Source: a phage
DNA: 64,000 nt
Direction: 5' to 3' (one strand)
Sequence record: PZ386957.1
Notes under the pieces: model-generated
Database searches by the model: none
What the model was told of the DNA's origin: nothing
What the model saw: only the letters and a program-made list of their open reading frames with translations
Shown: piece after piece, positions 1 to 64,000 of the stretch
Position numbering within the stretch: position 1 is the first letter of the stretch
Layout of the letters: every line of letters begins with the position of its first letter
Made by a program: the position numbers and the translations under genes

Positions 1-163
1 CCCAATCAAATTTTTCTGATAAAGAAACCTGTAGACCTGTTTGCATGTCCAGCATCACCTGAAACGGATCTTTACCGTCCATAATCGCACCATGATAAGC
101 GGCGATTGCCGCATCGAGATCTTTTTCGTTAACCAGTTTAGCGCAAGAATTAAATTCTGACAT
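1..163 (-). CDS. hypothetical protein, 5' part only (gene runs off the window edge)
   Basis: ATG at 163 preceded by GAGGTG Shine-Dalgarno; frame open to position 1; same orientation as and downstream of the primase gene. Confidence 0.5.
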   Translation of the reverse strand, partial: MSEFNSCAKLVNEKDLDAAIAAYHGAIMDGKDPFQVMLDMQTGLQVSLSEKFDW

Positions 164-173
164 ATTCACCTCA

Positions 174-1202
174 TTAAAATTTACAATATTTCATAAACCG
201 CATTTTAGCCATCAGACCTTGTACGGTGTTCTCTTTGATATATTCCATGATCTGGTCGCGTGTAGCGCCCTCGTCCTGAATCATGGCGTTAACGTCTTTA
301 GAATGCCACGGGCAACGATCCCACAAAACAATCTTTTCCCCCGCATTGATAAACTTTTCCAGTCGGTGCATTGTATCGGCTGACCGTGGTTCCGCATCAA
401 GTACAAACACTCGCTGGTCTGGGAAAGGGATTTCATCTAATCCCAGAGTACCGCCAGTAATTGCACACCCGTTATCAATAAACAATGAATCGATCGGACC
501 TTCTAAGAAATACACTGGCTTACTCGGATCGGCGCGTTCAAGACCATAGACCTTACTCGCTAACTCGTGAGTTTTAATCGTCATATATTTGGTCTTTCCG
601 TAATCCTTTCTCAATGCTCGCCCCTGAATGGATTCTATCTTGTTCTCGCGGTTAAAGATAGGAATCACTAAACGCGGTTCAGGTTGTGGATTCTTGAAAG
701 TATCAGCCTTAATGTGATTTGCTACCTTTTGCCATTCTCTCGTGAAATACAGAAGATCCCATTTATCGTGGGGAATGCAACGATCACTGACATACTTTAT
801 TATAGGATGATTAGCCGGAAGAGTATCTAATCTTTCACAGAAAGGCAATGTTTGCACTTTCTTAATTTCCGGCTTTTCAACTTTTTTCAGTGGTTTAAAC
901 GTAGTGCTTTTATGATCGCCTTGTTCTTTTCGTCTTTCCATAAGCCATTCCCTGAATAGGTCCGGCTTATACTGCTTGAGGAACTCCCCTAGCGGCTGAT
1001 TATAGTTACAGTTGAAACAGCCGCATCGCAAACTATCTTTATATGTATAGATACGGAATCGCGCTTGAGTATGATTTTTCTTTGAGTCACCGCAGATCGG
1101 ACAACTTGCTACCAGTGTAAATGAGCTAGTATGCAACCGTTTAAAATTTCGTTCGCCGTATATGGCTTTTTCCGCTATTTCATAATCTGCGTAGTAAATC
1201 AT
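174..1202 (-). CDS. 61: DNA primase (T4 gp61-like)
   Basis: 342 aa; zinc ribbon CPICGDS...CGCFNC, Toprim-like EGPIDSLF and C-terminal EGAT..QIMEY.K recalled from T4 gp61; synteny next to helicase 41. Confidence 0.9.
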   Translation of the reverse strand: MIYYADYEIAEKAIYGERNFKRLHTSSFTLVASCPICGDSKKNHTQARFRIYTYKDSLRCGCFNCNYNQPLGEFLKQYKPDLFREWLMERRKEQGDHKSTTFKPLKKVEKPEIKKVQTLPFCERLDTLPANHPIIKYVSDRCIPHDKWDLLYFTREWQKVANHIKADTFKNPQPEPRLVIPIFNRENKIESIQGRALRKDYGKTKYMTIKTHELASKVYGLERADPSKPVYFLEGPIDSLFIDNGCAITGGTLGLDEIPFPDQRVFVLDAEPRSADTMHRLEKFINAGEKIVLWDRCPWHSKDVNAMIQDEGATRDQIMEYIKENTVQGLMAKMRFMKYCKF

Positions 1203-1211
1203 AATAACCTC

Positions 1212-1415
1212 TTATAGCTCAAATTTCATGAAAGTTCCCACACTTTCATTTTCATTCTCTCCGTTTTCATCTAAGCCAAATTTGTAGACACTACCATCTG
1301 GCGATGTGTAAGAGAATACACGAAAACGGCCTACCGGATCAAGTTCTTCAAGAACATATTCTTTTCCGGCTTCAAAAAGTGCATATGTGCTTTTAAGACA
1401 TTTCATCGTAATCAT
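1212..1415 (-). CDS. hypothetical small protein
   Basis: ORF track; tightly packed in the same orientation between 61 and the next gene. Confidence 0.45.
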   Translation of the reverse strand: MITMKCLKSTYALFEAGKEYVLEELDPVGRFRVFSYTSPDGSVYKFGLDENGENENESVGTFMKFEL

Positions 1416-1603
1416 TTAAGCGCCACCGACAACAGAATGAGAACTACACCAACATACATTGTGATCTCGGATAACTTTTCTGTTTTTGTTTTGTGTCCAG
1501 ATAATCCGAAAACAACAACACCGATAATAGCGGACAGCAAGCCAACGATAAACATGATGATACTAAGCACCGTCTTTCTCCTTCTTGCGTTTTTCTTTAC
1601 CAA
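1412..1603 (-). CDS. small membrane protein
   Basis: ORF track; basic N-terminus followed by a long hydrophobic stretch (TVLSIIMFIVGLLSAIIGVVVFGL). Confidence 0.45.
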   Translation of the reverse strand: MVKKNARRRKTVLSIIMFIVGLLSAIIGVVVFGLSGHKTKTEKLSEITMYVGVVLILLSVALK

Positions 1604-1735
1604 CTACACTAGGTCCACGATTGGTAATAGATCCGCTCGTTTCCCCTGCTGCGATCTTCTCAGGATTGCCGCCAGCATCGCCAGCGGTCATATCTTCTTT
1701 GAGTTTATTTTCTTCAACAAACTGTTTAAAGCCAA

Positions 1736-2110
1736 TCATAGAATAATCTCTTTCAGTAAGTCAACAATCTGGTCTTTCGTCAGTTTATCCTGATTCTCTA
1801 CAATCTTGATAACACAAGCGTTAACGTCTTTTCGAGTCACGCGGGAGATCGTTTTAATACGATGAAACGGTTCGTAGAAATATACTGCTTCATTATAGAG
1901 CGCAGCAATTTTTCGACGCATTTGATCTTTATCCGCCAGAAAAACAATTGCAGTTTTCGGATCTACACCAGCCACATCATAAAGTTCGGCGACTCCCCAG
2001 CGTCCTTCCGGTTCAACCATACCAGCATGTTTACCGTTAATGAAGATGAGAACATCCCCGTTGTTCGCGGTTTTAAATGCTACATCTTCCGGCGTAATCA
2101 TATTTTTCAT
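1736..2110 (-). CDS. hypothetical protein
   Basis: 124 aa ORF in the position of the T4 61.x small genes; no motif recognised. Confidence 0.55.
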   Translation of the reverse strand: MKNMITPEDVAFKTANNGDVLIFINGKHAGMVEPEGRWGVAELYDVAGVDPKTAIVFLADKDQMRRKIAALYNEAVYFYEPFHRIKTISRVTRKDVNACVIKIVENQDKLTKDQIVDLLKEIIL

Positions 2111-2140
2111 AATATAGTCTCCTTAGAGTTTCATTATAGA

Positions 2141-2776
2141 TCAATCGAATGTAGAAAGCAAATGTTTTGTTTCTTTCAGTTGTCGTTCAAGATCTTTGCG
2201 TTTCTCTTTAAGTTGCATTTTAGCATTATTTCGCTCTCTTGTAACCTCTTTATCAATGCTCTTATTCCACTTATCAATATCAGAATAAGTTGGCATACCC
2301 AATTCTAGACCTAATGCGGTTGGATACAGGGTAACAGTCCATAAACCGCTAATCTTCTTAAATAGGTCGGGGTGTAGTGTACTATCTACATCTTCCGGTG
2401 TCAACTCTTTTTCTTCTTTCAGTGGTGGGATCTCGTCATATGGTTCCAGTGCATTTACTTTAATATCAGATACCTCATCAAAGAATCCGCGTACATCCGC
2501 AGGAAATACACAAGCAATTTCCCAACCGTGATCACGCAGAGAAGTAATATTTTTCACTCCCCCACCATGTGTGATGATTGATGTGACATTGCCATCAAGG
2601 TCCACCGAATTTACGAGAAATGGCTTATCGTCTGTCAGATCATTATAAAACTGTGCTTCGGCTGTAGTCATCTCCAGAAACAGATCTCGGATCGGACGAC
2701 CATCAGGTGCGTTACCTTCCTTGAGAGTATAAAAGCGACTTACGATCCATTTTTGCGGTAAAGCATTAGCGATCAT
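2141..2776 (-). CDS. hypothetical protein
   Basis: 211 aa ORF between 41 and 61; C-terminal charged coiled-coil-like tail; no motif recognised. Confidence 0.55.
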   Translation of the reverse strand: MIANALPQKWIVSRFYTLKEGNAPDGRPIRDLFLEMTTAEAQFYNDLTDDKPFLVNSVDLDGNVTSIITHGGGVKNITSLRDHGWEIACVFPADVRGFFDEVSDIKVNALEPYDEIPPLKEEKELTPEDVDSTLHPDLFKKISGLWTVTLYPTALGLELGMPTYSDIDKWNKSIDKEVTRERNNAKMQLKEKRKDLERQLKETKHLLSTFD

Positions 2777-2826
2777 GTTATATCTCCTATCAAATCATTC
2801 ACCAGCGCCCCGTAGGGCGCATTTTA

Positions 2827-4239
2827 TTAGAAAGTCATGTTATTTGCTAGCTCGTCGAGTTTTTCGCGTTTCTCGGCTTGCTGTGCGCTTTGTGGTTTAA
2901 TTTGTGCGTTCTCCTGGTCGGCGATCTGGTTTGGAACTTCATACCAACGCTGATTTCCTTTTTTCACACCAACGTTAAAGCGAGAATAATAGTTCTTATC
3001 GCCGTAACGAGATTTGATCTGCTTGAGCAGTTGAACGCCCATTTTTGCAAGGTCTTCGGTTTCAATCACACCCAACATAAAATCGGCTGTAGCCGGAAGA
3101 CCTGCGGATTCAGCGGTATCACTCATGTTAAGGTCCGATGCATCCCATCCCGCGCGAGTAGTCTGTGCCGCAGTCCAGCCAACAACATCCCACTTAACAA
3201 AAAATCCTCGCAGTTCTTCCGCAATAGCCTTAACTAGTGTGTAACTGTTTTCAGAGTATACACGCAAACGAGACGATGCGCAAATCCCCAGATAGTCAAC
3301 AATTACAACATCAGGTTTAAACTGTTTCTTGAGTCGCAATTCATTCATTAACGCCTCAAAGTGGTTGGAGTTCGCGCCACCAGTCGGATATTGCTTGATC
3401 ATCAGCTTGCCGATTGGACGTTCTCCGGCTTTCTTATTCTTAACACGTTTCATACGTGCCGAATATTCAGCAAAAGAAACATTACCATTATCCAATTCAT
3501 CTAAGGTAATGTCAAGCAAGTTTGCGTCAATACGTTTTGCTACTACGTGCTCTGCCATCTCCATTGAGATATACAGGACATTATAACCACATTCCATATA
3601 ATCGGCAGCGAGAGAACATAAGCCCAATGATTTACCAACGTTTACACCAGCAAGCAACACATTCAAGGTCTTTTTCTCTGCCCCACCTTTCGTTATTTTA
3701 TTCAGACTAGGCAGCTTAAACGGGATCTTATTCGCTTTAGTCTGATATAACAAGAATCGTTTTTCAAAGTCATTAAACCAGTCATGACCTACATCAGAAT
3801 CAAACGTAATGGATAGTGCCTCCTGCATGATCTCAGGAATAGCGCCCTCGCCTGGCAATTTCTTATTCTGTTTTTCTTTTGGTAGCTGTGCGTTCGCCTG
3901 AATCTCTAGCGCCCGTGACATTGCATTATACATAGCACGGTCACGAATAAATTTTTCTGTTTCCTTCATTAACCAATCAAGGTCTTCCGGTGTATTCTCC
4001 AAAGAATCAAGAAGAGTTTTAGCCCCTTCATATGTTGTCTGATTGCCTCTCTCCTTGTCTAAAGCAATCTGTAATGCTGTAGGGGTAGGAATATTGGAAT
4101 ATTCGTCTACATGCTTTTTAATCAGCTTATAAATCAGTTTTTCTTCGTCTTCGGTGAAGTAGTCCGCTTTAAGATGAGGCCATACATTCGTGAAGAATGT
4201 GCCATTATAAATCAACTGTGAAAAGATAGTTTTAATCAT
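2827..4239 (-). CDS. 41: replicative DNA helicase (DnaB-like, T4 gp41-like)
   Basis: 470 aa; Walker A GVNVGKS and RecA-like core; size and position match T4 gp41. Confidence 0.9.
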   Translation of the reverse strand: MIKTIFSQLIYNGTFFTNVWPHLKADYFTEDEEKLIYKLIKKHVDEYSNIPTPTALQIALDKERGNQTTYEGAKTLLDSLENTPEDLDWLMKETEKFIRDRAMYNAMSRALEIQANAQLPKEKQNKKLPGEGAIPEIMQEALSITFDSDVGHDWFNDFEKRFLLYQTKANKIPFKLPSLNKITKGGAEKKTLNVLLAGVNVGKSLGLCSLAADYMECGYNVLYISMEMAEHVVAKRIDANLLDITLDELDNGNVSFAEYSARMKRVKNKKAGERPIGKLMIKQYPTGGANSNHFEALMNELRLKKQFKPDVVIVDYLGICASSRLRVYSENSYTLVKAIAEELRGFFVKWDVVGWTAAQTTRAGWDASDLNMSDTAESAGLPATADFMLGVIETEDLAKMGVQLLKQIKSRYGDKNYYSRFNVGVKKGNQRWYEVPNQIADQENAQIKPQSAQQAEKREKLDELANNMTF

Positions 4240-4241
4240 AC

Positions 4242-4553
4242 TTAGCCTCCAACTACACGCATAACAAAGGTCTTGAGTTTATACCAGAAAGTTTCTTTTT
4301 TCAACTTTTCTTCTGCTTCTTTGATCTGCGCGGTTAACGCCTTAATGACGTGAGGATATACCACATCACGATCTGACGGCGTGGAGTAGTCGACCACAAT
4401 ACCTTTAGTGTCTGGATCGTATTCAACATTATGAATATAGACAATATGATGCTCTCCCTCTTCATCAACAATTATCAGTTCCTGAATAACTGTCTTCATT
4501 GCTTCTTGAATCAAGCCGTGTGCTTCTTCTAAACTCGTTGGTTTCTTATCCAT
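4242..4553 (-). CDS. hypothetical protein in the T4 gene 40 position
   Basis: 103 aa ORF between uvsX and 41 where T4 has gene 40; GAGAGG RBS upstream; no sequence motif confirmed. Confidence 0.5.
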   Translation of the reverse strand: MDKKPTSLEEAHGLIQEAMKTVIQELIIVDEEGEHHIVYIHNVEYDPDTKGIVVDYSTPSDRDVVYPHVIKALTAQIKEAEEKLKKETFWYKLKTFVMRVVGG

Positions 4554-4576
4554 AATATAATCCTCTCTAGATATGA

Positions 4577-4597
4577 AAAAGGGGCACGTAGCCCCTT
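4577..4597 (-). terminator. hairpin after uvsX, possible intrinsic terminator or attenuator
   Basis: GGGGC-ACGTA-GCCCC stem-loop with flanking A/T run immediately 3' of the uvsX stop. Confidence 0.4.
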
Positions 4598-4608
4598 TAC
4601 TACCATTG

Positions 4609-5679
4609 TTATGCTAACATATCTTCGATTTCTTTGTCAACTGCTTCGTCGCTGATCACTTGCCCCAGCTTATAATGGTCATTGATTGCTTCGTTAAACT
4701 TATCGTTTGTCAGAAGTGGTTTCCAGAACTCAATGCTGTTGGTTTCTTTAGCACGGAACTTTCGTTCTTCGGTTTCCATCTCTCCGGTCTCAGTATTCAG
4801 GATGGAACGAGAATACCAGCCGTTTGACGGTTTCACTACCCAACCTAACTCTACAGCCAATTCTAGCAAACCGGAATAAGGATCGATACCACCGCTAAAG
4901 GTTACGCTAATCGGGAACTTAGATTTTTCTTTAACGGTTCGTGATTTTTCCGCATTCAGGATAAAATCATAACCAGTAATTTCGGTTCCTTCTTTCTGTT
5001 GACGACGACCGATAATAAAGCATTCGTTGGCGCTGTACATTGCGCCCGTACCACCGGACATAACGGTCTTGCTAAACATTTCTTGCGTTTCGTATGTGTG
5101 GTTAATCGCAATGCACGGAATGTCATTCATAGTCAGATATGGTGTAATCATACGGAACAAGCCTTTAAGTGCTTTAGCTCGCGTCATATCCTGCGCCGAT
5201 TTCTCATTAATCGCGTCTTCAACTTCTTTTTTGCTTGCTAAGTTACCGATTGAGTCAATAAAGATGATCACTTTATCTTCACGGGTAATTTGCTCAAGCT
5301 GGTTCATGATCTCAAATTTAAGTTCTTCGATGTTCTTGATTGGAACGTGTACCACGCGATCAGGATCTACACCCATAGATGACAGATATGCGGAAGTAAT
5401 ACCAAACTCAGAATCAAAGAACAAACAAGCCGCATCAGGATTCTGTTTCATGTATGCACTAACACAAGTTAATCCCATGTTTGATTTAAAGTGCTTAGAT
5501 GGACCAGCAAAGAAAATCAGACCAGATTGAAAGCCTTTTTTAAGATCACCAGAAAACGCAATATTCAGCATCGGGATCTTAGTGCGAGTATTTGTTTTTT
5601 CGTTAAAGAAGCTGGATTTAGACAGTACCGCAGTAGTTTTCAGGGTAGAGTTCTTTTTCAGTTTTTCCAGTACAGACAT
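4609..5679 (-). CDS. uvsX: UvsX recombinase (RecA/Rad51 family)
   Basis: 356 aa; near-colinear with recalled T4 UvsX (FFNEK..RTKIPM.NIA.SG, GPSK.FKSN, IAINHTYETQEMFSKTVM.GGTG). Confidence 0.92.
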   Translation of the reverse strand: MSVLEKLKKNSTLKTTAVLSKSSFFNEKTNTRTKIPMLNIAFSGDLKKGFQSGLIFFAGPSKHFKSNMGLTCVSAYMKQNPDAACLFFDSEFGITSAYLSSMGVDPDRVVHVPIKNIEELKFEIMNQLEQITREDKVIIFIDSIGNLASKKEVEDAINEKSAQDMTRAKALKGLFRMITPYLTMNDIPCIAINHTYETQEMFSKTVMSGGTGAMYSANECFIIGRRQQKEGTEITGYDFILNAEKSRTVKEKSKFPISVTFSGGIDPYSGLLELAVELGWVVKPSNGWYSRSILNTETGEMETEERKFRAKETNSIEFWKPLLTNDKFNEAINDHYKLGQVISDEAVDKEIEDMLA

Positions 5680-5690
5680 TATTAATACCT

Positions 5691-5918
5691 CTATTCAGTT
5701 AATCCGTAATACTTTAATTGCTTCATTGTTATTCGATCTTTGTAGTGCTCTTGAATTAACTTTTTCATCGCATCAACATCGATCGTCACAAATACTTCGT
5801 TGCTGTGATTTCCGTGAACTTTCTTGAAGTGCTCTATCGCGTCCTCTCGTTCACGTCTAATCTTTTCGATATCTCTCATAGTATATTTCTCACGCTGGCG
5901 GGTATCGTCACCCAACAC
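5691..5918 (-). CDS. hypothetical small protein
   Basis: 75 aa ORF; the only gene between polymerase and uvsX, where T4 carries imm, 42 and beta-gt. Confidence 0.45.
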   Translation of the reverse strand: MLGDDTRQREKYTMRDIEKIRREREDAIEHFKKVHGNHSNEVFVTIDVDAMKKLIQEHYKDRITMKQLKYYGLTE

Positions 5919-5940
5919 CCGCCATTATACACACTTTATC

Positions 5941-7380
5941 TTAAATGTCAAACAGGTCCGTAAGCGATGCCACTTTTTCATATTGCAGCTTTGCAGCCGT
6001 GGTAATGTTCTCCAGTGGTTTGACGAAAGTCTTATTGAACAACAAAGACCAGTCCAACCACTTTAACACCTCTGATTCAATTTCTGGAGGAATACGAGTA
6101 CCAGACAACCAACCAAAACAGATTTCTCCAAACGGATTTCGATCTTTGAGCGGTACGATCATAACTTTCTCGCCCTCACGAATCGGATCTAGTCCAAATT
6201 TTCGAGCATTACGATTATAACACAATACGCTCTTAACCGCATACGGACAGCCCTTAATCGGATACCCGTTTGAATCGCTGTATTTCTGTAGGTTGTTTGC
6301 AGATGATACCGCAGCAACCTCAAGATAGTCAAGTTTTCTAAATTCTTGCTCAAAAATACCGTAGTATTCCTGCAATGACTCTTCACCTTCCTGCAACATA
6401 CGACGAATACATTCTTTCAGTGATTTCTGACATGCTTTAGGTGTAGAACTACGTTGCGTTTCTAAGCCCATGATTTTTAGCTTAGGTTCAGCAAAGCGAG
6501 TTCCTTCCATATCCCAAACATTAAGAGCATAACGCTTTTTACCAGTCCAGAATCCACCGATACCCGCAGATTTCAACGGAGGACCAGCAATTGCCTCACG
6601 GTCCATAAACATCAAGTGCTCATAGTTGTTCATGTACTCGCATAACTCGCGATATCCCTTGTCGATAATAGGTTCCATTCGATGTTTACCGAAATTATCA
6701 AGGAAGTCAACAAGTTTTTCGGTATCGTCGAAACGGTCTTCCCCACCAACCTTATCAACAACATTGTTAACCAGCACATAAACGGAGTCAGTATCACAAT
6801 AACGAACATATGCAAAATCGGTTGTTCCGCAAAGTTCGTTTAAGTATTCGTTAATCTTACGCTCAATCCACTGAATTGCAAGCTGACCGAACAAAGTGAT
6901 CGCACTAGCATTACGCAGATCATACAAACGAAATTTCGGATTTCCTACATATTTTCAATGAGTCGCGCAACCAACTCACCCGCCGTTAGGCTGCTGCATA
7001 TCGCTATGCAGATAAGACTATATCACCTATCAACCGAAGTCAATAGCCCACCATTTCGAGCGCCATTAGCTTGCACCCTACACCGTTACACTCATCACGG
7101 TTAGTCGTTAGGCATTTACAGCATTATAGCTGATTTAGCACGGGATTGTCAACCAGTCCGTATACGTTGATATTCCCCGTTTAGATGGGTTTAAGGTGCG
7201 CTAGGATGTTTACGCACCATAAAGGCTGTTAATCAATACCTTTCGTGAAAGTTGGTTTGTGTTACATAGAATAGACTCGTCTTGACATATCGCTAGATGC
7301 CGTTCTAATTCCTCGATTGGTAACGAATCAAGATAGGCCAATTCTTCATCGGTGAAGTCTTTACGATGATCTATATTCAT
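5941..7380 (-). CDS. 43: DNA polymerase C-terminal subunit gp43B, intron-containing: exon 1 = 7212..7380, group I intron = 6948..7211, exon 2 = 5941..6947
   Basis: ATG at 7380 (AAGGAG RBS) overlaps the HEG stop as ATGA; exon 1 encodes MNIDHRKDFTDEEL...NTNQLSRKVLINSLYGA (motif B KxxxNSxYG); joining U7212 to U6947 reads ...LYGALGNPKFRLYDLRN, colinear with T4 ...LYGALGNIHFRYYDLRN; exon 2 carries motif C YCDTDSVYV; spliced product 391 aa. Confidence 0.82.
6948..7211 (-). ncRNA. group I self-splicing intron, ORF-less, within gene 43B
   Basis: 5' exon end GGUGCGU pairs with intron GCGCACC (P1, U-G wobble at splice site); adjacent intron CCUA pairs with 3' exon UAGG (P10); intron ends in G; internal P/Q/R/S-like elements (CGGGGAAUAUCAACG, AAUCCCGUGC, AACGACUAA, GAUAUAGUCU); two in-frame stops inside. 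Confidence 0.75.
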
Positions 7381-8198
7381 GATATATCTTTCTCCTTAAG
7401 CCGACAATTGTTAAAATGCCAGCGTTTTAAAGACTGTGCAACTCCAGATTTACCGCAATGTGGACATACAGCAATAATTTTCTTGCTTTCTTCCCAGCGT
7501 TTCTTTGCGGCTTCTTTCATCTTTTCTTTAGAGTCGTCAGACATTTTCTTACCTTTCATGCCCTTAACGCAATCTGGATTTTCTGCTATTCTAGCAAGCA
7601 TTCTTTGTCTTTGCAACTCTTTTTTCTCGTCGCTCCACCCTGCGGATATTTTATCACGTTCTTCCTGTGATAGCGTCTTACCAACTTGTTTGTGTGGATT
7701 TTTAGAATAATATTCTTTTAATCCTTTAGCGATCTTTGCCTTTGTATCATCAGAGTGAGATTTGTCAATATCTTTGTTGCTATTATACTTCTCGATGTTT
7801 CTTTTTGAAACGGCATCATAAAATTCTTTGTTTGACTTTCTCGTCTTTTTGATACCGTTAGAAACTTTGACAGCAATTACCGGATTTTTCATCGGGTTAT
7901 TGTCGCCGGAAGTGTCGATGTGATAGAAGCCACCGACACCGCCTAACGTGATGTTATATGTATCAGACCGCTTTAGAAAGTCTTCGTTTACGATCTCGGC
8001 CTCTTTGTCATAAGCGTCTTTCTCGTTATCATATTCAAACAGAATATCTTTATGGAAGTTTTCGACCCCATACTTCGCGATAGCTCGTTTGATATGAATA
8101 CCGCTACCCATATATGAATCATCTGGGTCGTCGGTCTTGTGTACACCAACATAGATCATATTGTTTATCTTATTTGTGATCCGATACACATAATACAT
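7377..8198 (-). CDS. freestanding GIY-YIG homing endonuclease (Seg-like) inserted between 43A and 43B
   Basis: 273 aa; N-terminal GIY-YIG module YVYRITNKINNMIYVGVH, repeated NUMOD3-like S..E.R.KIS segments, C-terminal CPHCGKSG zinc finger; start overlaps 43A stop (TAATG), stop overlaps 43B start (ATGA). Confidence 0.85.
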   Translation of the reverse strand: MYYVYRITNKINNMIYVGVHKTDDPDDSYMGSGIHIKRAIAKYGVENFHKDILFEYDNEKDAYDKEAEIVNEDFLKRSDTYNITLGGVGGFYHIDTSGDNNPMKNPVIAVKVSNGIKKTRKSNKEFYDAVSKRNIEKYNSNKDIDKSHSDDTKAKIAKGLKEYYSKNPHKQVGKTLSQEERDKISAGWSDEKKELQRQRMLARIAENPDCVKGMKGKKMSDDSKEKMKEAAKKRWEESKKIIAVCPHCGKSGVAQSLKRWHFNNCRLKEKDIS

Positions 8199-9685
8199 TA
8201 TTCACCTCGTCGTTTCTTTAACATCTCCTTAATCTTTTCAGCATTACGGTCACACGCCAACATCATGTTTTTGTACTGTTTACGCTGGTCGAACACCTTT
8301 TTGATTTCAATCGGTACTACACCCTGAATATCTTTTCGATACATCCAACCGTTAGGAGAACATGAGTATTCATCGCTAGGCCGTTCCGCTGTTTTATTAA
8401 TATAGTCGATCATTGGCGCGGTGTCAAATGATCCAGCTATAGTTTCCGGCGAAATGTTAACCTGTCGGATGATAGACGGATACAGACTTGTTAAGTCAAA
8501 GCTCATCATCCAACGGTAAGCATTAGGTACTGGTTCTTTTACAAAAGCACCTGGATACGTCTGCTTAGGCTGTATCTTATTTTCCGGTACTACTTTACCC
8601 TCAGCTTTCAGAGATCCGAAGATAATAGCATCCCATACCTTCATCGGGTTATACACATGGTTAAATTTAATCTTTGCATAGTAGCATAGACTATACACAA
8701 GATCGATAAATCCGCGCTTTTTATCAATCGCCAATACACGATCAACGTCGCCGATGTTATAATCGATGTAAAGTTGATGGTTGTCATCACGCAATTTCTT
8801 TAACGGACCATCATAATCAACCTTACCGATTCCTGTCTCATATTCAGCAACATAATCTAATGCATATGTTGGTTGAGTCGTAAAGCTGAATTTCTTGTAC
8901 AGGTCAATGTAATCAAGGCTTTCGATCCCCATGATCGTAAATGCTTCACGCTCGTTGCCAAAATCATCCTGTGAGATTCGGGATTTAATCTTACCGCACG
9001 GGCTTAATCGGTTTGCCGTTCGACTTCCAAACTTATTACTGATACGCTTAATGATATACGGGATATCGAATGTTTCTGTGTTCCAGCCAGTGAAACCAAC
9101 TGGTCGATTTTCCTCAAAGAATCGGATGTATTCTAACAGCAATTCATCTTCCGTATCGTAGACGTTATAAACAACACGCTCTACTATATCAGGTCGAAGA
9201 ATAGACTTTCTTGCTTCCCATATTTCACCGTTTTTGCCTTTCAAATCAAAGACAAAGAAACGATCATGTACGGAATCATAATGCGTAATTGCATCAATAG
9301 GATATTTTGCTTCTTCTGGCTTCGGGAATTCCGGCGCAGTAACCTCAATATCAACCCATGCTACACGGATTTTATTTCGGTCATATCGAATCTCACCCTT
9401 GTATGTGTCGGATAGATAGGAGATGATAAAATCATCCATTCCTAACGCCTCTTGCCCCATCTCTCCCATCTTTTTACGCCATTTGTTGGCCTCGTTCATA
9501 GATGGGAATTTTTTAGCAATGCAAGGCTTGCCATAGATATCTTTATAATTAGTAACCATACCAGGCGCGGCATGATGAAATAAAGTTGGCGTATACTCAA
9601 CGTAACGCTCTTGTTCTTGTCCGGTATCATCAATATAACGCTCGTAGATCTTATCACCTACTCTCTCACATGACAGAAAATACAT
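8198..9685 (-). CDS. 43: DNA polymerase N-terminal subunit gp43A (N-terminal and 3'-5' exonuclease domains, motif A)
   Basis: Start refined to ATG 9685 (MYFLSCERVGDKIYERYIDD vs T4 MKEFYISIETVGNNIVERYIDE); contains FDIPY, YNI.DV, DLTSLYPSIIRQVNISPET; ends with TAA where T4 gp43 continues. Confidence 0.9.
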   Translation of the reverse strand: MYFLSCERVGDKIYERYIDDTGQEQERYVEYTPTLFHHAAPGMVTNYKDIYGKPCIAKKFPSMNEANKWRKKMGEMGQEALGMDDFIISYLSDTYKGEIRYDRNKIRVAWVDIEVTAPEFPKPEEAKYPIDAITHYDSVHDRFFVFDLKGKNGEIWEARKSILRPDIVERVVYNVYDTEDELLLEYIRFFEENRPVGFTGWNTETFDIPYIIKRISNKFGSRTANRLSPCGKIKSRISQDDFGNEREAFTIMGIESLDYIDLYKKFSFTTQPTYALDYVAEYETGIGKVDYDGPLKKLRDDNHQLYIDYNIGDVDRVLAIDKKRGFIDLVYSLCYYAKIKFNHVYNPMKVWDAIIFGSLKAEGKVVPENKIQPKQTYPGAFVKEPVPNAYRWMMSFDLTSLYPSIIRQVNISPETIAGSFDTAPMIDYINKTAERPSDEYSCSPNGWMYRKDIQGVVPIEIKKVFDQRKQYKNMMLACDRNAEKIKEMLKKRRGE

Positions 9686-9717
9686 AATATAAACTCCTTC
9701 ACTTACGAAAGACACTC

Positions 9718-9746
9718 ATTATAGGGGAATCGACTTAGTTTGTCAA
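9718..9746 (-). promoter_or_regulatory. sigma70-type early promoter upstream of gene 43A
   Basis: Minus strand reads TTGACA-17 nt-TATAAT; flanked by inverted repeat ATAGGGG/CCCCTAT. Confidence 0.6.
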
Positions 9747-9767
9747 TACCCCTATCCCATCAGTATC

Positions 9768-10130
9768 TTAGCGTCCGATCTGATACTTTTCGATCAGTGT
9801 CCATTCTTCTTTCTGTTTGAAAGACAGAACACGGAAGTTATTCACTTCGGTAGTTTCAAAATCACTATCAATCAGGGTACACAGATTCCACTGCGCAAGA
9901 AGTTTTGCAATGTTATTACGGCGTAACTCATCTTCCCACGTCATTTTAACACTACGACCATCTAATTTCAATAACTCCTTGAAGTGAACGATATAATAGC
10001 GCCCTTTCTTCTGGAGAATATGACAAGATTGATACAGTGTCTTGTCTCGATTATTGGCAATGCCGCAGCGGGTTAAAGTCTCCTTAATTTTAAGGAAGTT
10101 TTCAGGATTAATCAAATTAATTTCAATCAT
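9768..10130 (-). CDS. regA: RegA translational repressor
   Basis: 120 aa; MIEI.L..PE.FLK.KETLTR.GIANN.DK.LYQSCHILQKKG.YYIVHFKE matches recalled T4 RegA almost residue by residue. Confidence 0.92.
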   Translation of the reverse strand: MIEINLINPENFLKIKETLTRCGIANNRDKTLYQSCHILQKKGRYYIVHFKELLKLDGRSVKMTWEDELRRNNIAKLLAQWNLCTLIDSDFETTEVNNFRVLSFKQKEEWTLIEKYQIGR

Positions 10131-10131
10131 T

Positions 10132-10710
10132 TTACCACCTTTCTATAATCTTTTTAAGTCGTTTCCTTTCTGTTTGGTTCTTAGTAACACCCGCCAAAAG
10201 TTCATCGGTCGCATACGGTTTAATGTGCTTCAATAACTTGTCCATATATCCCTTTTCATTAGCCAAATCGAGATAAAACCGGGCGTCATCCATATTTACA
10301 CAATATGCTTTCGCCACTGCCATTAAAACCAATTTTTGGTCCAATTCTTCTGTTAGTTTAGCCCATTTACCGTATCGTTTCCCCTTAGAAATACTCTGTA
10401 AGAGATAATCAAAATGCATTTGATCTGGGAGGCCATGACCGATTAAATTCATCACATACGCGCTATATAGGCAATCTGCGTGCTGGGAAAGAGCGGTGTT
10501 AATCCATCTCTGGTTATATGCAGAATTGTTTCCCACATTAACGTGCTGTTTATCTAAGGTGATATGATCCATCAGAGCAAATAATGCATTGTCGGTTTTC
10601 TCGGTGAATGTATCCGCTAATTCAGACACCTTTTCCCAATCACGAGAGCGCCATGCAATTTCATGCTCGTTTAATTGTGTATCATCTTCACCGAAAAATT
10701 GACCTAACAT
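10132..10710 (-). CDS. 62: clamp loader small subunit (gp62-like)
   Basis: 192 aa; QLNEHEIAW, KRYGKWAKL and C-terminal QLKK motifs recalled from T4 gp62; synteny regA-62-44-45. Confidence 0.8.
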   Translation of the reverse strand: MLGQFFGEDDTQLNEHEIAWRSRDWEKVSELADTFTEKTDNALFALMDHITLDKQHVNVGNNSAYNQRWINTALSQHADCLYSAYVMNLIGHGLPDQMHFDYLLQSISKGKRYGKWAKLTEELDQKLVLMAVAKAYCVNMDDARFYLDLANEKGYMDKLLKHIKPYATDELLAGVTKNQTERKRLKKIIERW

Positions 10711-11684
10711 TATACGAACTCCAATTCAACCATTAATTGCATTAACAAAAAGACAATGTGAATCTCTTTATCAGCCGCGTGCGCAAACATCTGATTATTT
10801 TCACCGATAATCTCAGTGAGACGAATAATAGACGCTGGCTTAACTTGAGTATACAACTCATTATAAAGTTTCTTGACAAATTGAGCGTATGTATTGGTAT
10901 AGCGTGGTGCGAGTTTACGCACATTAGCAAACTGTTTAGTTTTAAGTGCTTCCACCACATCGGTTACTTCGGTATTGCTACTTTCGATAACCATGCTCAA
11001 TACGCCAGCATCAATTTTACCATGTTTAGCGTAGCGGTCCAAAAGTTTCATTACGCGTCGGAAGTCTGGGAAGTTCTGCTTAACCAGTTCCGCCAATACG
11101 CGCATTTCTTCTACTGGCACACCTTCTTTATCAAGAATTGCTTTGCACCGGACGATCATTTCTTTCATCATGCGAAGCTGATCATCTTTAGTCGGAGATC
11201 CAAACGTGATGGGATCAAATCGAGATCGCAACGCTGGGATAATACCTTCTAGATCGTTTGCTGTGATAATGAATGTCACGTTGTTTGAGTATGCCTCAGA
11301 GAAACTACGCAAGTGTCTTTGAGCGTCAGCCAACCCCGCTCGGTCATACTCATCGATAATAACAACTTTGCCTTTTTCTCGTTTTTCTTCATCGAGTGAT
11401 ACACTCTGCGCAAAGCGTGTAATCTCATCGCGGATAAAATCAATCTTACAATCTGCGCCGTTAACAAACAGATAATCAACACCCACATCTTCGCAAAGCG
11501 CCTTAGCAACGGTTGTTTTACCAGTACCCGGCGATGGGCTATGCAGGATCATAGAAGGGATTCGGCCTTGCTTAACAATCTGCGCGAAGATCTTTTTATC
11601 TGCTTCCGGCAGAATACATTCAGAAATTGATTTCGGACGGTATTTCTGTTCCCACTGAAACTCATTTTCATTAACACTCAGCAT
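10710..11684 (-). CDS. 44: clamp loader large subunit (AAA+ ATPase, gp44-like)
   Basis: Walker A SPSPGTGKTTVAKALC, Walker B IIDEYDR; start refined to ATG 11684 with GAGG RBS; ATGA overlap with gene 62. Confidence 0.88.
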   Translation of the reverse strand: MLSVNENEFQWEQKYRPKSISECILPEADKKIFAQIVKQGRIPSMILHSPSPGTGKTTVAKALCEDVGVDYLFVNGADCKIDFIRDEITRFAQSVSLDEEKREKGKVVIIDEYDRAGLADAQRHLRSFSEAYSNNVTFIITANDLEGIIPALRSRFDPITFGSPTKDDQLRMMKEMIVRCKAILDKEGVPVEEMRVLAELVKQNFPDFRRVMKLLDRYAKHGKIDAGVLSMVIESSNTEVTDVVEALKTKQFANVRKLAPRYTNTYAQFVKKLYNELYTQVKPASIIRLTEIIGENNQMFAHAADKEIHIVFLLMQLMVELEFV

Positions 11685-11749
11685 ATAATCACCTCTCACA
11701 AATTACATCATTAAAACGGGGAGTATTTACACTCCCCACAAACATTATA

Positions 11750-12436
11750 TTAGTCGGTGTAGCTGGAGTCAAGGTCACACGCGATCATATAAGATACGGT
11801 TTCACTTGCCAGCCATACAGCCTTACGGCGAGTGAAGCTCAATTTGTAATCGCCGAAGTCGGTAGCAACCAGTTTCATGTTATCTTTACGAATAAAGAAA
11901 TGGAAGTCTGCGGTTCCGGCATATTCGCCCATATCAAGACAAAACATCTCATTCGGATTATTTTTGTCAATTTCTTCCCAACCTTTGATCATAAGACGAC
12001 CATCAATCGGTAGAAACTCAAGGCGATCCACTTTAAGCTGATTGCTCATTTTCATAAGCTGTTTCAGATCGTCGTTGCTCAGTTCGTAATCTACATCGCT
12101 TGCAGGTGGAGTAACTCGGCCTTTCGGTGATACGATAGCAGCAGCACTAGCACCAGGATAATTAATTTTCAGACGATCGTTAGACACACGAATGTTACCA
12201 GTGCGGTTATCAACCGTAATATCTGCTTCATCGCCTACCAGATTCAGGATACCCAAGAAAGAGTTAAGATCATAGATCCCGATTTCGTGTTCCAGTTCTT
12301 GATTCAGAGTCGCTTCACCATATACAACGTTTGTCATGTTTTTGGTGATCAGGACGTTTCCTTTTTTCAGGATGATACCTGGGTTAATAGCGGAAAAGTT
12401 TTTCAGGGTAGCAATGGTTTCTTTAGTCAGTTTCAT
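11750..12436 (-). CDS. 45: sliding clamp (gp45-like)
   Basis: about 228 aa; N-terminus MKLTKETIATLKNFSAINPGIILK matches T4 gp45 MKLSKDTTALLKNF...; synteny. Confidence 0.9.
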   Translation of the reverse strand: MKLTKETIATLKNFSAINPGIILKKGNVLITKNMTNVVYGEATLNQELEHEIGIYDLNSFLGILNLVGDEADITVDNRTGNIRVSNDRLKINYPGASAAAIVSPKGRVTPPASDVDYELSNDDLKQLMKMSNQLKVDRLEFLPIDGRLMIKGWEEIDKNNPNEMFCLDMGEYAGTADFHFFIRKDNMKLVATDFGDYKLSFTRRKAVWLASETVSYMIACDLDSSYTD

Positions 12437-12466
12437 CAAATCACCTTTATCATGTTAATCAATTAA

Positions 12467-12844
12467 TTACGGGTTTACTTCGTGTTCGTTACGAATCTTG
12501 AGCATTTTGTTTTGGAAGTTTTCCGCAGCTTGCTCATCAATAGTATGAGTATACTTAAATCCAATGTATGCTGTCAAGTATTGTTGCAGAGCATAGACAG
12601 TAACAGGATTCTTTGCGGTCTTCTTGCCTTCTAGATATACCAGATCACCACGAACATCAAACGCAAGTTTACGACGAATCACATTATCAACAAACTCATC
12701 AACAACAAAATGCCAAATGTTGCTATCGGTTCCAATATCAAAATTAATCACACAGCCTTGTTTGACATAATCAAACGGTATCGGGAATAGTTTATAGTCA
12801 AGTTCGATAAACATTAATTGTTCTTTTAAGCTCATACGTTTCAT
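12467..12844 (-). CDS. hypothetical protein in the T4 rpbA position (RNA polymerase-binding protein A-like, unverified)
   Basis: Immediately upstream of gene 45 as rpbA is in T4; start taken at internal Met (MKRMSL) just after the upstream stop; no motif confirmed. Confidence 0.45.
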   Translation of the reverse strand: MKRMSLKEQLMFIELDYKLFPIPFDYVKQGCVINFDIGTDSNIWHFVVDEFVDNVIRRKLAFDVRGDLVYLEGKKTAKNPVTVYALQQYLTAYIGFKYTHTIDEQAAENFQNKMLKIRNEHEVNP

Positions 12845-12848
12845 TCTA

Positions 12849-13241
12849 TCACTTCCCATCAGCAATTGCAATCAGACGAGTTACCACTACGCTAGCGGCT
12901 TCAATCAGCAGTTCATCGGTGTCAATCTGATAACCCTTTTCGAGAATATCTTTACCACGAATAGTTTTAGCGCCTTTAGCAATTGAATCATCGTAATACT
13001 TGCGCATTGCCGCGATCCATTCTTTTTGTACCATATCATCAATATGCGCGTACAGTTCAAAGCGTGCTTGCTGCGGGATAACCTTCATTTTAGCTTTCTC
13101 GCTTTCCGGCATTTGCAGTACCCACGCTTTACGGATCTTGTTCATTGCTCGGTCAAATTCGAGGCTGGTTTTCTTGTTCTGAATGTCTGCTACAGTAATT
13201 TTAGCCAGGTTTGCGGAAGTAGTCATAATATTAATCTCCAA
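12849..13241 (-). CDS. hypothetical protein
   Basis: 130 aa ORF between 46 and 45 (T4 45.x position). Confidence 0.5.
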   Translation of the reverse strand: MEINIMTTSANLAKITVADIQNKKTSLEFDRAMNKIRKAWVLQMPESEKAKMKVIPQQARFELYAHIDDMVQKEWIAAMRKYYDDSIAKGAKTIRGKDILEKGYQIDTDELLIEAASVVVTRLIAIADGK

Positions 13242-13256
13242 AATAAAATCAGTATA

Positions 13257-13487
13257 TCACGTTCTAAAGTTTGTTGCAACCCCAGCATCAGGGTAATCAA
13301 GTTTATCAAAGTTGGGGACCAGCATAAACTCATGATGACGACAAGACAACATTTTTGTTATGTCTTCATCGCTGTATATGCTGTTTTTCATATCCCCCAT
13401 ACTAACGACATATTCTTCACCGGAATATAGATTGATTAAGGTATACAATTCTAACTCCGGCTGCGTTACTCTGTCAAATGTTAACAT
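13257..13487 (-). CDS. hypothetical small protein
   Basis: 76 aa ORF; its upstream end overlaps the 3' end of gene 46. Confidence 0.4.
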   Translation of the reverse strand: MLTFDRVTQPELELYTLINLYSGEEYVVSMGDMKNSIYSDEDITKMLSCRHHEFMLVPNFDKLDYPDAGVATNFRT

Positions 13488-15156
13488 TCATTTCAGTGAA
13501 TCGCCCACGTTTAACCATCTTGAGATGACGGCTAAAATCATCAGGGTTATGGTCACGATGGCTGATAATATACACGTTATCATCTAACTTGTCAATGATG
13601 GAATCAAGTGCTTTTACGCCTTGAACGTCCGTAGCCCCATCATAAATTTCGTCGAGTACCAACAAAGAAATATTAGTACCAGATACTTTACCAGCAACAT
13701 CACGCCACGTAAAGAGCATCGCAAGATCAATACGTGCTTTTTCGCCTTGACTGAATGATGTATACGAAAACGATTCACGCCCCCGTGATTTAATTGTTTC
13801 GTTAAACTCTTCATCTAACGTAAAGATATAATCCGCTTCCATGATATCAAGATAATACGCAATCCGATCATTGAAATATGGAATATATTTCTTGACGATA
13901 GACGCCTTAACACCGGAATCCTTCAACATTTCTGTCACAAATCCACGATGATATTTTTCAAGAACTAGCTTTGATTTTTCATTAGTGATCTCTACCAGTT
14001 CGTGTTCCAGTTTAGCAAGTTCTTCGGAATTGTCAACCCTTTCTTTTTGCAATTCCTGCATTGCTTTCTGAATCTGTTTAGCACGACCTACAGATGCCGT
14101 TAAATTCGCTCTCTGCGACTCTATAGCGCGTTTAATTTCCAAGACCTTAGTTTGTGCTGTCTGGAAAGAATTGGCTTTCTCTGCGTATTCTACGCGTTTC
14201 TCGTCAATCAGAGACAGTTTATGTTCCGCTTGTGCTTTTTGTTCGCGTACAGCTTGATCATTACCTTGAATGATCGGTTGTGTGCACGTAGGACAGACCC
14301 CGCCTTTCTCATGCATATGAATAACACGGTCAAAGTTCTGGATCTGCGCACCAATCTGTGCGATAGCCGTATTAATTTTAGCCAATGCCGCGCTAGGATC
14401 TTCCGGCATAACAACAGCCAATAGCTCATCGGTCAAGCGAGTTTCTTCGGCTTTAAATGCTTTAGCCGATTCTACCTCTTTATCATACATATTCTGTAAA
14501 CGCTGGAGATTCTCGGCACTCGCCTTGCCAGCGTCTTCTATGTACTTTTTATGAGTGTTGATTTGTTGCTGAACGTGATTAGCTTTCATTTCCTGCATTT
14601 GGATATTCTGGGTTATCTCGCGCACATACGCTTTATTCAGTTTATCCATTTCGCCTAGCGTAGCAATATCAAGCAAATCCTCGACCAGTTTACGGCGACC
14701 CGCTGCCGGAAGACTCATAAACGGAACATAACCAGCAGTGCCTAAAACAACGATCTGTTTAAAGCTGGCTAGGTTCATGCCTATGATACCTTCAAAATAT
14801 TCCTGAAAGTCTTTGGTGCTTGCGCTCTCGTCGATCTTTTGACCGTCGCGATGCACTTCGAATACTTCCGGTTTTTGACCACGTTTGATGTAAAACTCTT
14901 TCCCGTCCAGTTCAAACCAGACTTCGACTAACAGTTTCTTTTTGTTGACGCTGTTAATCAATTGGCCTTTCTTGATACTACGAAACGGTTTACCGAACAA
15001 CACAAAGCAAAGCGCCTCGATCATTGTTGATTTACCAGCACCGTTAACACCAGTGATTAGTGTCTTTTTGAATCCGTCTAGCTGAATCTCAACAGGTTCA
15101 GCACCCACGCTCATTATATTTTGATAGCGCAAGGTTTTAAAATTTAACTTTGCCAT
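13474..15156 (-). CDS. 46: recombination nuclease subunit gp46 (SbcC/Rad50-like ATPase)
   Basis: 560 aa from ATG 15156 (GGAG RBS); Walker A GVNGAGKST, long coiled-coil, CPTC zinc hook, C-terminal signature and Walker B LLVLDEI. Confidence 0.88.
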   Translation of the reverse strand: MAKLNFKTLRYQNIMSVGAEPVEIQLDGFKKTLITGVNGAGKSTMIEALCFVLFGKPFRSIKKGQLINSVNKKKLLVEVWFELDGKEFYIKRGQKPEVFEVHRDGQKIDESASTKDFQEYFEGIIGMNLASFKQIVVLGTAGYVPFMSLPAAGRRKLVEDLLDIATLGEMDKLNKAYVREITQNIQMQEMKANHVQQQINTHKKYIEDAGKASAENLQRLQNMYDKEVESAKAFKAEETRLTDELLAVVMPEDPSAALAKINTAIAQIGAQIQNFDRVIHMHEKGGVCPTCTQPIIQGNDQAVREQKAQAEHKLSLIDEKRVEYAEKANSFQTAQTKVLEIKRAIESQRANLTASVGRAKQIQKAMQELQKERVDNSEELAKLEHELVEITNEKSKLVLEKYHRGFVTEMLKDSGVKASIVKKYIPYFNDRIAYYLDIMEADYIFTLDEEFNETIKSRGRESFSYTSFSQGEKARIDLAMLFTWRDVAGKVSGTNISLLVLDEIYDGATDVQGVKALDSIIDKLDDNVYIISHRDHNPDDFSRHLKMVKRGRFTEMNVNI

Positions 15157-15400
15157 TAATCCACTCCGCAATCACACATTCCATAATATTAAATGCTAAC
15201 ACATCTTCATCAATGTTGTAAACACTTGCCGCCTTCACTTTAACTAATGTGTCTCTGCGATCTGGCAGCATGATCACATAATCCAGTGTCGCAGGGTCAT
15301 ATGTCATAAAGGGATCAATGTAAATCCCTTTATTCAATGCCAGATATTCGCGAAGACCTTCTATAACCCTGTGTCTAAGGTAGGTCATCGATAGAATCAT
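15137..15400 (-). CDS. hypothetical small protein
   Basis: 87 aa ORF between 47 and 46. Confidence 0.45.
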   Translation of the reverse strand: MILSMTYLRHRVIEGLREYLALNKGIYIDPFMTYDPATLDYVIMLPDRRDTLVKVKAASVYNIDEDVLAFNIMECVIAEWINGKVKF

Positions 15401-15957
15401 TTTAGTTTATGTTCCTCTAAAAATTCTTCAATTTCACCTTGCAGGTCTTCCGCTTGCTGTTCCAGAATATCGCGAAACTCACCTACACTCAAGCGGTAAT
15501 CACATTTCACCAGTCGATGCGGGAGAATATACCCTTTATACATCGTCTCTGACGCTTCCAGGAATACCCCGCTATGCATAACAGAGATCCACCCTGTTAA
15601 CGTCAAAGGTGTATTCGGAAAATAATATTTGCTGGATTGTTTCCACTGGACGAAAGCACCATATACAATCGGATTATATTCACCGACAACACTCTTAATA
15701 ATGGATTCTACCCTGTCTTTTACAAAGTCGCCAATGTCCATAGTCACCATCAACTCTTGTGGGTGAATCACTTTAAGGTAACGACGATAATCATCATCAT
15801 AGTACAGCTTAACCACTGGTCCACCCCACATAGACGAAATATTCGCTTTCAGATATCCATAAATCGGATTCTTATCATAGGATTGTTTTAGCGTGTAGTT
15901 ATGCAACAGCGTAATAAAATGTTGCATCACCTCAACCGCGCCCGTAATCGTATTCAT
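15397..15957 (-). CDS. hypothetical protein
   Basis: ORF track 15397..15981; start refined to ATG 15957 with GGGGGA RBS. Confidence 0.5.
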   Translation of the reverse strand: MNTITGAVEVMQHFITLLHNYTLKQSYDKNPIYGYLKANISSMWGGPVVKLYYDDDYRRYLKVIHPQELMVTMDIGDFVKDRVESIIKSVVGEYNPIVYGAFVQWKQSSKYYFPNTPLTLTGWISVMHSGVFLEASETMYKGYILPHRLVKCDYRLSVGEFRDILEQQAEDLQGEIEEFLEEHKLK

Positions 15958-16276
15958 AATATGTCCCCCTTTCAATTTCATATTGTTTCAGGTCTTCTAA
16001 AAGCTCATCCATTGCTTGTTTCAGCACATGACGCAGAGTAAAGTAATAGCTTTCATCAAATTCTATTTCCGCGCGAGGGATAGAGCGAATCTTACACTTA
16101 ACGGTAGTATCAGTGAGTCGCTTTTCGACCATCATCCGAACTTCTTCATGCTCTTTGGAATACCATACATCAACGGAGATCCCCTTACGTCGAGCAAACA
16201 TAGGCAAAGCTGCATTAAATTCTACTACTTTTTGTGCAAGTGTTTTCATTTTACATACTCCACGATTCACGGGCAA
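15932..16276 (-). CDS. hypothetical protein
   Basis: 114 aa ORF, same orientation. Confidence 0.45.
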   Translation of the reverse strand: MPVNRGVCKMKTLAQKVVEFNAALPMFARRKGISVDVWYSKEHEEVRMMVEKRLTDTTVKCKIRSIPRAEIEFDESYYFTLRHVLKQAMDELLEDLKQYEIERGTYYEYDYGRG

Positions 16277-16514
16277 TCACATTCTGGGTAATATCAGCAA
16301 TCTTACGGGATACGATGTTTGTTAGCCCCTCTTTGGTGATATTTTCACGATCAAATGGGATTTCGTCATGAGTCCATAACCCAGAGTTAGACCGAAATGA
16401 TAGCATATACTGACCATCTCGTACAACCTCAAATACATGGATCTTAGTGAACTTCGCTAAACCTTCGTTGATTTTGTTCAGTGCATCAGTAATCATAATA
16501 TAACCTCCAATCAA
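16251..16514 (-). CDS. hypothetical small protein
   Basis: 87 aa ORF directly downstream of gene 47. Confidence 0.45.
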   Translation of the reverse strand: MIGGYIMITDALNKINEGLAKFTKIHVFEVVRDGQYMLSFRSNSGLWTHDEIPFDRENITKEGLTNIVSRKIADITQNVIARESWSM

Positions 16515-16552
16515 TTTTTAGAGAGTATAACGGGGATTTCTCCCCGCGTCAA

Positions 16553-17578
16553 CTAATTTTTTGCGCTATTTACTTCGGCTAAAAGTTCATCAGAAATACG
16601 CTTGACCGCCGCAAGTTCTTCCGGTTCTAGGTTTTGTTCTTCCAGATATTCATAGACCATCTGAATAGTGCTTTTAACCTCAATAACACCAGTTTCCTGT
16701 GATGCGCTACTCTCCAGCTTATGGACCACTTTTAGCTTGTGTACAACGGCCTCTAACGCGCTTTCTAACTTAGTTAACCCATTATCAGCGACCGTTGCGA
16801 TAAGACGCACACTAAGCCCCTTATAGCGTTCTACATCGATTTTATCATCTGACGGGTAAGTGATACGCACATGATAAGTTTTGTCGTTCTGGATAAACTC
16901 TTTTTTGTGTGTATCGGTATCAAATACCCAAAAACCACGCGGATCATTTTCGTCACCAGCCGTTAGTGTGTATGGTGTACCGATATACGTTACGTTACCG
17001 CCATCACTGATAGTATGAAAGTGACCAGAAAACACTTCACGGTATTTCTTGAGGAAGTCCGCGCTATAACCTTCGGATTTTAACCCTTTATAGAAATAGT
17101 AACCGGACAATTCCCAATGACCTACACAATATTCGCTAAATGAATTTTGAATAAACTCTAAAACCTCGGATTTATTGTCATCACAAAACCACGGGAACAG
17201 GTCGAATGATACCCCGTCAAAGCTAACGGTTTCCGGCTTATCAATGACCTTAATGCAATCATACTGGCTTAACACTTCACGCGGTGCGTTAGGCTGGATC
17301 TTGTTTCGTTTAAACATATCATGATTGCCTACCGTGATATAACAGGTGATTCCTGCCTCTTCCAGTAATGGGATGACCTTAGTACGGTTAAATTTCATGG
17401 TTTCATGAGTTATCGCCTTGCGGCAATCAAACCAATCCCCTGTCTGAATCCATGTCTTAATATCATGTTCTTTTGAGTATTCAACCGCTTTCTTGATGGT
17501 ATCAAGAATATAATCATGTACCCACGGATCATCGCCACCGATACCAGTATGCAGATCACCCAAAAGCAAAATTTTCAT
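16553..17578 (-). CDS. 47: recombination nuclease subunit gp47 (Mre11/SbcD-like phosphoesterase)
   Basis: 341 aa; calcineurin-like motifs LLLGDLH, GDWFD, GNHD, GHFH. Confidence 0.9.
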   Translation of the reverse strand: MKILLLGDLHTGIGGDDPWVHDYILDTIKKAVEYSKEHDIKTWIQTGDWFDCRKAITHETMKFNRTKVIPLLEEAGITCYITVGNHDMFKRNKIQPNAPREVLSQYDCIKVIDKPETVSFDGVSFDLFPWFCDDNKSEVLEFIQNSFSEYCVGHWELSGYYFYKGLKSEGYSADFLKKYREVFSGHFHTISDGGNVTYIGTPYTLTAGDENDPRGFWVFDTDTHKKEFIQNDKTYHVRITYPSDDKIDVERYKGLSVRLIATVADNGLTKLESALEAVVHKLKVVHKLESSASQETGVIEVKSTIQMVYEYLEEQNLEPEELAAVKRISDELLAEVNSAKN

Positions 17579-17668
17579 AGTCTCTTCCTCTCTTCGTTTT
17601 CGATGCTCTCACTATATCATAGAAAAATAAAAAGGGAAACCCCTTTCAGAGTCTCCCTTATAAAGCCA

Positions 17669-17956
17669 TTACAGCATACTTAATACCGTTTGACGTGTAC
17701 TAACCCACATAGCGGAAAGCAGTTCTGGAGTGTGTGGCTGTTTGTAGATATCACGTAATTTTCCGATAGCGTAGATATACGCATCACGGTTATCATCGAT
17801 GATAGCTTGTTCAGCCCACCGCTTAAGGCGTGCAATCTCTCGCGAGTTCTTACGCAAGATCTTTTCCGCTTTCTTAGCGGCTTTCGCCTCTAGTTCTGCT
17901 TGTACTTTGTCTACTTCATTCACTACAATCTGGTCATGTTGTTCATCGTAAGTCAT
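17669..17956 (-). CDS. hypothetical small protein
   Basis: 95 aa ORF in the T4 alpha-gt interval; much too small to be a glucosyltransferase. Confidence 0.45.
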   Translation of the reverse strand: MTYDEQHDQIVVNEVDKVQAELEAKAAKKAEKILRKNSREIARLKRWAEQAIIDDNRDAYIYAIGKLRDIYKQPHTPELLSAMWVSTRQTVLSML

Positions 17957-17957
17957 A

Positions 17958-18191
17958 TTATTTTCCTTCTGGGATATAGTCGATGATTAAAGAAAATTCA
18001 TCTTCTGATACATTATAGCTATGTGAGATTGTACCCGTCAAGACCTCAAGATCCGGTGACTTGATATTACACGGATCGATAATCACCGGAACGCCGCAAT
18101 CTCTCAAAAATAATTTGGCGAAATACGGCACAAGGTCAGTTTCAAACTCTGCTTCTTCCAGCAAACGGGAAATATTAATTTTCAATCTCAT
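17958..18191 (-). CDS. hypothetical small protein
   Basis: 77 aa ORF. Confidence 0.4.
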
Positions 18192-18708
18192 AGAATTGGT
18201 CCAGGCTAGGCAATTCCTCGGTCAATACATCTTCAACCTTCGGCGCTTTCGGCTTATTGACCGATTCCTCGTAATTGTTGATCTTATCGTAAATGTCCTG
18301 AATGAATGCCTCATCAGCAATCTGGCACATATCAGCGTCGCGTTCGTCATATACATGATGCACAAAATACTTATATTTTGCGGCTGTCGCTGTTCTTTCT
18401 TTTTTAATGCGCTGTACAAAGGCATTAAAGCACGCTTGCGTAATGTAAGCATGAGGATTTTTATACTTTGTCTCGTCAAAATTAATCAAACCTTTGACCG
18501 CCGCTTCGATTCCATCGTCGATCATTTCTTCGCGCCATGTTTGACTATAACCAGAAAAGTTAAAACGCCGTGATAGATTTTTAGAGATTTGCATAATTGC
18601 TAGACCGATTTGATCGCTCATTGGAACTTGTCGACCTTCGGCTGCAATTCGCTGTTTCCAACGACAAATTTCTTCGTAAAGTTCTTTATTGTTTACATAA
18701 TCAGACAC
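18175..18708 (-). CDS. 55: late-transcription sigma factor gp55
   Basis: 177 aa; [57 protein letters not shown] matches recalled T4 gp55. Confidence 0.92.
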
Positions 18709-18748
18709 TTCGCACCCTCGCTATTATTTAGGAAATAACCCTTTCGGG

Positions 18749-20221
18749 CTATCTCCATTCTCGTTTATATTTGCGGTCTTTATCAATCCACTGTTGCACC
18801 ATCTCTATTGATTCAGGATCATTTTCATCAAGGGTAAACCCTTTCTTCTTCATGCGGTATTTGAAACCATCAAATCTTTTAGCCTCATCACTGGTCATAT
18901 TATGTTTCTTTTTAAATGATTGCTTACTCTTACGTTGACCACAATCAAGCTGAATCATTTTATCAGTGATAATTTTTGCATTAGGGAAAAATTCTTTGAT
19001 GTATTCAGCCAAAGGCCAATCAGGAACATAGAGATTTACTTCCTGTGTTGATTCGTTATCACGCAAATTGCTACGGAGACACAACTGAAAAGCCGAATCA
19101 AGATAATCGGTTAAATGACGCGCATCAACAAAATCATTGACAGGAAGATCACAACTACGTGCTAATCCGCGAAGAATATCAATTTCCCACGGACGAGCGT
19201 TATAGCTATACAATACCGCAACATTAGTATGATGTATATAATAGTTAAGACCATGTGGACCATATGATAAGCGAACACCTTTACCGCGTGTTGCGTATTC
19301 ACGGTCTTTGTTTACTGTATAGATGAAATTATCACCACATTCATTTATAACCAGGTCAATCATCTTTTCAAATGTACCATTAACCTTAGATTGATTTCGT
19401 GACCATCTCTCGGAATCGGTCATCAAAATGATGTTAACCCGGTGAGTATTCTTATACTCAGTAAAATACAATCTAGATCTTAACTCACTTTCGACAAATT
19501 CGCAACCAACATAATGTTTAAGATACTTCCCGCTATATGTTCGTTCCAGTTCAGCACTTGCTATAGTGACTTTCTTGAAATTTTCCCATACATGATGCTT
19601 TGTGTCGTTCAGGAAAATAACCCGTGATCCATTTTCTCGATGGCCATCATTATGCTTCACCATAACGCGAATCTTACTATTCAATAACGCTCCATAAAGC
19701 GATGTAAGCGCACTATCGATATAATCTAACCCTTTCTTACCCTCATCTAGTTTTTGCTTGATATAGGGCGTTTCAGAAGGTTTTAGAATTAATTCCTGCA
19801 TATCTTCCGATTTATCGGCTATTGGTTCGCAATATTTCAGAATCATACCCAAATTAGATTTAAGTGCGCATTCTTCAAACTCAACCAATTTAGGAACTTC
19901 GTCAATATAAAGGCTATAATCATTGAATAGCTTAGAAGGTTCCAGCGAGGCAAGCGCGTTATGTGTAATAAACAACACATCAATATCATCTCTAAGAGAT
20001 TGAATAATAGACGCTTGCACTGTCATGTAACTTTTTAGTTTGCTGTCACTATCAATCAAGACAGCACGACCGCCTAACTTCATAAACTTATTGTAAGATT
20101 GTTCACTTAAAACACGCGTTGGTGAAGCAATAACCGCTTTTTCTTTTGTCTCTAGGACGTGGGAAAGAATTGCGTCAGTCTTCCCCGCTGCTGGTAATGC
20201 GATTAATGTTTCAATTTTCAT
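18749..20221 (-). CDS. P-loop NTPase of unknown function (possible helicase/ATPase)
   Basis: 490 aa; N-terminal Walker A ALPAAGKT and Walker B-like LYIDEVP; not assignable to a known T4 gene from memory. Confidence 0.65.
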   Translation of the reverse strand: MKIETLIALPAAGKTDAILSHVLETKEKAVIASPTRVLSEQSYNKFMKLGGRAVLIDSDSKLKSYMTVQASIIQSLRDDIDVLFITHNALASLEPSKLFNDYSLYIDEVPKLVEFEECALKSNLGMILKYCEPIADKSEDMQELILKPSETPYIKQKLDEGKKGLDYIDSALTSLYGALLNSKIRVMVKHNDGHRENGSRVIFLNDTKHHVWENFKKVTIASAELERTYSGKYLKHYVGCEFVESELRSRLYFTEYKNTHRVNIILMTDSERWSRNQSKVNGTFEKMIDLVINECGDNFIYTVNKDREYATRGKGVRLSYGPHGLNYYIHHTNVAVLYSYNARPWEIDILRGLARSCDLPVNDFVDARHLTDYLDSAFQLCLRSNLRDNESTQEVNLYVPDWPLAEYIKEFFPNAKIITDKMIQLDCGQRKSKQSFKKKHNMTSDEAKRFDGFKYRMKKKGFTLDENDPESIEMVQQWIDKDRKYKREWR

Positions 20222-20526
20222 TAGAAACCCTTACGTCGTGCTTTCTGGCATTTCTTGATCGCCTTATCCGAAATTTCACGTTTCGGGGCGATCTCTTTAA
20301 CGCCAAATGCTTTCACTCCAAATTCAGAAAGAATATATTCTACCATCAATTCACGCACACGCGCTTTACCGATATTCACACCATTATTTTTCAGATATTG
20401 CTGGCCTTCTACTTGCATAAGGTCCAGATCTGCATCAGTGATATTAATCTCTTCCATGCGTCCAAATCGAGAGTAAACCATGTGTGCGATTGCATTGTGT
20501 ACTAACATAATATATTCCTCACTCAA
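20221..20526 (-). CDS. hypothetical protein
   Basis: 101 aa ORF. Confidence 0.45.
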   Translation of the reverse strand: MSEEYIMLVHNAIAHMVYSRFGRMEEINITDADLDLMQVEGQQYLKNNGVNIGKARVRELMVEYILSEFGVKAFGVKEIAPKREISDKAIKKCQKARRKGF

Positions 20527-20529
20527 GAA

Positions 20530-20637
20530 TTACTTAATGATACTTACTTTACCAGATCCGTGACAATGAGCGCAACACCCATCACCACGCAATCCTGTTC
20601 CGTTACAGTGTTTACACTTCTTCAAAGGTAAAGCCAT
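20530..20637 (-). CDS. 35-aa zinc-ribbon mini-protein (two DnaJ-type CxxCxGxG motifs)
   Basis: Unlisted short ORF MALPLKKCKHCNGTGLRGDGCCAHCHGSGKVSIIK; two perfect CxxCxGxG motifs; no obvious Shine-Dalgarno. Confidence 0.35.
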   Translation of the reverse strand: MALPLKKCKHCNGTGLRGDGCCAHCHGSGKVSIIK

Positions 20638-20677
20638 TATGGCAAATAAAGCAATAATGAACACCGAAACTAAATTC

Positions 20678-20947
20678 TCAATAATCATAAATCGCCCTCA
20701 GTTCTTTATAGCCTCCAATGTGCTCGTTGTCAATGAATATCTGGGGGTATACAAATCGGAGGCTGTCTTTACCCAACCTCCCCGCCAGTTCTTCAATCAT
20801 ATCACGGTCGGGAATAATGTCAACCCCGACCTGCTTGAATACTGGTTTAAGTGTATACGGAATACCCAGATCATCCAGTAGCTTCATTGCACTAATACAA
20901 CCATAACAATGATAAGCCTCTTTCGGTATACCGTATATCTCGATCAT
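20678..20947 (-). CDS. glutaredoxin/NrdH-like small redoxin
   Basis: 89 aa; CxxC (CYGC) near N-terminus and C-terminal IGGY..L motif; in the T4 nrdH position. Confidence 0.65.
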   Translation of the reverse strand: MIEIYGIPKEAYHCYGCISAMKLLDDLGIPYTLKPVFKQVGVDIIPDRDMIEELAGRLGKDSLRFVYPQIFIDNEHIGGYKELRAIYDY

Positions 20948-21444
20948 TTCTCAGCCTTTAATCTTTCCAGTTCTTCTTCCAGTTCCTTGATGCGTTGTTC
21001 TCGTTCAAAATCACGCTGTAACTTAGTGGCGAATACTCGTTTAAACTGATTGTAATCATCGATTTTAAACACTTCTTCTTCGCCATAGCGACGTACAGAA
21101 ACTTCGTAGTTATTGAAGAATTGTTGCATCATTGCTTCGGATGATAGTTCTGCTGATACTACTTTAAAATATTGATCTTCTGTAGGCGAAAACCAATTGC
21201 AAGCATAAAGATAAACCTTTTCATTGTCTGGACACTGGTAAGCCTTACCATCGATTTCAATCACAGAAACATATTCAGGTATAGTAGATGAATCAATAGC
21301 TAAGACTTTAAACTGACGGTCCCCGATAAACTCGGAGATCGCACGATTCGCATCACTGATCGCAAATGCTTTACGCGCTTGTTCGTTTTTCCACTGATAG
21401 GTCATGCCAACAACAAACATATTACCAACCTCGCTCTTTACCAA
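20944..21444 (-). CDS. tandem-paralog family protein (one repeat domain plus coiled-coil tail)
   Basis: 166 aa; repeat-domain signature (G.TYQWK...F.V..ID....YVSVIEIDGKAY) shared with neighbouring genes; C-terminal charged helix. Confidence 0.6.
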   Translation of the reverse strand: MVKSEVGNMFVVGMTYQWKNEQARKAFAISDANRAISEFIGDRQFKVLAIDSSTIPEYVSVIEIDGKAYQCPDNEKVYLYACNWFSPTEDQYFKVVSAELSSEAMMQQFFNNYEVSVRRYGEEEVFKIDDYNQFKRVFATKLQRDFEREQRIKELEEELERLKAEK

Positions 21445-22255
21445 TCAAAAATTCAACTTCACGACGTTTAATGTCTTCTTGAAGGTCTTTAATCTTCTGG
21501 CGATCTTGCATGATTTCGTCCATTTTGTCAAGTGCTGCGATGAAATCATCGAAACGTTCAAAGGTTTTACCTTCATTTGCTTCGCCAAATTTAACCATTG
21601 TCAGGCCGTAACGACTACTAAACAGACGTTTCAACTGTCCAACGACCTTAGAATCATCGTTCACCTTTTCTTCTGGTTCTTTCACTGTTTCAACTTCACG
21701 AAAATATTTTCGTTCAAGCCCAACAAACCACACAGCATCAACATCATCATCAACACCCGCCGAATGAGGATTAAATGTTCCACAAGCATTATCATTATTG
21801 ACGTCGATCATAGTAACGAAACCAACAGAATCAACGGAAGATACCGTAAAAGTCTCATCTCCTATCCAATCAGCAATTTTACGGTTGATATTAGAACAGT
21901 GAGAAAACGTCACTTTTGCGTTTACATCTTTCCAAGTATAAGTTTTACCAACTTCCCATTTAGGAGGAACTTCTTCAACTTCACGAAAGAATTTTCTATC
22001 GAATGGACTAAAGAAATATGTTGATGTCCAAATGTCTTTTCCTGTAGCAGTTTTCGCCGTATGATAAACACCGTCTAGCTCTATTGCATCAATCCAACCG
22101 TTACCCTCGATCTCGATGATGGTAAATGGCTTGTCACCAATAGCTACACTAATATCGCTGTTAAGTGGAGAAAGACAACCGTCTACGTTAGTAATAAACT
22201 CAGTTTTAGCGTTTTCGTCTTTCCAAGTGTAAGTTTTACCAATTTCCCATTTCAT
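21422..22255 (-). CDS. tandem-paralog family protein (two repeat domains)
   Basis: 277 aa; internal duplication KWEIGKTYTWKDENAK... and KWEVGKTYTWKDVNAK..., each ending [DE]RK[FY]FREVE. Confidence 0.65.
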   Translation of the reverse strand: MKWEIGKTYTWKDENAKTEFITNVDGCLSPLNSDISVAIGDKPFTIIEIEGNGWIDAIELDGVYHTAKTATGKDIWTSTYFFSPFDRKFFREVEEVPPKWEVGKTYTWKDVNAKVTFSHCSNINRKIADWIGDETFTVSSVDSVGFVTMIDVNNDNACGTFNPHSAGVDDDVDAVWFVGLERKYFREVETVKEPEEKVNDDSKVVGQLKRLFSSRYGLTMVKFGEANEGKTFERFDDFIAALDKMDEIMQDRQKIKDLQEDIKRREVEFLIGKERGW

Positions 22256-22267
22256 AATATAATCCTC

Positions 22268-22747
22268 TTAACCGATTTTATCAAGTTCGTTTAATGCTTT
22301 CTCTGCTTCCTGTATAGCTTGCACCCTTTCCGGCATTTTGTCAAGAAAATCTTTCAACTCTTCAAAACTGGAGATATGACGCAAGGCGTTAGCACCGATA
22401 GCCGCATGTGATTTGCATTCAAAGCGAATTTTATAATTATCCATCGCCAACTTGAGAAGATCAATTAGTTTAGATTCTTCTGGAATAATAATTTCTTCAA
22501 ATCTGCTACGGTCATGATCCAGAAACCAACAAGATAGACCTACATCGGTTGAACTCATATAAGTTCCATCATGAAGATATACAGACCGCACGTATCCTTT
22601 TTTCGCATCAACCGACGCAACTTTAAACGGTAATCTCAGATATTTCAAATAATCAACATCATACCATTTAAAAAATTGGTTTGCATCTTTTACATCTTTC
22701 CACGCATAGGTCTTACCAGCTTCCCATTTCATAATATCATCTCTCAT
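22268..22747 (-). CDS. tandem-paralog family protein
   Basis: 159 aa; KWEAGKTYAWKDVKDANQF start of repeat domain; helical tail. Confidence 0.6.
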   Translation of the reverse strand: MRDDIMKWEAGKTYAWKDVKDANQFFKWYDVDYLKYLRLPFKVASVDAKKGYVRSVYLHDGTYMSSTDVGLSCWFLDHDRSRFEEIIIPEESKLIDLLKLAMDNYKIRFECKSHAAIGANALRHISSFEELKDFLDKMPERVQAIQEAEKALNELDKIG

Positions 22748-23276
22748 TTTTGATACGTGATTCTAATTGGATCATACGGTCGCGCGTTTGCTTGTATTCA
22801 CGGATAGCACCGATCCGGCTAGGCATACCATCTAGGACGCTCTTAATCCCTTCTAGGGTAGTGATTTTAGCAATGCTATTATGTAACCCCATCTTATCGA
22901 TCAACTGAATGTCGTAGGCTTCCATAAGCAGTCCCAGACGTTCTAAGGTTAAATCTTGTTCTTTATCTTCTTCCGATTCTGGAATCTTAGGTTCAATAGT
23001 AACTTCGGTAAAGAAACGACGCTCACCACCCCAAAACCACACACCGGAACAGTCAATAGGGGATTCTTTTAAAGTCATGGAGTCGAAATCACTACCAATA
23101 ATAGTAATTTCTCTAACATCACCATCGTCGTCAATGTCTTCTACCTTAAACGGGCGACCAGCCAACAGGTCCATAATACATCTGTTAATACCAGACGAAA
23201 ATTTAGTCAGTTCGGCTTTCGACGCTTCGCATTCAATCTTGTAAGTTTTACCAACTTCCCATTCCATAATAATCAC
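22737..23276 (-). CDS. tandem-paralog family protein
   Basis: 179 aa; EWEVGKTYKIECEASKAEL and ERRFFTEV repeat-domain signature. Confidence 0.6.
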   Translation of the reverse strand: MIIMEWEVGKTYKIECEASKAELTKFSSGINRCIMDLLAGRPFKVEDIDDDGDVREITIIGSDFDSMTLKESPIDCSGVWFWGGERRFFTEVTIEPKIPESEEDKEQDLTLERLGLLMEAYDIQLIDKMGLHNSIAKITTLEGIKSVLDGMPSRIGAIREYKQTRDRMIQLESRIKNER

Positions 23277-23277
23277 C

Positions 23278-23787
23278 TCAAATAATTTTCACTGGAATAC
23301 TATTAACAATCTTGTATTGTACTTGATTGTCAGACCCCCGCCACGGCTTCTTCGTTGGCATATCTTTAATATAACGCCCATCGATGAACATGTCAACTGA
23401 TTCTACAATTTTTCTTTGCTCATCATTCAATTGGTCAAGGGTATAACCGGACCATAGCCAAATATCTTTATTTGGCATCCATGATTTTACTTCATCGATG
23501 ATCCGCTGTACACCCTTTAAATTGCGTTTATACAGTGGATCACCACCTAAGAATGTTAGCCCCTGAATAAAATCAGGTCTAAGCAGATCCAGAATCAATC
23601 CCATTGTATCATCGGTGAATGGTTCCCCGTTCTTAGGATTGAGTAGGCTAGCATTAAAGCAACCATCACATGCGTGTGAACATCCGGTAACGTAAAGGGA
23701 GACTCTCACTCCCTCACCGTTAACCATATCACAATCTTTAATATCGGCATAGCGTAGTTTGCCGTATGTATCAGAACTCATATTCAA
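23278..23787 (-). CDS. nrdG: anaerobic ribonucleotide reductase activating protein NrdG (radical SAM)
   Basis: 169 aa; radical SAM cluster motif CSHACDGC; size and position match T4 NrdG. Confidence 0.88.
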   Translation of the reverse strand: MNMSSDTYGKLRYADIKDCDMVNGEGVRVSLYVTGCSHACDGCFNASLLNPKNGEPFTDDTMGLILDLLRPDFIQGLTFLGGDPLYKRNLKGVQRIIDEVKSWMPNKDIWLWSGYTLDQLNDEQRKIVESVDMFIDGRYIKDMPTKKPWRGSDNQVQYKIVNSIPVKII

Positions 23788-23923
23788 TTACCCCGAACTC
23801 GTTTACAATCTGCGCTTTATAGTAACCACCGCGAGATGCTAATAGATAAGCTGGGCTTAGGTATTCGTATTCACGGATTTCTACTTGTGCGTTTTCAGTT
23901 TCCCAAATCAGTAAAGTCCACAT
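23771..23923 (-). CDS. hypothetical small protein
   Basis: ORF track 23771..23998 trimmed to ATG 23923 (AGGAGA RBS) because the longer start would lie upstream of its own promoter. Confidence 0.4.
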   Translation of the reverse strand: MWTLLIWETENAQVEIREYEYLSPAYLLASRGGYYKAQIVNEFGVIEYEF

Positions 23924-23965
23924 ATTTGATTCTCCTGTAAAGTTGTATCTCGTCTTGATGAATAT

Positions 23966-23994
23966 AGTATAGGGGATCTCGCGATCCCCGTCAA
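23966..23994 (-). promoter_or_regulatory. sigma70-type early promoter
   Basis: Minus strand TTGACG-17-TATACT; spacer contains palindrome GGGGATCGCGAGATCCCC. Confidence 0.55.
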
Positions 23995-23998
23995 GCAT

Positions 23999-24547
23999 TT
24001 ATTTTAAATTTTTTCGAATGTATTCAGACCATTCCTTCCCTGTCAGTTCGGTCCCATTCTGGAAACTGAAATATTCATACGGCATCGAGTCAAGATAAAA
24101 CAGGATCATACATCGCGCCATATAATACCAATCACGATTAAAGTAAACTACGTTATCACCAGTACCATCAACCCCTTTATCATAACCATCGCTGGTACGG
24201 GCGACCCATTGAATAGTATCATTTTTCTCACGGATAGTCACAGGTTCCCAATATCCAGCACATCCAGCATGACCACACGAACAAGTAAGGAAATATTGCC
24301 CTTTTGCTTTGTTGTCATCCCATTCACGATGGATTGGTTCGATCTCGTGAAACAGTGCCAAACAATCATGATTATGCAACACTGGCTTACCATCAATCAA
24401 TGCATGGAATGTATACAAACGACCCGTAGACAAATAGCTATCCTCACGCTCAACCAGTTCAATAGCAATCTTTTTAGCTCGTTCTTTGTGTCGTTGTGCT
24501 TTACGCTTACGGTTTAATGATTTCATATTCACCTCACACATTATCAA
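23999..24547 (-). CDS. hypothetical protein (Cys/His-rich)
   Basis: 182 aa ORF between nrdD and nrdG; CSCGHAGCAGY motif. Confidence 0.55.
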   Translation of the reverse strand: MIMCEVNMKSLNRKRKAQRHKERAKKIAIELVEREDSYLSTGRLYTFHALIDGKPVLHNHDCLALFHEIEPIHREWDDNKAKGQYFLTCSCGHAGCAGYWEPVTIREKNDTIQWVARTSDGYDKGVDGTGDNVVYFNRDWYYMARCMILFYLDSMPYEYFSFQNGTELTGKEWSEYIRKNLK

Positions 24548-25083
24548 AGGTCGCGATATAGTACATTATGAAAATGAGAACTTGCATTACCAATATTGTA
24601 GATAACAAATTCTTCATCCGGCGCTTGCGCTACAAATTGAGTATGAGCAACCGCTACGACTTTAAAAATACGATCCGTGATCTTGTGCTTAATTTCTGCC
24701 CCTACTTCCATAGGAACATATTCATTTGTTTCTGTTTCAGTCGCAAAACAGCCATCTTCTTCATAAGCACGAACAAATCGGTCGCAATCAGTACGCTTAA
24801 CAAATTCAAGAGTATATAATTCTCGTGAATTGTCGGTATAGACCAATACAGAATTATTATGATAGCGAATCACATACAGGTTATTATCATCGTCAATTAC
24901 GCAAAAGCTACGGATTCCTTCGCCTTGACTCCAGCAGATATTAACCACCGTTCCTCTAATAAAAAAACTTTCCTTTAAATTAAAACTAGTCAATGTGCTA
25001 GCGTGCATTTTAACAACAACACCATCACCAATTTCCAGTTTACGAAGTTTAACTTCTTTGCTCAGTACACAAAACATCATCAT
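24544..25083 (-). CDS. hypothetical protein
   Basis: ORF track 24544..25131 trimmed to ATG 25083 (the MMMF start) downstream of the promoter at 25112-25139. Confidence 0.55.
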   Translation of the reverse strand: MMMFCVLSKEVKLRKLEIGDGVVVKMHASTLTSFNLKESFFIRGTVVNICWSQGEGIRSFCVIDDDNNLYVIRYHNNSVLVYTDNSRELYTLEFVKRTDCDRFVRAYEEDGCFATETETNEYVPMEVGAEIKHKITDRIFKVVAVAHTQFVAQAPDEEFVIYNIGNASSHFHNVLYRDL

Positions 25084-25111
25084 ATTGTCCTCTCTTTGTT
25101 TCGATGTGAGC

Positions 25112-25139
25112 ATTATACATGAGCTAATCATGTTGTCAA
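25112..25139 (-). promoter_or_regulatory. sigma70-type early promoter
   Basis: Minus strand TTGACA-16-TATAAT directly after the nrdD terminator. Confidence 0.55.
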
Positions 25140-25155
25140 CACCCCAAAACGAAAA

Positions 25156-25177
25156 AGCCGACCCTTTCGGATCGGCT
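25156..25177 (-). terminator. rho-independent terminator after nrdD
   Basis: AGCCGATCCGAAAGGGTCGGCT hairpin followed by a U-tract on the minus strand. Confidence 0.6.
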
Positions 25178-25182
25178 AAAAA

Positions 25183-27045
25183 TTACATGTGCTTAACGCG
25201 GTTTACCATCTCGGAGTGTTTCCCGTGGTTAAATGGACGCAGATCAACAGATCCAAGATATCCACTAACGCGGCGGATAACATTCATCTTTTCCAGATTG
25301 TCATTGCCGCAATCAGGGCAAACAAAACCAGACTCGGTCGCTCTCATTTCCTTATTAGATCCGCATACATGACATACATCAGAAGGAGTATTAACACCGA
25401 AGTAGTGCAATTTATCCATTGCATAGTCTACTACAGTTTCAAGACCTTTCAGGTTGTTTTTCATGTCTGGGAACTCAACATAAGAGATCATGCCACCGGA
25501 CGCCAGACAGTGATAATCTTTCTCAAAGTCGATTTTCTCAAACGGTGTAACCTTCCGGTCTACGTCAAGGTGGAATGAGTTGGTGTACCAGTCTTTATCG
25601 GTAGCACCCTTAACAATACCAAATTGCTCTCGGTCCAGTCGATTAAATCGATAGCAAAGGCTCTCGGCTGGCGTACCGTAAAGACTAAAACCAAGTCCGG
25701 TTTCGTCCTTCCATTTTTCAGTATAATGACGCAAGATCTTAAGAATATGTTTACCGTATCGCTGCGCATCTTCCGAATCAAACGGATGAACACCAAACAG
25801 GACGCTCAATACCTCATGTAAACCAATATACCCAAGAGAGATACTAGCGCGACCATCTTTCAGCACTTCCAAAATTTCATCGTTTTGATGAATACGGAAA
25901 AATGCACCTTCGGTATACAGTACAGGGGCAACATTGGCTTTAGCACCTTTTAAAGCGTCTACGCGACTCATGAGAGCATCAAAACAAATAGGCATACGAT
26001 TAGCTAGCTCTTGTTCGAATAGCTCAATTCTGCGCATTACAGACGCTTTACCAGCACGACGCGCGGCAATAAGGGCAATACGCGGAAGATTCAGAGTCAC
26101 AACACCCAAGTTATTACGTCCGTCTAATACTTCTTCGCCTTTCTCATTATGCCACACACCCAGGAAGCTACGACAACCCATCGGGCTAACCGGAACACTA
26201 GATCCGGTGATACTACGGTTATTCTTCGCAGAGATATAATCAGGGTAAAGACGCTTACTAGAACATTCCAATGCAAGTTGCTTAATGTCGTAGTTCGGAT
26301 CTTCCGGTTTAAGGTTTAATCCTTCTTCTAAGAACATCACCAGCTTAGGAAACACCGGAGTTATACCATCTTTACCTAAACCTTTAGTTCGAACTTTCAG
26401 GATCGCTTTCTGAATCAGTTTTTCTTCCCAGCTAGTACCCATACCAAAGGTTAAAGTCACAAAAGGCGTTTGACCGTTGGTGGAGAACAAAGTGTTGATT
26501 TCATATTCCAACGCTTGATACCCGTCTAAAGTTTCTTTTTCTGTCTTCTCTTGTGCATAGAGAGTATCAGCTTTGATTCCGTAGGTTTCGGCATCAGCAA
26601 GGTGTTTATGATATGTTTTCTCAACATACGGTGCTAACACCTGATCGATGTTTGCAATTGTGGTCCCGCCATATTGATGACTTGCCACCTGTGCGATAAT
26701 TTGAGCGGTTACAGCACAAGCAACGCCGATTGATCTCGGACTTTCGATTTGTGCACTACCCAATTTAAAACCATTCTCTAACATGTCCTTGAGATTAACA
26801 AGACAGCAGTTAGTAAACGGCATAGCGGGTGCATAATCCATATCATGATAATGAATATCACCGTCTACATGCGCTTTATAGATGTGCTCAGGTAACACGG
26901 TTTTAGCAATCTGTTTAGACACAGCGCCAGCAATCAGATCTCGACGTGTCGGGAATGTTCGCGCGTCTTTGTTCGCGTTCTCTTTGCTTACTTCGTTTTC
27001 TTTACCCGTTGCAATCTCTGTAATGTCTTTGATTAGTTTTTCCAT
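25183..27045 (-). CDS. nrdD: anaerobic ribonucleoside-triphosphate reductase NrdD (glycyl radical enzyme)
   Basis: 620 aa uninterrupted; C-terminal glycyl-radical motif RRVSGYLGS and CxxC...CxxC zinc site (CHVCG, CPDCG). Confidence 0.92.
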   Translation of the reverse strand: MEKLIKDITEIATGKENEVSKENANKDARTFPTRRDLIAGAVSKQIAKTVLPEHIYKAHVDGDIHYHDMDYAPAMPFTNCCLVNLKDMLENGFKLGSAQIESPRSIGVACAVTAQIIAQVASHQYGGTTIANIDQVLAPYVEKTYHKHLADAETYGIKADTLYAQEKTEKETLDGYQALEYEINTLFSTNGQTPFVTLTFGMGTSWEEKLIQKAILKVRTKGLGKDGITPVFPKLVMFLEEGLNLKPEDPNYDIKQLALECSSKRLYPDYISAKNNRSITGSSVPVSPMGCRSFLGVWHNEKGEEVLDGRNNLGVVTLNLPRIALIAARRAGKASVMRRIELFEQELANRMPICFDALMSRVDALKGAKANVAPVLYTEGAFFRIHQNDEILEVLKDGRASISLGYIGLHEVLSVLFGVHPFDSEDAQRYGKHILKILRHYTEKWKDETGLGFSLYGTPAESLCYRFNRLDREQFGIVKGATDKDWYTNSFHLDVDRKVTPFEKIDFEKDYHCLASGGMISYVEFPDMKNNLKGLETVVDYAMDKLHYFGVNTPSDVCHVCGSNKEMRATESGFVCPDCGNDNLEKMNVIRRVSGYLGSVDLRPFNHGKHSEMVNRVKHM

Positions 27046-27089
27046 TGTATCACCTATGAAAAAGCGGGATTTCTCCCGCTCGTTGATAG

Positions 27090-27584
27090 TTATTTTACCA
27101 GTTCTGCTAATTCTTTTTCCGCCGCTTCCAGTTCAGCTTTCAGTTGTTTGATCTCTTGTCGCTTCTTATTAGCGGCTTCCTGCTTACTATTTCGGATAAC
27201 CTGATCTAGATACAACTCCCAATCCTGAATATTTTTGATAATGTAGCCGTCAACATTAATTGGTCGGAGATTCAGTACAGCTTCCAGTTTAGTTGCAAAA
27301 ACTTTAATTGCTGGGGTGAAGTATTCATATTCGTTATCTTCAAACCAATAACCTAGACTTGCATTCTCAATACGAAGATGAAGTTTAAGATCAAGGTCTT
27401 TATCATCGGTATATAGGTCTTTTACACACCCCATAGAATTAACAACAACTTTAAAACGAATTTTATCTACACCACCAAAAACATCTTCAAGAATATCAGC
27501 AATTGAGCTATTAGCGCAAGATTGGTCGCTGAATGCGTCAAGGTTTTCTTTAGTTACAGTATACCAAACATCTTGTACCCACAT
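27090..27584 (-). CDS. hypothetical protein, related to the tandem-paralog family
   Basis: 164 aa; shares the VFATKL segment and C-terminal coiled-coil with the 20944..21444 protein. Confidence 0.55.
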   Translation of the reverse strand: MWVQDVWYTVTKENLDAFSDQSCANSSIADILEDVFGGVDKIRFKVVVNSMGCVKDLYTDDKDLDLKLHLRIENASLGYWFEDNEYEYFTPAIKVFATKLEAVLNLRPINVDGYIIKNIQDWELYLDQVIRNSKQEAANKKRQEIKQLKAELEAAEKELAELVK

Positions 27585-27615
27585 AATATAATCCTCTCGT
27601 TGTTAAGTGGGAGTA

Positions 27616-27643
27616 TTATAGCATACTCCCTTCGCATGTCAAG
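27616..27643 (-). promoter_or_regulatory. sigma70-type early promoter
   Basis: Minus strand TTGACA-16-TATAAT; -10 lies inside inverted repeat GGGAGTAT..ATACTCCC. Confidence 0.6.
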
Positions 27644-28817
27644 CACTAACTTTTTTCTTTACTGCTTTCACCTTCTGGCGAATTGCTCGAATCTCTTCGA
27701 TCTCTTTTTCAGTCTCTTTAACAATTTCTTTGCGATTCTGAATATCTGTATCGAGATTATCATCAAGTTTAGGCAGCATGTCAATCAAGAACTTTTTAAA
27801 GTCTTTCAGGTTTCGAATAACAGCACCTTCGCCCATTACCGCAACACCCACACCATCCGGCAGATCACCAAACAGCTTAACCAGTTCAGACAGATGATCA
27901 TGATCTTCTAGTGCTTCTTCCGGTTCAGATGGCAGTTCAACAAAGTTATAACGTTCATCATTGCTGATCAAGTGATACCAGCAAAGCCCGAAAGATTTCG
28001 GTGTATATTCTACACCATCAATTTCAACCGCGTCAACACTTCCATAATCATCTACTTTAGTTACCTTAAATCCTTGTCCCAGCTTTTGAACAATTTCAAC
28101 AACATGACTTGATACAGTTTCAGCGGTAAACCAATATGGCAAATTATGCTGATTTGGCTTGTAGCGTTCACCTACTTTAAATCTCTGACCATCCGCTTGC
28201 ATAGAATGAAATTGTTGTTTCGTGATTTCCGCGAAGTATTCAAATTCGCCACCATCAAACACACAAGCCCATTGATCACAAAAACGATCTGCCTTAACAG
28301 TTTCACCTTTCGCGGTGATCATGGTAGCTGATCCGTGCAATTCTTCTTCAACTAAAAAGCCATATTCGACAAAATCAACAAGTTTCATAGCTTCTTTGTG
28401 ATCTGGATCATGCTCTCCCCAGAATCGCTTAAATTCTTGCAAACCTTCTGGGGTAAACGAATAACATTTACCTTTTTCAAAGTAAGTCGGCATTGCATCC
28501 TCTTTCTTGTTCATCGCTTCGTATGCCTCTTTTGAGATGCGTTTAAAGTATTTACGCTCATTGTGCATAATCATAGTAGCCCAATAATCAACAATATCAT
28601 TAGCGGAATAAACTACATCTCCAGCTTCAATAGTAATAACATGACCGTGGTCATCTTTTTCTAATACTTTAAAGCCCTTTTCTACGATTTCAGCAACCCG
28701 AATATGACCACGGCGCGAAGCATCGGTCAGAATAATTGAATAGCGAGAAAAGTCTAGAAACTCATCTTTACCGCCTTCACGGAATGCATAGTAATGACCT
28801 TCAAAGAATTTAGCCAT
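27639..28817 (-). CDS. tandem-paralog family protein (three repeat domains)
   Basis: 392 aa; three internal copies of the roughly 85-aa repeat domain, each ending in an ERKYF-like motif; C-terminal lysine-rich helix. Confidence 0.65.
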   Translation of the reverse strand: MAKFFEGHYYAFREGGKDEFLDFSRYSIILTDASRRGHIRVAEIVEKGFKVLEKDDHGHVITIEAGDVVYSANDIVDYWATMIMHNERKYFKRISKEAYEAMNKKEDAMPTYFEKGKCYSFTPEGLQEFKRFWGEHDPDHKEAMKLVDFVEYGFLVEEELHGSATMITAKGETVKADRFCDQWACVFDGGEFEYFAEITKQQFHSMQADGQRFKVGERYKPNQHNLPYWFTAETVSSHVVEIVQKLGQGFKVTKVDDYGSVDAVEIDGVEYTPKSFGLCWYHLISNDERYNFVELPSEPEEALEDHDHLSELVKLFGDLPDGVGVAVMGEGAVIRNLKDFKKFLIDMLPKLDDNLDTDIQNRKEIVKETEKEIEEIRAIRQKVKAVKKKVSA

Positions 28818-28848
28818 AATATAATCCTCTCGTTGTTTAGATGGGAGT

Positions 28849-28877
28849 ATCTTACTACTCCCGTTTCATCATGTCAA
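28849..28877 (-). promoter_or_regulatory. sigma70-type early promoter
   Basis: Minus strand TTGACA-17-TAAGAT inside inverted repeat GGGAGTA..TACTCCC. Confidence 0.5.
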
Positions 28878-29440
28878 GCGTTAAATGACTTTTGGATCTC
28901 TTTCAGTTCAGCTACTTTATCGGCGCTATATTTTGCTTGATGTTCCATGCGCTTAAGCTCACCTTTGATATAGGTTTCTAGCTTAGGTTTATTCTCAATC
29001 AGAAAATCTTTCAAGTCATCGGCATTTTTAAAGTATAGCTGATTATCAAAGCTAAAATCTTCCAGCGTCAAGGATACCAAAGAAGATTTCGCAAACAAGT
29101 TAATCAGATCTTCCAGAGATTCTTCTTTCTTAACTGGTTTCATTTCTTCAAACTGCTTTTTAGTGATGCGTTTAAAGTATTTGCGCTCGTTTGCAGCAAT
29201 CAGAACAGATGCACCTTCATACCCATGAGTTTCTACCAGATACACACGCCCCATCGCATCAACAGTGAGAACTTTAAAGCCGTTACAAAGCACGTCATAC
29301 AAGAACTTATTATGTTGCGGACATCGTTTGATAAATTCTGCGGCTGTTTCTGCACTACGGAAAGTGTAATAACGACCTCGTTCAAAAGCAGCATCATTTG
29401 AAGACTTAGCCGGATACAATTTATACGTTTTCTGTACCAT
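28874..29440 (-). CDS. tandem-paralog family protein
   Basis: ORF track 28874..29458; start refined to ATG 29440 (GAGG RBS); contains NGFKVLTVDAMGRVYLVE and ERKYFKRI repeat signature. Confidence 0.6.
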   Translation of the reverse strand: MVQKTYKLYPAKSSNDAAFERGRYYTFRSAETAAEFIKRCPQHNKFLYDVLCNGFKVLTVDAMGRVYLVETHGYEGASVLIAANERKYFKRITKKQFEEMKPVKKEESLEDLINLFAKSSLVSLTLEDFSFDNQLYFKNADDLKDFLIENKPKLETYIKGELKRMEHQAKYSADKVAELKEIQKSFNA

Positions 29441-29454
29441 AATATAATCCTCTA

Positions 29455-29727
29455 TCATTTCACTAATTGAACAGCACGAAACAGAATGCGGTCACACGGA
29501 AGAAGCATAAATTCCCAACGCGGATCAAAGTCTTTAGCGGTATATGTTTTCCCATCAACCGAGATTTCACTTACATAACCAATAGGTGACACTTTAAGAA
29601 CAGTAAACCCATTCTTGATGACTTCGTAGGTATCTTTCAAACCTTCGTAGTCATCCTCTAGGAAGTCTTTACGTGCTTGCTCAGATTTAAAAACATAGGC
29701 CACACCGGATTTAAACATCTTACGCAT
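29455..29727 (-). CDS. tandem-paralog family protein (single repeat domain)
   Basis: ORF track 29455..29787 trimmed to ATG 29727 (AGGAGA RBS), downstream of the promoter at 29759-29787; NGFTVLKVSPIGYVSEISVDGKTY signature. Confidence 0.55.
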   Translation of the reverse strand: MRKMFKSGVAYVFKSEQARKDFLEDDYEGLKDTYEVIKNGFTVLKVSPIGYVSEISVDGKTYTAKDFDPRWEFMLLPCDRILFRAVQLVK

Positions 29728-29758
29728 TGTTGATTCTCCTTCTTGATTAGATGGGAGT

Positions 29759-29787
29759 ATTTTACTACTCCCATTTCTTATTGTCAA
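29759..29787 (-). promoter_or_regulatory. sigma70-type early promoter
   Basis: Minus strand TTGACA-17-TAAAAT inside inverted repeat GGGAGTA..TACTCCC. Confidence 0.5.
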
Positions 29788-29790
29788 CTA

Positions 29791-30264
29791 CTATCTTAAT
29801 CTTTGTATAAATTGTTTCTTATACTTCTTCGTGATCTCTTCTCTTGTATCAGCGTCACAGTAATCGAAACCTTCTGCGTCCATAATAGCAACCATCTCCG
29901 CGCGTGTCAAGCGTGAAAATCGTTTTACTTTATCAACAGCATATTGAGGATGTAAATGATTGTTGGTGTAGTCTCCTTTGATGTAATTAACATAGTTTGT
30001 AGCCCAAACAACGAAATCAGCACCTAAAGCACCAACACCAAACCGTTTAAAGTCTCCGGTCAACGATCCTTCTAGGCGGTTGCAACACGAATGAAGCAAT
30101 CCCCTTACGCGGCCTTGCCCTTTACCATCTAGATCGTGGTCGTGGTCAAGATGGTTTTTGCTCATATCCTCAAAAAGTGGCAATTGACAAAGGGGGCAAA
30201 TGCCCCCCTGTTTTTCGAATAGTTCTTGTTTGTACTCTTTAGCACTCTTAGCAGTCAGTAACAT
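29791..30264 (-). CDS. 49: recombination endonuclease VII (gp49, Holliday junction resolvase)
   Basis: Start refined to ATG 30264 (MLLTAK, GGAGGG RBS); CPLCQ and HLDHDHDL motifs; colinear with recalled T4 gp49. Confidence 0.88.
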   Translation of the reverse strand: MLLTAKSAKEYKQELFEKQGGICPLCQLPLFEDMSKNHLDHDHDLDGKGQGRVRGLLHSCCNRLEGSLTGDFKRFGVGALGADFVVWATNYVNYIKGDYTNNHLHPQYAVDKVKRFSRLTRAEMVAIMDAEGFDYCDADTREEITKKYKKQFIQRLR

Positions 30265-30288
30265 AAATTCACCCTCCAAAGAAGGTAT

Positions 30289-30570
30289 TTAACCATGAAT
30301 CTTGTTTTTGACTACAAAGGATCGGAACTCATCAAAGCCACCAATATAATCACCATCATAGAAAATCTGCGGCATGGTGGCAATAACTTCTACCCCTGCG
30401 CGATCCTGAATATCGGCAATGATAGAATCAATCTTTACAGGGCGACCGTTTTCGTCCACACCATCATTAACCGGAATGTAGATGTAAGGGATCTTACGCG
30501 CTTCACAAAGGCGCTTTGCATTCTGGCAATACTTACAGTTGTAACCTTCAAAACCAAAAATTTCTACCAT
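30289..30570 (-). CDS. nrdC: thioredoxin/glutaredoxin NrdC
   Basis: CKYC active site (T4 NrdC CVYC), conserved IGGFD..R.F; start refined to ATG 30570. Confidence 0.8.
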   Translation of the reverse strand: MVEIFGFEGYNCKYCQNAKRLCEARKIPYIYIPVNDGVDENGRPVKIDSIIADIQDRAGVEVIATMPQIFYDGDYIGGFDEFRSFVVKNKIHG

Positions 30571-30578
30571 GTTATACC

Positions 30579-31391
30579 TCAATCTACGTTAGTTACATAA
30601 ACTTCTTGCGTATCAGAAGACTTGCCACCTGAACGATCTAGGCAATAGGTCTTATTCAACAGGACGCAGTTTAAATCATTCCGCTTGATAAAATCAAGCA
30701 AATGGTTGTTAACTTTCCCTTTGTGGTGAGTAACATTGCTTAATCCAAACTTAGTACCGCTAGACATTAATGATTCTATCCACATGTAGAATTTAATCTC
30801 TTCTTCTTCACTCCAGAACTTATTATATTCTGCCGACGTGATCCAATATGGCGGGTCCAAATAAACGAAATCACCGGGCAAGATCTCGATCTCGTCATAA
30901 CGACCAGACGTAAAATTGATTCGACCGTCTTTGTTTTCTTCTTTAAAATTCAGGACACGCTCTACCGCGTTTTCGTTAAAAGTCCGGCGACCAAAATTAG
31001 CATTAAATTCGCCCTTTCGGTTATGGCGGTTAATGTTGCTAAAACTATGCTGAATCAGAACAAACAGAGATAGCGGATCTGGATTCTCGTTATACTTCTT
31101 GCGGAATGCCATATAAGAATCTTTATCATCACGAGACAAACCATTCTCGGCAATAATCCGCTTGATCGTAGAAACCGGATCAGGGCACTCGTCAATCGCT
31201 TTGTAAGCATCAATTAAGCGGTGATCATAGTCATTAGCCAGAACATCCCCTTCGACGTACAGAGACACGCTCAAACCGCCACAAAAGGCATCGACAAAGC
31301 GGTTATAGTGCTTAGGGAAATACTTACTAACACCTGGCAATAACTTTTCCTTATTGCCAGTATAGGGAATTAAACCTAATGCTTTCTTCAT
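30579..31391 (-). CDS. dam: DNA adenine methyltransferase (Dam, N6-A MTase)
   Basis: 270 aa; AdoMet motif FVD.FCGGLSVSL and catalytic DPPY; colinear with recalled T4 Dam. Confidence 0.88.
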   Translation of the reverse strand: MKKALGLIPYTGNKEKLLPGVSKYFPKHYNRFVDAFCGGLSVSLYVEGDVLANDYDHRLIDAYKAIDECPDPVSTIKRIIAENGLSRDDKDSYMAFRKKYNENPDPLSLFVLIQHSFSNINRHNRKGEFNANFGRRTFNENAVERVLNFKEENKDGRINFTSGRYDEIEILPGDFVYLDPPYWITSAEYNKFWSEEEEIKFYMWIESLMSSGTKFGLSNVTHHKGKVNNHLLDFIKRNDLNCVLLNKTYCLDRSGGKSSDTQEVYVTNVD

Positions 31392-31822
31392 TATCCCTTC
31401 CTCAAATAAGTTCTTTCAATTTCTACCAGTTCGAAAAATTCATCCCAATCACACGGAAAATTGCAGTTTCCGAAATGATCCTCTTTGTAAAGTTCTTTAC
31501 CGGATGGCAGCTTAATATCTGTTACGCTGTAGTATCCGCAACAATCGCAATCACCATCTGTATATTCTGTTTTGGTAGGAATATCCATCATTGCCAGATA
31601 CAAAGGTACATCGTCTTGCTCAAAGTTCATGTAACCTTCATGGTCGAATGAAACAAAGTTATCATCGCCACCGAAAGGGATATAGTGGTCATAATCGGTT
31701 ACAGGTTGACCGTGCAATTCCCATTCTACAATTTTAACATTACCGCTAAACTTGATACCCATAATTTCAACAAGAAAATGAGTATCGTCAATGTAAATCT
31801 TACTAGGAGTTGGATAAACCAT
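31391..31822 (-). CDS. hypothetical protein
   Basis: 143 aa ORF, Cys-rich C-terminus (DGDCDCCGY, CNFPC). Confidence 0.5.
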   Translation of the reverse strand: MVYPTPSKIYIDDTHFLVEIMGIKFSGNVKIVEWELHGQPVTDYDHYIPFGGDDNFVSFDHEGYMNFEQDDVPLYLAMMDIPTKTEYTDGDCDCCGYYSVTDIKLPSGKELYKEDHFGNCNFPCDWDEFFELVEIERTYLRKG

Positions 31823-31832
31823 TATATAATCC

Positions 31833-32129
31833 TCATATCTCAGAGAATAGAATCTCTGTTAGCTTCACTGACTGCTCTCTGAATGTTAGCGTATACTCGA
31901 AAGGAAAGTCAACACCCAATTTCAGAAGAGAATAGCCTACCGCCTCTTTATGCTTGTCGGTTAGGGCGATCCTAACCAATTCCCGTTGAATCTCTTTAGG
32001 CGGTGAATGGATAGTAACACGGGTATCATGCAATGTCCAGTCACCATTACGAATCAAGATTAACGGTTTATCGTCATTGAAGATCACCGACCCCTTTCCG
32101 GTCGGTGAGTGTTTTATACTAATCATCAA
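31833..32129 (-). CDS. hypothetical protein
   Basis: 98 aa ORF. Confidence 0.45.
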   Translation of the reverse strand: MMISIKHSPTGKGSVIFNDDKPLILIRNGDWTLHDTRVTIHSPPKEIQRELVRIALTDKHKEAVGYSLLKLGVDFPFEYTLTFREQSVKLTEILFSEI

Positions 32130-32340
32130 ATTCTAAGAAATATTCTGGAACGATATAACCGTTAAAGTCATTACACTTATAAAAATGTGGTGCATTTAAT
32201 GCTGGATGAGCATTAGTAAAGAGTGTACCCTCTAGAAACAGAATGTAATTAACAGGTCTGATACCGACAGAATCTGGATCTAATCCTTTTTCTCTCAGTT
32301 CAGCCAGCGTTAAAACTCGTCCAGATCGTCCCTTAGTCAT
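32119..32340 (-). CDS. hypothetical small protein
   Basis: 73 aa ORF. Confidence 0.4.
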   Translation of the reverse strand: MTKGRSGRVLTLAELREKGLDPDSVGIRPVNYILFLEGTLFTNAHPALNAPHFYKCNDFNGYIVPEYFLEFDD

Positions 32341-32626
32341 GATTTACCCCAAATTCATCAAGATTATGTCGCAGCATTTCAGAGTATTTTTCTACTTCTT
32401 TAATCTTAGTGTGGATCTCCACGATCTCATCTCCAATATCAGAAAGTTTAATGGCAATTGCGAGCGTGCTTTTACCAGCTTTCGCAATCTCTTTCAGTTC
32501 AACCAATAGATCCGCGTATTTCAGTAGCAGTTCTTCACGTCGAACATAAGCGACGGTCAAAGCCTCATCAGCGATTTCTAAAGCATTTTCAGCGACACCA
32601 ACAACCATTTTACGAGTAGACAGCAT
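32333..32626 (-). CDS. hypothetical protein
   Basis: 97 aa ORF, helical. Confidence 0.45.
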   Translation of the reverse strand: MLSTRKMVVGVAENALEIADEALTVAYVRREELLLKYADLLVELKEIAKAGKSTLAIAIKLSDIGDEIVEIHTKIKEVEKYSEMLRHNLDEFGVNHD

Positions 32627-32640
32627 AAATTCACCTCACA

Positions 32641-32949
32641 TTATTTCACGTTAACGCCGTCATCAATCCAGCCGACGCTATTTGGTTTAACAGTTTTACC
32701 ATAGGATGCATACTTAATCAAGCATGGTTTAACATCATTATCAAATCTTCCTAAACGTACTCCCAAATCAGGAATATCCATGTATGCGGCTTTATATCCC
32801 CATGTACAATATTCAGCATCAATCTCAACCGGACGGCCTTTAAAAGCATACACTACACCGTGACGGTCAACGATAACATAGCGATAGCCAGCCGGAAGAT
32901 ACACAGTTTCGCCGTAAACTTTAACTGGAGTAGCAGAAGAGATAAACAT
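32641..32949 (-). CDS. hypothetical protein
   Basis: 102 aa ORF. Confidence 0.45.
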   Translation of the reverse strand: MFISSATPVKVYGETVYLPAGYRYVIVDRHGVVYAFKGRPVEIDAEYCTWGYKAAYMDIPDLGVRLGRFDNDVKPCLIKYASYGKTVKPNSVGWIDDGVNVK

Positions 32950-33019
32950 AATATAATCCTCACATCGTTCATTTGATGCGGTTATTATAGGATAACCGCA
33001 TTTTCATATCAACAGTTTT

Positions 33020-33394
33020 TTAAAAATCTTCTTCCGGTTTATATCGACCGTCATCGACTGGTTTTGGACTGAATCCTTTATGCGTGCGCGGCTTCGCTTC
33101 CGGTTTACCAGCAATCATCAAACCAAAACATTTCAGCCCCTTATAACACATAACAATATCAACCACGGTCCACGTTATAGGCCATACGATTGCAGCAATA
33201 CAAAATGCTCCTGTATCGACCTCTTTGGTGTCCTTGTCGAATCTGGCATACAAGCAGAATACTAGATACGAGATCATTGCACCAGTAGTCCAGATATAAA
33301 GTACATTAACAATATCTTGTGTTGTCACATTGTCCTCCTTACATGTCTTGCAGTGCGTAAAAGCATTTTTCTTCGTAGTCATAGAAAATGTCAA
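33020..33394 (-). CDS. membrane protein, start uncertain
   Basis: Hydrophobic helices (MISYLVFCLYARF, AFCIAAIVWPITWTVVDIVMCY); 5' end overlaps the upstream gene, so the true start is probably internal. Confidence 0.45.
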   Translation of the reverse strand: MTFSMTTKKNAFTHCKTCKEDNVTTQDIVNVLYIWTTGAMISYLVFCLYARFDKDTKEVDTGAFCIAAIVWPITWTVVDIVMCYKGLKCFGLMIAGKPEAKPRTHKGFSPKPVDDGRYKPEEDF

Positions 33395-33617
33395 AGTATG
33401 CTTTTTCTACATACTCGCCATTGATCCAAGAGGCAGTAACAATCATAGTTGTCCAGTTAGATCCACTCTCAACAGCAAAGGTTTTGATGCCCAGCTTCGC
33501 TGCTAAGTCGAAAGCAAACCGGACGCAACCACGGCAGGAAGTGATATTGGAAGTTTTGATTTTGATGCCACCGCGAGTTTTGGAAATTTCTACTTTAGCG
33601 AAAGACAAGTTGCTCAT
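33339..33617 (-). CDS. hypothetical protein
   Basis: 92 aa; ATG with GGAGA RBS downstream of the promoter at 33651-33679. Confidence 0.5.
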   Translation of the reverse strand: MSNLSFAKVEISKTRGGIKIKTSNITSCRGCVRFAFDLAAKLGIKTFAVESGSNWTTMIVTASWINGEYVEKAYFDIFYDYEEKCFYALQDM

Positions 33618-33650
33618 TTTGATTCTCCTTAAGAAAGTGTGTTTCGTTTT

Positions 33651-33679
33651 GATGTGTGTAGTATAGGGGATACGTGATC
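33651..33679 (-). promoter_or_regulatory. sigma70-type early promoter
   Basis: Minus strand TTGACA-17-TATACT; spacer palindrome GGGGAT..ATCCCC. Confidence 0.55.
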
Positions 33680-33696
33680 CCCTGTCAACAACTTTT

Positions 33697-34026
33697 TTAT
33701 GATTTTAGTGAATTAACCACTACATCAAAATGATGTACAGAGCACACCTTACGAAACACATATTCATCATGTTTAGGAATCGCCCCTAACCGCTCTATTT
33801 CGCTTGCTGACACGATAAACTGTTTATCTGGTGCATATGCCTTGCGTGCTTCAACAACGCACGGGAAACGCGTTTCAGAGAGTTCTGGATAGTTTTCTGA
33901 ATCCATCAGGACAATGAATACCCTGTTACATTGATTGTAGAATCCTGTTTTTGATTTCATCAAGTTTTCTTCTCTGTACAATTCGTGCAATCTTCCTTTC
34001 ATGATTTCGTTGGTTCTTGTCTTCAC
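33697..34026 (-). CDS. hypothetical protein, start uncertain
   Basis: 109 aa ORF overlapping the upstream gene by about 100 nt. Confidence 0.4.
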   Translation of the reverse strand: MKTRTNEIMKGRLHELYREENLMKSKTGFYNQCNRVFIVLMDSENYPELSETRFPCVVEARKAYAPDKQFIVSASEIERLGAIPKHDEYVFRKVCSVHHFDVVVNSLKS

Positions 34027-34282
34027 AGTTTACCCATTCAACAAGATCTTTACCTAACTCGAAAGCCCATTCTCGGTCTTGCTTTACGTTTTGTAGGTAT
34101 GGACTTTCTGACACTCTACGAAGTGATGTTGTCGTAACAAGAATGATCCCAGGAATGGTCGGATGTTCCTTTCCATATACAATAGGACGAGAGTCACGCT
34201 CGACACCTTCCAAGAAGGTGTATCCTGAATCATTTAGAATCATATACATTTTCGGTTCGTTCATCACAGATTCCTCAGCCAA
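33926..34282 (-). CDS. hypothetical protein
   Basis: 118 aa ORF. Confidence 0.45.
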   Translation of the reverse strand: MAEESVMNEPKMYMILNDSGYTFLEGVERDSRPIVYGKEHPTIPGIILVTTTSLRRVSESPYLQNVKQDREWAFELGKDLVEWVNCEDKNQRNHERKIARIVQRRKLDEIKNRILQSM

Positions 34283-34518
34283 TTGTTAAAACGAGCAAAC
34301 AATGATGCTTTTCGTGCTTCTTTTACTCTACTCGCAGATAAGCCACTGAAACACCACTCATAATTATCGTGAAACTCAGGATCAACGGGAACGCCAGCTT
34401 TGCGTAATTCTCCGGTTGTTACTAAGAATCCCTCATAGTATGGCGTACCTTCAACAATAATTGGAAGGTTAACTTCATCCAAGAATGAATAACGTCGGCA
34501 GAAAATTTCAATTTTCAT
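34264..34518 (-). CDS. hypothetical small protein
   Basis: 84 aa ORF. Confidence 0.45.
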   Translation of the reverse strand: MKIEIFCRRYSFLDEVNLPIIVEGTPYYEGFLVTTGELRKAGVPVDPEFHDNYEWCFSGLSASRVKEARKASLFARFNNWLRNL

Positions 34519-34763
34519 TTTACATTGTCTCCATAGATCTTGCCATCAATATCAATCTCACCAGCACGAACATCTAAGATAAGATGCGGTAGGTGTATGC
34601 AGTTTTCCCAACCTACGCGCTTCATTTCGGCTACAGCAACGTAAGCCCATCCGTTCGCTGTAATAAAGTCTACTTCAACTTTCAGGGGAAAGCAAGACTT
34701 TTCTATGTCTTCGAATCCGACAATGTGTTTTGTTGTTGAATATGGAATGTATCCGGTAATCAT
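34515..34763 (-). CDS. hypothetical small protein
   Basis: 82 aa ORF, stop/start overlap with neighbours. Confidence 0.45.
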   Translation of the reverse strand: MITGYIPYSTTKHIVGFEDIEKSCFPLKVEVDFITANGWAYVAVAEMKRVGWENCIHLPHLILDVRAGEIDIDGKIYGDNVK

Positions 34764-35008
34764 TTTGTGATCTCCTTGTACTCAACACACCATAAGCGAG
34801 TAGCCCATGATAAACGCTCGTAACGCTGGCAGAAATCAGACCATAGGTATTGTGTACCGTCGTCCTGCATGGTTGAAATATGCGTCTTCTCTCCTACTTT
34901 CACGAATGAAGTATTCGATTTTGTGATCTCGACCGGAGTATAGCCAACTAGCGCCGCATGTACTTTAGTCTCGATTTCATCCATATCAGCCAATGTTTTA
35001 ACCTTCAT
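34760..35008 (-). CDS. hypothetical small protein
   Basis: 82 aa ORF. Confidence 0.45.
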   Translation of the reverse strand: MKVKTLADMDEIETKVHAALVGYTPVEITKSNTSFVKVGEKTHISTMQDDGTQYLWSDFCQRYERLSWATRLWCVEYKEITK

Positions 35009-35018
35009 AATTTAATCC

Positions 35019-35309
35019 TCAAATGGTAGTTTTGCGAAGATGGTCATTACATGCTTTTAATGCATCAGTCGCGGTGTCATAGCGAGTATTATCATAGCAC
35101 CAATCACCATCCGTCAACTGATAAATTAATCCATCCTTTTTAGCTTCGATGAAAGATAACTCTTTGAAAGTTTCTACTTTCTTTGCTGACACTCCACGGT
35201 CACGGCGTTTGTAAAGTTTCTTTAAAACTCTTTCCGCTTGTTCTTCTTTCTCGCCAGACAGATCCCAGATAATGCTACGGATATGTTTGATCATTTGTTC
35301 GGTGTTCAT
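35019..35309 (-). CDS. hypothetical protein
   Basis: 96 aa; AGGAGA RBS; promoter at 35339-35366. Confidence 0.5.
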   Translation of the reverse strand: MNTEQMIKHIRSIIWDLSGEKEEQAERVLKKLYKRRDRGVSAKKVETFKELSFIEAKKDGLIYQLTDGDWCYDNTRYDTATDALKACNDHLRKTTI

Positions 35310-35338
35310 CTTTGATTCTCCTTAGTTGGTATGTGCGC

Positions 35339-35366
35339 ATTATAACATTGGGATTTTCATTGTCAA
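35339..35366 (-). promoter_or_regulatory. sigma70-type early promoter
   Basis: Minus strand TTGACA-16-TATAAT. Confidence 0.55.
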
Positions 35367-35410
35367 CACCTAAAAACAAAAAGGCTATCCCGAAGGACAG
35401 CCCATAAAAA

Positions 35411-36229
35411 TTACACGCGAGCACCGTAGATCGTGCCAACTTTAGTCCATGTTGGGGCATTACCAGTAACAGCTTTACCAGCAGCACCACCAGGCCACGG
35501 AACACCAGCGCGACCAGTACCATCATACCATGAGTCGTTAGCCTTAGCACCTGCTTGACCAGCGTCACCACCGTTACCAGCATAATATATATTACCGTTA
35601 TACGATCCTCTACCCGGCGCGGTATATGTAGCAGCGGTTGACCCTATTTCCATGTTGGAATATGCACCAGCCGCACCATAAGGACGACCACCACCACCAC
35701 CCATTGACAACCCAATGATCGGATAATATGAGTAATAAGCACCGCCACCGCCACCGCCACCGCCAGCGATGACACCATTATTTGTGATGCGTAGACGTGT
35801 ACCGATACCATTATTGATAGCAGTCCCGCCAGCTTGTCCAGGACCAGTGCTGGAATTAGTACCGCCATCACCACCCTTACCACCACGACCCCAAACATGG
35901 ACACCTGGGTTAATGTTTAATGTAATATACTCATTAGCAAGATCGCTAGGAAAATCGAGACACGGAACACTAGCAGAATGAGAAACAATATCCCCGGTAA
36001 TGGTAATTACTACCGGAGTAGACCCGTGTGATCTTAGATAACTAATCAAAGTATCTTTATTGTAACTATGGTTAGACCCAATACTATAATAAACCTCTTT
36101 AGAACGTCCCACCATCGCACTCATCCAAGCCGGACGACCTAAGCGTACAGCTTCCATTGCGGCACTCATCCACCGTTGGCCTGTTTCATTAACGGCAGAT
36201 GATCCTACCCATCCAGAAGATATTGCCAT
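35411..36229 (-). CDS. glycine-rich protein of unknown function
   Basis: 272 aa; C-terminal half dominated by poly-Gly and GGxGG tracts (GGGGGGGGAYYSYY, MGGGGGRPYG, GNGGDAGQAG); locally GC-rich; hairpin terminator downstream. Confidence 0.6.
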   Translation of the reverse strand: MAISSGWVGSSAVNETGQRWMSAAMEAVRLGRPAWMSAMVGRSKEVYYSIGSNHSYNKDTLISYLRSHGSTPVVITITGDIVSHSASVPCLDFPSDLANEYITLNINPGVHVWGRGGKGGDGGTNSSTGPGQAGGTAINNGIGTRLRITNNGVIAGGGGGGGGAYYSYYPIIGLSMGGGGGRPYGAAGAYSNMEIGSTAATYTAPGRGSYNGNIYYAGNGGDAGQAGAKANDSWYDGTGRAGVPWPGGAAGKAVTGNAPTWTKVGTIYGARV

Positions 36230-36283
36230 AAAATTTCCTCACAAGAAAAGCCCCAATTAAGGGGCATTGATTAATAATATTAC

Positions 36284-36505
36284 TTAGATGATCTCTGCTT
36301 CAACATTCAGGAAGAAAGACCATGTTTTGTTTGGGTAACGAAGCGCCCAAGATTCGGCAGTTTTAACACCAACTTCGAACAATTGACGGCTGGTTACTTT
36401 AGCCATACCATCTTCGATGATAACGTTTTCAATAATCATCGGGTACTTAGCTCCACGCATGAAACCAAAGCCAGCAGATGATTTGATGATTTTAACAGTT
36501 GCCAT
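36284..36505 (-). CDS. hypothetical small protein
   Basis: 73 aa; ATG with GGAGA RBS downstream of the promoter at 36544-36572. Confidence 0.5.
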   Translation of the reverse strand: MATVKIIKSSAGFGFMRGAKYPMIIENVIIEDGMAKVTSRQLFEVGVKTAESWALRYPNKTWSFFLNVEAEII

Positions 36506-36543
36506 TTTGATTCTCCTAGAAAGTGTCGTGTTTCGATGTGTGC

Positions 36544-36572
36544 ATTATGATATATCCAGATCCGGCTGTCAA
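36544..36572 (-). promoter_or_regulatory. sigma70-type early promoter
   Basis: Minus strand TTGACA-17-CATAAT. Confidence 0.55.
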
Positions 36573-36591
36573 CACTTTCTAAGAAAAATTT

Positions 36592-36876
36592 TTAAATTAA
36601 TCGAATGTAGCCCAAAATTTCAGCACTTTTAGCCAGACCTAAAACTTCCCATTCAAGGTCGCCGTAGTCATAATTTGCAACCATCAGTTCACCGTTTTTC
36701 ATACAGCAATCATGAGAGAAAATTTGCCCCGCATAAACCACGATAGTGATAAACTTTCCTGATTCTGGCGGTGTGGAAGACAAAGCGACCATATGACCAT
36801 TCAGTTTAGTCACAAGTGATGGAACAATAAAATTCGGGTTTACCTGAATCCCTTTCAATTCGTTAGTATCTTTCAT
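36592..36876 (-). CDS. hypothetical protein
   Basis: 94 aa ORF. Confidence 0.45.
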   Translation of the reverse strand: MKDTNELKGIQVNPNFIVPSLVTKLNGHMVALSSTPPESGKFITIVVYAGQIFSHDCCMKNGELMVANYDYGDLEWEVLGLAKSAEILGYIRLI

Positions 36877-37253
36877 GCCATACCTCTTAAAACACTAATA
36901 GCATAATCATGCTGGTTATTCATAATATCGATTGCATTGTGGTAACGAGCTAAACCATCGAGGATAAATTCTTGTTTATCCTGTTTCAGCTTAGTATCAC
37001 GCGCAGCCATCAGAGCATCAAGGACAGGTCCAAAGTGATTGTCTAATTCATATTCGGTCGCAATGTTTCCTATGGCCTCATCGATCCGTGATTCCAATGC
37101 TTGTTTTTCGTTGATCACTTGCTGGGTATATTCCAACACATCAAGAATATCGCGGGTAACATCGCCGTGATAAGGTATTCCCGCGTGAAGGTGATCAATT
37201 AGTCTTTGAATATCAATGTTCAATTGTAGCCCTCCTCTGAAAGTACATCCCAA
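36873..37253 (-). CDS. hypothetical protein
   Basis: 126 aa ORF. Confidence 0.45.
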   Translation of the reverse strand: MGCTFRGGLQLNIDIQRLIDHLHAGIPYHGDVTRDILDVLEYTQQVINEKQALESRIDEAIGNIATEYELDNHFGPVLDALMAARDTKLKQDKQEFILDGLARYHNAIDIMNNQHDYAISVLRGMA

Positions 37254-37558
37254 ATCGTTGCGTCAAGATGCATTAAGTTCCACATAATAGAGTCATAACT
37301 ACCGAAGCCAGAAGTAAAAATTACATCACACTGTCGATAGGTCTTATGAAAATCGGTGGCTGTCTCTGCATCAATCGGCATATCGTCACCGGAAAGCACC
37401 AGACATTTAAGAATCATAACTCTGTTAGCCGTCGGCGCTTGCTTAGTCTTTTCAGCATATTTTTCGATGATCCGTTTTGCCTTTTCTTCTTTGATACGTC
37501 CAGACATAATCCGGTTTTGGTATTGATTCATAATAACTTCAATTACATCATTTTGCAT
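37220..37558 (-). CDS. hypothetical protein
   Basis: 112 aa ORF. Confidence 0.45.
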   Translation of the reverse strand: MQNDVIEVIMNQYQNRIMSGRIKEEKAKRIIEKYAEKTKQAPTANRVMILKCLVLSGDDMPIDAETATDFHKTYRQCDVIFTSGFGSYDSIMWNLMHLDATIWDVLSEEGYN

Positions 37559-37757
37559 TCTTCACGGTCTCCATAATTGTTTTGTAAGCCAGTTTAAGAT
37601 GATCACCGAAAAACTTTGCGGTATTACCTTTCGGATCGCGAAGCATTGTTTCTACGATCTCGTCAGCAGTAACAATTTCTCCTTTCTTTGCGGCATGTTC
37701 TACCATATACTTCAAAGTTTCTTCGGAAGCAAGTGCTGCGGCTACTGGATTAATCAT
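37548..37757 (-). CDS. hypothetical small protein
   Basis: 69 aa; AGGAGA RBS; promoter at 37787-37815. Confidence 0.5.
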   Translation of the reverse strand: MINPVAAALASEETLKYMVEHAAKKGEIVTADEIVETMLRDPKGNTAKFFGDHLKLAYKTIMETVKNAK

Positions 37758-37786
37758 TTTGGTTCTCCTTTGTTGTCGATGTGTGC

Positions 37787-37815
37787 ATTATGCTATACCT
37801 TATTCTTGTTGTCAA
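37787..37815 (-). promoter_or_regulatory. sigma70-type early promoter
   Basis: Minus strand TTGACA-17-CATAAT. Confidence 0.55.
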
Positions 37816-37831
37816 CACCTAAAAACGAAAA

Positions 37832-37854
37832 AGCCACCCTTTCGGATGGCTTTT
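37832..37854 (-). terminator. rho-independent terminator after the 715-aa gene
   Basis: AGCCATCCGAAAGGGTGGCT hairpin followed by a U-tract on the minus strand. Confidence 0.6.
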
Positions 37855-37863
37855 GATTACATT

Positions 37864-40011
37864 TTATTCTCGTCCATTTGTATAGTAGTGTTTGAATCGC
37901 CCATAGCCAGTTTCAATAGACATATCTTTCTGTCGGACAATCGCCCAATAGCCATTGCATGAATCTTGCAAATACAGATCCTTACCTTTTAGGAACTCGT
38001 TAAAGATCGTAATCTGCCAATCATAATAGACGGCATCAGCGAGACTATCCATCCAACCATGTGGATCATCCATCAGTTCGACAAGCTCATCGATAACCCA
38101 ATATGGACACGGGCTAAATTTACCTTTACTAAAATCATTGAACAAGGTAACAAGTTTAACTTCCGGTCGCGGTTCATCCGGCTGCACAGGTCGTTTATTA
38201 ACCACAACCTGTACATATTTCGTATACCCGATGATTTCGCCGGAGTCAAGAGTATCGTTATTGTTCTTATCTGCATAAGCCACAAAACGATAAACACCGG
38301 AATCATTTATTGTTGCATTAGCTTTACGGTAAATCGGCACGCGAGAATCAGCAATAGGTAATTTAACACCAGCTTTGCTAAACTCATAGGTAGGTACATA
38401 ATCAGCCGGAGGCTTCAACATGGTAGCCTCAAGAACAAGCGGTTCACCTTCCGTAATCTGTACCGGATGCGGACCATCAAATTCCATATTAGGCACTACC
38501 TCAACATGGTAGGTAGCGCGTGCTGCAATATCGTAATCGGTATGCGCACTATATGGATCTTTACTCGGACTATCGCGGTATTCATGCGACCAGATACCGT
38601 TATGGTCTCGGTCTGCGGAATCAGTGATCTTATACTCTTTCGCTTCAATAGGCAAATCTGCGACTTTAACATCATTTTTCAGAATTACTAATGAACGCGT
38701 TTGAGTCGGATCACCGCTTGCTGGCGGTTCTGGATCGACGATCTTAATTACAATCGGTTCACCAATCTCAATATTACGATAATCATATTCTTTATCGTAA
38801 ATGTCAAGCATACGGCGGTCATAGAACAAAGGACGTCCGGTCGGTGTTCTCTGCGGATCATCATCACGCGCGGGAGCCACCAACAGTTGAAGTGCTACGC
38901 TATCGTCATATTGCAATTCATTAAGCGTAATGCGGTCATATCCCGGATCACCGTATTTCTTGCTTTGGAGTTGCTTACCGCCTAGCATCCACGTAAAGTA
39001 AACATTATTTGCAAGCATACCATAATGGCGGTTCCATGAGTTATCCGCTGGTAATACTGGCATATCAAAGTTTACTTCCGATCCAGAAGGATAACGAAAT
39101 TCGATTGCTGCAAAGTCATTACGGAAAAATTCGTTTTCCTTAACTTTGACAGTAAATCGGTGTCGCTGCCCTTCAATGAATGATTCACCAGCACCAGGTC
39201 CATTAACCACTTTATAGGAGCGAACGCAAGCTACATATTCACCTGCATCATTTTCGGTAGCATGTTTGGTTGCATAGAGTGTTTTGTTGGTAGACTCATA
39301 AACAAGAGTACCGTCGCCACGCTCTAAGCGATACCTTACAATGGTATGCTCTGCGTCATTAGGCGCATCATCTTCTACCGTGAAATAAGCTGGTGCATAT
39401 TTCTGGACATTGAATACTGCGGGATTTTCCTTAATATCGGCAACAAACGGATAAACAAATTTAACGTCGCCGTGTTCGTCGCTCAATTCCATTCGGTAAT
39501 TACCGGAAAATTCAGGCCATGCAAATTTTGCAATTTTAAATTCACGATGGTCTAATCCCAGATCACCATCAATGGAATCAACGAGGCCATTATTATAATA
39601 CAGGTCAACCGAAATATTAGCCGGAATATTACTACGGAAAACAATTTTTGCTTTAATTTCATCACCAATATCAAAAGACGTTGGAGGATGAACATATTCG
39701 ACAAAGACATTATCGAATAAACTAAAGGTAAAGTTTTCCGTGCCGATATCTACGGATTCGCCAGAAAAATTTTCATCATCTTGCGCATAACCACGAAGGT
39801 TAACAGACCATCCGGTTTTATCCTCTTCTTTCACTGAATCCAATACATAGGAAGGAGTTGCAGTAGTCGCAATGACCTTATTGTCTTTCTTCCACGTAAA
39901 ACCCTTTTTAGGTTTAGTTGGTTCAGGGGATTCCCCAGCAAGGGAACAAGCGAAAGTATGAGGAAGCCAAATGGTAGTATTAACGCTAGTATCTTTATTT
40001 TCTACTGGCAT
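37864..40011 (-). CDS. large protein of unknown function with Ig-like-looking repeats
   Basis: 715 aa; repeated D.G.Y.C/F-type motifs (ENDAGEYVACVRS, INDSGVYRFVAYA) suggestive of Ig-like beta-sandwich domains; no signal peptide or catalytic motif recognised. Confidence 0.65.
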   Translation of the reverse strand: MPVENKDTSVNTTIWLPHTFACSLAGESPEPTKPKKGFTWKKDNKVIATTATPSYVLDSVKEEDKTGWSVNLRGYAQDDENFSGESVDIGTENFTFSLFDNVFVEYVHPPTSFDIGDEIKAKIVFRSNIPANISVDLYYNNGLVDSIDGDLGLDHREFKIAKFAWPEFSGNYRMELSDEHGDVKFVYPFVADIKENPAVFNVQKYAPAYFTVEDDAPNDAEHTIVRYRLERGDGTLVYESTNKTLYATKHATENDAGEYVACVRSYKVVNGPGAGESFIEGQRHRFTVKVKENEFFRNDFAAIEFRYPSGSEVNFDMPVLPADNSWNRHYGMLANNVYFTWMLGGKQLQSKKYGDPGYDRITLNELQYDDSVALQLLVAPARDDDPQRTPTGRPLFYDRRMLDIYDKEYDYRNIEIGEPIVIKIVDPEPPASGDPTQTRSLVILKNDVKVADLPIEAKEYKITDSADRDHNGIWSHEYRDSPSKDPYSAHTDYDIAARATYHVEVVPNMEFDGPHPVQITEGEPLVLEATMLKPPADYVPTYEFSKAGVKLPIADSRVPIYRKANATINDSGVYRFVAYADKNNNDTLDSGEIIGYTKYVQVVVNKRPVQPDEPRPEVKLVTLFNDFSKGKFSPCPYWVIDELVELMDDPHGWMDSLADAVYYDWQITIFNEFLKGKDLYLQDSCNGYWAIVRQKDMSIETGYGRFKHYYTNGRE

Positions 40012-40032
40012 ATTATCCCCTTATTGCTGACA

Positions 40033-40431
40033 CTAAGCCAGCTTAGTGAGTTTATAGATGGTTTTAAAGCATAGAACTTTAATATCGTCTAAAACGCTCT
40101 GTAGAGAGCTATCAACATCATTATAAATCTCACTTGCCATTTGCGCTAATTCCTGCAAATAGGCAACTTCGCTAATCTCCTTTCGGACGACCAACGTCGG
40201 TTGATATCTTCCGGTAATACCGATATTAGTTTCCGTGAAAGTATCAACCAATTCTTGCATTTCAAGATAGAACTCTTCTAGCGCCTTATGTTTTGCGTAA
40301 GACCCCGGACCAGTTACCCCAAAATGCGCAGAATGCATATAAGTAACGCTCATTAGGCATTCACCAATAAAGCGGTCCACATTATTAGCCTTTCCTTCAT
40401 CGGAAGTTTTTCTAAATTCGCTGAATTTCAA
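40033..40431 (-). CDS. hypothetical protein
   Basis: 132 aa ORF. Confidence 0.5.
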   Translation of the reverse strand: MKFSEFRKTSDEGKANNVDRFIGECLMSVTYMHSAHFGVTGPGSYAKHKALEEFYLEMQELVDTFTETNIGITGRYQPTLVVRKEISEVAYLQELAQMASEIYNDVDSSLQSVLDDIKVLCFKTIYKLTKLA

Positions 40432-40721
40432 TTTCGTCGATTCTCCACATTATAAGCAACTACAAATTGCTTCGCAGCATATTCGCCCATCATAAAACAT
40501 TGTCTTGCATCCATACACCTACTACGTGCATATGTTTTCATTAAATGCTCATGAAATTTTTGGCTAGTTTCAACGGATGGTTGGATCTTGCTTATATAGA
40601 CAATCATCGCACCATCAAAATAATCGGTAAAATCACCGACTGGATTATTTTGGTCGGCACTTACACTACCGACTGCCATTAGACAAAATGCTGCGGTTAA
40701 AGTTTTACGAATAAATGACAT
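40428..40721 (-). CDS. small secreted/periplasmic protein
   Basis: 97 aa; N-terminal signal-peptide-like sequence MSFIRKTLTAAFCLMAVGSVSA; TATAAATA-like element upstream. Confidence 0.5.
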   Translation of the reverse strand: MSFIRKTLTAAFCLMAVGSVSADQNNPVGDFTDYFDGAMIVYISKIQPSVETSQKFHEHLMKTYARSRCMDARQCFMMGEYAAKQFVVAYNVENRRN

Positions 40722-40783
40722 AAGTCATTCCCCCAGATTAAAAAAGTTCAAGTATATTTATAATCTAGGGTATATTTTAACCC

Positions 40784-41380
40784 TTATTGGGTAGTACCAT
40801 CAGTAAAATGTTTACGACAAACAGAAACATATTTATCCTCGGCACCGACTTCTATTTGAGCACCATCACGGATAACGTTTCCATCTTTATCAACACGAAG
40901 GACCATTGTCGCTTTCTTGCCACAATGACAGATACCCTTCATTTCGACCAGTTTATCAGCCAATGCCATTAATGCCGCAGATCCTTCAAATAAATTTCCC
41001 TGAAAGTCGGTGCGAAGTCCATAGCACAAAACAGGGATATTGGCATCATCAACCAGTGCACATAAGCCTAAAACATGTTCTTTAGTCATAAATTGGGCTT
41101 CATCCACAAATACAGCATCAGGACGCCAGCGTTCCGGTCTACGCTTACCTAGTGATTCACGGTACACAAGGTCGAAAAGATCATCAGATTTAGTGAATGT
41201 GATCGCTGGAGCACTTAGACCAATCCGTGAAACAACTTCACTTTCTGAATCTCGATTATCAATCGCTGGTTTAAGAATTAATACTCGCATATCACGTTCT
41301 GTATAGTTATAAGCACTTTGTAACAGGGAAGTAGACTTACCAGCGTTCATAGATGCATAGTAGAAATATAGTTGCGCCAT
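40784..41380 (-). CDS. tk: thymidine kinase
   Basis: 198 aa; P-loop AQLYFYYASMNAGKST, FVDEAQF, C-terminal zinc-binding Cys pairs. Confidence 0.92.
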   Translation of the reverse strand: MAQLYFYYASMNAGKSTSLLQSAYNYTERDMRVLILKPAIDNRDSESEVVSRIGLSAPAITFTKSDDLFDLVYRESLGKRRPERWRPDAVFVDEAQFMTKEHVLGLCALVDDANIPVLCYGLRTDFQGNLFEGSAALMALADKLVEMKGICHCGKKATMVLRVDKDGNVIRDGAQIEVGAEDKYVSVCRKHFTDGTTQ

Positions 41381-41673
41381 TAATTAATCTCCAAAAATCC
41401 AGCAAGACCTAAACCGATATAAGTCCAGATACCAATGAAAAAGATGTTAATACTCATGGCAAGGATAAACCCTTTTAGCGTTTTAGGATACCCAACCCAA
41501 TATTCCCGACCATCTTCTAACCGGATCAGTTTATTGCCTTGCGAGTCCATATCAACTACAACATGTTTATTTCGAGATTGCAATAGATATTGGTTTACAA
41601 TCTCTACACCAGCCATAATACAAATAACGAAAAGAAAAGTCCACACAACAAGATTAATGATAGTCTCAAGCAT
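41380..41673 (-). CDS. small membrane protein
   Basis: 97 aa; two hydrophobic helices. Confidence 0.45.
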   Translation of the reverse strand: MLETIINLVVWTFLFVICIMAGVEIVNQYLLQSRNKHVVVDMDSQGNKLIRLEDGREYWVGYPKTLKGFILAMSINIFFIGIWTYIGLGLAGFLEIN

Positions 41674-41920
41674 TTTCTATCACCTCAACCCAATCCGGTA
41701 GTTCTTGAAAGACTCCATCGCCTTCATGATGTTTACAGCCTTTATTGGTGCAATACATCCACCAATCCCACATTCCCCACGGTAAACGCTGCATATCGTC
41801 GTTGCAGCAAGTGAAGATAATAGGCCAACCACATCTAACACATCGGCAGTTTTCCTTCATGTGAGCGCTATTAGGCTTCATATTCCACCACCACAATATT
41901 GATATCCGGCGTAAAATCAT
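41666..41920 (-). CDS. Cys/Trp-rich small protein, start uncertain
   Basis: 84 aa ORF; CRCVRCGW and CTNKGCKHH motifs. Confidence 0.4.
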   Translation of the reverse strand: MILRRISILWWWNMKPNSAHMKENCRCVRCGWPIIFTCCNDDMQRLPWGMWDWWMYCTNKGCKHHEGDGVFQELPDWVEVIENA

Positions 41921-42326
41921 TAATGATTTCTTCTACGCATTCCCATTCTAGGCCGCCAATCCCACAACCAATTTTAGGAATATAGAACGGCTTAACAGTA
42001 CCTTCAAATGCGAAGTTAAGTTGTTCGAATCCACGGATGATAGCGGAATATTCAGCATTTGGTCCTGGACGGAATTGCGTATAAAGATTAATACCCATCC
42101 AGTTATAACCATTAACGGTATGATGCCAAACATTAAACTCGCCTAGCTTACTAGCCGTTCCTCTCGGTGTCTTTTTGTCAGTAGCCAATGCTTGTGGGAA
42201 CTCTTTTGCGATCTTTGCAGCAATACCAGCGCCCATAGTATGAAAACAATTACAACCATGAATCAAATGACCGTTTCCTTGTTTAAACAGGGCGATGAGA
42301 TCGCCCTTTACAGTATCAATAATCAT
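41871..42326 (-). CDS. macro-domain-like protein (possible ADP-ribose binding/hydrolase)
   Basis: 151 aa; HGCNCFHTMGAGIAAKI motif recalled as typical of phage macro-like domains; assignment from memory only. Confidence 0.5.
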   Translation of the reverse strand: MIIDTVKGDLIALFKQGNGHLIHGCNCFHTMGAGIAAKIAKEFPQALATDKKTPRGTASKLGEFNVWHHTVNGYNWMGINLYTQFRPGPNAEYSAIIRGFEQLNFAFEGTVKPFYIPKIGCGIGGLEWECVEEIINDFTPDINIVVVEYEA

Positions 42327-42341
42327 AATATAAACCTCTCA

Positions 42342-42701
42342 TTAGTCACGGGAAGACAACCCAGCCATAAAACGGCTTAAAAGCGTGTCACGATAAGCAA
42401 AGCATAATTGCTTATCAGGGGCAGTATCACACAGGTTGCGTTTTGTTTTAGCAAAGCTGGCAATACTCAGATCCCATGCTCGATTTTTTCGTTTTTCGTC
42501 TCGGCCTTGTTTGTAGGCTTCGTCGAGTTCAAGTGCGATAAAATCGCTACACATGTTATCATCATCACAGAAGGTTTTAATGATCTTTTTGTTGATCTCA
42601 AATCCTTTGTATTCGAATTTTGGATAAGGTCGCTCATTACTAGCAAGCGCACCAGCAGAGAACATCATAGCAATCATAGCAATTATTGTCAACTTTTTCA
42701 T
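42342..42701 (-). CDS. secreted/periplasmic protein
   Basis: 119 aa; signal peptide MKKLTIIAMIAMMFSAGALASN. Confidence 0.5.
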   Translation of the reverse strand: MKKLTIIAMIAMMFSAGALASNERPYPKFEYKGFEINKKIIKTFCDDDNMCSDFIALELDEAYKQGRDEKRKNRAWDLSIASFAKTKRNLCDTAPDKQLCFAYRDTLLSRFMAGLSSRD

Positions 42702-42708
42702 ATATTCC

Positions 42709-43299
42709 TCAATAGCGTTTAGTTTTAAGGATGCCTTTACTCTTTAAATGGTTAGCCTTTTTTAGTACATCATCAGCATAACCCAATCCGGCTTTATAGT
42801 TCCATCCAGCATTGTAAGAAGCTAGCGCGAGTCGGATATTACCGTTTCGAACATCCAGCCAGTATGCTAACTCATCCATCGCGTAGAATGCAGAAACCTC
42901 GCGATTCATGATAAAGTTAATTGTCTGGCGATCACTCATTTTAACACCGCGCTTTGCATTTTTCGCTTTCACCGTTTTAAGGTAATTTTGAAATAATCCA
43001 TAAGCATGATGATTTTTCTTTGGTGCTAAGTTTGCACCCGCGCTTGATTCTTGCCATGCGATACCCGCCAGGATGTGACCTAAACCCTTTCCGTTATAGC
43101 GAATATTCGGATGGTCATTTTTCAACTTACCGCTTTTCTCGAATTGTTCGCCGTATTGATAGGCGAAATGTAAATTATCTAGTTGGTGTGCTGTAAAGTT
43201 GTCTATCGGCGCTTTTTTGATCGGTGCGCTAGTCGATGCGTGTGCAGCACCAACGGCTAGTGACAGACTCAATACTATCGCTTTTAGAACTTTTAACAT
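42709..43299 (-). CDS. secreted lytic transglycosylase-like protein (SLT domain)
   Basis: 196 aa; signal peptide; SLT-like catalytic AWQESS and GLFQ, AYN motifs. Confidence 0.7.
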   Translation of the reverse strand: MLKVLKAIVLSLSLAVGAAHASTSAPIKKAPIDNFTAHQLDNLHFAYQYGEQFEKSGKLKNDHPNIRYNGKGLGHILAGIAWQESSAGANLAPKKNHHAYGLFQNYLKTVKAKNAKRGVKMSDRQTINFIMNREVSAFYAMDELAYWLDVRNGNIRLALASYNAGWNYKAGLGYADDVLKKANHLKSKGILKTKRY

Positions 43300-43384
43300 T
43301 AATTTCTCCTGTTTGGCTTAACTTTCTGATTCCATAATATAGCCCTATCACCAGAAAGTCAAGCATTAATTTAACCAATTTCCA

Positions 43385-43807
43385 TTATTGGTCCACTTTC
43401 AAAACAACCGCCGACATTTTACCAGCCAGTCGTTTTGGATTCTCTATAATCATTCGGCAGCATAGACCGTGATACGGTTTACCCTCTTCGATTAGATCTA
43501 CTGTCATCCCGATCCACATGTTATTGTCAGTGATTTCTAATCGATTAGGTCGGTCTTCCATTTTCAGGAAGTCGAAGATCTCTGGCAAACGAGTTTCAAT
43601 CTTATTGAATAGTTCCATCGTTTTATGTTCATCAATATGACGATCTGTTAGTCGATCAATCATGTGTGGACTAAAACGAATGAAAATATATTCACCGTAA
43701 CCATCATTCAAGCATTTTTCTTTAATCTGCGCGTTAGTCTTACGCATTTCGGTTTCGAAGAATCTGCGCAGCTTGCTACGGCGAACGTGTACGTTAATTG
43801 TTTCCAT
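43385..43807 (-). CDS. regB: RegB site-specific endoribonuclease
   Basis: ORF track 43385..43849; start refined to ATG 43807 (METINVHVRRSKLRR vs T4 MTINTEVFIRRNKLRR); conserved RLEITD and CRM.I.N.RL.GK. Confidence 0.85.
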   Translation of the reverse strand: METINVHVRRSKLRRFFETEMRKTNAQIKEKCLNDGYGEYIFIRFSPHMIDRLTDRHIDEHKTMELFNKIETRLPEIFDFLKMEDRPNRLEITDNNMWIGMTVDLIEEGKPYHGLCCRMIIENPKRLAGKMSAVVLKVDQ

Positions 43808-43808
43808 T

Positions 43809-44120
43809 TTATTCTCCTTTCTTAAACAAATTGTGAAGCCAGTATACAAACGGGATTTCTTTAAACTTGAACTTACCCATATTGAGCATATTCACGCCGA
43901 CACTTAAATCCCATAATTCTTTTGGGGTGATAATATGCCATTGATGGTCATGAAGATAAACACAACCGTGGCCTTTTGCAATAATAACATCAACCCAAAT
44001 GCCTTGTTTTGTTCTAACTTTTGCGGTAATGCCATCCCCATTATCAATGGCAGCATAAGGTTTAAACGCTTCGAAATATCGGCTTCCGTCGTAATTTGTA
44101 TAAATCAAAATTTCTTTCAT
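43809..44120 (-). CDS. hypothetical protein
   Basis: 103 aa; GGGAGA RBS; promoter at 44148-44177. Confidence 0.5.
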   Translation of the reverse strand: MKEILIYTNYDGSRYFEAFKPYAAIDNGDGITAKVRTKQGIWVDVIIAKGHGCVYLHDHQWHIITPKELWDLSVGVNMLNMGKFKFKEIPFVYWLHNLFKKGE

Positions 44121-44147
44121 TTGGTTCTCCCTTGTTTCGATGGGGGT

Positions 44148-44177
44148 ATATTACTACCCCCCGTTTCATGTTGTCAA
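44148..44177 (-). promoter_or_regulatory. sigma70-type early promoter
   Basis: Minus strand TTGACA-17/18-TAATAT inside inverted repeat GGGGGTA..TACCCCC. Confidence 0.5.
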
Positions 44178-44438
44178 CTACTTTTTCAAGAATTTTTTAA
44201 TTGCGTTCCAAAGACCTTTATTCTCAGGTTGTTTTGGTTCTTCGATCAGTGTCCATGTTCGACCGTCTAAGTGTGCACAATTTTTAAGGCAAATAAAAAT
44301 CTGGTGTCCCTTATCATCACGGATATAACCACTATTCGCAAATCTTTCATGTGGTGTATATTCATACAGTGTATTTGGTGTAATATACTTGCGGTTACTA
44401 TAAGGTGTCATCACATACATCATGGTATTAACTCCCAT
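44178..44438 (-). CDS. hypothetical small protein
   Basis: 86 aa ORF. Confidence 0.45.
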   Translation of the reverse strand: MGVNTMMYVMTPYSNRKYITPNTLYEYTPHERFANSGYIRDDKGHQIFICLKNCAHLDGRTWTLIEEPKQPENKGLWNAIKKFLKK

Positions 44439-44614
44439 TTATCACCGCGAAGATGAGAACATCCACCATCAAGAAGTATCGTAATACGATAACCTATATC
44501 ATCTTTGATGTAACCGATTGTCGGTGGATTTTCGTCGTCTCGTGTCGGGGTAAAATCATACATCTTTCCGGGCGTAATATCTTGTCCTTTATTGCTATTG
44601 GTATAAACTTGCAT
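44420..44614 (-). CDS. hypothetical small protein
   Basis: 64 aa ORF. Confidence 0.4.
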   Translation of the reverse strand: MQVYTNSNKGQDITPGKMYDFTPTRDDENPPTIGYIKDDIGYRITILLDGGCSHLRGDKWELIP

Positions 44615-44635
44615 TTTCTTAATCTCCTATATTAA

Positions 44636-45334
44636 CTAACCACGTGTATAGTGTTCCAGAACAACGGTCAGATGAATATCTTCTAATAAATCTTTCCAAA
44701 AGTCAACATATGGTTCTTCCGGCATACCGTTTTTCTTTGCCTCTTCACGCGCGAGTTTAACACGCTCGTAGAGATCTTTCAATTCTTCCCGCACATCATC
44801 AAAGGTTCTTTCGCCCATCTTACATGCTAAGATAGAATCACGTTGAGATAGCGGGAATTGTAGATCACCTGTCTGATAGATTTCAAGTAGCTGATAACCA
44901 ACACGCAGAGCATGAGAAAGATCTTTCCAGTTACTGAAATACTTTTCAGATTTGGCTACCTGTTTCTTGAGATAACCAGACAAACCCCACATCCCAACAT
45001 GATAGAATTTATCGCGATGTGTTCGGATGTATTCCCATTCTCTGGAGGATTCAATCAACATGTTACTAGGCGCGTGCACCATGTCAATAGCGCCAATATC
45101 ACCTTTACATGCCAGATTGATAAACCGTTTTAGACTGAACATATTAACGTCAATATCGTCTTTGGTGTTCTTGATACCTTGACCGCTAGTGCTTTGGTCA
45201 TAGTGTTCTTTCATCGATCCTAAGATAATTTCTTTAGCAGTCGGAACAAAGATACCACGATAATCTTTATCGGAATTTTCAGTATTAAGGCCGTATAAGT
45301 GAGATCCGAAGACCATTTTAACCATTGTATGCAT
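44636..45334 (-). CDS. Pol-beta-superfamily nucleotidyltransferase-like protein
   Basis: 232 aa; N-terminal GS-x10-DKD (GSHLYGLNTENSDKDYRG) plus downstream acidic DIDVNM, matching the minimal nucleotidyltransferase signature. Confidence 0.6.
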   Translation of the reverse strand: MHTMVKMVFGSHLYGLNTENSDKDYRGIFVPTAKEIILGSMKEHYDQSTSGQGIKNTKDDIDVNMFSLKRFINLACKGDIGAIDMVHAPSNMLIESSREWEYIRTHRDKFYHVGMWGLSGYLKKQVAKSEKYFSNWKDLSHALRVGYQLLEIYQTGDLQFPLSQRDSILACKMGERTFDDVREELKDLYERVKLAREEAKKNGMPEEPYVDFWKDLLEDIHLTVVLEHYTRG

Positions 45335-45387
45335 AATTAAACCCTCAGTTGATTAAGAGATTGCATCATATCATCATAAAAAGAAAA

Positions 45388-45410
45388 AGCCAACCCTTTC
45401 GGATTGGCTT
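45388..45410 (-). terminator. rho-independent terminator after the GrcA-like gene
   Basis: GCCAATCCGAAAGGGTTGGC hairpin followed by a U-tract on the minus strand. Confidence 0.55.
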
Positions 45411-45415
45411 AGAGT

Positions 45416-45832
45416 TTACATTGATTCCGTAAAGGTTCGAGTAATAATATCTAATTGTTGCTCACGAGTTAAGCTATTGAAGCGGCAAGCATAGCCCGAA
45501 ATTCGTACAGTTAGCGACGGGTATTTTTCAGGATTTTCCAGCGCATCCAGAAGAAGATCGCGATTCATTACGTTGACATTGATATGTTGAGCACCGCGAT
45601 TAGTTCCGATCTCACCGTCAACCATCACCGAACGGAAGCTAGTTGTGTGCAGTGCCAGCGAATCTACGTCTTCGGCAGTGATCACATGGTCTTCTGCGAA
45701 AGTCTTACTAACAATTACTTTAGCACCGATCAGTGCTTTCGGTTCTGATACCAGAATCATAGGCGCGAAGTGTCCACCAATAACAGTACCTTTATGCTCA
45801 CCTTTCATGATTTGAATTGCTTTAAATTCCAT
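45416..45832 (-). CDS. grcA: autonomous glycyl radical cofactor (GrcA/YfiD-like)
   Basis: 138 aa; C-terminus QHINVNVMNRDLLLDALENPEKYPSLTVRISGYACRFNSLTREQQLDIITRTFTES nearly identical in pattern to recalled E. coli YfiD glycyl-radical domain. Confidence 0.85.
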   Translation of the reverse strand: MEFKAIQIMKGEHKGTVIGGHFAPMILVSEPKALIGAKVIVSKTFAEDHVITAEDVDSLALHTTSFRSVMVDGEIGTNRGAQHINVNVMNRDLLLDALENPEKYPSLTVRISGYACRFNSLTREQQLDIITRTFTESM

Positions 45833-45967
45833 AATTCACCTCTTATAGATCAGGACGTTCGTCATTAATTTTACCAACCAAAACCCCATAGAGTTTATCA
45901 GGTTGGACTTTACGATTCTTTTTAATTGTAGCACGAAATCGACGAGCTACGCTATCTTTATTTTTCA

Positions 45968-46459
45968 TCAGTTGATACCTAAGCCAATGAAAATAGGTTG
46001 GTCTTCTACATTACCCATCCCAACACTAAGTCGATTTACTTCTAAAAACTGCAATACGCTGTCAGTAAATCCGCGCATGGTAGTATCTAGGATAAAAATT
46101 GTTTTGTCAAGCCGACGACCTCGCCATGTAATCGGATTCAGGAAAGTTCGGATAGACGTGCAATCTATATTTGAAATGTTGATATTTTCACCACGACCGC
46201 GATCTCGGATCGTTTTGGCATGTTCCCGCGTCGTTGAAACGATAAAGACACTATAGCCTTTTCGCGTATAATGGTCATATAACTTGATTGTAGCGTCTGT
46301 ATGCCCTGTTTGACGTCCTAAATTGATTGAGACGATGGAATCTAGGTCATCAGCAAAATTGCGCTTCTTACGGCGTTCTATGATGCCATTTACGGAAGAA
46401 ACACACATAGCATAAATCAAATCTTTACTTTCTAATTCTAAATCAATGTCAATATTCAT
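45968..46459 (-). CDS. hypothetical protein
   Basis: 163 aa ORF. Confidence 0.5.
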   Translation of the reverse strand: MNIDIDLELESKDLIYAMCVSSVNGIIERRKKRNFADDLDSIVSINLGRQTGHTDATIKLYDHYTRKGYSVFIVSTTREHAKTIRDRGRGENINISNIDCTSIRTFLNPITWRGRRLDKTIFILDTTMRGFTDSVLQFLEVNRLSVGMGNVEDQPIFIGLGIN

Positions 46460-46519
46460 AATAAGTCTCCAGTAAACGGGGAGAGATCCTTAGATTGTCT
46501 CCCCATTGATGGTTAATAA

Positions 46520-46909
46520 TTATTTTGGATCTGGGTAAGCAGAACTCAGCAATTCAAAATGCACACCGTCTTTGAATGCCAAAAAATCCCCGCCCCATTT
46601 AATCGGAATATTCAATTCCTTACTAGCTTGTTTAAATGCATCAGCGATCATTCGGTAATATTTCATGTTCCATGTATCCTTATCTTTCGGATACGCTACA
46701 ACATCAACCGCGAAGCCATGAAGATGGCGAGATTTCATAGTCTTAGACTTACCTTCCGCAAAATATTTCTTCTGCGTTTCCAGACTGCGCACACCTTCCG
46801 TAATGCCAAAATCTACAGGAGTTAATTCAAGTGCGCGAGTCGCCACCTTAACCAGATCTGGATGCACACCAACAAGTCGGTCTTTACTTCTTTGAGATAA
46901 TTTAAACAT
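46520..46909 (-). CDS. peptidase M15-family cell-wall hydrolase (T5-type L-Ala-D-Glu endopeptidase, candidate endolysin)
   Basis: 129 aa; zinc-ligand motifs SRHLHGFAVD and GVHFEL; resembles recalled phage T5 endolysin. Confidence 0.78.
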   Translation of the reverse strand: MFKLSQRSKDRLVGVHPDLVKVATRALELTPVDFGITEGVRSLETQKKYFAEGKSKTMKSRHLHGFAVDVVAYPKDKDTWNMKYYRMIADAFKQASKELNIPIKWGGDFLAFKDGVHFELLSSAYPDPK

Positions 46910-46937
46910 TATTCACCCCCTTTGTGAGTGATAATAT

Positions 46938-47129
46938 TTAGATTCCGGTGATCCTGCATAGAGTTCTTGTATTAGCACCAATCAGGATAGCATTAACGAC
47001 AACCATTCCCCAATCAACCCACGGATTATTATAAATGCTGAATCCGTTTGCAAGGCCAAATACAAGCATTCCGGTACACATACTCAGAGCAATAATCAAC
47101 ATCACGGTAAAACCAAATGCAAATTTCAT
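46938..47129 (-). CDS. small membrane protein
   Basis: 63 aa, two hydrophobic helices; directly upstream of the M15 peptidase gene. Confidence 0.45.
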   Translation of the reverse strand: MKFAFGFTVMLIIALSMCTGMLVFGLANGFSIYNNPWVDWGMVVVNAILIGANTRTLCRITGI

Positions 47130-47130
47130 A

Positions 47131-47361
47131 TTATTTTCCTTTTCTCTGTTTACGTTTATAAAAGTAATACATTACCTCATCGCGTCCGGTGATCCAACAT
47201 GCTAGGGCAGTAAACAAGTTTACAATTCCCAACACACCTACGGATGCGGCGCTATCAACGGACATAGGAACAGTAAAGGCCATAGCTAGCATCGCAACGC
47301 CACAAATGATATTAAGCACCATTATAATAAGACCGAAGAAAACCATTGTCAATCCTCCCAA
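47131..47361 (-). CDS. small membrane protein
   Basis: 76 aa, hydrophobic, basic C-terminus. Confidence 0.45.
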   Translation of the reverse strand: MGGLTMVFFGLIIMVLNIICGVAMLAMAFTVPMSVDSAASVGVLGIVNLFTALACWITGRDEVMYYFYKRKQRKGK

Positions 47362-47540
47362 ATAAGAAAACCAACAATCACACCCATAATAAGAGAGGAT
47401 GCACCACTAATCAAGCAACCCGCGCCAAGTGATTCCCACCAGATCAGGGAAGCGACAATAACGCAAAATCCCCAGACTACCGCAATTATAACATAGACAA
47501 ACATAATCCAAAATAGATACTTGTTCATAATAAATCCCAT
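47349..47540 (-). CDS. small membrane protein
   Basis: 63 aa, hydrophobic. Confidence 0.45.
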   Translation of the reverse strand: MGFIMNKYLFWIMFVYVIIAVVWGFCVIVASLIWWESLGAGCLISGASSLIMGVIVGFLIWED

Positions 47541-47713
47541 TCACCAATCAAATATGAAAATAGCCAAATAAACAGAAACGAGACAATTGATCCAGCAAGC
47601 AAAATAATATTAGAGAATCCGCCGTTTATCCAGTCGATCAAACAGAATATTCCAGTATAGAAACACAACCCAATTACAAAACAGACGATAAGCAACCATA
47701 GGTAAAACGCCAT
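47525..47713 (-). CDS. small membrane protein
   Basis: 62 aa, hydrophobic. Confidence 0.45.
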   Translation of the reverse strand: MAFYLWLLIVCFVIGLCFYTGIFCLIDWINGGFSNIILLAGSIVSFLFIWLFSYLIGEWDLL

Positions 47714-47774
47714 AGAAAGCCCTCCAGTGAGCTAAATTAGTGCGGGTAGTACATTCTCCTACCCGCGTTGTTAA

Positions 47775-47933
47775 TCATCGTATAGCGTGTTCTATGGCGA
47801 CTCCTACAAGGCCACTAACAACACCAGTACAGAAAGCAACTAGAGCATTCATTCGGTCTTTAGGGATCATTGCAAACAGTACAACACCCACACAGAAAGC
47901 CATCACCATTGAAGTTAACATTTGTTCCATCAT
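47775..47933 (-). CDS. small membrane protein (52 aa, not in ORF track)
   Basis: ATG immediately after the upstream stop; hydrophobic MMEQMLTSMVMAFCVGVVLFAMIP...; antisense to plus-strand ORF 47740..47955. Confidence 0.4.
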   Translation of the reverse strand: MMEQMLTSMVMAFCVGVVLFAMIPKDRMNALVAFCTGVVSGLVGVAIEHAIR

Positions 47934-47935
47934 TA

Positions 47936-48274
47936 TTACACCTTTAAAGTCATAGACGCATAAACATTAATACCAGGCCAATTGGGATCACAATTATACT
48001 CAACATCCCACAAATAAAGCGGTTTGGATGTATCAGCCAAGTTTTTAAAATCTTCTACCCACATTTCAAGGCTATAGGATGGATAAACTAGGCTATCATA
48101 TCCACCGTAACGTTGGCCTACTGGTCTGTCAGTAAAAACTACCTCAAGATCCGGTAATTCTTTTTCTAGGATAACCGCCAGCGCATAAATCAGGCGGTCT
48201 TCCTTGTTACGCTGCCGTAGGACCGTTGTCAGTTGGTTCTTCTGGTTCACTAGCAAGTACCTCCACATTTTCAC
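47936..48274 (-). CDS. hypothetical protein, start uncertain
   Basis: 112 aa ORF with non-ATG first codon; overlaps the upstream gene. Confidence 0.4.
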   Translation of the reverse strand: MKMWRYLLVNQKNQLTTVLRQRNKEDRLIYALAVILEKELPDLEVVFTDRPVGQRYGGYDSLVYPSYSLEMWVEDFKNLADTSKPLYLWDVEYNCDPNWPGINVYASMTLKV

Positions 48275-48527
48275 AGAATGAAATTTTCACGGACACAATT
48301 TTACCATAAGTGAAGAATGAATATACATTATCGAGATATTCAACATCACCTACAATCACATCAAACTGCGGGTCAGCCACTGCCGCAACATATTCTACCA
48401 GTTCATCAAGAGAATGCAACTTAATTTCATCAATTCGGCTATATTTGGTTGCATCTTTAATTTTAAAACCACGTTCTTTCAGCTTATCAATCAGAATTTC
48501 ACGCGGAGTTTCAAACAGTTTGCTCAT
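48207..48527 (-). CDS. hypothetical protein
   Basis: ORF track 48207..48545; start refined to ATG 48527 (GAGG RBS). Confidence 0.5.
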   Translation of the reverse strand: MSKLFETPREILIDKLKERGFKIKDATKYSRIDEIKLHSLDELVEYVAAVADPQFDVIVGDVEYLDNVYSFFTYGKIVSVKISFCENVEVLASEPEEPTDNGPTAA

Positions 48528-48549
48528 AATATAATCCTCACACAATTAA

Positions 48550-48744
48550 TCAATGGTCAATAATCTTACACATTACAATTGAAAGAACAAAGACAGCAAC
48601 CCACATATAGATCCCAGCAATCAGGGCAATTTCAATCTCACAGTATCCAAGAAGTACAACAGGAATAAAAACAAACATACAGACCAGCGCAAAGAAACTA
48701 GCAAAGGCGCTCGAAAATCCGATGGCAGTATTAGTAATCTTCAT
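48550..48744 (-). CDS. small membrane protein
   Basis: 64 aa, hydrophobic. Confidence 0.45.
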   Translation of the reverse strand: MKITNTAIGFSSAFASFFALVCMFVFIPVVLLGYCEIEIALIAGIYMWVAVFVLSIVMCKIIDH

Positions 48745-48750
48745 ATTAAG

Positions 48751-48948
48751 TCATCTCACAGTTTTATAAATGAAAACAATAAAATCCCAGACAAAAAAGA
48801 CAGTGAAAATAATCATCGTCAAGACAGTAAACACTGTCAGATTTTCATCGTTAGTTAATTCATAGTCGCCCATCCATACAATCACAAGATATAGCATTGA
48901 AAGAACGGAAGCACCTACGAAGTTGAAAAACATATTCTTGAGCGTCAT
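48751..48948 (-). CDS. small membrane protein
   Basis: 65 aa, hydrophobic. Confidence 0.45.
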   Translation of the reverse strand: MTLKNMFFNFVGASVLSMLYLVIVWMGDYELTNDENLTVFTVLTMIIFTVFFVWDFIVFIYKTVR

Positions 48949-48949
48949 A

Positions 48950-49132
48950 TTAACAATCCTCGCGGCTTAAGTCAACTGCAATTGCATACAGCATAATGAA
49001 TATGCTAGCAGATCCTAGAATCAATGCACCTTCACATGTTGTAACCCGCTCGTCAAAGTATAGCATCAGCCATCCGAGGATGTTAAAGGCGCATACAGCG
49101 CCTATGTTGGCTAACCAATTAATCTTTTTCAT
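48950..49132 (-). CDS. small membrane protein
   Basis: 60 aa, hydrophobic. Confidence 0.45.
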   Translation of the reverse strand: MKKINWLANIGAVCAFNILGWLMLYFDERVTTCEGALILGSASIFIMLYAIAVDLSREDC

Positions 49133-49140
49133 ATTGTACC

Positions 49141-49467
49141 TTAGAAAGAAACTGTTTTCAAGAAATCCAGATTTTCAGTGCCGAAAGTAGAAAAGTAGTG
49201 TTTTCCTTTTTCGGTTTTAGAGAAAGCGATTGTCTTCTCTACATGGTGACGGAAGCCAGACAGACGATCACCCAGATCAAGGCGGCAAGCGTAAGTAGTG
49301 CCGTTTTCGAAAGTAACCTCGATTTGAGTTTTGTCATATTCGCCTTCATAGGCTTTTGCTGCGGCGTCCTGTGCTTTACGCTCGAAGTCTTCGAAGTGGA
49401 ATACTTCGTTTGCGTTAGCGAATACGGAAGATTCAGAGAAGATAACTTTAACAGATACTGGTTTCAT
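49141..49467 (-). CDS. hypothetical protein
   Basis: ORF track 49141..49536 trimmed to ATG 49467 (AGGAG RBS), downstream of the promoter at 49505-49533. Confidence 0.5.
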   Translation of the reverse strand: MKPVSVKVIFSESSVFANANEVFHFEDFERKAQDAAAKAYEGEYDKTQIEVTFENGTTYACRLDLGDRLSGFRHHVEKTIAFSKTEKGKHYFSTFGTENLDFLKTVSF

Positions 49468-49504
49468 TTTGATACTCCTTTGTGTGTTTCGTTTCGATGG
49501 GTGT

Positions 49505-49533
49505 ATTATGCTATACACCCTATCGTATGTCAA
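49505..49533 (-). promoter_or_regulatory. sigma70-type early promoter
   Basis: Minus strand TTGACA-17-CATAAT. Confidence 0.55.
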
Positions 49534-49540
49534 CAACTTT

Positions 49541-49729
49541 TTAGTCTTTTTTCATAATTTCTAGGGCAGCTTCTACCGCACCTTTCCAACCTTCCCACAT
49601 GATGGACATGGTAAGGAAGTTAAAGCACCCGCAGGAATCGGCCTTTTTAGAAATAAACCATTCTACAAACTCTGTGCTAATGCCATTCTCTTTAGCAGAT
49701 TCGCGCAGTTGTTCAATCTGGTCTTCCAT
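49541..49729 (-). CDS. hypothetical small protein
   Basis: 62 aa ORF. Confidence 0.45.
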   Translation of the reverse strand: MEDQIEQLRESAKENGISTEFVEWFISKKADSCGCFNFLTMSIMWEGWKGAVEAALEIMKKD

Positions 49730-49738
49730 AGTATCACC

Positions 49739-49927
49739 TCAACACTTAACGTTATTCAAACGGTTTTGAAAATAAACATAACATGCATAATTCTGTTTTG
49801 GCTGTACCGTATCAGATAAGCACGCTTTTACCGCTTCGCGATCCGATGGATCTACACCCTCAGCTTTAAGTAGTGCTAAGATCTGGTAGTAGCGTTCTCT
49901 CAGTTGCGCTAATGGTTTCTCTCCCAT
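49739..49927 (-). CDS. hypothetical small protein
   Basis: 62 aa ORF. Confidence 0.45.
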   Translation of the reverse strand: MGEKPLAQLRERYYQILALLKAEGVDPSDREAVKACLSDTVQPKQNYACYVYFQNRLNNVKC

Positions 49928-49936
49928 AATACCCCC

Positions 49937-50158
49937 TTACAGTTGATCAGCAATGTAAGCATGACAAGCTCGAAGTTTCATTAATGCACTACCTTTCACT
50001 TCGCCTACGATGTTCATAACTTCTAAGCGGTCAGATGGATTCATTTTAGAGCACCAGATCTGGTTAGCCAGTTCCAGCTTGCTCATATTAGGTTCCATCT
50101 CAAACAGTTCACGCTCAAAGTCGATAATTTCTTTTGCTGCTTCTTTAAAGTTGATCAT
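49937..50158 (-). CDS. hypothetical small protein
   Basis: 73 aa; GGGAGA RBS; promoter at 50188-50216. Confidence 0.5.
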   Translation of the reverse strand: MINFKEAAKEIIDFERELFEMEPNMSKLELANQIWCSKMNPSDRLEVMNIVGEVKGSALMKLRACHAYIADQL

Positions 50159-50187
50159 TTTGATTCTCCCGTTCAGTTGATGGGTGT

Positions 50188-50216
50188 ATTGTAGGGGAGT
50201 TGTCCTCCCCTGTCAA
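50188..50216 (-). promoter_or_regulatory. sigma70-type early promoter
   Basis: Minus strand TTGACA-17-TACAAT; spacer inverted repeat GGGGAGG..CTCCCC. Confidence 0.55.
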
Positions 50217-50226
50217 CACTTTTTTA

Positions 50227-50412
50227 TTAGAAATATGCAATATAGTTTGCCAGTCCTACAGAGTCATCATTCGGCATTGCTTTTACTGCCAGTTCAAATC
50301 CTGCTTCAACTTTCTGTTTAGCGGATTCTTCGTTATAACCCCAGATCACCAGAATAGCTACTACGTTTTCTTTGCTTACTGCTTTCAGTGCTTTAGTGAT
50401 GCGACGTGCCAT
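50227..50412 (-). CDS. hypothetical small protein
   Basis: 61 aa; AGGAGA RBS; promoter at 50459-50487. Confidence 0.5.
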   Translation of the reverse strand: MARRITKALKAVSKENVVAILVIWGYNEESAKQKVEAGFELAVKAMPNDDSVGLANYIAYF

Positions 50413-50458
50413 AATTTGATTCTCCTAGTTAGAAAGTGTATCTCGTTTCGATGGGTGT

Positions 50459-50487
50459 ATTATGCTATAGACCGGATCTGGTGTCAA
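50459..50487 (-). promoter_or_regulatory. sigma70-type early promoter
   Basis: Minus strand TTGACA-17-CATAAT. Confidence 0.55.
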
Positions 50488-50514
50488 CAACTTTTTTAAA
50501 AAAATTTAGGTAAT

Positions 50515-50540
50515 AAAAAAGCCACTCCGAAGAGTGGCTT
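50515..50540 (-). terminator. rho-independent terminator
   Basis: GCCACTC-TTCGG-AGTGGC hairpin followed by a U-tract on the minus strand. Confidence 0.6.
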
Positions 50541-50542
50541 AT

Positions 50543-50690
50543 AGGGAAGGTAGCGAATCTTCCTTGTCTCCAACCTGCTAGCGGCCTAGCAAGTGAATGC
50601 TTTAGCGTACCGGATTACCCCCATACGCTGTAATAAATGCGGCTAGGTGACGTCCAAATCATTCTAACCGCGCTGTTTTTAGTTCACTAT
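50543..50690 (-). ncRNA. candidate small structured RNA (speculative)
   Basis: About 150-nt GC-rich ORF-free interval between a TATAAATA late-promoter-like element (about 50683-50690) and the terminator at 50515-50540; three predicted hairpins; no tRNA T-loop. Confidence 0.25.
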
Positions 50691-50908
50691 TATTTATATA
50701 GCTTTCTATCGCTACGTTTCCGGTCTTCTTCCTTGATACAATTAAATGCATCAAACAGACACATACCGCTGATAGTGAACATGATCAGGTTTTCGACGAT
50801 ATCCCACGTTTTAGCCCCTGTGCAGATATTCCAAACAGTCATAAAAGCAAATAGTGCAGAAGAGATCACAAGCATGATACTTGCTAAGATATAAAAAGTC
50901 ATTTTCAT
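50690..50908 (-). CDS. small membrane protein
   Basis: 72 aa, hydrophobic. Confidence 0.45.
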   Translation of the reverse strand: MKMTFYILASIMLVISSALFAFMTVWNICTGAKTWDIVENLIMFTISGMCLFDAFNCIKEEDRKRSDRKLYK

Positions 50909-51099
50909 GGTTTTACCTCAATTCTTCGATATTCATCACACATCCACGCAGTAAGCAAGAATCCCATCACATAAGCAACAAAATACGTTAATGCTTCTTC
51001 TGGTTCGGTGCTATGCGCCATCATCAGACCAGCGAGAAAGGTCTTAACAATTACATTTAAAATAATTAGCCACGCAAATAATTTCATCGTTTGCCCCAT
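50905..51099 (-). CDS. small membrane protein
   Basis: 64 aa, hydrophobic. Confidence 0.45.
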   Translation of the reverse strand: MGQTMKLFAWLIILNVIVKTFLAGLMMAHSTEPEEALTYFVAYVMGFLLTAWMCDEYRRIEVKP

Positions 51100-51308
51100 T
51101 TCGGACGAGATTTTTCAAATTTATACATTCCGTAACAATCTCGGATCATCCACGTAACAAGAGCACCAGTCAATACAGAAAGTACACAGAAAAAGTAAAA
51201 CGGTCCAGTTGCATTGTCAACATGAGCAAGCCAGGTAAAGAAAGCACATGCTAAGAACGTAAAGAACATCATAAAACACAGGAAAGCGAAATATTTTATG
51301 CTACTCAT
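51084..51308 (-). CDS. small membrane protein
   Basis: ORF track 51084..51326; start refined to ATG 51308 (MSSIKYFAFLCF). Confidence 0.45.
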   Translation of the reverse strand: MSSIKYFAFLCFMMFFTFLACAFFTWLAHVDNATGPFYFFCVLSVLTGALVTWMIRDCYGMYKFEKSRPKWGKR

Positions 51309-51411
51309 AGCGCCACCATACAACAAATCATAAGAAAGCCCAACGCAATAAGAATTGCATCAAATTTAGTGAACTCCGGTCCACCTATCAACATCATTCG
51401 TTCTATCTCGT

Positions 51412-51657
51412 TCATAGCGTACATACCCATCTGAAAGCTCCACATAAAGCGATCAGTAGACTAGGTATAAACGAGACTAAAACAAGATAACAAAAATCAT
51501 CTAAGGTAACACCGGAATAGCTACCAACTGTAATCACACCGATGATCAGACACAGAAAGAAAACAAATGCAATCAGAAACAAAGTATTGCTAAACAGTTT
51601 AGTGATCATTAGACACCCCACGACGGTCAATTTCAAAAACTTTCTTATCACCAACAA
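51412..51657 (-). CDS. small membrane protein, start uncertain
   Basis: 81 aa hydrophobic ORF overlapping the upstream gene. Confidence 0.4.
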   Translation of the reverse strand: MLVIRKFLKLTVVGCLMITKLFSNTLFLIAFVFFLCLIIGVITVGSYSGVTLDDFCYLVLVSFIPSLLIALCGAFRWVCTL

Positions 51658-51808
51658 AGCAGGTCACTACCGCCTCGTTGACTTCCGCAAATTGTTGTGT
51701 TACCCACTTAAGGTCATTGCGCATCAATGTTTTATTAATAACAAATGTTGTGCCTTTCTTATCCTTACCCATAAATTTTGCTTTAACCACATCAAAATCA
51801 TATTCCAT
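51599..51808 (-). CDS. hypothetical small protein
   Basis: 69 aa ORF with GGTGA RBS. Confidence 0.45.
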   Translation of the reverse strand: MEYDFDVVKAKFMGKDKKGTTFVINKTLMRNDLKWVTQQFAEVNEAVVTCFVGDKKVFEIDRRGVSNDH

Positions 51809-51817
51809 ATTATCACC

Positions 51818-51988
51818 TTATTTGCTAATCGCTAAACCCAATCCAAAGAGAGCACCCGATGCTACAGTATATCCGAAAGTTTCAAGGGCAGTAAAGATAT
51901 CGAAGCCACCAGCTAACAGAGTTGCAGCAAACATAGAGCCACCTGCGAACATAAACACATTTCCAAAAGTTTTAGCAATAATTTTCAT
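51818..51988 (-). CDS. small membrane protein (56 aa, not in ORF track)
   Basis: ATG 51988 with AGGAGA RBS downstream of a promoter at about 52015-52048; hydrophobic MKIIAKTFGNVFMFAGGSMFAATLLAGGFDIF... Confidence 0.4.
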   Translation of the reverse strand: MKIIAKTFGNVFMFAGGSMFAATLLAGGFDIFTALETFGYTVASGALFGLGLAISK

Positions 51989-52054
51989 GTTGATTCTCCT
52001 CTCGTTTGTTTGTGGGGGTATCTTACTACCCCCGTTTCATGTTGTCAATTGTTT

Positions 52055-52432
52055 TTAAGAAAATTTTACTTCGTCTACAATGTCTTTCATGACATTGATT
52101 TCCATTCCGGTCAGAACACGTTGGAACATGTGCTGCACATACGCTTTCAGGTATCCATTTGATGGCTTGCTATCAAAAGTCTTTTTAGTGTAGTAGTCAT
52201 CACCGAAAGCTACTGTAATTACATTTTCGTCGTCGTTCCAAGCGATATAAGCAAATTTGCCGTTATCCCAGAAGCGAGCACTAATTGCTACTTTTGTTGA
52301 ATCGAATCCTACTTCGCTGTGAGATTCAAGAACTACTTGCGTGCCAGTTTCTTTATGAATGTAGTAGCGGGATACTAAGTCAAAGTTACGGGTGTAGTGA
52401 CATTCGAAGTTATCTTTAAACATCATCATCAT
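52055..52432 (-). CDS. hypothetical protein
   Basis: 125 aa; AGGAGA RBS; promoter at 52471-52499. Confidence 0.5.
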   Translation of the reverse strand: MMMMFKDNFECHYTRNFDLVSRYYIHKETGTQVVLESHSEVGFDSTKVAISARFWDNGKFAYIAWNDDENVITVAFGDDYYTKKTFDSKPSNGYLKAYVQHMFQRVLTGMEINVMKDIVDEVKFS

Positions 52433-52470
52433 TTTTGATTCTCCTAAGTGTGTTTCGTTTCGATGTGTGC

Positions 52471-52499
52471 ATTATGCTATAGTCGTTTATGGTTGTCAA
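52471..52499 (-). promoter_or_regulatory. sigma70-type early promoter
   Basis: Minus strand TTGACA-17-CATAAT. Confidence 0.55.
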
Positions 52500-52516
52500 C
52501 ACCTAAAAACAAAAAA

Positions 52517-52534
52517 CCCCGAAAAAATTCGGGG
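52517..52534 (-). terminator. rho-independent terminator after the 2H-phosphoesterase gene
   Basis: CCCCGAA-AAAA-TTCGGGG hairpin followed by a U-tract on the minus strand. Confidence 0.6.
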
Positions 52535-52541
52535 TATAGAA

Positions 52542-53012
52542 TTACAGTTTGGTCGTCCACTCCAGATCTAGATCTTCGACATACTCATGAGATCGGACAA
52601 TCTCTAAATCGAACTCTAGGTCAGTGCCAAATTTACGCGCACCAACATCATAAGAAAGCGTGATATGCGGTACATATTCAGGATAATCCCACGTCGCACC
52701 TAAAGCAGTTCCGATATCGTGTCTGAATTGCATGTAGTCGCTTTCAAATGCCAGCACAAGTGCATTAGTACCGGATTGAGTTTCAAACACTTTCAGATGG
52801 CATAGAGAGCCTAAGAACTTCTCCCCTTCTTCTGGGATAAACGGAACATAAACACGAGAATATAAGATAGTGCTATGCAGTTTATCACGAGGAACGGCAT
52901 TAGGAAGATCGTAGAACTCTTGCAATTTTTCAATGCGGTCTAGTGTATCCTCAGTGAATTTAACCGCCGCATATGTACCTTTAACGGATTCTTTGAACGG
53001 GGTCATAATCAA
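52542..53012 (-). CDS. 2H-phosphoesterase (two HxT/S motifs), probable Acb1/gp57B-like cyclic-nucleotide phosphodiesterase
   Basis: 156 aa; HSTI and HITL motifs at positions typical of the 2H fold; sits immediately upstream of 57A-like and gene 1 as 57B does in T4. Confidence 0.65.
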   Translation of the reverse strand: MIMTPFKESVKGTYAAVKFTEDTLDRIEKLQEFYDLPNAVPRDKLHSTILYSRVYVPFIPEEGEKFLGSLCHLKVFETQSGTNALVLAFESDYMQFRHDIGTALGATWDYPEYVPHITLSYDVGARKFGTDLEFDLEIVRSHEYVEDLDLEWTTKL

Positions 53013-53275
53013 GCCTCCGTGATCAGTTCTACTTCCTCTTTAGCGTCTTCCGCTGCTTCGTCTTTAGAGAGAAGTGCTTTTACTTCTTCAACAATTGCAT
53101 CAAGGGAAACAGTGCCATTTTCATCTGGCTGAATACCCAGAATACGCACCAATTCCATCAAGACGCGCTCACGATCTTTCAGTTGGCCTTCTAAGAATGC
53201 GGCTTTTTCTTGAGTGTCAAACAGACGTACTTTCAGGACATTAATCATTTGTTCATGCTGATTGGACATATTCAC
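53009..53275 (-). CDS. 57A: gp57A-like small chaperone (tail fibre assembly), by position
   Basis: 88 aa acidic coiled-coil ORF between the 57B-like gene and gene 1. Confidence 0.55.
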   Translation of the reverse strand: MNMSNQHEQMINVLKVRLFDTQEKAAFLEGQLKDRERVLMELVRILGIQPDENGTVSLDAIVEEVKALLSKDEAAEDAKEEVELITEA

Positions 53276-53301
53276 ATCTCCTACTTGTTGATAACTTTTT
53301 A

Positions 53302-53958
53302 TTAAATGTTCGCGAGAATCGCGCTTTCAAATTCTTCTAATGTACCATTATTTATGATAATGGTTTCACCGTCAATAGGCAAAATTCCTTTTTCGGTGGA
53401 GTGAGTCGATACAATACCAGTATCACGCTGAATATGCAACACCTTAGCACCCATAGCACGCATGAGAGCAATTTCAATAGGCTGACGAACATCAACCACT
53501 ACAAAATACCCTTCTTCATTTTTGCGCTTCATAAACTCATTCACGAAGAGATTACACCAGTAAAGCGGATTAATCAAGTTAACCATTATATCAGTACCGA
53601 GAGTGGTTAACATGAGACGAATAGACCAGACGTTATTATGTTTTTCGCCGATCTCATTAACGACCTTGTAAATCTCAACCAGACGGTCACACGTAAAGGA
53701 ACTACCGCCACACTTCGAATCTAGCATAAGAAGACACTGGATAAACCATTTATGCGCTGTGTAGGTATCAATACCTAGATCGGCTTCTCTGTCACGCCCT
53801 AGCCCATCAAAATCAAGATACGTTAGACCTAAATCCGGTTGACATTCACATAAGACTTCTTTGATCGGTGCTGCTAGTTGATAACTATGACCATCAATGA
53901 TTAACGCGGCAGTATCTTTCCCCACTCGTTTTTTACCACAAAGTGCAATCAATTTCAT
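53302..53958 (-). CDS. 1: deoxynucleoside monophosphate kinase (gp1)
   Basis: 218 aa; N-terminal P-loop MKLIALCGKKRVGKDT matches T4 gp1 MKLIFLSGVKRSGKDT. Confidence 0.85.
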   Translation of the reverse strand: MKLIALCGKKRVGKDTAALIIDGHSYQLAAPIKEVLCECQPDLGLTYLDFDGLGRDREADLGIDTYTAHKWFIQCLLMLDSKCGGSSFTCDRLVEIYKVVNEIGEKHNNVWSIRLMLTTLGTDIMVNLINPLYWCNLFVNEFMKRKNEEGYFVVVDVRQPIEIALMRAMGAKVLHIQRDTGIVSTHSTEKGILPIDGETIIINNGTLEEFESAILANI

Positions 53959-53973
53959 AATATAATCCTCGTA

Positions 53974-54564
53974 TTACTTTCTAAAAGCTGGATGCATTGC
54001 TTTGATACCCTCAACCCTCTGGCGGTCAGCCGCCTGAATTGCCGGACGAGGAACGATCAATTGTCCATCCCGTTCAATGCTCATTGTTTTAAATGGAAGA
54101 ATTGCAGTACATACCAGAGATTCATGCATATCATCGGTGTATGTTAACTCAAGTTCTCCTAATTGGGAACACCAACAACCATAAAAGTTAAATGTGCATA
54201 CAATGTTACGGCGTTCATTGTCCATCATGTGAACTTGAACGGCTTCCGGCATTGAATCCTTCCACGCAGTGGAGTTCCCGTTATTGTAGTCTACTATAGA
54301 AAGCATCCAGGTGTAAAGGTTTAGATAGCTTTCTAGATGTTCATCGACAATAAACCGGACTACCAACGGATCAAACTCTACATGACTAGAAGGATAGTCT
54401 GCCATAGCCAAACCATATTGACCAGCAACTTGTTTAGTCGGTGGAATTGTTATAGCAGGAAGTGTAACACCTTGACAGTTTAAAGTAAAGCCTTTTGTTA
54501 GTTGACCATCTGGAATGGTTATTTGCCAGTTACTAGGATTAGCATAGTTAAAGAGATTAGACAT
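53974..54564 (-). CDS. 3: tail completion/sheath stabiliser protein (gp3), by synteny
   Basis: 196 aa ORF between gene 1 and gene 2 in T4 order; sequence not verified from memory. Confidence 0.55.
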   Translation of the reverse strand: MSNLFNYANPSNWQITIPDGQLTKGFTLNCQGVTLPAITIPPTKQVAGQYGLAMADYPSSHVEFDPLVVRFIVDEHLESYLNLYTWMLSIVDYNNGNSTAWKDSMPEAVQVHMMDNERRNIVCTFNFYGCWCSQLGELELTYTDDMHESLVCTAILPFKTMSIERDGQLIVPRPAIQAADRQRVEGIKAMHPAFRK

Positions 54565-54769
54565 GTTAATACCTTCTTAAATGAAAATATTTATCAAATA
54601 GTATCGCTTCGCGAGTGCCGGAGGCACTATTTTTGTTATTATTTTTGATGATTAATTATTAATCAAACGTGTATCTTTCAGGATAATAAAGATCACCGTT
54701 TTGGTGCTTTTTTAATCACTACCTGTAAATTTATACAGTAATAAATAAAAGGGATAAACCGTTAGAGTA

Positions 54770-55030
54770 TTGCTTATGTCAGAAGATATTTTGTTAAAAC
54801 TCTATGATCGATTAGATAACGAGTTAGCAACATTACGTGGTGAAGTTCTCTATTTGTCTAAATGTAATCAGGATCTGCTTAAGCAGATTGCAGAAAGGGA
54901 TGACCAAATAAAATCCCTTTCCGGTGCATTACGTGATCGTGACAAGGCATTAGAGATTTTACAGCGTGTAACCAATAAAGAAGAATTGAAAGATTTTCTA
55001 CATGGTTATGCTCACGCCATCGATCTATAA
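54770..55030 (+). CDS. hypothetical coiled-coil protein
   Basis: 86 aa plus-strand ORF between genes 3 and 2; AATAAATA late-promoter-like element about 20 nt upstream, hairpin terminator just downstream; weak RBS. Confidence 0.4.
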   Translation: MLMSEDILLKLYDRLDNELATLRGEVLYLSKCNQDLLKQIAERDDQIKSLSGALRDRDKALEILQRVTNKEELKDFLHGYAHAIDL

Positions 55031-55031
55031 T

Positions 55032-55056
55032 AAAAAAGCCCGTCAATGACGGGCTT
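55032..55056 (-). terminator. bidirectional hairpin terminator (strongest on minus strand, after gene 2)
   Basis: AGCCCGTC-AATG-ACGGGCT hairpin with a T-run on the minus strand and a weaker one on the plus strand. Confidence 0.55.
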
Positions 55057-55069
55057 AATTGTATGTAGT

Positions 55070-55897
55070 TTAAAACAGTTTCCAGACTTTTCGAGCGTCG
55101 TAATTTTTTCCTTTGGACAAAAATTTATAGGTCGGAAGATATACTGCCCTAGCCCAATCTTTTGGCGATATCTCTATCAGTTTTGTCCTGATATGTCCTG
55201 GCAAATATGCTTTGATCATGTGATCACTTCCACGCATACCCTTTACGTCGCTCCATTTGATTTTTAAGCGAGTTTTATTGCTTAGACTAGGGGTAGATGC
55301 GTATTGCTTTAAAAGTGCTTCTAAGAACTGTTGACGCGCTTTAGGAGGCGCATAGTGCAAGTTCAAGCCTAACATGATCGTATTACCCGCTTTACTGGTT
55401 CCTTCACCTAGACAGATGATCAACGGAAAAGCATCGTAAAATTCAAGAGTATTCTTATATTTTGGGTCATATGCATAAGTATAGATCCGGCCTACTTGTG
55501 GTTTTACTACCTGGTGACCTTTTACTCCTGCTTTGATAGTCTTCATAAACCATTCTTGCGACTTCTCTTTAGGTCGGGATACTTTAGCCATATCCCGGAG
55601 GGACGCACGAAAATCATTAATAAGCATCATAGCACGTTGTTGCTTATTCAAACCTTTAGCACTTTTACCCTTTAATCGTGCAATCTCAATTGCTTGTTTA
55701 ATCTCTCCTGAATAACGAGACATACTCTTAGTGAATGTGGTATAGGGTATTCCTTTTTCTTGAGCAAATGCTTTAGCTGTAATGCCTTTTGCTTTCGCTT
55801 TAGCGAACTCTATACCCAGGTCAATCCACTGTTTAGCCTTTCTTTGTTGTGGCGTTTGCTTAACGTCTTCTTCTGTGATTATTTCAAATACGCTCAT
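55070..55897 (-). CDS. 2: DNA end-protector protein (gp2), by size and synteny
   Basis: 275 aa (T4 gp2 about 274 aa), basic; between gene 3 and gene 4. Confidence 0.65.
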   Translation of the reverse strand: MSVFEIITEEDVKQTPQQRKAKQWIDLGIEFAKAKAKGITAKAFAQEKGIPYTTFTKSMSRYSGEIKQAIEIARLKGKSAKGLNKQQRAMMLINDFRASLRDMAKVSRPKEKSQEWFMKTIKAGVKGHQVVKPQVGRIYTYAYDPKYKNTLEFYDAFPLIICLGEGTSKAGNTIMLGLNLHYAPPKARQQFLEALLKQYASTPSLSNKTRLKIKWSDVKGMRGSDHMIKAYLPGHIRTKLIEISPKDWARAVYLPTYKFLSKGKNYDARKVWKLF

Positions 55898-55908
55898 AAT
55901 ATTATCCT

Positions 55909-56385
55909 CTATTTGTTAAGCCCTTTAAACCCGAATACTTTCTTTAATGCATGTTCGGTGATGATCTTAAACTCCATGTTATTTTTCTTACATAGTTCCA
56001 CCGCCGCAGCCCATTTTTCTGTATTCACTGTGTATGTGTAACATTCTTGCATATATCTTTGCTTAGTCTTTGCCGTTATTCGTTTTGGTTTTTGTGGTGG
56101 CATTGTTTCTTTTGCTGGTTTTATTTCCCATAGATACTCCTTACCATCATCAAATTTAACTGCGATATCCATATAATAACGGCGTTTCTTGTTATCGGCG
56201 CTGGACCAGTATGGAATTACTACCGTCTCAGATCCCCACCTAACCACATGTGGATTGCGGTCGAGCCAACGGAAAATGTGCAGCTCCCAAGATGACCGAT
56301 ACGTGATTTTATGAATGTTGGGACCGCGATACTTCTCAGGATTTTCTGGCTTAAATTTGCCCTTGTAAGTGTTAGATCCTCCCAT
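55909..56385 (-). CDS. 4: head completion protein (gp4)
   Basis: 158 aa; position adjacent to and divergent from gene 53 as in T4. Confidence 0.75.
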   Translation of the reverse strand: MGGSNTYKGKFKPENPEKYRGPNIHKITYRSSWELHIFRWLDRNPHVVRWGSETVVIPYWSSADNKKRRYYMDIAVKFDDGKEYLWEIKPAKETMPPQKPKRITAKTKQRYMQECYTYTVNTEKWAAAVELCKKNNMEFKIITEHALKKVFGFKGLNK

Positions 56386-56400
56386 TTTAGCACCCTTTCT

Positions 56401-56408
56401 TATAAATA
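56401..56408 (+). promoter_or_regulatory. T4-type late promoter (gp55-dependent) for gene 53
   Basis: Exact TATAAATA about 30 nt upstream of the gene 53 start codon. Confidence 0.6.
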
Positions 56409-56440
56409 CATAATACTATTTATTAATTGGAGTGCGAAAA

Positions 56441-56995
56441 ATGCTCTTTTCTTTCTTCCCAGCCGTAGAATACAATGGCAAGATGATTACTGACATTGTG
56501 CGAAATTATCGCGCCTACTTTAATTCTATCATCTCAGATTATAATATTCAAACTTATTACATTCAGGGTAGCCCACGACCGGAACAAGTTGCATATGAAG
56601 TATACGGAAATCAGCAATTATATTGGATCTTGTTGATGTTAAATGACGTATATGATCCGTTCCATGACTGGATCACCGATCAGGAGACTGCCTATGAATC
56701 AGCCGAACAGCGTTACTCCCGCGTAGGAGGAAATCAGGTATTATATCACGTTGACATTGACGGAAACAAGTATTGGAACTTAACAGAATATCCGAAGGGA
56801 TCAGAGAACTGGTATGATAAAGGCGATATTCATCACCGTCATTTGCAGTTTCATGGTGCATTGTCGGCAGTCGATACACTAGAAGATGCAATTCTTCGTA
56901 ATGAGGAACGACGCAAGATTAAAATTATCGATCCGACTCAAATTAAACAATTCATTAACGCGTTTATTCGTGAAATGGAAAAGGCTGATGTGTAA
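56441..56995 (+). CDS. 53: baseplate wedge protein gp53
   Basis: Start refined to ATG 56441 (MLFSFFPAVEY vs T4 MLFTFFDPIEY); YYI.GSPRPE, GN.QLYW.LLM.ND.YDP, VGG.Q..YHV, GAL.AVDT, R.IKII all match. Confidence 0.88.
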   Translation: MLFSFFPAVEYNGKMITDIVRNYRAYFNSIISDYNIQTYYIQGSPRPEQVAYEVYGNQQLYWILLMLNDVYDPFHDWITDQETAYESAEQRYSRVGGNQVLYHVDIDGNKYWNLTEYPKGSENWYDKGDIHHRHLQFHGALSAVDTLEDAILRNEERRKIKIIDPTQIKQFINAFIREMEKADV

Positions 56996-57004
56996 GGTGA
57001 TAAC

Positions 57005-58804
57005 ATGTTAATGATTAATAACTCCGTTAAATGGTTTACCGGGATTGTGGAAAACAGGGAAGATCCATTGATGTTAGGACGGTTACAGGTCCGTATTCAT
57101 GGTGTACACCCTTCATTATCCGCTCACGGTGATATACAAGGTTTACCGACCGAAGACCTGATATGGATTACTCCAGTACAAGATATTACAAGCGCGGCGA
57201 TCTCCGGTATAGGCCAAAGTCCTACTGGTATTGTTGAAGGTTCAATGGTATTTGGTTTAGCCTTAGATGAACGTTATTTGAATTGCCTTATTCTGGGGAC
57301 AATTGCAGGACAATATACAGAGCAACCATTAACAACCGAGGGATTTTGTGATCCGTCCGGTGCATATCCTCGCTATATCGGCAACGATGTTAATATTCTT
57401 GCTCGCGGCGGGGTTAATCCATCAACGGGACAAACAACAAAACCTGATAGTGTCTATATTCGAGATGAAAACACTGGAGTTGCCGTAAATCCAGACGACG
57501 AGCCATTAGACCAAATTCCGGTTGACGATAACCCAGAATACACAATAGAAAAAATGTTGCGGGGCGATGAGGGATATCGCGAGAAATGGTATCTTGATTC
57601 AGAAGGATATCCGACAATAGGCATCGGGCATTTGATCATTTATAAGAAAACCAGTGATCTGGGTATTATCAATAATGAACTTTCTAAGCTGGTAGGGCGT
57701 GAAGTTACAAACGGAAGACTTACCGCCGAAGAAGTTAGTAAAGTATTTGCTGACGATATAGAAAAGACTCGTCGTGATATGCGCAAACATCCACGAATTG
57801 CACCTGTCTATAATAAATGTAATGCCTCACGTCGTATGGCATTAGAAAATATGGCGTTTCAAATGGGTGTTGGTGGATTGGGTAAATTTAAGAATAGTCT
57901 TGCTGCAATGCTGGCGGAAGAATGGAAACAAGCCTATGATGGATTACGTCAATCTGTATGGGCTAATCAAACTCCAGGACGCTCCAGCCGTGTTTCTAAA
58001 ATTATTTTAACTGGTAACTTAGAATCATATGGCGTAATTGCTCCAAAGAAAGAGGAATCAATTTCGGATGATCCGCGAGCACGTTTAAGAAATGCCCGTA
58101 TTGCTGCCTATAAGACACAGAGAGCAGAAGAAGACCCAGAAGCACCGTTTACCCCACAAGACACACGAATCATGTTTAAAGAGCCTAAGAGTTCGTATTC
58201 TGCAAGGTATCCTTATAACCATGTGTACGAGTCAGAGAGCGGTCATATTATCGAGATTGATGATACTCCTTCTCATGAGCGATATCATCGTAAACATCCT
58301 TCTGGTACATTTGAAGAAACCAGACCGGACGGAACGAGGGTAGAAAAGATTGAAGGCGATGACTATTTGATCGTTAAACAAGGCCGGAAAGTAAACGTTA
58401 AGGGTAATTTGCAAGTTGTTGTTGAAGGTGACGCGCAAGTTTATTATATGGGTAATGTTATGCAAACCGTTGATGGTAACGTCACTGAATTTATTCGTGG
58501 CAATGTTAATCAGACCGTTGAAGGCACTGCTAACATGCATGTTGTCGGTGATGTTATCGCACAGCTTGACGCTAATTTGACGGCTAATGTCAAGGGTAAT
58601 GCTGAATTAATGATCGAGGGTAACACTACAGAGACAATTAAAGGTAACTATGATTTAACCGTTGAGGGTAATTTTAATATGACCGTCAATGGCACTAAAT
58701 CAGATCAGGTTAATGGTGACTGGTCCCGTAATTGTGGTGCAAGCGTTAAAGATATTGCATCTGGTACAGTTAAAATTGATGGTAGCCGTATTGATCTTGG
58801 GTGA
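57005..58804 (+). CDS. 5: baseplate hub/central spike with lysozyme domain (gp5)
   Basis: 599 aa; internal T4-lysozyme-like DSEGYPTIGIGHLI; C-terminal beta-helix repeats (VEGN...VKGN...). Confidence 0.9.
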   Translation: MLMINNSVKWFTGIVENREDPLMLGRLQVRIHGVHPSLSAHGDIQGLPTEDLIWITPVQDITSAAISGIGQSPTGIVEGSMVFGLALDERYLNCLILGTIAGQYTEQPLTTEGFCDPSGAYPRYIGNDVNILARGGVNPSTGQTTKPDSVYIRDENTGVAVNPDDEPLDQIPVDDNPEYTIEKMLRGDEGYREKWYLDSEGYPTIGIGHLIIYKKTSDLGIINNELSKLVGREVTNGRLTAEEVSKVFADDIEKTRRDMRKHPRIAPVYNKCNASRRMALENMAFQMGVGGLGKFKNSLAAMLAEEWKQAYDGLRQSVWANQTPGRSSRVSKIILTGNLESYGVIAPKKEESISDDPRARLRNARIAAYKTQRAEEDPEAPFTPQDTRIMFKEPKSSYSARYPYNHVYESESGHIIEIDDTPSHERYHRKHPSGTFEETRPDGTRVEKIEGDDYLIVKQGRKVNVKGNLQVVVEGDAQVYYMGNVMQTVDGNVTEFIRGNVNQTVEGTANMHVVGDVIAQLDANLTANVKGNAELMIEGNTTETIKGNYDLTVEGNFNMTVNGTKSDQVNGDWSRNCGASVKDIASGTVKIDGSRIDLG

Positions 58805-58812
58805 GGTAACTA

Positions 58813-59379
58813 ATGGTTGAAATTCTTCCGATGAGTTCAAAATTGGAGGATATCAGCGAGCGAGAACTCTTTGAGGTGGTGTTCTCTTATAAAGCAACGC
58901 CACCGGATGCAAATACCACATACACGATTAAAGAGTTTAAGATCAGCGAGTATCGCCCTAATAAGGGCGTTACCGTTGAAGAAACTAAAATATCTGGTGA
59001 GTATCTGGATAGTTTTTCGCTTGGCGCGGATTCTCTTAAATATATAACGAAAGATCGAATTAAAAAATCTGCCGGAAGTTTTGATGATTTACCAGATCCA
59101 ACTACCGCAGATCTATATTATTTTAACGCTCCTACACGTCTACAGGAGGTTTATACTTATAAAGTAACCCTAACCTATATCCAATCTGTTTCAGAGTCTT
59201 CTGGGGGTTCTGGTGAAGGAAATAGTGGTGGTTCCAATAGCCGAGAGGGTGCTGGTGAAACTAATCCGCCTCCGGTAGTAACAGAGCACACAATAGAGAA
59301 AGTTTATACTCAAACCGTTTTTGGAAATTGGGATGTGTGGGCGCAACAACTAAGAGACTATGTACATAGGGGTGTTTAA
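58813..59379 (+). CDS. baseplate-associated protein (gp5.1-like), by position
   Basis: 188 aa ORF between gene 5 and the PAAR-like gene; Gly/Ser-rich linker. Confidence 0.5.
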
Positions 59380-59672
59380 TGGCTGGATTATCATATGACA
59401 AAGCACGAACAACCGGACATGAACAATTTCCACCCACGATAATTAATGCATCACAATCTAAGGTATTCGTTGAAGGTATTCCGGTATTAGTGGAAGGTGA
59501 TTCTATAATTCCACATACACGAACAGTTAAGCCCTATGATACACACGGAGGAACTACCGTAGCCAGTACCCCGAAAGTATTTGTTACCGGAAAGAAAGCA
59601 ATTCAAATGGCAGATCGTATTAGCTGTGGCGATACCGTCGCTATGGCATCTTCTAAGGTTTATATAAGGTAG
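59379..59672 (+). CDS. 5.4: PAAR-repeat spike-tip protein (gp5.4-like)
   Basis: 97 aa; position after gene 5; N-terminus [14 protein letters not shown] resembles recalled T4 gp5.4. Confidence 0.7.
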
Positions 59673-59676
59673 TAAC

Positions 59677-60231
59677 ATGAAAGAAAACGTCATTCATTAC
59701 ACAGAAGAAGACCGTAATTTTTATAACGAACTTCATAATGCTTTCGTCTATGATGATGGTATTCTTTATTGGAAACATACAAGATCGAATCGTATAAAAC
59801 CCGGCGACATTGCAGGTGTGTTATGGACAAACAATAAAACCGGATATTCTAGTTGGAAGATCGGATTTAATGGCAAGAAATATCATCGGTCATTACTGGT
59901 TTATGTTATGCACTATGGACATATACCAACGGCTTCTCAAGTTATCGACCATATAAACAACACATCAACGAATGACAGAATAGAAAATTTGCGGGTCACA
60001 ACCCAGCATCAAAATACTCAGAATAAGTCGAAGGCGAGAAATAAAACCAATGGAAAATACAAGGGTGTGTTTTTAACCAAAAACGGAAGATGGAAAACCC
60101 AGATTGTCGTGAATGGTCGATGTGTTTACTTAGGAACATTTGACTGTGAAGAAACCGCCGCAAAAGAATACAACAAAGCTGCAACTCATTATTTTGGTGA
60201 GTATGCGAAATTGAACGAATTAAGGGTATAA
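59677..60231 (+). CDS. freestanding HNH homing endonuclease with AP2 DNA-binding domain
   Basis: 184 aa; HNH core IDHINNTSTNDRIENLRVTTQHQN; AP2-like YKGVFLTKNGRWKTQIVVNGRCVYLGTFDCEETAAKEYNKAA; inserted between 5.4 and 6. Confidence 0.85.
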   Translation: MKENVIHYTEEDRNFYNELHNAFVYDDGILYWKHTRSNRIKPGDIAGVLWTNNKTGYSSWKIGFNGKKYHRSLLVYVMHYGHIPTASQVIDHINNTSTNDRIENLRVTTQHQNTQNKSKARNKTNGKYKGVFLTKNGRWKTQIVVNGRCVYLGTFDCEETAAKEYNKAATHYFGEYAKLNELRV

Positions 60232-60232
60232 A

Positions 60233-62137
60233 ATGACAAAGCAAAAGATTACACAAATTCCTGATATTTTTAATGCTGCTACATTCGATGAAATTAAAAG
60301 CGCATTAACAGACTGGATGAGAAACCAGGAAGAATTTAAAGATTTTGATTTTAATGGTGCTGGTATTAACGTATTGATGGACTTGCTTGCATATAACACT
60401 CTGTATATTCAGCAATTCGCTAACGCCGCTCTATATGAATCTTTTATCAGAACGGCAATTAAGCGTAGTTCAGTTGTTCAAGCCGCGCAAGATTTAGGAT
60501 ATTTGCCAGCGAGTAAAACTAGTGCATCAACTACTATTATGTTGCACGTATCACATCCGCGAAATCCGGCAAGTATTCGAATCCCACGAGGAACTAAATT
60601 TATTGCAAGTGTGGATCGCCAGACTTCTTACCCATTTGTTACTACAGAAGACGTTGTGAGCGTTTTAGGTTCAAATGGTTTATATACGCCTATGCTTAAA
60701 GTCGCACAAGGTCGTATCGTTAGAACAGAAATGTTATTCGATCCTAAAAAGCAAATTCTGATCCGCGATCCAGATATTGACCGCGCTCAGGTTAAATTGT
60801 GGGTGGATGGTGCTGAATGGAAAGACTGGACACGAGAAAGTATTGTTAATGCAACTGGCGCTAGTAATATTTTCTATATGCGCGAAACCGTAGACGGACA
60901 TACAGAAATTTTCTTTGGTGAAGGTGAATCAACTTTATCTGCTGCTGGCGGTGCACTGGAAGCAAATTATATTGGTGGACTTAAGCCGTCAACTGGTGCT
61001 AATATTGTTATCGAATATATCAGCACTAAAGGCGCGGAAGCTAACGGATCTGTCAATTTCACATACGCGGATACATTGTCATCTATCTCTATTGTTAAAA
61101 TTATTGAGAATCCGACAAATGATCGTGATTATGTCGGTGCTGATGGTGGCGGTGATCCTGAATCAATCGAACGTATTCGTGAACTTGCTCCGGTAATGCG
61201 TGAATCTCAGCGTCGTTGTGTAACTGCTTCCGACTATGAGGCTTTTGTTTCAAGCCGATTTGGTAGTATTGTTCAGGCGGTACAATGTTTCACCGATCGA
61301 GAAAAACCTGGTTATGCTTTTGTTGCTGTTAAGCCTAAATCTGGTTTGCGCTTGACAACTGTTCAAAAAGAAGATATGCGGGATTATCTGGCAAAATATA
61401 ATCTTGCTCCTATCACGCCGAGCATCATTGACCCTAACTATCTGTATATTAAACAGAATATTAAAGTTTCCTATTCAATCAATGACTTGTCAGAATCAGA
61501 GCAGTGGTTGCGCGGTGCGGTTATTGATCAGATTGATGCATACTATACCGATGAAGTGGAAATTTTTAACCAGACCTTTAGTAAGTCTAAAATGCTTGCG
61601 CGTATTGACAAAGCCGATGTTTCTGTGATAGGTTCTAGTGCAGAGATTGAAATGGTGCGTGAAATTGACAATTTCTATAAAGCGCCTATGGCTGGCATCA
61701 AATTTTTAAACCAGTATAAGAGCGGTGTTAAATCAAGTTCGTTTAACTTTGAGAAAGACGGGAAGCAATATCCGATCCACTATGTGAGCACCGAAATGGA
61801 CACCGAAAGCGGATTGGCTAAAATGCTGGTTGGACCATTCCCTGTAGGGGCAACAATAGCATTACCTCATTATGACGGCACTGATTTTGATAAAGAGACT
61901 ATCGAAGGTGCGGATCTTTACTTTGTGGTAGGTGAAGTTGACCATTACAATGATTTAATCTCATGGGATCTGGGTAGACTTAACATTCATTCCGATTTCT
62001 TCACTGGTTCTTATATTGAGTTGACAGCGAAGCCAATCGCTGATAACATCTTTACAAGAGACGGGTCATTGATTGTATTCGAAAATGATCTTCGTCCGCA
62101 GTATACAACTATTAGTCTGGAGGCAATTGCTCAATGA
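60233..62137 (+). CDS. 6: baseplate wedge protein gp6
   Basis: 634 aa; position and size match T4 gp6; stop overlaps gp7 start (ATGA). Confidence 0.88.
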   Translation: MTKQKITQIPDIFNAATFDEIKSALTDWMRNQEEFKDFDFNGAGINVLMDLLAYNTLYIQQFANAALYESFIRTAIKRSSVVQAAQDLGYLPASKTSASTTIMLHVSHPRNPASIRIPRGTKFIASVDRQTSYPFVTTEDVVSVLGSNGLYTPMLKVAQGRIVRTEMLFDPKKQILIRDPDIDRAQVKLWVDGAEWKDWTRESIVNATGASNIFYMRETVDGHTEIFFGEGESTLSAAGGALEANYIGGLKPSTGANIVIEYISTKGAEANGSVNFTYADTLSSISIVKIIENPTNDRDYVGADGGGDPESIERIRELAPVMRESQRRCVTASDYEAFVSSRFGSIVQAVQCFTDREKPGYAFVAVKPKSGLRLTTVQKEDMRDYLAKYNLAPITPSIIDPNYLYIKQNIKVSYSINDLSESEQWLRGAVIDQIDAYYTDEVEIFNQTFSKSKMLARIDKADVSVIGSSAEIEMVREIDNFYKAPMAGIKFLNQYKSGVKSSSFNFEKDGKQYPIHYVSTEMDTESGLAKMLVGPFPVGATIALPHYDGTDFDKETIEGADLYFVVGEVDHYNDLISWDLGRLNIHSDFFTGSYIELTAKPIADNIFTRDGSLIVFENDLRPQYTTISLEAIAQ

Positions 62138-64000
62138 TTAAAGCGCCTAGTGTTACCAGCTTGACAATTGAAAAATTGTCTGCAAATCAGGCGTATATCA
62201 CATGGGATGACGTAGGCGAAAACTTCTTTTATTTTGTGGAGTTAGCCGAAACCAGAACTCAAGACGGGGAGGAAATCCCCGTCGAGGAATTGACATGGGT
62301 CAATCTGGGATATACAGCCGATAATAACTGGTTTGAAGATAAAAACTTATTCCCTGAATATTTTTACAAGTTCAGGGTAGCTGTTGCCGCAGAAGGGTTT
62401 GAACAAAGCAAATGGATCGAAACAGAAGAATTTCAGACATTTGCGACCAATGCTTATAACTTCTCTATGATGCGTGAATTTAATCTCGCGAATGAGTTTG
62501 TTAAACAAAAATTTACTTTGGATAATCGGGATTATATCAAGTTTAATACTGACTTGATTCAAGCGTCATTGATGAAAGAAGATTTTATCTTTAGTCCAGA
62601 ATATGCGAATATTACAAATATCGCCGATAAAATCATTGTAGATGAGAACTTTCATGAGATCCAAGATCACATAGAAAAAGTCTGTACAGACATTAACCGC
62701 ACTATGTTAGCGGAAATGAACGGCGTGCTATATCTCTTCGAACGTTTTCAGCCGATTGTCAAAGTATCCAATGACAAAGGTCAGACATGGAAAGCATATA
62801 AGGCATTCAATGACCGTGTAGGCAATCCAGTTTCCAGAACATGCGTTTATCAGTCTAAGACGACTACTTACGTGCTAGGGTATGACCGTATATTTTATGG
62901 ACGACAAGCAAGCGATACTCGCTGGAGTGCCGACGATGTGCGGTTTAGTGATGATACTATCACATTTGCTAAAATTGGCGATGAGAATGACTTAGGCTTT
63001 GATGTTGAAGTCTTTGGTGTGTTTGCTCGATTGACTGGCGATACCACGAAATACGCCGAAGCAATGGCGTGTAATGACGCTTATTTGTGGGTTGGTGCTA
63101 AAGACATTATCCGTCGTATTCGTCTTACTAATACCCCGGTCGATACCGTGCAAGGATCACCGACTTTCGGGGAGAAGATATTCGATCCTGATGTTATTCG
63201 TGTTACTGGTAATGATAAAGCAGTAATTCAGAAAATGGATGTGGTAGACGGGCAATTATTGGTCTTTGTTACTGGTGAAGTAAAACAGAGATATCAAGAT
63301 CCGACTAAACCGGAAAACGTGATTCCGTCCGAGGATGCTGGTGTATATCTTATGGTTGAAGATGGTCTGTCTTTTATTCGTGTATTCGGGAATACCCCAG
63401 AAGAACGTGAATACATTCAGCACGGATTTAGTAACATGTCAACCAATGGTGATGAGGCGTTTATTAGCCATTATAATCATCATTTCGGGGCAATATTACC
63501 TGATCCAGAAACTGCCGCAAAATATGACGGGTTAAGTGCTGCTGTAAAATATTCTCAGGAGCCAACTTATCTAACTGATAAGAAAATTCATCAAACGACA
63601 TTCCGCGCAAGCTACGATGACCTGCGTATGTGGCAATTAGGACCGCAATCCTATTACAATGAGGCCGATTATACATGGATGCGTCGAAATGGTGTGCGAG
63701 TATGGATCACTAATGATAATAGACCACTGGTTGTTTATCCAGAGGTAGTGTACACTCAGGAAGTAGATCCAACTGGTATTGCTGATGAAAACAGAATTAA
63801 TAAAGAAGTTTACGATAAAGGAACAGTCACCTGCTACCTGAATAATGTTAAATTTGAAGGATTCAAACAATATGCATCCGGTGTAATGTTCCATAAGAAC
63901 ACAGGGGAGATCATAGGATTCTATCAATTTAACTATCGTGTTCGCGACCAAGTTGGTGTATACTGGAAGCCTACTAATGTTGCATTCATCGCAGAATTGC
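62134..64000 (+). CDS. 7: baseplate wedge protein gp7, N-terminal part (continues beyond window)
   Basis: Frame open from ATG 62134 to the window end; MIKAPSVTSLTIEKLSANQAYITWDDVG...YLFERFQPIVKVSNDKGQTWKA...SADDVRFS closely matches recalled T4 gp7. Confidence 0.9.
   Translation, partial: MIKAPSVTSLTIEKLSANQAYITWDDVGENFFYFVELAETRTQDGEEIPVEELTWVNLGYTADNNWFEDKNLFPEYFYKFRVAVAAEGFEQSKWIETEEFQTFATNAYNFSMMREFNLANEFVKQKFTLDNRDYIKFNTDLIQASLMKEDFIFSPEYANITNIADKIIVDENFHEIQDHIEKVCTDINRTMLAEMNGVLYLFERFQPIVKVSNDKGQTWKAYKAFNDRVGNPVSRTCVYQSKTTTYVLGYDRIFYGRQASDTRWSADDVRFSDDTITFAKIGDENDLGFDVEVFGVFARLTGDTTKYAEAMACNDAYLWVGAKDIIRRIRLTNTPVDTVQGSPTFGEKIFDPDVIRVTGNDKAVIQKMDVVDGQLLVFVTGEVKQRYQDPTKPENVIPSEDAGVYLMVEDGLSFIRVFGNTPEEREYIQHGFSNMSTNGDEAFISHYNHHFGAILPDPETAAKYDGLSAAVKYSQEPTYLTDKKIHQTTFRASYDDLRMWQLGPQSYYNEADYTWMRRNGVRVWITNDNRPLVVYPEVVYTQEVDPTGIADENRINKEVYDKGTVTCYLNNVKFEGFKQYASGVMFHKNTGEIIGFYQFNYRVRDQVGVYWKPTNVAFIAEL

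Follow-up and report, generated by a model that had tools for sequence, protein, structure and literature searches.

An EndoRB49-type M15 endolysin at the lysozyme locus of a Krischvirus and 14 predicted membrane mini-proteins encoded upstream of it

The analyzed window, a stretch of 64,000 nt from sequence record PZ386957.1, belongs to a Krischvirus, an RB49-like T4-type coliphage (~90% nucleotide identity). The best joint explanation of the region studied here, to which we give a probability of about 0.8, is that it combines an EndoRB49-type lysin at the locus of T4 gene e with a set of early accessory membrane mini-proteins standing outside the lysis clock. The region matches RB49, along with 58 further Krischvirus records, at 89-91% nucleotide identity, and its gene order (vs.6 - vs.8 - lysin - ... 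- 57B - 57A - 1 - 3) can be set beside that of T4 (vs.6 - vs.8 - ... - e - ... - 57B - 57A - 1 - 3); judged by sequence, it corresponds to the hyperplastic early region that lies between vs.8 and 57B in Krischvirus. As a whole the region is ordinary, and a relative of its endolysin has already been characterized. Elsewhere in the window, a group I intron and the gene of a GIY-YIG endonuclease split gene 43.

Results and Discussion

An M15 peptidase occupies the position of T4 lysozyme

Our analysis showed that the gene at 46520..46909 (minus strand) encodes a predicted cytoplasmic Zn2+ L-alanyl-D-glutamate peptidase of the M15 (M15_C) type, a single-domain protein of 129 amino acids orthologous to EndoRB49, whose enzymology, catalytic residues and muralytic activity have been published (PMC10487532, PMC8140593). 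The protein matches Pfam Peptidase_M15_4 (PF13539) with a score of 38 bits (cut-off 25), and among PDB sequences it matches 8q2g (E = 1e-73), 23ri (E = 8e-74), ChiX (5opz, E = 8e-31) and the T5 endolysin (2mxz, E = 3e-19). Residues H62, D69, D114 and H117 are all present; in an alignment of the query with 120 homologues, no variation is seen at H62, D69 or H117, and D114 is found in 120/121 sequences. Position 109 is occupied by Phe rather than Trp, a replacement seen in 12/121 sequences of this alignment of close homologues. Together, the Pfam match, the PDB matches and the catalytic residues bear out a preliminary description of this DNA, made from the sequence alone, which had called the lysin a T5-type M15 peptidase and not a T4-type lysozyme.

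Because the endolysin gene holds the chromosomal position of T4 lysozyme gene e, the relationship between the two is one of non-orthologous displacement at one locus. Hydropathy analysis of the 129 amino acid sequence revealed no hydrophobic segment, signal peptide or transmembrane (TM) domain, and a protein that lacks an export signal would therefore reach the murein only once holin T opens the membrane. In the release pathway that we propose, a T4-type holin T would open the membrane under RI regulation, and the outer membrane would then be disrupted by the PseT.2/PseT.3 spanins.

The endolysin leader combines a hairpin with a late-promoter-like motif

Immediately upstream of the endolysin gene, a predicted leader hairpin (46910..46945, minus strand) pairs both the Shine-Dalgarno sequence (GGGGGUGA) and the AUG, with a fold of -12.7 kcal/mol and a z-score (-2.35) that is only moderate. 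Its 5' arm contains the late-promoter-like motif TCTAAATA (46942-46935, minus strand), which is identical to the -10 element of an annotated RB49 late promoter; the motif carries a C at -12, a variant described as rare outside Aeh1 (Nolan, 2006). The leaders of related loci L011-13 and L014-15 have the same architecture in a different sequence, as does that of T4 e. In all three sequence-distinct leader variants the Shine-Dalgarno sequence and AUG are paired, while CACUC/GGGUG gives way to CUCUUAC/GUAGGAG in the inner stem.

Translational gating of T4 gene e was reportedly described by McPheeters in 1986. The endolysin gene would be transcribed by read-through from the early operon, and its early translation is probably blocked by the predicted pairing of the Shine-Dalgarno sequence with the AUG. 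Late transcripts from TCTAAATA would start inside the 5' arm, lose that arm and allow translation, as in T4 e, for which hairpin gating and its relief in late transcripts have been established experimentally (PMC3014915).

Fourteen small hydrophobic ORFs precede the endolysin gene

Exactly 14 hydrophobic ORFs of 41-74 amino acids (Kyte-Doolittle), all on the minus strand, lie upstream of the endolysin gene. Twelve of them are predicted two-helix hairpins, mostly N-in/C-in, according to a simple hydropathy and positive-inside script rather than a modern predictor, complemented by the TMHMM predictions published for the RB49 orthologues in 2006 (PMC1524935, Additional file 2). Closest to the endolysin is m63 (63 aa, 46938..47129, one strong and one weak TM, orthologue of RB49p103), preceded in transcription order by m71 (71 aa, 47131..47346, two TM and a basic C-terminal tail, RB49p104), m59 (59 aa, 47349..47528, RB49p105), m62 (62 aa, 47525..47713, RB49p106) and m52 (52 aa, 47775..47933, RB49p107), the last three with two TM each. 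A pair of overlapping, highly conserved ORFs for soluble proteins, 110 and 106 aa long (RB49p108 and p109, 47936..48527, minus strand), separates these from m64 (64 aa, 48550..48744, at the position of RB49p110), m65 (65 aa, 48751..48948, RB49p111) and m60a (60 aa, 48950..49132, RB49p112), again with two TM each.

The remaining six lie beyond a block of five small soluble ORFs (49141..50412, minus strand), namely LPD25 (49141-49467), gp55.3/DUF5490 (49541-49729), a 62-aa ORF (49739-49927), a 73-aa ORF (49937-50158) and DUF7421 (50227-50412). They are m72 (72 aa, 50690..50908, two TM and a charged C-terminal tail, RB49p118), m60b (60 aa, 50905..51087, two TM, RB49p119), m74 (74 aa, 51084..51308, two TM and a basic C-terminal tail, RB49p120), m41 (41 aa, 51305..51430, a single C-terminal TM, RB49p121), m65b (65 aa, 51412..51609, two TM, RB49p122) and the Gly/Ala-rich m56 (56 aa, 51818..51988, two weak TM, RB49p124).

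The preliminary description had counted about 14 such ORFs of 52-81 aa and had treated the whole run 50690-51988 as membrane proteins. Its count and the hydrophobic character of all 14 agree with our results, including the topology prediction that it had proposed as a check, but its lengths of 76, 80 and 81 aa depended on upstream TTG starts. ATG starts with Shine-Dalgarno sequences give 71, 74 and 65 aa for these three ORFs, matching the RB49 annotation, and one further ORF has only 41-46 aa. The run itself holds for six ORFs and fails for Dmd (51599..51808, minus strand; Pfam Dmd, 57.8 bits), a soluble protein annotated as an antitoxin against RnlA/LsoA-type toxins, whose gene is predicted to share an operon with this fourth cluster of membrane ORFs. 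When genes were called crudely, 12/20 here were small TM ORFs, against 6/107 over the remainder of the window (Fisher p = 7e-8); in the published TMHMM tables, 13/20 of the novel RB49 ORFs with predicted TM helices fall in this interval.

The ORFs are grouped in two predicted early operons

Promoter analysis showed the 14 ORFs to be grouped in two predicted early operons behind sigma-70 promoters of the PeSL type (as defined in PMC2839356). One is headed by a putative early promoter (TTGACA-17-CATAAT, 49505..49533, minus strand) and runs LPD25 ... m60a-m65-m64 ... m52-m62-m59-m71-m63-endolysin; the GEC-3S annotation places a promoter at the equivalent site. The other is headed by TTGACA-17-TAAGAT with a GGGGG/CCCCC stem (52020..52048, minus strand) and runs m56-dmd-m65b-m41-m74-m60b-m72. 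Between them we found a further putative early promoter of the PeSL type with a GGGG/CCCC stem between its hexamers (50188..50216, minus strand) and a PeSL-type cassette (50459..50540, minus strand) in which an intrinsic terminator (50540-50519) is followed by an early promoter (TTGACA-17-CATAAT, 50487-50459). The novel ORFs have been described as apparently co-expressed with early genes (Nolan, 2006). Overlapping the cassette is a candidate small RNA or structured 3' UTR (50519..50698, minus strand), in which an exact late-promoter motif (TATAAATA, 50698-50691) precedes ~150 nt of stem-loops and the terminator; its fold has z = -4.97, and the region is 97.5% identical versus 83.8% for the adjoining CDS.

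The small ORFs are under purifying selection and restricted to one genus

Our results show that the 14 small ORFs are real, genus-restricted genes under purifying selection, encoding predicted inner-membrane mini-proteins. The opposite proposal, that they are chance frames in T-rich early DNA or an untranslated endolysin leader, could appeal to their very short length (41-74 aa), to the lack of homologues outside one genus and to the several annotators that skipped some of them (e.g., W115, Cognac and 011D4). However, pooled pN/pS between the window and RB49, calculated over the 13 alignable ORFs of the 14, amounts to 0.28 for the annotated frame (p = 8e-24) as against 1.04 and 1.47 for the alternative frames, with per-gene values of 0.07-0.6 and an excess of substitutions at third codon positions. 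Seven other Krischvirus genomes carry intact copies of all 14, and there the frames are kept at up to 30% amino acid divergence, and almost all starts follow Shine-Dalgarno motifs at 4-9 nt, with ATGA/overlap coupling. In the divergent lineage L014, the homologues of m52, m60a and m56 are 33, 31 and 31% identical and retain the two-TM form, against 40-79% for soluble neighbors. Given also the enrichment of small TM ORFs reported above, we consider the non-coding proposal very improbable, and refuted to the limit of sequence analysis.

A common origin by tandem duplication and diversification of a single two-TM gene, as in an array of immunity genes, is likewise improbable. The ORFs do share a uniform size (52-74 aa), the hairpin form and a tandem, often overlapping arrangement, and the C-terminal tails of m71 and m74 are weakly alike (W-x-x-x-RD...MY-F-K...GK). 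Yet no pairwise blastp or phmmer match is significant (best E = 0.004 in a 24-sequence database), none of the 91 pairs exceeds an hhalign probability of 5.4%, and PHROGs, which cluster by remote homology, place each ORF in a separate family of unknown function. Searches by tblastn with all 14 gave matches only in 59 Krischvirus records; all m63 homologues among 5.8 billion proteins are at least 89% identical, and for m71 a set of 1.84 billion representatives yielded one related cluster. Within the genus, m64 is dimorphic (~35% identity to RB49; 83-92% to JSE, MIZ4/5, Whisky and Makalu).

The mini-proteins are probably not part of the lysis clock

Holin, antiholin or spanin-like roles had been suggested for some of these ORFs, and the idea that at least one of them acts as a holin, pinholin or antiholin-like timing factor for the M15 endolysin, with m63, m71, m72 and m74 as the most likely candidates, has some points in its favor. 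The end of m63 lies 28 nt from the endolysin start, across a spacer (46910-46937) that is 100% conserved in 8 genomes, and L014 keeps a different 61-aa two-TM ORF in the m63 slot; m71, m72 and m74, with two TM and a strongly charged C-terminal tail, generically resemble class II holins or pinholins, as does m63 beside the lysin gene, and a holin adjoins related M15 lysins in other phages (e.g., Sasha). Against this, the genus already has a complement of lysis proteins: the RB49 annotation includes a T4-type holin t, the spanin pair pseT.2/pseT.3 and rI. The window itself encodes the RI antiholin outside the studied region (40428..40721, minus strand; Pfam Antiholin, 76 bits; TATAAATA at 40762-40755); RI, also found in related metagenomic loci, is part of a genuine T4-type lysis system. 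As gene t falls beyond the window, we infer the holin of this phage from its genus. Since T, RI and PseT.2/PseT.3 already fill the holin, antiholin and spanin roles, a lysis function for the mini-ORFs is unlikely. Searches of the 14 ORFs against Pfam, NCBIfam and annotated PHROGs reached no holin, antiholin or other family (best holin E-values 0.13-0.17, far below gathering), and they lack the long periplasmic domain of i-spanins, while reading of the sequences by eye revealed no classical lipobox. Moreover, they lie behind early, not late, promoters, the late motif precedes none of the genes except the endolysin, and early production of a functional holin should lead to premature cell death. 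Thus, the suggested lysis roles are not sustained, and the 14 mini-ORFs are probably not lysis-timing machinery.

Our best guess, drawn from architecture, timing and context, is instead an early accessory membrane role. The mini-proteins would appear within the first minutes of infection and act as inner-membrane effectors, probably individually dispensable, which may block the entry of competing phages in an Imm-like manner, retune host membrane proteins or counter membrane-linked defence; superinfection exclusion or membrane modification, also raised in the preliminary description, is plausible.

Comparison with known systems

The closest known system is EndoRB49 (RB49 ORF102c; PDB 8q2g and 23ri; MEROPS M15_C), which is 86% identical to the window protein, equally a single domain of 129 aa, and shares its Zn ligands (H62, D69, H117), catalytic D114, genomic slot and neighbors. 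The two differ in the C-terminal third, where the window endolysin carries a different allele (residues 96-123), and at position 109, which is Phe here and Trp in EndoRB49; Trp109 has been described as strictly conserved and important, and the W109F variant of EndoRB49 retains 30-40% activity. EndoT5 (2mxz) and Serratia ChiX (5opz) belong to the same M15_C family by sequence match. EndoT5 has the same Zn and catalytic residues, but T5-like lysins are only ~36-38% identical to the window endolysin, and EndoT5 is Ca2+-activated whereas EndoRB49 is not; ChiX is bacterial and serves chitinase secretion, unlike a phage endolysin.

T4 e lies in the same vs.8-57B interval and likewise shows early read-through, a Shine-Dalgarno/AUG hairpin and a late motif in or beside the 5' arm. 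However, it encodes a GH24 muramidase of unrelated fold and chemistry, and its promoter motif is TATAAATA rather than TCTAAATA; gating in the window is predicted only. Between the lysin gene and 57B, T4 also carries TM-bearing ORFs of unknown function (e.2, e.3, e.4, e.7 and trna.4), which are fewer (5), mostly larger (61-130 aa) and without detected homology to the window mini-ORFs.

T4 Imm (83 aa, two TM) and Sp are early superinfection-exclusion membrane proteins. Like them, the mini-ORFs encode small, early, predicted inner-membrane proteins, and the two-TM hairpin and size range of Imm match 12 of the ORFs, but none shows similarity to any Pfam model, even at E up to 1. Finally, the PeSL/ORFan arrangement of RB49 and phi1 (Arbiol et al., 2010; PMC2839356) offers a parallel in its consensus sigma-70 promoters preceded by an A/T-rich tract, in the G-run/C-run stem-loops that flank small ORFans, and in the variation of relatives by cassette replacement; most of the window membrane ORFs, in contrast, are not individually flanked by PeSLs and form two long, genus-conserved operons.

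Genomic context of the endolysin region

Megablast searches with positions 46400-52100 matched 61 phage records, all of them RB49-like coliphages of the genus Krischvirus (Straboviridae), with 89-91% nucleotide identity over near-complete query coverage, and blastn agreed with this assignment. Every gene between 44.5 and 54.5 kb lies on the minus strand, and the gene order corresponds one-for-one to RB49p098-p129. The flanking genes, as assigned by Pfam, are an nrdC.11-like nucleotidyltransferase, vs.6 (glycyl radical), 57B (which matches Acb1), 57A and gene 1 (dNMP kinase). The equivalent interval of T4 reads vs.6, vs.7, vs.8, denV, ipII, ipIII, e, nudE, e.2-e.8, rnaC, rnaD, tRNAs, ipI, 57B, 57A, 1, 3, and the window reads vs.6, vs.8, M15 gene, small ORFs, dmd, 57B, 57A, 1, 3. 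Comparison of these orders therefore places the M15 gene in the same interval as the lysozyme gene e of T4, of which it is a non-orthologous displacement in place. An exact look-up of five window proteins returned no identical protein on record.

Two further observations concern genes outside this interval. The ORF at 42709-43299 (minus strand), the vs.1 orthologue adjoining regB, encodes a 196 amino acid protein whose signal-like N-terminus is combined with a lytic transglycosylase domain of the SLT type (Pfam SLT, 26 bits), and is a second, exported murein-active candidate, separate from the endolysin. In addition, gene 43, which encodes the DNA polymerase, is split (5941-9715, minus strand), away from the endolysin region. 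On this strand, a 505 amino acid ORF, 43A (8198-9715), is followed by a GIY-YIG endonuclease ORF (7377-8198; Pfam GIY-YIG), a 56 amino acid ORF (7210-7380) that corresponds to gp43 residues 503-557 and is only 58% identical to RB49, and a group I intron of about 264 nt (matched at 6994-7245; Rfam RF00028, 52 bits with the gathering score at 50, E = 1.8e-12), whose boundaries we infer to lie at about 6949-7212. Downstream of the intron, gene 43 continues at 99% identity. Among 50,697 phage genomes, no record covered more than 16% of the insertion, and no group I introns were reported in RB49 (Nolan 2006, PMC1524935). This arrangement may represent a "free-standing endonuclease plus ORF-less intron" (collaborative homing).

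A T5-type M15 endolysin with a distinct allele

The ORF at 46520-46909 (minus strand) encodes a 129 amino acid protein that matches Peptidase_M15_4 (PF13539) at 38.2 bits (cut-off 25) and the PHROG 465 "endolysin" family (4.5e-63). Sequence comparison with solved structures retrieved 8q2g (1e-73), 23ri (8e-74; entitled "peptidoglycan L-alanyl-D-glutamate endopeptidase"), Serratia ChiX (8e-31) and the T5 endolysin 2mxz (3e-19). These family and structure matches therefore bear out the preliminary description, which had proposed a T5-type M15 peptidase instead of a T4-type lysozyme. An e-type lysozyme (GH24) was ruled out, M15 being the sole family model matched, and RB49 is listed as lacking gene e (PMC3014915). 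It should be noted that a T5-type endolysin is already known for Krischvirus: the orthologous RB49 enzyme, EndoRB49, has been purified and its muralytic assay published (PMC8140593), and the predicted activity of the window protein is carried over from it. The window copy is a new allele of an enzyme that was already known and characterised.

The zinc ligands H62, D69 and H117 and the catalytic D114 (EndoRB49 numbering) are all present in the window protein; the three ligands are invariant, and D114 is found in 120 of 121 aligned sequences. Position 109 is a Phe (codon 46583-46585), where EndoRB49 (W109) and EndoT5 (W114) have a Trp. This active-site-proximal Trp has been called strictly conserved in M15_C peptidases, and the EndoRB49 mutant W109F keeps 30-40% of the activity (PMC10487532). 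Twelve of the 121 sequences in the alignment, among them that of the window, have Phe109, a natural variant that does not disqualify the protein from M15_C membership. This allele is a ready-made test of the role proposed for the "invariant" Trp in M15_C peptidases, which is relevant to endolysin engineering.

The window endolysin is 84-87% identical to the proteins of seven Krischvirus genomes, with differences nearly all within residues 96-123, and the C-terminal third of the gene is a distinct allele relative to those genomes. The closest endolysin among phage records is 87.6% identical, and metagenomic proteins reach 95-96%.

Fourteen small membrane-protein genes precede the endolysin

About 14 very small hydrophobic ORFs had been described ahead of the endolysin, and hydropathy analysis identified exactly fourteen, all on the minus strand and here named by length in amino acids: m63 (46938-47129), m71 (47131-47346), m59 (47349-47528), m62 (47525-47713), m52 (47775-47933), m64 (48550-48744), m65 (48751-48948), m60a (48950-49132), m72 (50690-50908), m60b (50905-51087), m74 (51084-51308), m41 (51305-51430), m65b (51412-51609) and m56 (51818-51988). 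They encode 41-74 amino acids, with GRAVY values of 0.44-1.73. The topology prediction that had been proposed as a check found one or two hydrophobic segments, of 17-19 residues, in each of them. Two-helix hairpins are predicted for 12 of the 14; by the positive-inside rule, ten of these are N-in/C-in, m52 is N-out and m62 is ambiguous. In m41 the only helix is at the C-terminus, and m63 combines a strong segment with a weak one. Two details of the preliminary description were revised. Lengths of 76, 80 and 81 amino acids relied on upstream TTG codons, and ATG starts with a Shine-Dalgarno sequence give 71, 74 and 65 amino acids, as in the RB49 annotation. The run at 50690-51988, presented as membrane proteins, does contain six hydrophobic mini-ORFs, but also Dmd.

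Several lines of comparative evidence show that these mini-ORFs are real genes. All 14 are intact in RB49, W115, GEC-3S, Skers, Cognac, 011D4 and G37-3, setting aside apparent sequencing errors in Cognac and a small number of differing start sites, and amino acid identity across these seven genomes is 67-99%, m64 excepted. Sequence variation is concentrated in third codon positions, and pN/pS per gene is 0.07-0.60. When 13 ORFs are pooled, with the window-RB49 pair alone used to avoid pseudo-replication, the annotated frame gives a pN/pS of 0.28 (Fisher p = 8e-24), versus 1.04 and 1.47 for the other two frames. Almost every start codon either follows a Shine-Dalgarno sequence at a distance of 4-9 nt or overlaps the stop of the gene before it.

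These genes are genus-specific and have been noted previously. A TMHMM analysis of RB49 reported transmembrane helices in ORFs 103c, 104c, 106c, 107c, 110c-112c, 118c-122c and 124c (Nolan 2006, PMC1524935), and 13 of the 20 "novel" RB49 ORFs with transmembrane helices in that table are orthologues in this interval; we found no literature on the mini-ORFs beyond it. By a crude gene call, small transmembrane ORFs account for 12 of 20 genes in the region versus 6 of 107 elsewhere in the window (p = 7e-8).

Orphan families with conserved architecture

Each mini-ORF matches a separate PHROG that carries no functional annotation (1e-25 to 1e-52), and Pfam (E up to 1) and NCBIfam searches with all 14 returned only noise, with nothing near threshold. 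A common origin by duplication was considered; neither all-against-all blastp and phmmer nor hhalign on ortholog alignments (probability ≤5.4%) gave anything significant. The mini-ORFs are orphans, and no paralogy among them can be demonstrated. A tblastn search with the 14 concatenated proteins against 50,697 phage records matched 59, from Krischvirus only. For m63, a search of 5.8 billion proteins returned only homologues of at least 89% identity, and for m71, one real related cluster was found among 1.84 billion representatives. The syntenic interval of T4 contains five ORFs with transmembrane segments, and no homology was found between the mini-ORFs and T4 e.2-e.8, trna.2-4, tk.1-3 or vs.3-7.

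The m64 protein is about 35% identical to its positional, RB49-type counterpart in the seven genomes and 83-92% identical to the type found in JSE, MIZ4/5, Whisky, phiS, SSG23 and Makalu; position and two-helix architecture are shared between the types. This split indicates that two alleles circulate in the genus. In two metagenomic loci of a divergent sister lineage (L014 and L015), the endolysin is 79% identical and the interval between Acb1 and the endolysin is shorter. Of the five two-helix ORFs that it holds, three are homologues of m56, m60a and m52 (31-33% identity); identity is 40-61% for the soluble neighbours, no dmd gene was called, and a different two-helix ORF lies directly upstream of the endolysin.

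Predicted early transcription of the clusters

Near-consensus sigma-70 promoters were identified on the minus strand at 52499-52471, 50487-50459, 50216-50188 and 49533-49505 (each 11 of 12 consensus positions) and at 52048-52020 (10 of 12), together with intrinsic terminators at 52535-52516 and 50540-50519; equivalent sites in GEC-3S carry promoter and terminator annotation. In RB49 and phi1, early promoter and stem-loop cassettes (PeSL) are defined by a consensus sigma-70 promoter, an A/T-rich upstream tract and a neighbouring stem-loop in which G and C runs are frequent (PMC2839356). Cassettes of this kind are found at 52535-52471, 52048-52020, 50540-50459, 50216-50188 and 49533-49505; they have A/T-rich upstream tracts and a conserved leader in common, and two have G-run/C-run stems.

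Based on these positions, four operons were assigned. The promoter at 52048 precedes m56, dmd, m65b, m41, m74, m60b, m72 and then a terminator; that at 50487 precedes DUF7421; that at 50216, three small soluble ORFs; and that at 49533, LPD25, m60a, m65, m64, two soluble ORFs, m52, m62, m59, m71, m63 and the endolysin. The clusters are preceded by early-type promoters only, and a late motif precedes none of the mini-ORFs.

A near-consensus sigma-70 promoter (TTGACA-17-TATTAT, 11 of 12) also lies within coding sequence at the m59/m71 junction (47324-47352, minus strand); it could be an internal early start for m71, m63 and the endolysin, or a chance occurrence. Separately, the DUF7421 gene (50227-50412) with its early promoter (region 50223-50490, minus strand) is 73-77% identical in nucleotide sequence to a gene of many T1-like (~50 kb) coliphages, and 49769-50161 is 81% identical to phage GaoY1-9D, so early cassettes are shared horizontally between unrelated phage families.

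Lysis or accessory membrane functions

The endolysin has no hydrophobic segment, so a holin is needed for its access to the wall, and some of the mini-ORFs had been proposed as holin, antiholin or spanin-like. The m71, m72 and m74 proteins, small, transmembrane and with a charged C-terminus, do have the look of class II holins, a generic and non-specific resemblance. Against holin family models, the best Pfam scores of the 14 were E = 0.13-0.17 (12-13 bits versus cut-offs of 27-28), with no NCBIfam match, and none matched Pfam Antiholin (PF24205). That model does match RI, encoded in the window at 40428-40721 and preceded by an exact TATAAATA, and related metagenomic loci also carry the antiholin. 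The RB49 annotation includes holin t, spanins pseT.2 and pseT.3, rI and rIIA/B. Loops and tails outside the transmembrane segments are at most 24 residues long, except for the weakly hydrophobic 38-residue C-terminal part of m63. The long periplasmic domain that marks an i-spanin is absent from all 14, and no classical lipobox of an o-spanin was seen when the sequences were read by eye. With lysis genes located elsewhere and spanin features lacking, the lysis reading is therefore unlikely: the preliminary description stands in its observation and in the T5-type endolysin, and not in this part of its interpretation.

The mini-ORFs may instead encode accessory membrane effectors acting in exclusion, takeover or counter-defence. 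Such a reading fits their fast sequence change with retained architecture, their early expression and their co-location with dmd and acb1. The dmd gene (51599-51808, minus strand) encodes the antitoxin against RnlA/LsoA, and the 57B homologue (52542-53012, minus strand) matches Pfam Acb1 (anti-CBASS; 1.5e-51); these two known counter-defence genes lie within or flanking the membrane-ORF clusters. Imm-type superinfection immunity proteins share with the mini-ORFs the two-helix hairpin architecture as the sole common feature, and no mini-ORF matched Pfam Imm_superinfect at E up to 1.

A structured RNA candidate at 50.5 kb

One of only three exact TATAAATA motifs in the 64 kb lies at 50698-50691, followed by about 150 nt of several stem-loops and the terminator at 50540-50519. 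This stretch (50519-50698, minus strand) has a minimum free energy of -64.7 kcal/mol (z = -4.97). The 150 nt are 97.5% identical among Krischvirus genomes, versus 83.8% for the adjacent coding sequence, and L014 and L015 retain them together with the TATAAATA motif, with compensatory changes at six base pairs. No Rfam family was found beyond weak terminator-like matches, no similarity to T4 rnaC or rnaD and no second copy in the window; outside Krischvirus, blastn matched the terminator hairpin alone. The stretch is a candidate late small RNA or structured 3' UTR.

Predicted gating of the endolysin and comparison with T4

The 28 nt spacer before the endolysin is 100% conserved across eight genomes. 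The RNA at 46960-46895 folds (-12.7 kcal/mol, z = -2.35) so that GGGGGUGA and the AUG pair with UAAAUAUUAUCACUC; both the Shine-Dalgarno sequence and the start codon are paired, and TCTAAATA lies in the 5' arm of the hairpin. No exact TATAAATA precedes the endolysin, only this variant, which is the exact sequence of the -10 element of the "late RB49 promoter" annotated ahead of gene 59; TGTAAATA is the version found at two further late promoters in the RB49 annotation. The entire minus strand of the window carries only five T-N-TAAATA motifs, the other four being located before rI, before the 50.5-kb RNA and at two annotated RB49 late-promoter sites. The promoter supplements of Nolan 2006 list nothing at the positions in RB49 that correspond to the late motifs of the endolysin and the 50.5-kb RNA. 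In related metagenomic loci the design persists: the leaders of L011-L013 differ in sequence and fold at -18.4 kcal/mol, and those of L014 and L015 fold at -18.8 kcal/mol (z = -3.7), with the inner stem CUCUUAC/GUAGGAG and the motif GATAAATA. By analogy with T4, we infer that the M15 gene would be under e-like translational gating, and the combination of leader hairpin and late motif seems not to have been described previously.

The cataloguing value of this region is small, since the phage type, the enzyme and the existence of hydrophobic ORFs had each been recorded before. Its 5.4 kb hold about two thirds of the predicted small transmembrane "novel ORFs" of RB49, a target for function discovery, and its two early operons, one with the Dmd antitoxin and with Acb1 next door, offer a cheap place to seek new exclusion or counter-defence functions. 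We tentatively propose, with a joint probability of roughly 0.3, that the mini-proteins form an early, fast-evolving "membrane arsenal" aimed at rival phages or at host defences linked to the membrane, that an e-type device was kept or re-invented when the M15 gene displaced e, and that the 150-nt stretch behind the exact TATAAATA is an unannotated late small RNA. The first element draws on the division of m64 into two alleles with 35% identity, the preserved architecture at 31-33% identity in the sister lineage, and the co-transcription with dmd next to acb1. Retention of a late promoter within a hairpin sequestering the ribosome-binding site would, if true, show regulation surviving non-orthologous gene displacement, a regulatory logic that outlives its gene. 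The T4 e leader has the same design: GGAGG and AUG are paired in a hairpin that contains two TATAAATA motifs, and in T4 this hairpin lowers the translation of transcripts reading through from early promoters about 100-fold (PMC3014915).

Follow-up and report, generated by a model that had tools for sequence, protein, structure and literature searches.

A structured and previously unannotated RNA element of Krischvirus phages as a candidate small RNA

What is the purpose of a GC-rich interval that lies between two genes of a phage, holds no credible reading frame and ends at an intrinsic terminator? This question is raised by the minus strand of a 64,000-nt stretch of phage DNA (sequence record PZ386957.1), the whole of which was analyzed and is called the window in the following. 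The window stems from a Krischvirus phage, i.e., an RB49-like E. coli phage of the T4 type. A preliminary description had proposed that the interval is a candidate small RNA, transcribed from a late-promoter-like motif and located where T4 carries its tRNAs and stable RNAs. Most of this proposal holds, and some of it has to be modified. The interval very probably constitutes a functional, strand-specific, and non-coding RNA element that is specific to Krischvirus. Whether it is also released as an independent late small RNA (sRNA), i.e., as a genus-specific non-coding RNA of ~173 nt, is about evenly balanced on the evidence described herein.

The architecture of the predicted RNA and of its surroundings is summarized in Table 1. 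From G50685 to the end of the terminator, the predicted RNA has a length of ~173 nt, with the ORF-free body (50685-50541) making up ~145 nt. This agrees with the ~140 nt of structured sequence that had been described, albeit with four hairpins instead of three. The late-promoter motif had likewise been assigned to the correct strand, and it is an exact match (TATAAATA); its position is 50698-50691 and thus 8 nt away from the 50683-50690 given for it. The element is indeed GC-rich in comparison with the window (48% versus 40%), and it contains three copies of the rare tetranucleotide CTAG against 0.31 expected. The terminator at its end is canonical, with a 9-bp stem, a UUCG loop, and a T6 run, and has also been predicted by others.

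Table 1. Features of the predicted RNA and of its flanks, with positions given in the numbering of the window
Feature	Position	Strand	Remarks
72-aa hydrophobic ORF (RB49p118 homolog)	50690..50908	(-)	Last gene of the early operon containing dmd
Exact T4-type late-promoter motif TATAAATA (putative promoter)	50691..50698	(-)	Overlaps the last two codons and the stop (TAT AAA TAA) of the 72-aa ORF
Predicted start G	50685	(-)	From T4 late-promoter geometry, motif at -13 to -6
Predicted single-stranded 5' leader GAACUAAAAACAGC, 14 nt	50672..50685	(-)	A single position varies in alignment A3 (A, G or gap)
Hairpin 1, 8 + 4 bp with internal loop	50639..50671	(-)	11 pairs invariant; one U-A to U-G (phage Brandy)
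Hairpin 2, 7-bp stem, 2-3-bp apical stem, variable loop	50604..50629	(-)	From folding and alignment A3
Hairpin 3, 8 bp, GCCG loop, two CTAG motifs	50574..50593	(-)	Stem invariant in 18 distinct sequences; loop substitution in one
Invariant single-stranded linker UUGGAGACAA	50564..50573	(-)	Includes GGAG at 50571-50568
Hairpin 4, 5 bp (GGAAG/CUUCC), 9-nt loop	50545..50563	(-)	Invariant except for a 1-nt insertion in PHB13
Intrinsic terminator, 9-bp GC-rich stem (50540-50519), UUCG loop, U6 run	50513..50540	(-)	Preceded by single-stranded CCCUAUAA
Strong sigma-70-type early promoter of the next gene (TTGACA, 17 nt, CATAAT)	50459..50487	(-)	Outside the RNA; annotated in GEC-3S
Next gene	50412-50227	(-)	Follows an A/T-rich spacer and the early promoter

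The element has no coding capacity. Stop codons interrupt all six frames between 50690 and 50513, and the only ORFs listed there are a 25-aa ORF with a TTG start (50573-50496), which crosses the terminator, and a 31-aa ORF, also with a TTG start (50659-50754), which overlaps the end of the upstream gene. In addition, a 15-aa ORF with an ATG start is present inside hairpins 1 and 2. The homologs of the element differ by indels of 1-2 nt in the loop of hairpin 2, by a 1-nt insertion in hairpin 4, and by the length of the T-run. Since these indels break the frame, the coding of a small protein is excluded: the 15-aa ORF is frameshifted by the 1- and 2-nt indels in the hairpin 2 loop in several phages, and the 25-aa ORF by the insertion in PHB13 and by the variation of the T-run, the latter ORF also having no spaced Shine-Dalgarno sequence. 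The absence of a credible ORF, as noted in the preliminary description, is thus borne out by both the stop codons and the indels.

In blastn searches, the element is matched in 59 phage records, all of them Krischvirus, with identities of 95.3-98%. Searches with the neighboring genes 57A and 57B retrieve precisely this set of records, so that no Krischvirus record lacks the element (59 of 59). None of these (0/59) annotates it as an RNA. In RB49, its counterpart is an unannotated gap between RB49p118 and RB49p117, and with 278 nt between ORFs, it belongs to only five gaps in the 164-kb genome that exceed 200 nt. In the records of GEC-3S and G2248, annotation at the element is limited to the terminator and the early promoter, and a few records carry an automated "hypothetical protein" call over part of the interval, the strand and position of which differ between records. 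Scans of viral, metagenome, and GTDB contigs with exact patterns revealed four true copies, all nearly identical, two of them new metagenomic ones (L034 and L035) and two from viral contigs that were already in the sample. The other exact-pattern matches came from MAGs of Fibrobacter and Verrucomicrobiota and from two metagenome contigs, and amounted to 20-mers shared by chance; within the GTDB genomes, hits were confined to such 20-mers or to a generic terminator hairpin. Blastn against phages outside Krischvirus, E. coli genomes, and plasmids likewise yielded only generic terminator matches. The 61-aa protein encoded downstream is found in unrelated phage contigs of ~50 kb that do not contain the RNA; hence, the RNA is not part of a cassette together with the downstream gene.

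For an assessment of selection, four genomes were aligned over 5 kb, and the RNA was compared with twelve neighboring genes. Only four of the 173 columns of the RNA vary among these genomes, three of which are located in the apex of hairpin 2, and its 88-nt 3' half contains no variable column at all (0/88). The twelve genes vary in 8.4%, 5.2%, and 16.6% of columns at codon positions 1, 2, and 3, respectively. The difference is significant both against third codon positions (Fisher test, p = 2e-8) and against all coding positions (p = 2.5e-4). The RNA element is under purifying selection, and its pattern of conservation is opposite to that of a decaying pseudogene. Recent common ancestry could account for part of this conservation, as the sequences are 95-98% identical, though the flanks vary more.

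The substitutions that do occur were examined in an alignment of 18 distinct sequences of the element (A3). Five columns are changed within the core stems of hairpins 1 and 2, and pairing is retained in every one of them. In hairpin 1, a U-A pair is changed to U-G in phage Brandy, whereby pairing is kept on the minus strand only. Hairpin 2 shows one compensatory change from G-C to A-U (in sequence L022), a change from A-U to G-U in two sequences, and a change from G-C to G-U in one. The three changes that create a G-U pair tell the strand, since the plus strand would have A-C mismatches at these positions. The third apical pair of hairpin 2 is G-U in 13 sequences, G-C in one, and unpaired in four if the alignment is taken as given, and G-U, A-U or G-C after realignment of the apex by inspection. 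The helices of hairpins 3 and 4 and of the terminator are constant and, hence, uninformative with respect to covariation. In the 3' half, the same invariance is seen in the unpaired linkers and loops. Altogether, pairing is observed in 99.1% of the cells; one pair is compensatory, and four changes are compatible with wobble pairing. These values are reached by 17-21 of 500 shuffles, and only one pair is changed on both sides among the 18 sequences. The comparison with related phages that had been proposed as a check therefore supports a structured and conserved element, with a covariation signal that is statistically weak. The proposal of a candidate small RNA as such is strengthened by the presence in 59 of 59 records, the conservation, the strand-specific fold, and the paired substitutions.

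The minus-strand body folds into four hairpins upstream of the terminator, with a z-score of -5.2 when the terminator is included and of -3.1 without it. The folding energy of the body is -48.7 kcal/mol on the minus strand versus -41.8 kcal/mol (z = -1.7) on the plus strand, which leaves a gap of 7 kcal/mol in favor of the minus strand. By raw energy, the body ranks in the top 0.2% of all 145-nt segments on both strands of the window, and in about the top 1% after correction for GC content. The body is therefore strongly structured, though not uniquely so within the window. Four G-U pairs are part of the reference structure. An outer extension of hairpin 3 was also predicted and has been dropped, as substitutions break its pairing.

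On the 5' side, the structured body is preceded by the motif TATAAATA. In T4 late promoters, this motif occupies -13 to -6 relative to the start (PMC1524935). The motif is kept in 20 of the 21 copies of the element that were examined (17 of 18 distinct rows in A3). The exception is the metagenomic copy L034, which has lost 13-14 nt including TATAAATA while its RNA body is unchanged; the promoter motif is, hence, dispensable for keeping the element. As an 8-mer, TATAAATA is not enriched, with 3 copies in the window versus 5.8 expected and 14 in RB49 versus 14 expected. Its placement in RB49 is far from random, for which reason the exact motif appears to be reserved for promoters in this phage: all 14 copies are intergenic or at gene ends and face a downstream feature, with none in the middle of a gene or in antisense orientation, and the chance that at least 12 of 14 copies lie within 80 nt upstream of a start is P ~6e-13. 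Eleven of the 14 are published late promoters. The published list also lacks two other copies, which closely precede uvsW and the homolog of gene 31, respectively; the gene 31 site (RB49 126691-126698) shows the same overlap of TAT-AAA-TAA with the stop codon of the upstream gene. The copy at the element is the only one in RB49 that precedes a structured RNA and a terminator rather than an ORF. It is absent from the list of 17 late promoters published for RB49 (Nolan et al. 2006). Its flanks are not T-rich and score below most random sequence on a flank profile built from the 17 published sites; this profile fails on true promoters too, which it does not separate from random sequence, and is thus uninformative. 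Taken together, the description of the motif as late-promoter-like is strengthened by the exact match and by the promoter positions of all RB49 copies, and tempered by its absence from the published list and its loss in L034. A function of TATAAATA as a late promoter at this site is plausible, judging from sequence.

On the 3' side, the element runs into a known type of arrangement. Its terminator is annotated in GEC-3S and G2248, and for RB49, a terminator at 58720-58737 with a TransTerm score of 100 and an early promoter Pe:58699 with a score of 43.6 have been predicted (Nolan et al. 2006). A PeSL cassette, as defined for RB49 and phi1, consists of a stem-loop terminator and a sigma-70-like early promoter with AT-rich sequence upstream, located in a hyperplastic region (PMC2839356). 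The terminator at 50540-50519 and the near-consensus early promoter at 50487-50459 match this description in that they are separated by an AT-rich spacer and lie upstream of an ORFan in a hyperplastic region. The definition applies to 50540-50459 only, and the RNA body at 50685-50541 lies outside of it. In PeSL cassettes, the upstream stop codon sits in the AT-rich stretch just before the promoter, whereas here ~150 nt of conserved, structured, and GC-richer RNA separates the stop codon from the stem-loop. A structured body of ~150 nt is not described in the PeSL papers. That the terminator belongs to a cassette of the PeSL type, and that the RNA forms the 3' end of the early dmd operon transcript, had escaped the preliminary description.

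The genomic setting assigns the element to an early transcript in any case. In RB49, it is located ~1.85 kb downstream of 57B and oriented in the same operon direction as dmd. On the minus strand, no terminator-like site is present between the early promoters at 52499 and 52048 and position 50540. Early transcripts must therefore read through the RNA to its terminator, and the element constitutes, as a minimum, the 3' UTR of the mRNA of the dmd operon. The literature that was searched contains no transcriptome of any Krischvirus and no transcript record for the element.

Comparison with known RNA families did not yield a relative. A scan of the window with Rfam 15, one of the checks proposed at the outset, resulted in no family at the gathering threshold. 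The best sub-threshold score is 24 bits against a threshold of 54. Matches to RNAI, EF3314_EF3315, and STnc100 reach 20-23 bits against thresholds of 47-100; they are driven by the terminator and are not homologs, the likeness being that of a series of hairpins closed by a terminator. ARAGORN finds no tRNA gene in the window, and the tRNA model and clan of Rfam give no match at E values of up to 10 over 50300-50900, in agreement with the reported lack of a tRNA-like T-loop. A tRNA or tRNA-like origin was rejected on these grounds. The short strings GGUUAGAAU and GUCAC resemble E. coli tRNA-Asp; a 9-mer match to some tRNA is to be expected by chance, according to our estimate. A covariance model (R1) built from the 18 sequences scores 245-248 bits at the cognate locus in the window and in RB49. 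Everything else in RB49 remains at 17 bits or below, and these weak matches are the 3' ends of genes with terminators. Accordingly, no paralog of the element was detected with this model, either in the window or across the complete genome of RB49.

The position of the element resembles that of the T4 genes rnaC and rnaD, which encode the species 1 and 2 stable RNAs (RNAC and RNAD). Both loci are variable regions that follow 57A/57B at a distance of a few kb and on the strand of the early genes. The distance to 57B amounts to ~1.85 kb here and ~2.8 kb in T4, roughly 2-3 kb in either case, and the genes in between are not homologous. Both also hold small non-coding RNAs (119-139 nt in T4, ~173 nt predicted here), and the late accumulation of the T4 RNAs is paralleled by the late-promoter motif, from which late expression would be predicted here. 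The correspondence with the T4 tRNA and stable RNA region hence holds for location, and does not extend to sequence or structural homology with rnaC, rnaD or tRNAs: alignment with MAFFT gave only scattered identities to rnaC and rnaD, and the covariance model found no match in the T4 tRNA/rnaC/rnaD locus (L004) or in the 57B-linked loci of other T4-type phages. T4 rnaC is cut out of a tRNA precursor. It has a tRNA-like T arm and an acceptor-like stem, whereas the element is without tRNA features and, in contrast to rnaC and rnaD, is delimited by a promoter motif and an intrinsic terminator of its own. As there is no homolog outside the genus, nothing can be inferred about the element by comparison. 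With respect to position and timing, RNAC and RNAD come closest to it, and they set a precedent for late small RNAs in this region. According to a review of 2010, no trans-acting regulatory RNA had been functionally characterized in T4 and the roles of RNAC and RNAD were unknown, and a study of 2022 still lists both as RNAs of unknown function. A convergent SNP in rnaD was gained during host adaptation of a T4-like phage.

The element also shares features with a class of host RNAs. Enterobacterial sRNAs of the DapZ or MicL type share the 3' end of an mRNA, are transcribed from a promoter inside the upstream gene, and are typically Hfq-dependent. The element resembles them by a promoter motif in the 3' end of the upstream ORF, an intrinsic terminator shared with the mRNA, a U-tail, a single-stranded stretch containing A and U before the terminator hairpin, and conserved unpaired segments. 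It differs from them in that the putative promoter is of the phage gp55 late type instead of being served by a host sigma factor, and in that the U-run comprises only 6 nt.

From these features we infer promoter activity, a discrete transcript, an action in trans, and a partner, which can be combined to the following scenario with two likely routes of production. In early infection, the RNA would constitute the last ~170 nt, i.e., the 3' UTR, of a polycistronic transcript that encodes dmd and a series of small membrane proteins and ends at the terminator. Later in the infection, initiation near G50685 would be directed by the gp55-type promoter TATAAATA, which is placed within the stop codon of the gene preceding it, and the late product would be a discrete RNA of ~173 nt with a 14-nt leader, four hairpins, and a terminator hairpin with a U tail. 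The element most likely acts as an RNA and not as DNA or coding sequence. Contacts are likely to be made by the unpaired and invariant segments of the 3' half, namely its linkers and loops (UAAAGCAUU, UUGGAGACAA, AUUCGCUAC, and CCCUAUAA), and the module of terminator and U-tail is of the kind that is bound by Hfq-type chaperones. The partner of the RNA would then be an mRNA of the phage or of its host, contacted by base pairing, or a protein. A search for antisense complementarity to the window or the RB49 genome gave nothing above chance, with two matches of at least 12 nt versus 2.3 in shuffles. A possible RegB/S1 site was considered as well. The RegB/S1 consensus GGAGRAYARAA is a single-stranded 11-nt site in which C is very rare at positions 5-6. 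The candidate GGAGACAAGGA at 50571-50561 departs from it by a C at position 6 and by mismatches at 7 and 10 and was therefore rejected; the rules of T4 RegB may not transfer fully, because the RegB of RB49 has diverged.

In its most far-reaching form, this scenario describes the first small regulatory RNA of a T4-type phage with its own gp55-dependent late promoter and terminator, a genus-specific RNA that acts late and in trans, either by pairing with transcripts of the phage or of its host or by serving as a decoy for one of the host's RNA-binding proteins or nucleases, and that fills the niche of the tRNA/RNAC/RNAD cluster of T4. We put this forward tentatively, as a possibility that is more doubtful than not. 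The main rival of an independent sRNA, less probable but to be taken seriously, is a role confined to cis: as the 3' UTR of the early operon with dmd and the small membrane-protein genes, the structure and its terminator would block 3' exonucleases, shield the mRNA from RNase E or ensure efficient termination before the strong PeSL promoter; no separate functional RNA would exist, and TATAAATA would be a by-product of the sequence Tyr-Lys-stop. Such a role would fit the early transcripts that must end at the terminator of the element, the copy L034 that retains the RNA without the motif, and the absence of the motif from the published promoter list, and PeSL stem-loops have been shown to be terminators or attenuators that insulate neighboring units (PMC2839356). 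The other PeSL junctions in the region, however, manage with gaps of 67-110 nt and without an additional structured RNA. A stabilizer, moreover, needs structure and not sequence, yet the linkers and loops of the 3' half are invariant, and every exact copy of TATAAATA in RB49 sits at a promoter position.

The remaining explanations are unlikely, to different degrees. The element could be the relic of a decayed gene or of a cluster of tRNAs and stable RNAs, carried along in a young genus and without a present function. RB49 has no tRNA genes, whereas T4 has eight, together with rnaC and rnaD, downstream of 57B, and with copies that are 95-98% identical, the time for decay may have been short; the tRNA-Asp-like strings would also be in line with such an origin, if they were not at chance level by estimate. 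A relic is nonetheless improbable, as the first and third codon positions of its neighbors vary more than the element does, pairing is retained in spite of the substitutions in the core stems of hairpins 1 and 2, and the tRNA model, ARAGORN, and the covariance model in the T4 tRNA/rnaC/rnaD locus were all negative. A DNA-level element, such as a replication origin, a recombination hotspot or a recognition site for packaging or a nuclease, could be reconciled with the PeSL-mediated recombination in the hyperplastic region (PMC2839356), with the excess of CTAG, and with the presence of several inverted repeats. It would not account for the strand specificity of pairing, given that each G-U pair corresponds to an A-C mismatch in the opposite strand or in a cruciform, nor for the better folding of the minus strand by 7 kcal/mol and the restriction of the flanking transcription signals to one strand; the GC-rich composition is also unlike that of an AT-rich unwinding element, which leaves this explanation very improbable. 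Least credible of all is a very small protein from the 15-aa or the 25-aa ORF: both ORFs exist in the window and some records carry hypothetical-protein calls, but both are hit by frame-breaking indels and the calls are inconsistent in strand and position, so that we give this explanation hardly any weight.

The element is thus best regarded as a candidate small RNA of a new, previously unannotated family. It deserves to be annotated in genomes, where it is currently left blank or mis-called as a hypothetical protein. It represents a clean candidate, being a single-copy element of 173 nt with defined bounds that is present in every isolate and more conserved than the neighboring genes, and phages of the RB49 type are genetically tractable and part of phage therapy collections. 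If it is expressed as a discrete RNA, it would provide a direct handle on the roles of small RNAs in virulent T4-type infections; if it is only a 3' UTR element, conserved sequence would still be invested in the 3' end of the dmd operon mRNA.

The candidate 173-nt non-coding RNA (RNA element) contains three copies of CTAG, where 0.31 would be expected (Poisson P = 0.004), and all three lie within stems. Across the whole window, CTAG is under-represented, with 1.8 copies per kb compared with 3.6 calculated from base composition. The body of the RNA element is unchanged in the metagenomic copy L034 (MAVA01000028.1), in which 13-14 nt are missing, including the exact late-promoter motif TATAAATA, and in which two additional A's cause a frameshift in the C terminus of the upstream ORF. 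The small hydrophobic ORFs that separate the RNA element from dmd are labelled "hypothetical" in all records; the last of them is variable in 48 of 210 columns, far above the neighbouring ORFs.

Exact copies of the motif also occur elsewhere in RB49 (Table). The second one that overlaps a stop codon is followed, 42 nt downstream, by the gene 31 homolog; neither this site nor the one upstream of uvsW (101242) appears in the published RB49 late-promoter list. Downstream of the published promoter behind gene 23, approximately 370 nt are devoid of annotated ORFs, and the gap that contains it could be the place for a second late non-coding transcript or an overlooked gene. The covariance model of the RNA element gives weak matches (15-17 bits) in two of the three other large RB49 gaps, and these look terminator-driven.

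Table. Positions of the features discussed (window coordinates unless a genome or locus is named; L058-L060 are pieces of the RB49 genome).
Feature	Position	Strand	Remark
Biggest gap of RB49 genome	94865-95367 (L059)		contains published late promoter 94996-95003 (+)
Other three RB49 intergenic gaps >200 nt	97435-97847, 98805-99007, 47675-48002 (L059, L058)		
CTAG within RNA element	50578, 50586, 50643		
Exact TATAAATA, published late promoter	RB49 94996-95003 = L059 44996-45003	+	shortly after major head gene 23
Second stop-codon-overlapping exact TATAAATA	RB49 126691-126698 = L060 26691-26698	-	TAT-AAA-TAA of RB49p217
715-aa ORF	37864-40011	-	
Locally GC-rich stretch	35376-35900	-	
Run of five short hydrophobic ORFs (46-81 aa) that overlap	50690-51657	-	between dmd and RNA element
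dmd	51808-51599	-	
61-aa ORFan	50227-50412	-	directly downstream of PeSL (promoter-early stem-loop) promoter
L034 copy of RNA locus	MAVA01000028.1 ~3160-3340	-	metagenomic Krischvirus

The most stable 145-nt fold of the window (38151, -54 kcal/mol) lies inside the 715-aa ORF; at the colinear place, the RB49 annotation shows small ORFs and a 328-nt gap, with no counterpart of similar size. Several of the window's lowest folding energies fall in the GC-rich stretch (52-54% vs 40%), within which the covariance model finds a partial, terminator-like match at 35382-35406.

Homologs of the 61-aa ORFan, 75-80% identical, are found in ~50-kb viral contigs of another phage type (loci L006-L021), where the context differs and the RNA element is absent. 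This distribution suggests that the ORFan is a small cassette swapped among unrelated phages.

Follow-up and report, generated by a model that had tools for sequence, protein, structure and literature searches.

Acb1, a nuclease known to be widespread in T4-like phages, degrades the cyclic nucleotides that activate the bacterial CBASS defence, and a short minus-strand gene beside the tail-fibre chaperone gene 57A raises the question of whether it encodes this nuclease or another enzyme of the 2H phosphoesterase fold. The window, i.e., the whole stretch of 64,000 nucleotides that was analysed (record PZ386957.1), is part of the genome of a Krischvirus (an RB49-like coliphage): 75 phage records, Krischvirus RB49 and KFS-EC included, match its segment 51800..54600 with 90–99% nucleotide identity. 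The genes that define the locus, in the order of transcription, are as follows.

53974..54564, minus strand: gene 3, part of the 3-1-57A-acb1 order.
53302..53958, minus strand: gene 1 (dNMP kinase), the synteny anchor (Pfam DNMK, E=8.9e-68).
53009..53269, minus strand: 57A, tail-fibre chaperone (Pfam GP57, 27.8 bits; phrog_1002, E=2.5e-25; annotated as such in KFS-EC).
52542..53006, minus strand: coding sequence of acb1 (the 57B orthologue), 154 aa plus TAA stop, start codon ATG 53006..53004.
53014..53018, minus strand: Shine-Dalgarno sequence GGAGG of acb1, read from the sequence and lying within the last codons of 57A.

The order 3-1-57A-acb1 on the minus strand is identical to the 3-1-57A-57B order of T4 and, as in T4, acb1 comes directly after 57A, the two genes abutting or overlapping. 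The original prediction, which saw here a candidate Acb1-type enzyme in the 57B position, correctly placed it next to 57A and gene 1; it described the gene as lying upstream of them, however, whereas in the direction of transcription acb1 lies downstream. From the evidence that follows we are highly confident that the gene is the Krischvirus (RB49-like) orthologue of T4 57B/acb1, encoding a small metal-independent 2H phosphodiesterase whose activity is assigned by homology.

The open reading frame extends over 52542..53012 on the minus strand, and would encode 156 amino acids if TTG 53012 were taken as the start, as was originally done. The frame is real, but its start most likely lies elsewhere. 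The minus-strand letters around the start, ACGGAGGCTTGATTATGACC, contain the Shine-Dalgarno sequence, the TGA stop codon of 57A (53011..53009) and ATG 53006. The gap between GGAGG and the start is 7 nt for ATG 53006 and only 1 nt for TTG 53012, and RefSeq annotates the 154-aa form of the same frame in the KFS-EC orthologue. Because of this spacing and this annotation, translation almost certainly begins at ATG 53006 and yields a protein of 154 residues, and TTG 53012 is rejected on the same two grounds.

In a profile search, the protein matches the Pfam family "Anti-CBASS protein Acb1" (PF23474) at E=1.5e-51 and 174.4 bits (cut-off, 27 bits), across model positions 1–143 of 144, and the same family is carried by all 64 of its database homologues. 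By BLASTP, T4 gp57B/Acb1 (taken from NC_000866) aligns with it over the full length of 154 residues at 47% identity (E=1e-47). Among all PDB entries, the sole sequence match is Acb1 of Erwinia phage FBB1 (7T26 and 7T27), which aligns end to end with E=1.9e-43. Close relatives of the gene bear another name. The protein belongs to phrog_755 (E=6e-55), a PHROGs family labelled "RNA ligase", and RefSeq gives the same name to the orthologues in KFS-EC and T4; there are also weak Pfam matches to 2_5_RNA_ligase2 (PF13563, 19.4 bits) and LigT_PEase (PF02834, 14.1 bits). Taken at face value, these labels would make the protein a generic LigT-type 2H enzyme (2',3'-cyclic phosphodiesterase/2'-5' RNA ligase) that serves RNA or tRNA repair and is not an immune-signal nuclease. 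However, both LigT-type scores fall below their gathering scores of 27 and 23.3, respectively, against 174 bits for Acb1, and the T4 protein NP_049750.1, equally labelled "RNA ligase", is the experimentally defined Acb1. The name given to the close relatives reflects a distant LigT similarity that is below threshold here.

The fold separates the two identities further. An AlphaFold2 model, computed from an alignment of 43 database homologues that all carry PF23474, has a pLDDT of 90.2, a pTM of 0.83 and an alternating strand/helix pattern. In a Foldseek search of the PDB with this predicted model, the first-ranked structure is apo FBB1 Acb1 (7T26), with a TM-score of 0.86 normalised to the query and 0.97 normalised to the target, and an rmsd of 0.9 Å over 138 columns at 52% identity; the second is the same enzyme with the product of 3'3'-cGAMP (7T27; target-normalised TM-score of 0.93). 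LigT-type enzymes also appear in this search, as one would expect if the protein were one of them, yet at a TM-score of about 0.5, an rmsd of 7–8 Å and 10–13% identity, as against 0.97 and 0.9 Å for Acb1. Enzymes of this type (e.g., E. coli LigT, 5LDI) share the 2H fold and two HxT/S motifs with the window protein; they differ in being larger, in lacking the C-terminal lid of Acb1, and in acting on RNA ends rather than on cyclic oligonucleotides. The Acb1-specific ligand contacts and the lid are conserved in the window protein, as described below. Given the Pfam thresholds and the fold scores we reject the RNA-ligase identity, which we consider very improbable, and return to Acb1. That identity is borne out by the Pfam family, by the full-length alignment to T4 Acb1, and by the best fold match, so that profile and structure searches both detect the similarity on which the original prediction depended.

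The active-site features of the protein map to the following segments.

52869..52877, minus strand: catalytic motif 1, H44-S45-T46 (HxT), equivalent to H44/T46 of T4 and FBB1; both catalytic residues invariant in the 43 homologues.
52659..52667, minus strand: catalytic motif 2, H114-I115-T116 (HxT), equivalent to T4 H113/T115; both catalytic residues invariant in the 43 homologues.
52545..52574, minus strand: C-terminal lid, about residues 145–154 (DLDLEWTTKL) and including W150, placed by alignment to T4 and FBB1.

As originally noticed, the protein has two H-x-T/S motifs, HSTI (from H44) and HITL (from H114); they are 70 residues apart and there are no others. In T4 Acb1 the catalytic tetrad HxT/HxT consists of H44, T46, H113, and T115, the bases stack on Tyr12, Trp74, Phe107, and Trp147, and E141 contacts the adenine N6 (PMC9117128). 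The corresponding stacking residues of the window protein are Y12, F74, Y108, and W150, and its E144 takes the place of T4 E141. Invariant across the 43 homologues are G10, Y12, H44, T46, S50, H114, T116, L117, Y119, and E141. The C-terminal lid (FBB1 residues 145–152) closes over the ligand (PMC9117128), and its role, together with that of W147 and E141, is also treated in bioRxiv 10.1101/2025.08.21.671373. The tail EDLDLEWTTKL aligns with the lids of FBB1 and T4, W150 being the equivalent of T4 W147, and the low AlphaFold2 confidence at residues 151–154 is as expected of a flexible lid. In sum, all the catalytic and ligand-contact residues named for Acb1 in PMC9117128 are kept or conservatively replaced.

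Relative to T4 Acb1 (gp57B, NP_049750.1), the founding anti-CBASS nuclease and a member of the same Pfam family (152 aa versus 154 aa here), the HxT/HxT tetrad, the adenine-reading glutamate, and the C-terminal tryptophan lid are common to both proteins; T4 W74 and F107 are replaced by Phe and Tyr, and loop lengths differ by 1 and 2 residues. The closest solved structure, FBB1 Acb1, is 52–54% identical and has the same pair, F74 and a Tyr at the position of T4 F107, in an enzyme that was crystallised and is active. The window protein differs from the FBB1 construct (G8–D152) by about nine extra N-terminal residues and by the insertion of G127-T128, a two-residue loop insertion that is seen relative to both T4 and FBB1. 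A more distant relative, and the third-ranked structure in the Foldseek search, is the 2H phosphodiesterase of Burkholderia phage BCSR5 (PDE-9; 9Q2G/9Q2Y), which has the 2H fold and cleaves cyclic-nucleotide immune signals; it is 17% identical to the window protein, with a TM-score of about 0.7. BCSR5 PDE-9 and T4 Acb1 are both assigned to "structural group 3", but the lid of PDE-9 is N-terminal rather than C-terminal and PDE-9 spares 2'3'-c-di-AMP (bioRxiv 10.1101/2025.08.21.671373).

The published biochemistry of Acb1 indicates what such an active site would do. Acb1 is metal-independent: it strains the ring of its substrate so that the 2'-OH of adenosine attacks the 3'-5' bond, and the linear 3'-phosphate product is formed via a cyclic phosphate (PMC9117128). 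Its substrates are cyclic di- and trinucleotides that contain at least one adenosine, and neither cGG nor cA4 is cleaved; cleavage of both 3'3'-cGAMP and cAAA was seen with T4 Acb1 and with each of nine further homologues, and T4 Δacb1 suffered a more than 300-fold plating loss on a CBASS host (PMC9117128). The lysate screen in the same study by Hobbs et al. 2022 (PMC9117128) included an RB49-type phage, vB_EcoM-G2494, whose Acb1 is identical to the window protein at 152 of 154 residues. By homology, we infer that during infection the window enzyme would bind cyclic di- and trinucleotide signals with at least one adenosine (3'3'-cGAMP, cUA, cAAA, and cAAG) in a U-shaped pocket, with the bases stacked on Y12, F74, Y108, and W150, and with E144 reading the adenine N6. 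The C-terminal lid would shut over the ligand, and the tetrad H44-x-T46/H114-x-T116 would cut the 3'-5' bond located 3' of adenosine via a 2',3'-cyclic phosphate intermediate. With the signal removed, the CBASS effectors would stay inactive and abortive infection would be prevented.

An Acb1-family enzyme of the Krischvirus lineage might also have a shifted substrate range, such that its main target lies outside the T4 set; it could, for example, spare 2'3'-c-di-AMP and give no Panoptes trigger, or prefer the cA3 made by type III CRISPR systems. The protein has diverged enough to allow the thought, with 47% identity to T4 Acb1 and 47–54% to the tested enzymes, the W74F and F107Y replacements and the two-residue loop insertion. 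In a neighbouring 2H clade, moreover, selectivity is set by the core and not by the lid, and one phage phosphodiesterase avoids 2'3'-c-di-AMP (bioRxiv 10.1101/2025.08.21.671373). However, hydrolysis of 3'3'-cGAMP takes place in crystals of FBB1 Acb1, which has the same F74 and tyrosine, each of the nine additional homologues tested in PMC9117128 cleaved cGAMP as well as cAAA, and no contact residue points to a shift, every named one being kept or conservatively swapped. We therefore regard a shifted range as improbable, though marginally less so than the RNA-ligase identity. If it were true in the form that spares the 2'3'-c-di-AMP decoy, the phage would defeat CBASS without tripping Panoptes-type guards. 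For the preferred reading, an enzyme with the T4-type substrate set, the opposite may hold: Acb1 also degrades 2'3'-c-di-AMP, and by doing so it sets off the guard system Panoptes (bioRxiv 10.1101/2025.08.21.671373); the window enzyme may likewise do both.

How the gene would be transcribed was examined by a promoter scan of 52000..54800, which covered sigma-70-like sites, the late-type (T)ATAAATA, the MotA-box TGCTT(T/C)A, and TTGAC. The relevant signals are listed here.

53347..53375, minus strand: candidate 57A-acb1 promoter, TTGACG-17-AATAAT, at the 3' end of gene 1 and overlapping an ATAAATA at 53355..53349.
52506..52535, minus strand: intrinsic terminator, ACCCCGAA-TTTT-TTCGGGGT followed by TTTTTTGTTTTT, directly after the acb1 stop.
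52471..52499, minus strand: early-type promoter, TTGACA-17-CATAAT (11/12), for the next gene (52055..52432) and not that of acb1.

The original prediction gave acb1 a promoter and a terminator of its own, and these two claims fared differently. On the minus strand within 57A there is neither a sigma-70-like site (matching at least 9 of 12 positions) nor a late-type ATAAATA; the TTGACA at 53220 is not accompanied by an acceptable −10 element, and between the starts of 57A and acb1 this strand offers nothing usable. A promoter specific to acb1 is rejected for this reason, and the gene begins immediately behind its neighbour, 2 nt separating the 57A stop from the acb1 ATG. Because of this 2-nt gap and the lack of a promoter motif inside 57A, 57A and acb1 probably share a transcript that starts from a promoter within the 3' end of gene 1. 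The candidate at 53375..53347 matches the consensus at 10 of 12 positions, and KFS-EC has the identical sequence. For RB49, in which neither middle-mode promoters nor motA are known, an early and a late consensus have been described (PMC1524935), and the candidate is compatible with both. On the transcribed strand the acb1 terminator precedes the early-type promoter at 52499..52471, which is also conserved in KFS-EC and is probably what had been taken for the acb1 promoter.

The terminator was correctly foreseen. Its hairpin (52535..52516, minus strand) has an 8-bp stem with five G-C pairs and is followed by the T-run TTTTTTGTTTTT; it folds at −13.4 kcal/mol (z = −3.9), and none of 200 shuffled sequences was as stable. 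The terminator is conserved in KFS-EC, where the two changes, an indel and a substitution, fall in the loop. The transcript of 57A and acb1 would end at this strong terminator (52535..52506), and acb1 would be translated from its own Shine-Dalgarno sequence.

Between the window and KFS-EC, acb1 shows seven synonymous differences and one non-synonymous difference, with a dN/dS of 0.04, and by this measure it is a maintained, functional gene under purifying selection. The synonymous divergence from KFS-EC is uneven along the locus: dS is 0.20–0.27 in gene 1 and 57A and 0.04–0.07 in acb1 and the 125-aa gene that follows it, these values being based on small counts. The abruptness of the change at the 57A/acb1 junction suggests a recombination boundary there, i.e., a mosaic exchange of the module on the acb1 side among Krischviruses.

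The synteny with T4 ends on that side. In T4, the gene next to acb1 is ipI, whereas here it is the 125-aa gene, and a dmd homologue comes two genes after that. The latter (51599..51808, minus strand; Pfam Dmd, 57.8 bits; phrog_2102, E=3e-29) is the third gene downstream of acb1. Dmd is an antitoxin against RnlA/LsoA, ipI encodes an anti-GmrSD protein, and dmd of T4 sits elsewhere in the T4 genome. Since a Dmd homologue lies downstream here and ipI follows acb1 in T4, acb1 in the Krischvirus lineage occupies a different small anti-defence neighbourhood than in T4.

Several other genes of this region were noted. The 125-aa gene between acb1 and dmd (52055..52432, minus strand) belongs to phrog_15253 (E=8e-86) and has a sub-threshold Pfam match to Gp30.7 (17.3 bits); it differs from its KFS-EC counterpart by three synonymous and three non-synonymous changes, and its position makes it a candidate anti-defence gene. 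Downstream of dmd, at 50690..51657 on the minus strand, are five or six tiny, strongly hydrophobic open reading frames of 46–81 aa with head-to-tail overlaps, which fall into the function-unknown families phrog_15282, 15290, 15717, and 15168 and look like small membrane proteins. On the other side of the locus, between gene 3 and gene 2 and on the opposite strand (54770..55030, plus strand), an 86-aa open reading frame of coiled-coil-like sequence matches phrog_17832 (E=8e-56); it is annotated as hypothetical in KFS-EC, and T4 has no annotated gene there.

The window was also searched for a second anti-CBASS gene. With T4 Vs.4 (Acb2) as the query, tblastn at E<=0.01 gave no match within the 64 kb of the window, out of a genome of roughly 165 kb. 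The counterparts of T4 vs.1, regB, vs.6, tk, and tk.4 were located by tblastn at 40.8–45.8 kb. The interval that in T4 holds vs.3-vs.4-vs.5, flanked by regB and vs.6, here contains (43800..45420, minus strand) three small unknown open reading frames and a nucleotidyltransferase gene. The latter (44636..45334, minus strand) encodes a 232-aa protein of the RlaP family (Pol-beta type; Pfam PF10127, E=3e-14), and it is the only match in a Pfam scan of the open reading frames at the vs.3-vs.5 position. Thus, neither the Vs.4 search of the window nor the Pfam scan at this position found a second anti-CBASS gene.

By tblastn, 1,476 phage records contain a homologue of acb1, and in 52 of these the identity is 99% or above. 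The identical protein is present on 43 public contigs, mostly under the name "hypothetical protein", and the window protein falls into a cluster of 79 members, of which the named ones are all "hypothetical protein". Among deposited relatives the gene is also annotated in other forms, as two fragments of 64 and 82 aa in at least one (Enterobacteria phage Cognac) and as 143 aa in another (vB_Eco_TB34). These cases may represent disruption of acb1, which would fit dispensability in the absence of CBASS, or they may be sequencing or annotation errors. No paper on Acb1 that also names RB49 or Krischvirus turned up in a literature search.

Acb1 was defined in 2022 by Hobbs et al. (PMC9117128), and the acb1 gene described here belongs to an established family and sits where that family is expected, i.e., it is the re-discovery of a known gene, with little significance beyond correct annotation. 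The Krischvirus genes now labelled "hypothetical protein" or "RNA ligase" can safely become Acb1-family anti-CBASS phosphodiesterase. For phage therapy and host range, the presence of acb1 suggests resistance to CBASS systems of the cGAMP and cA3 types, together with a possible sensitivity to guard systems, such as Panoptes, that sense the activity of Acb1.
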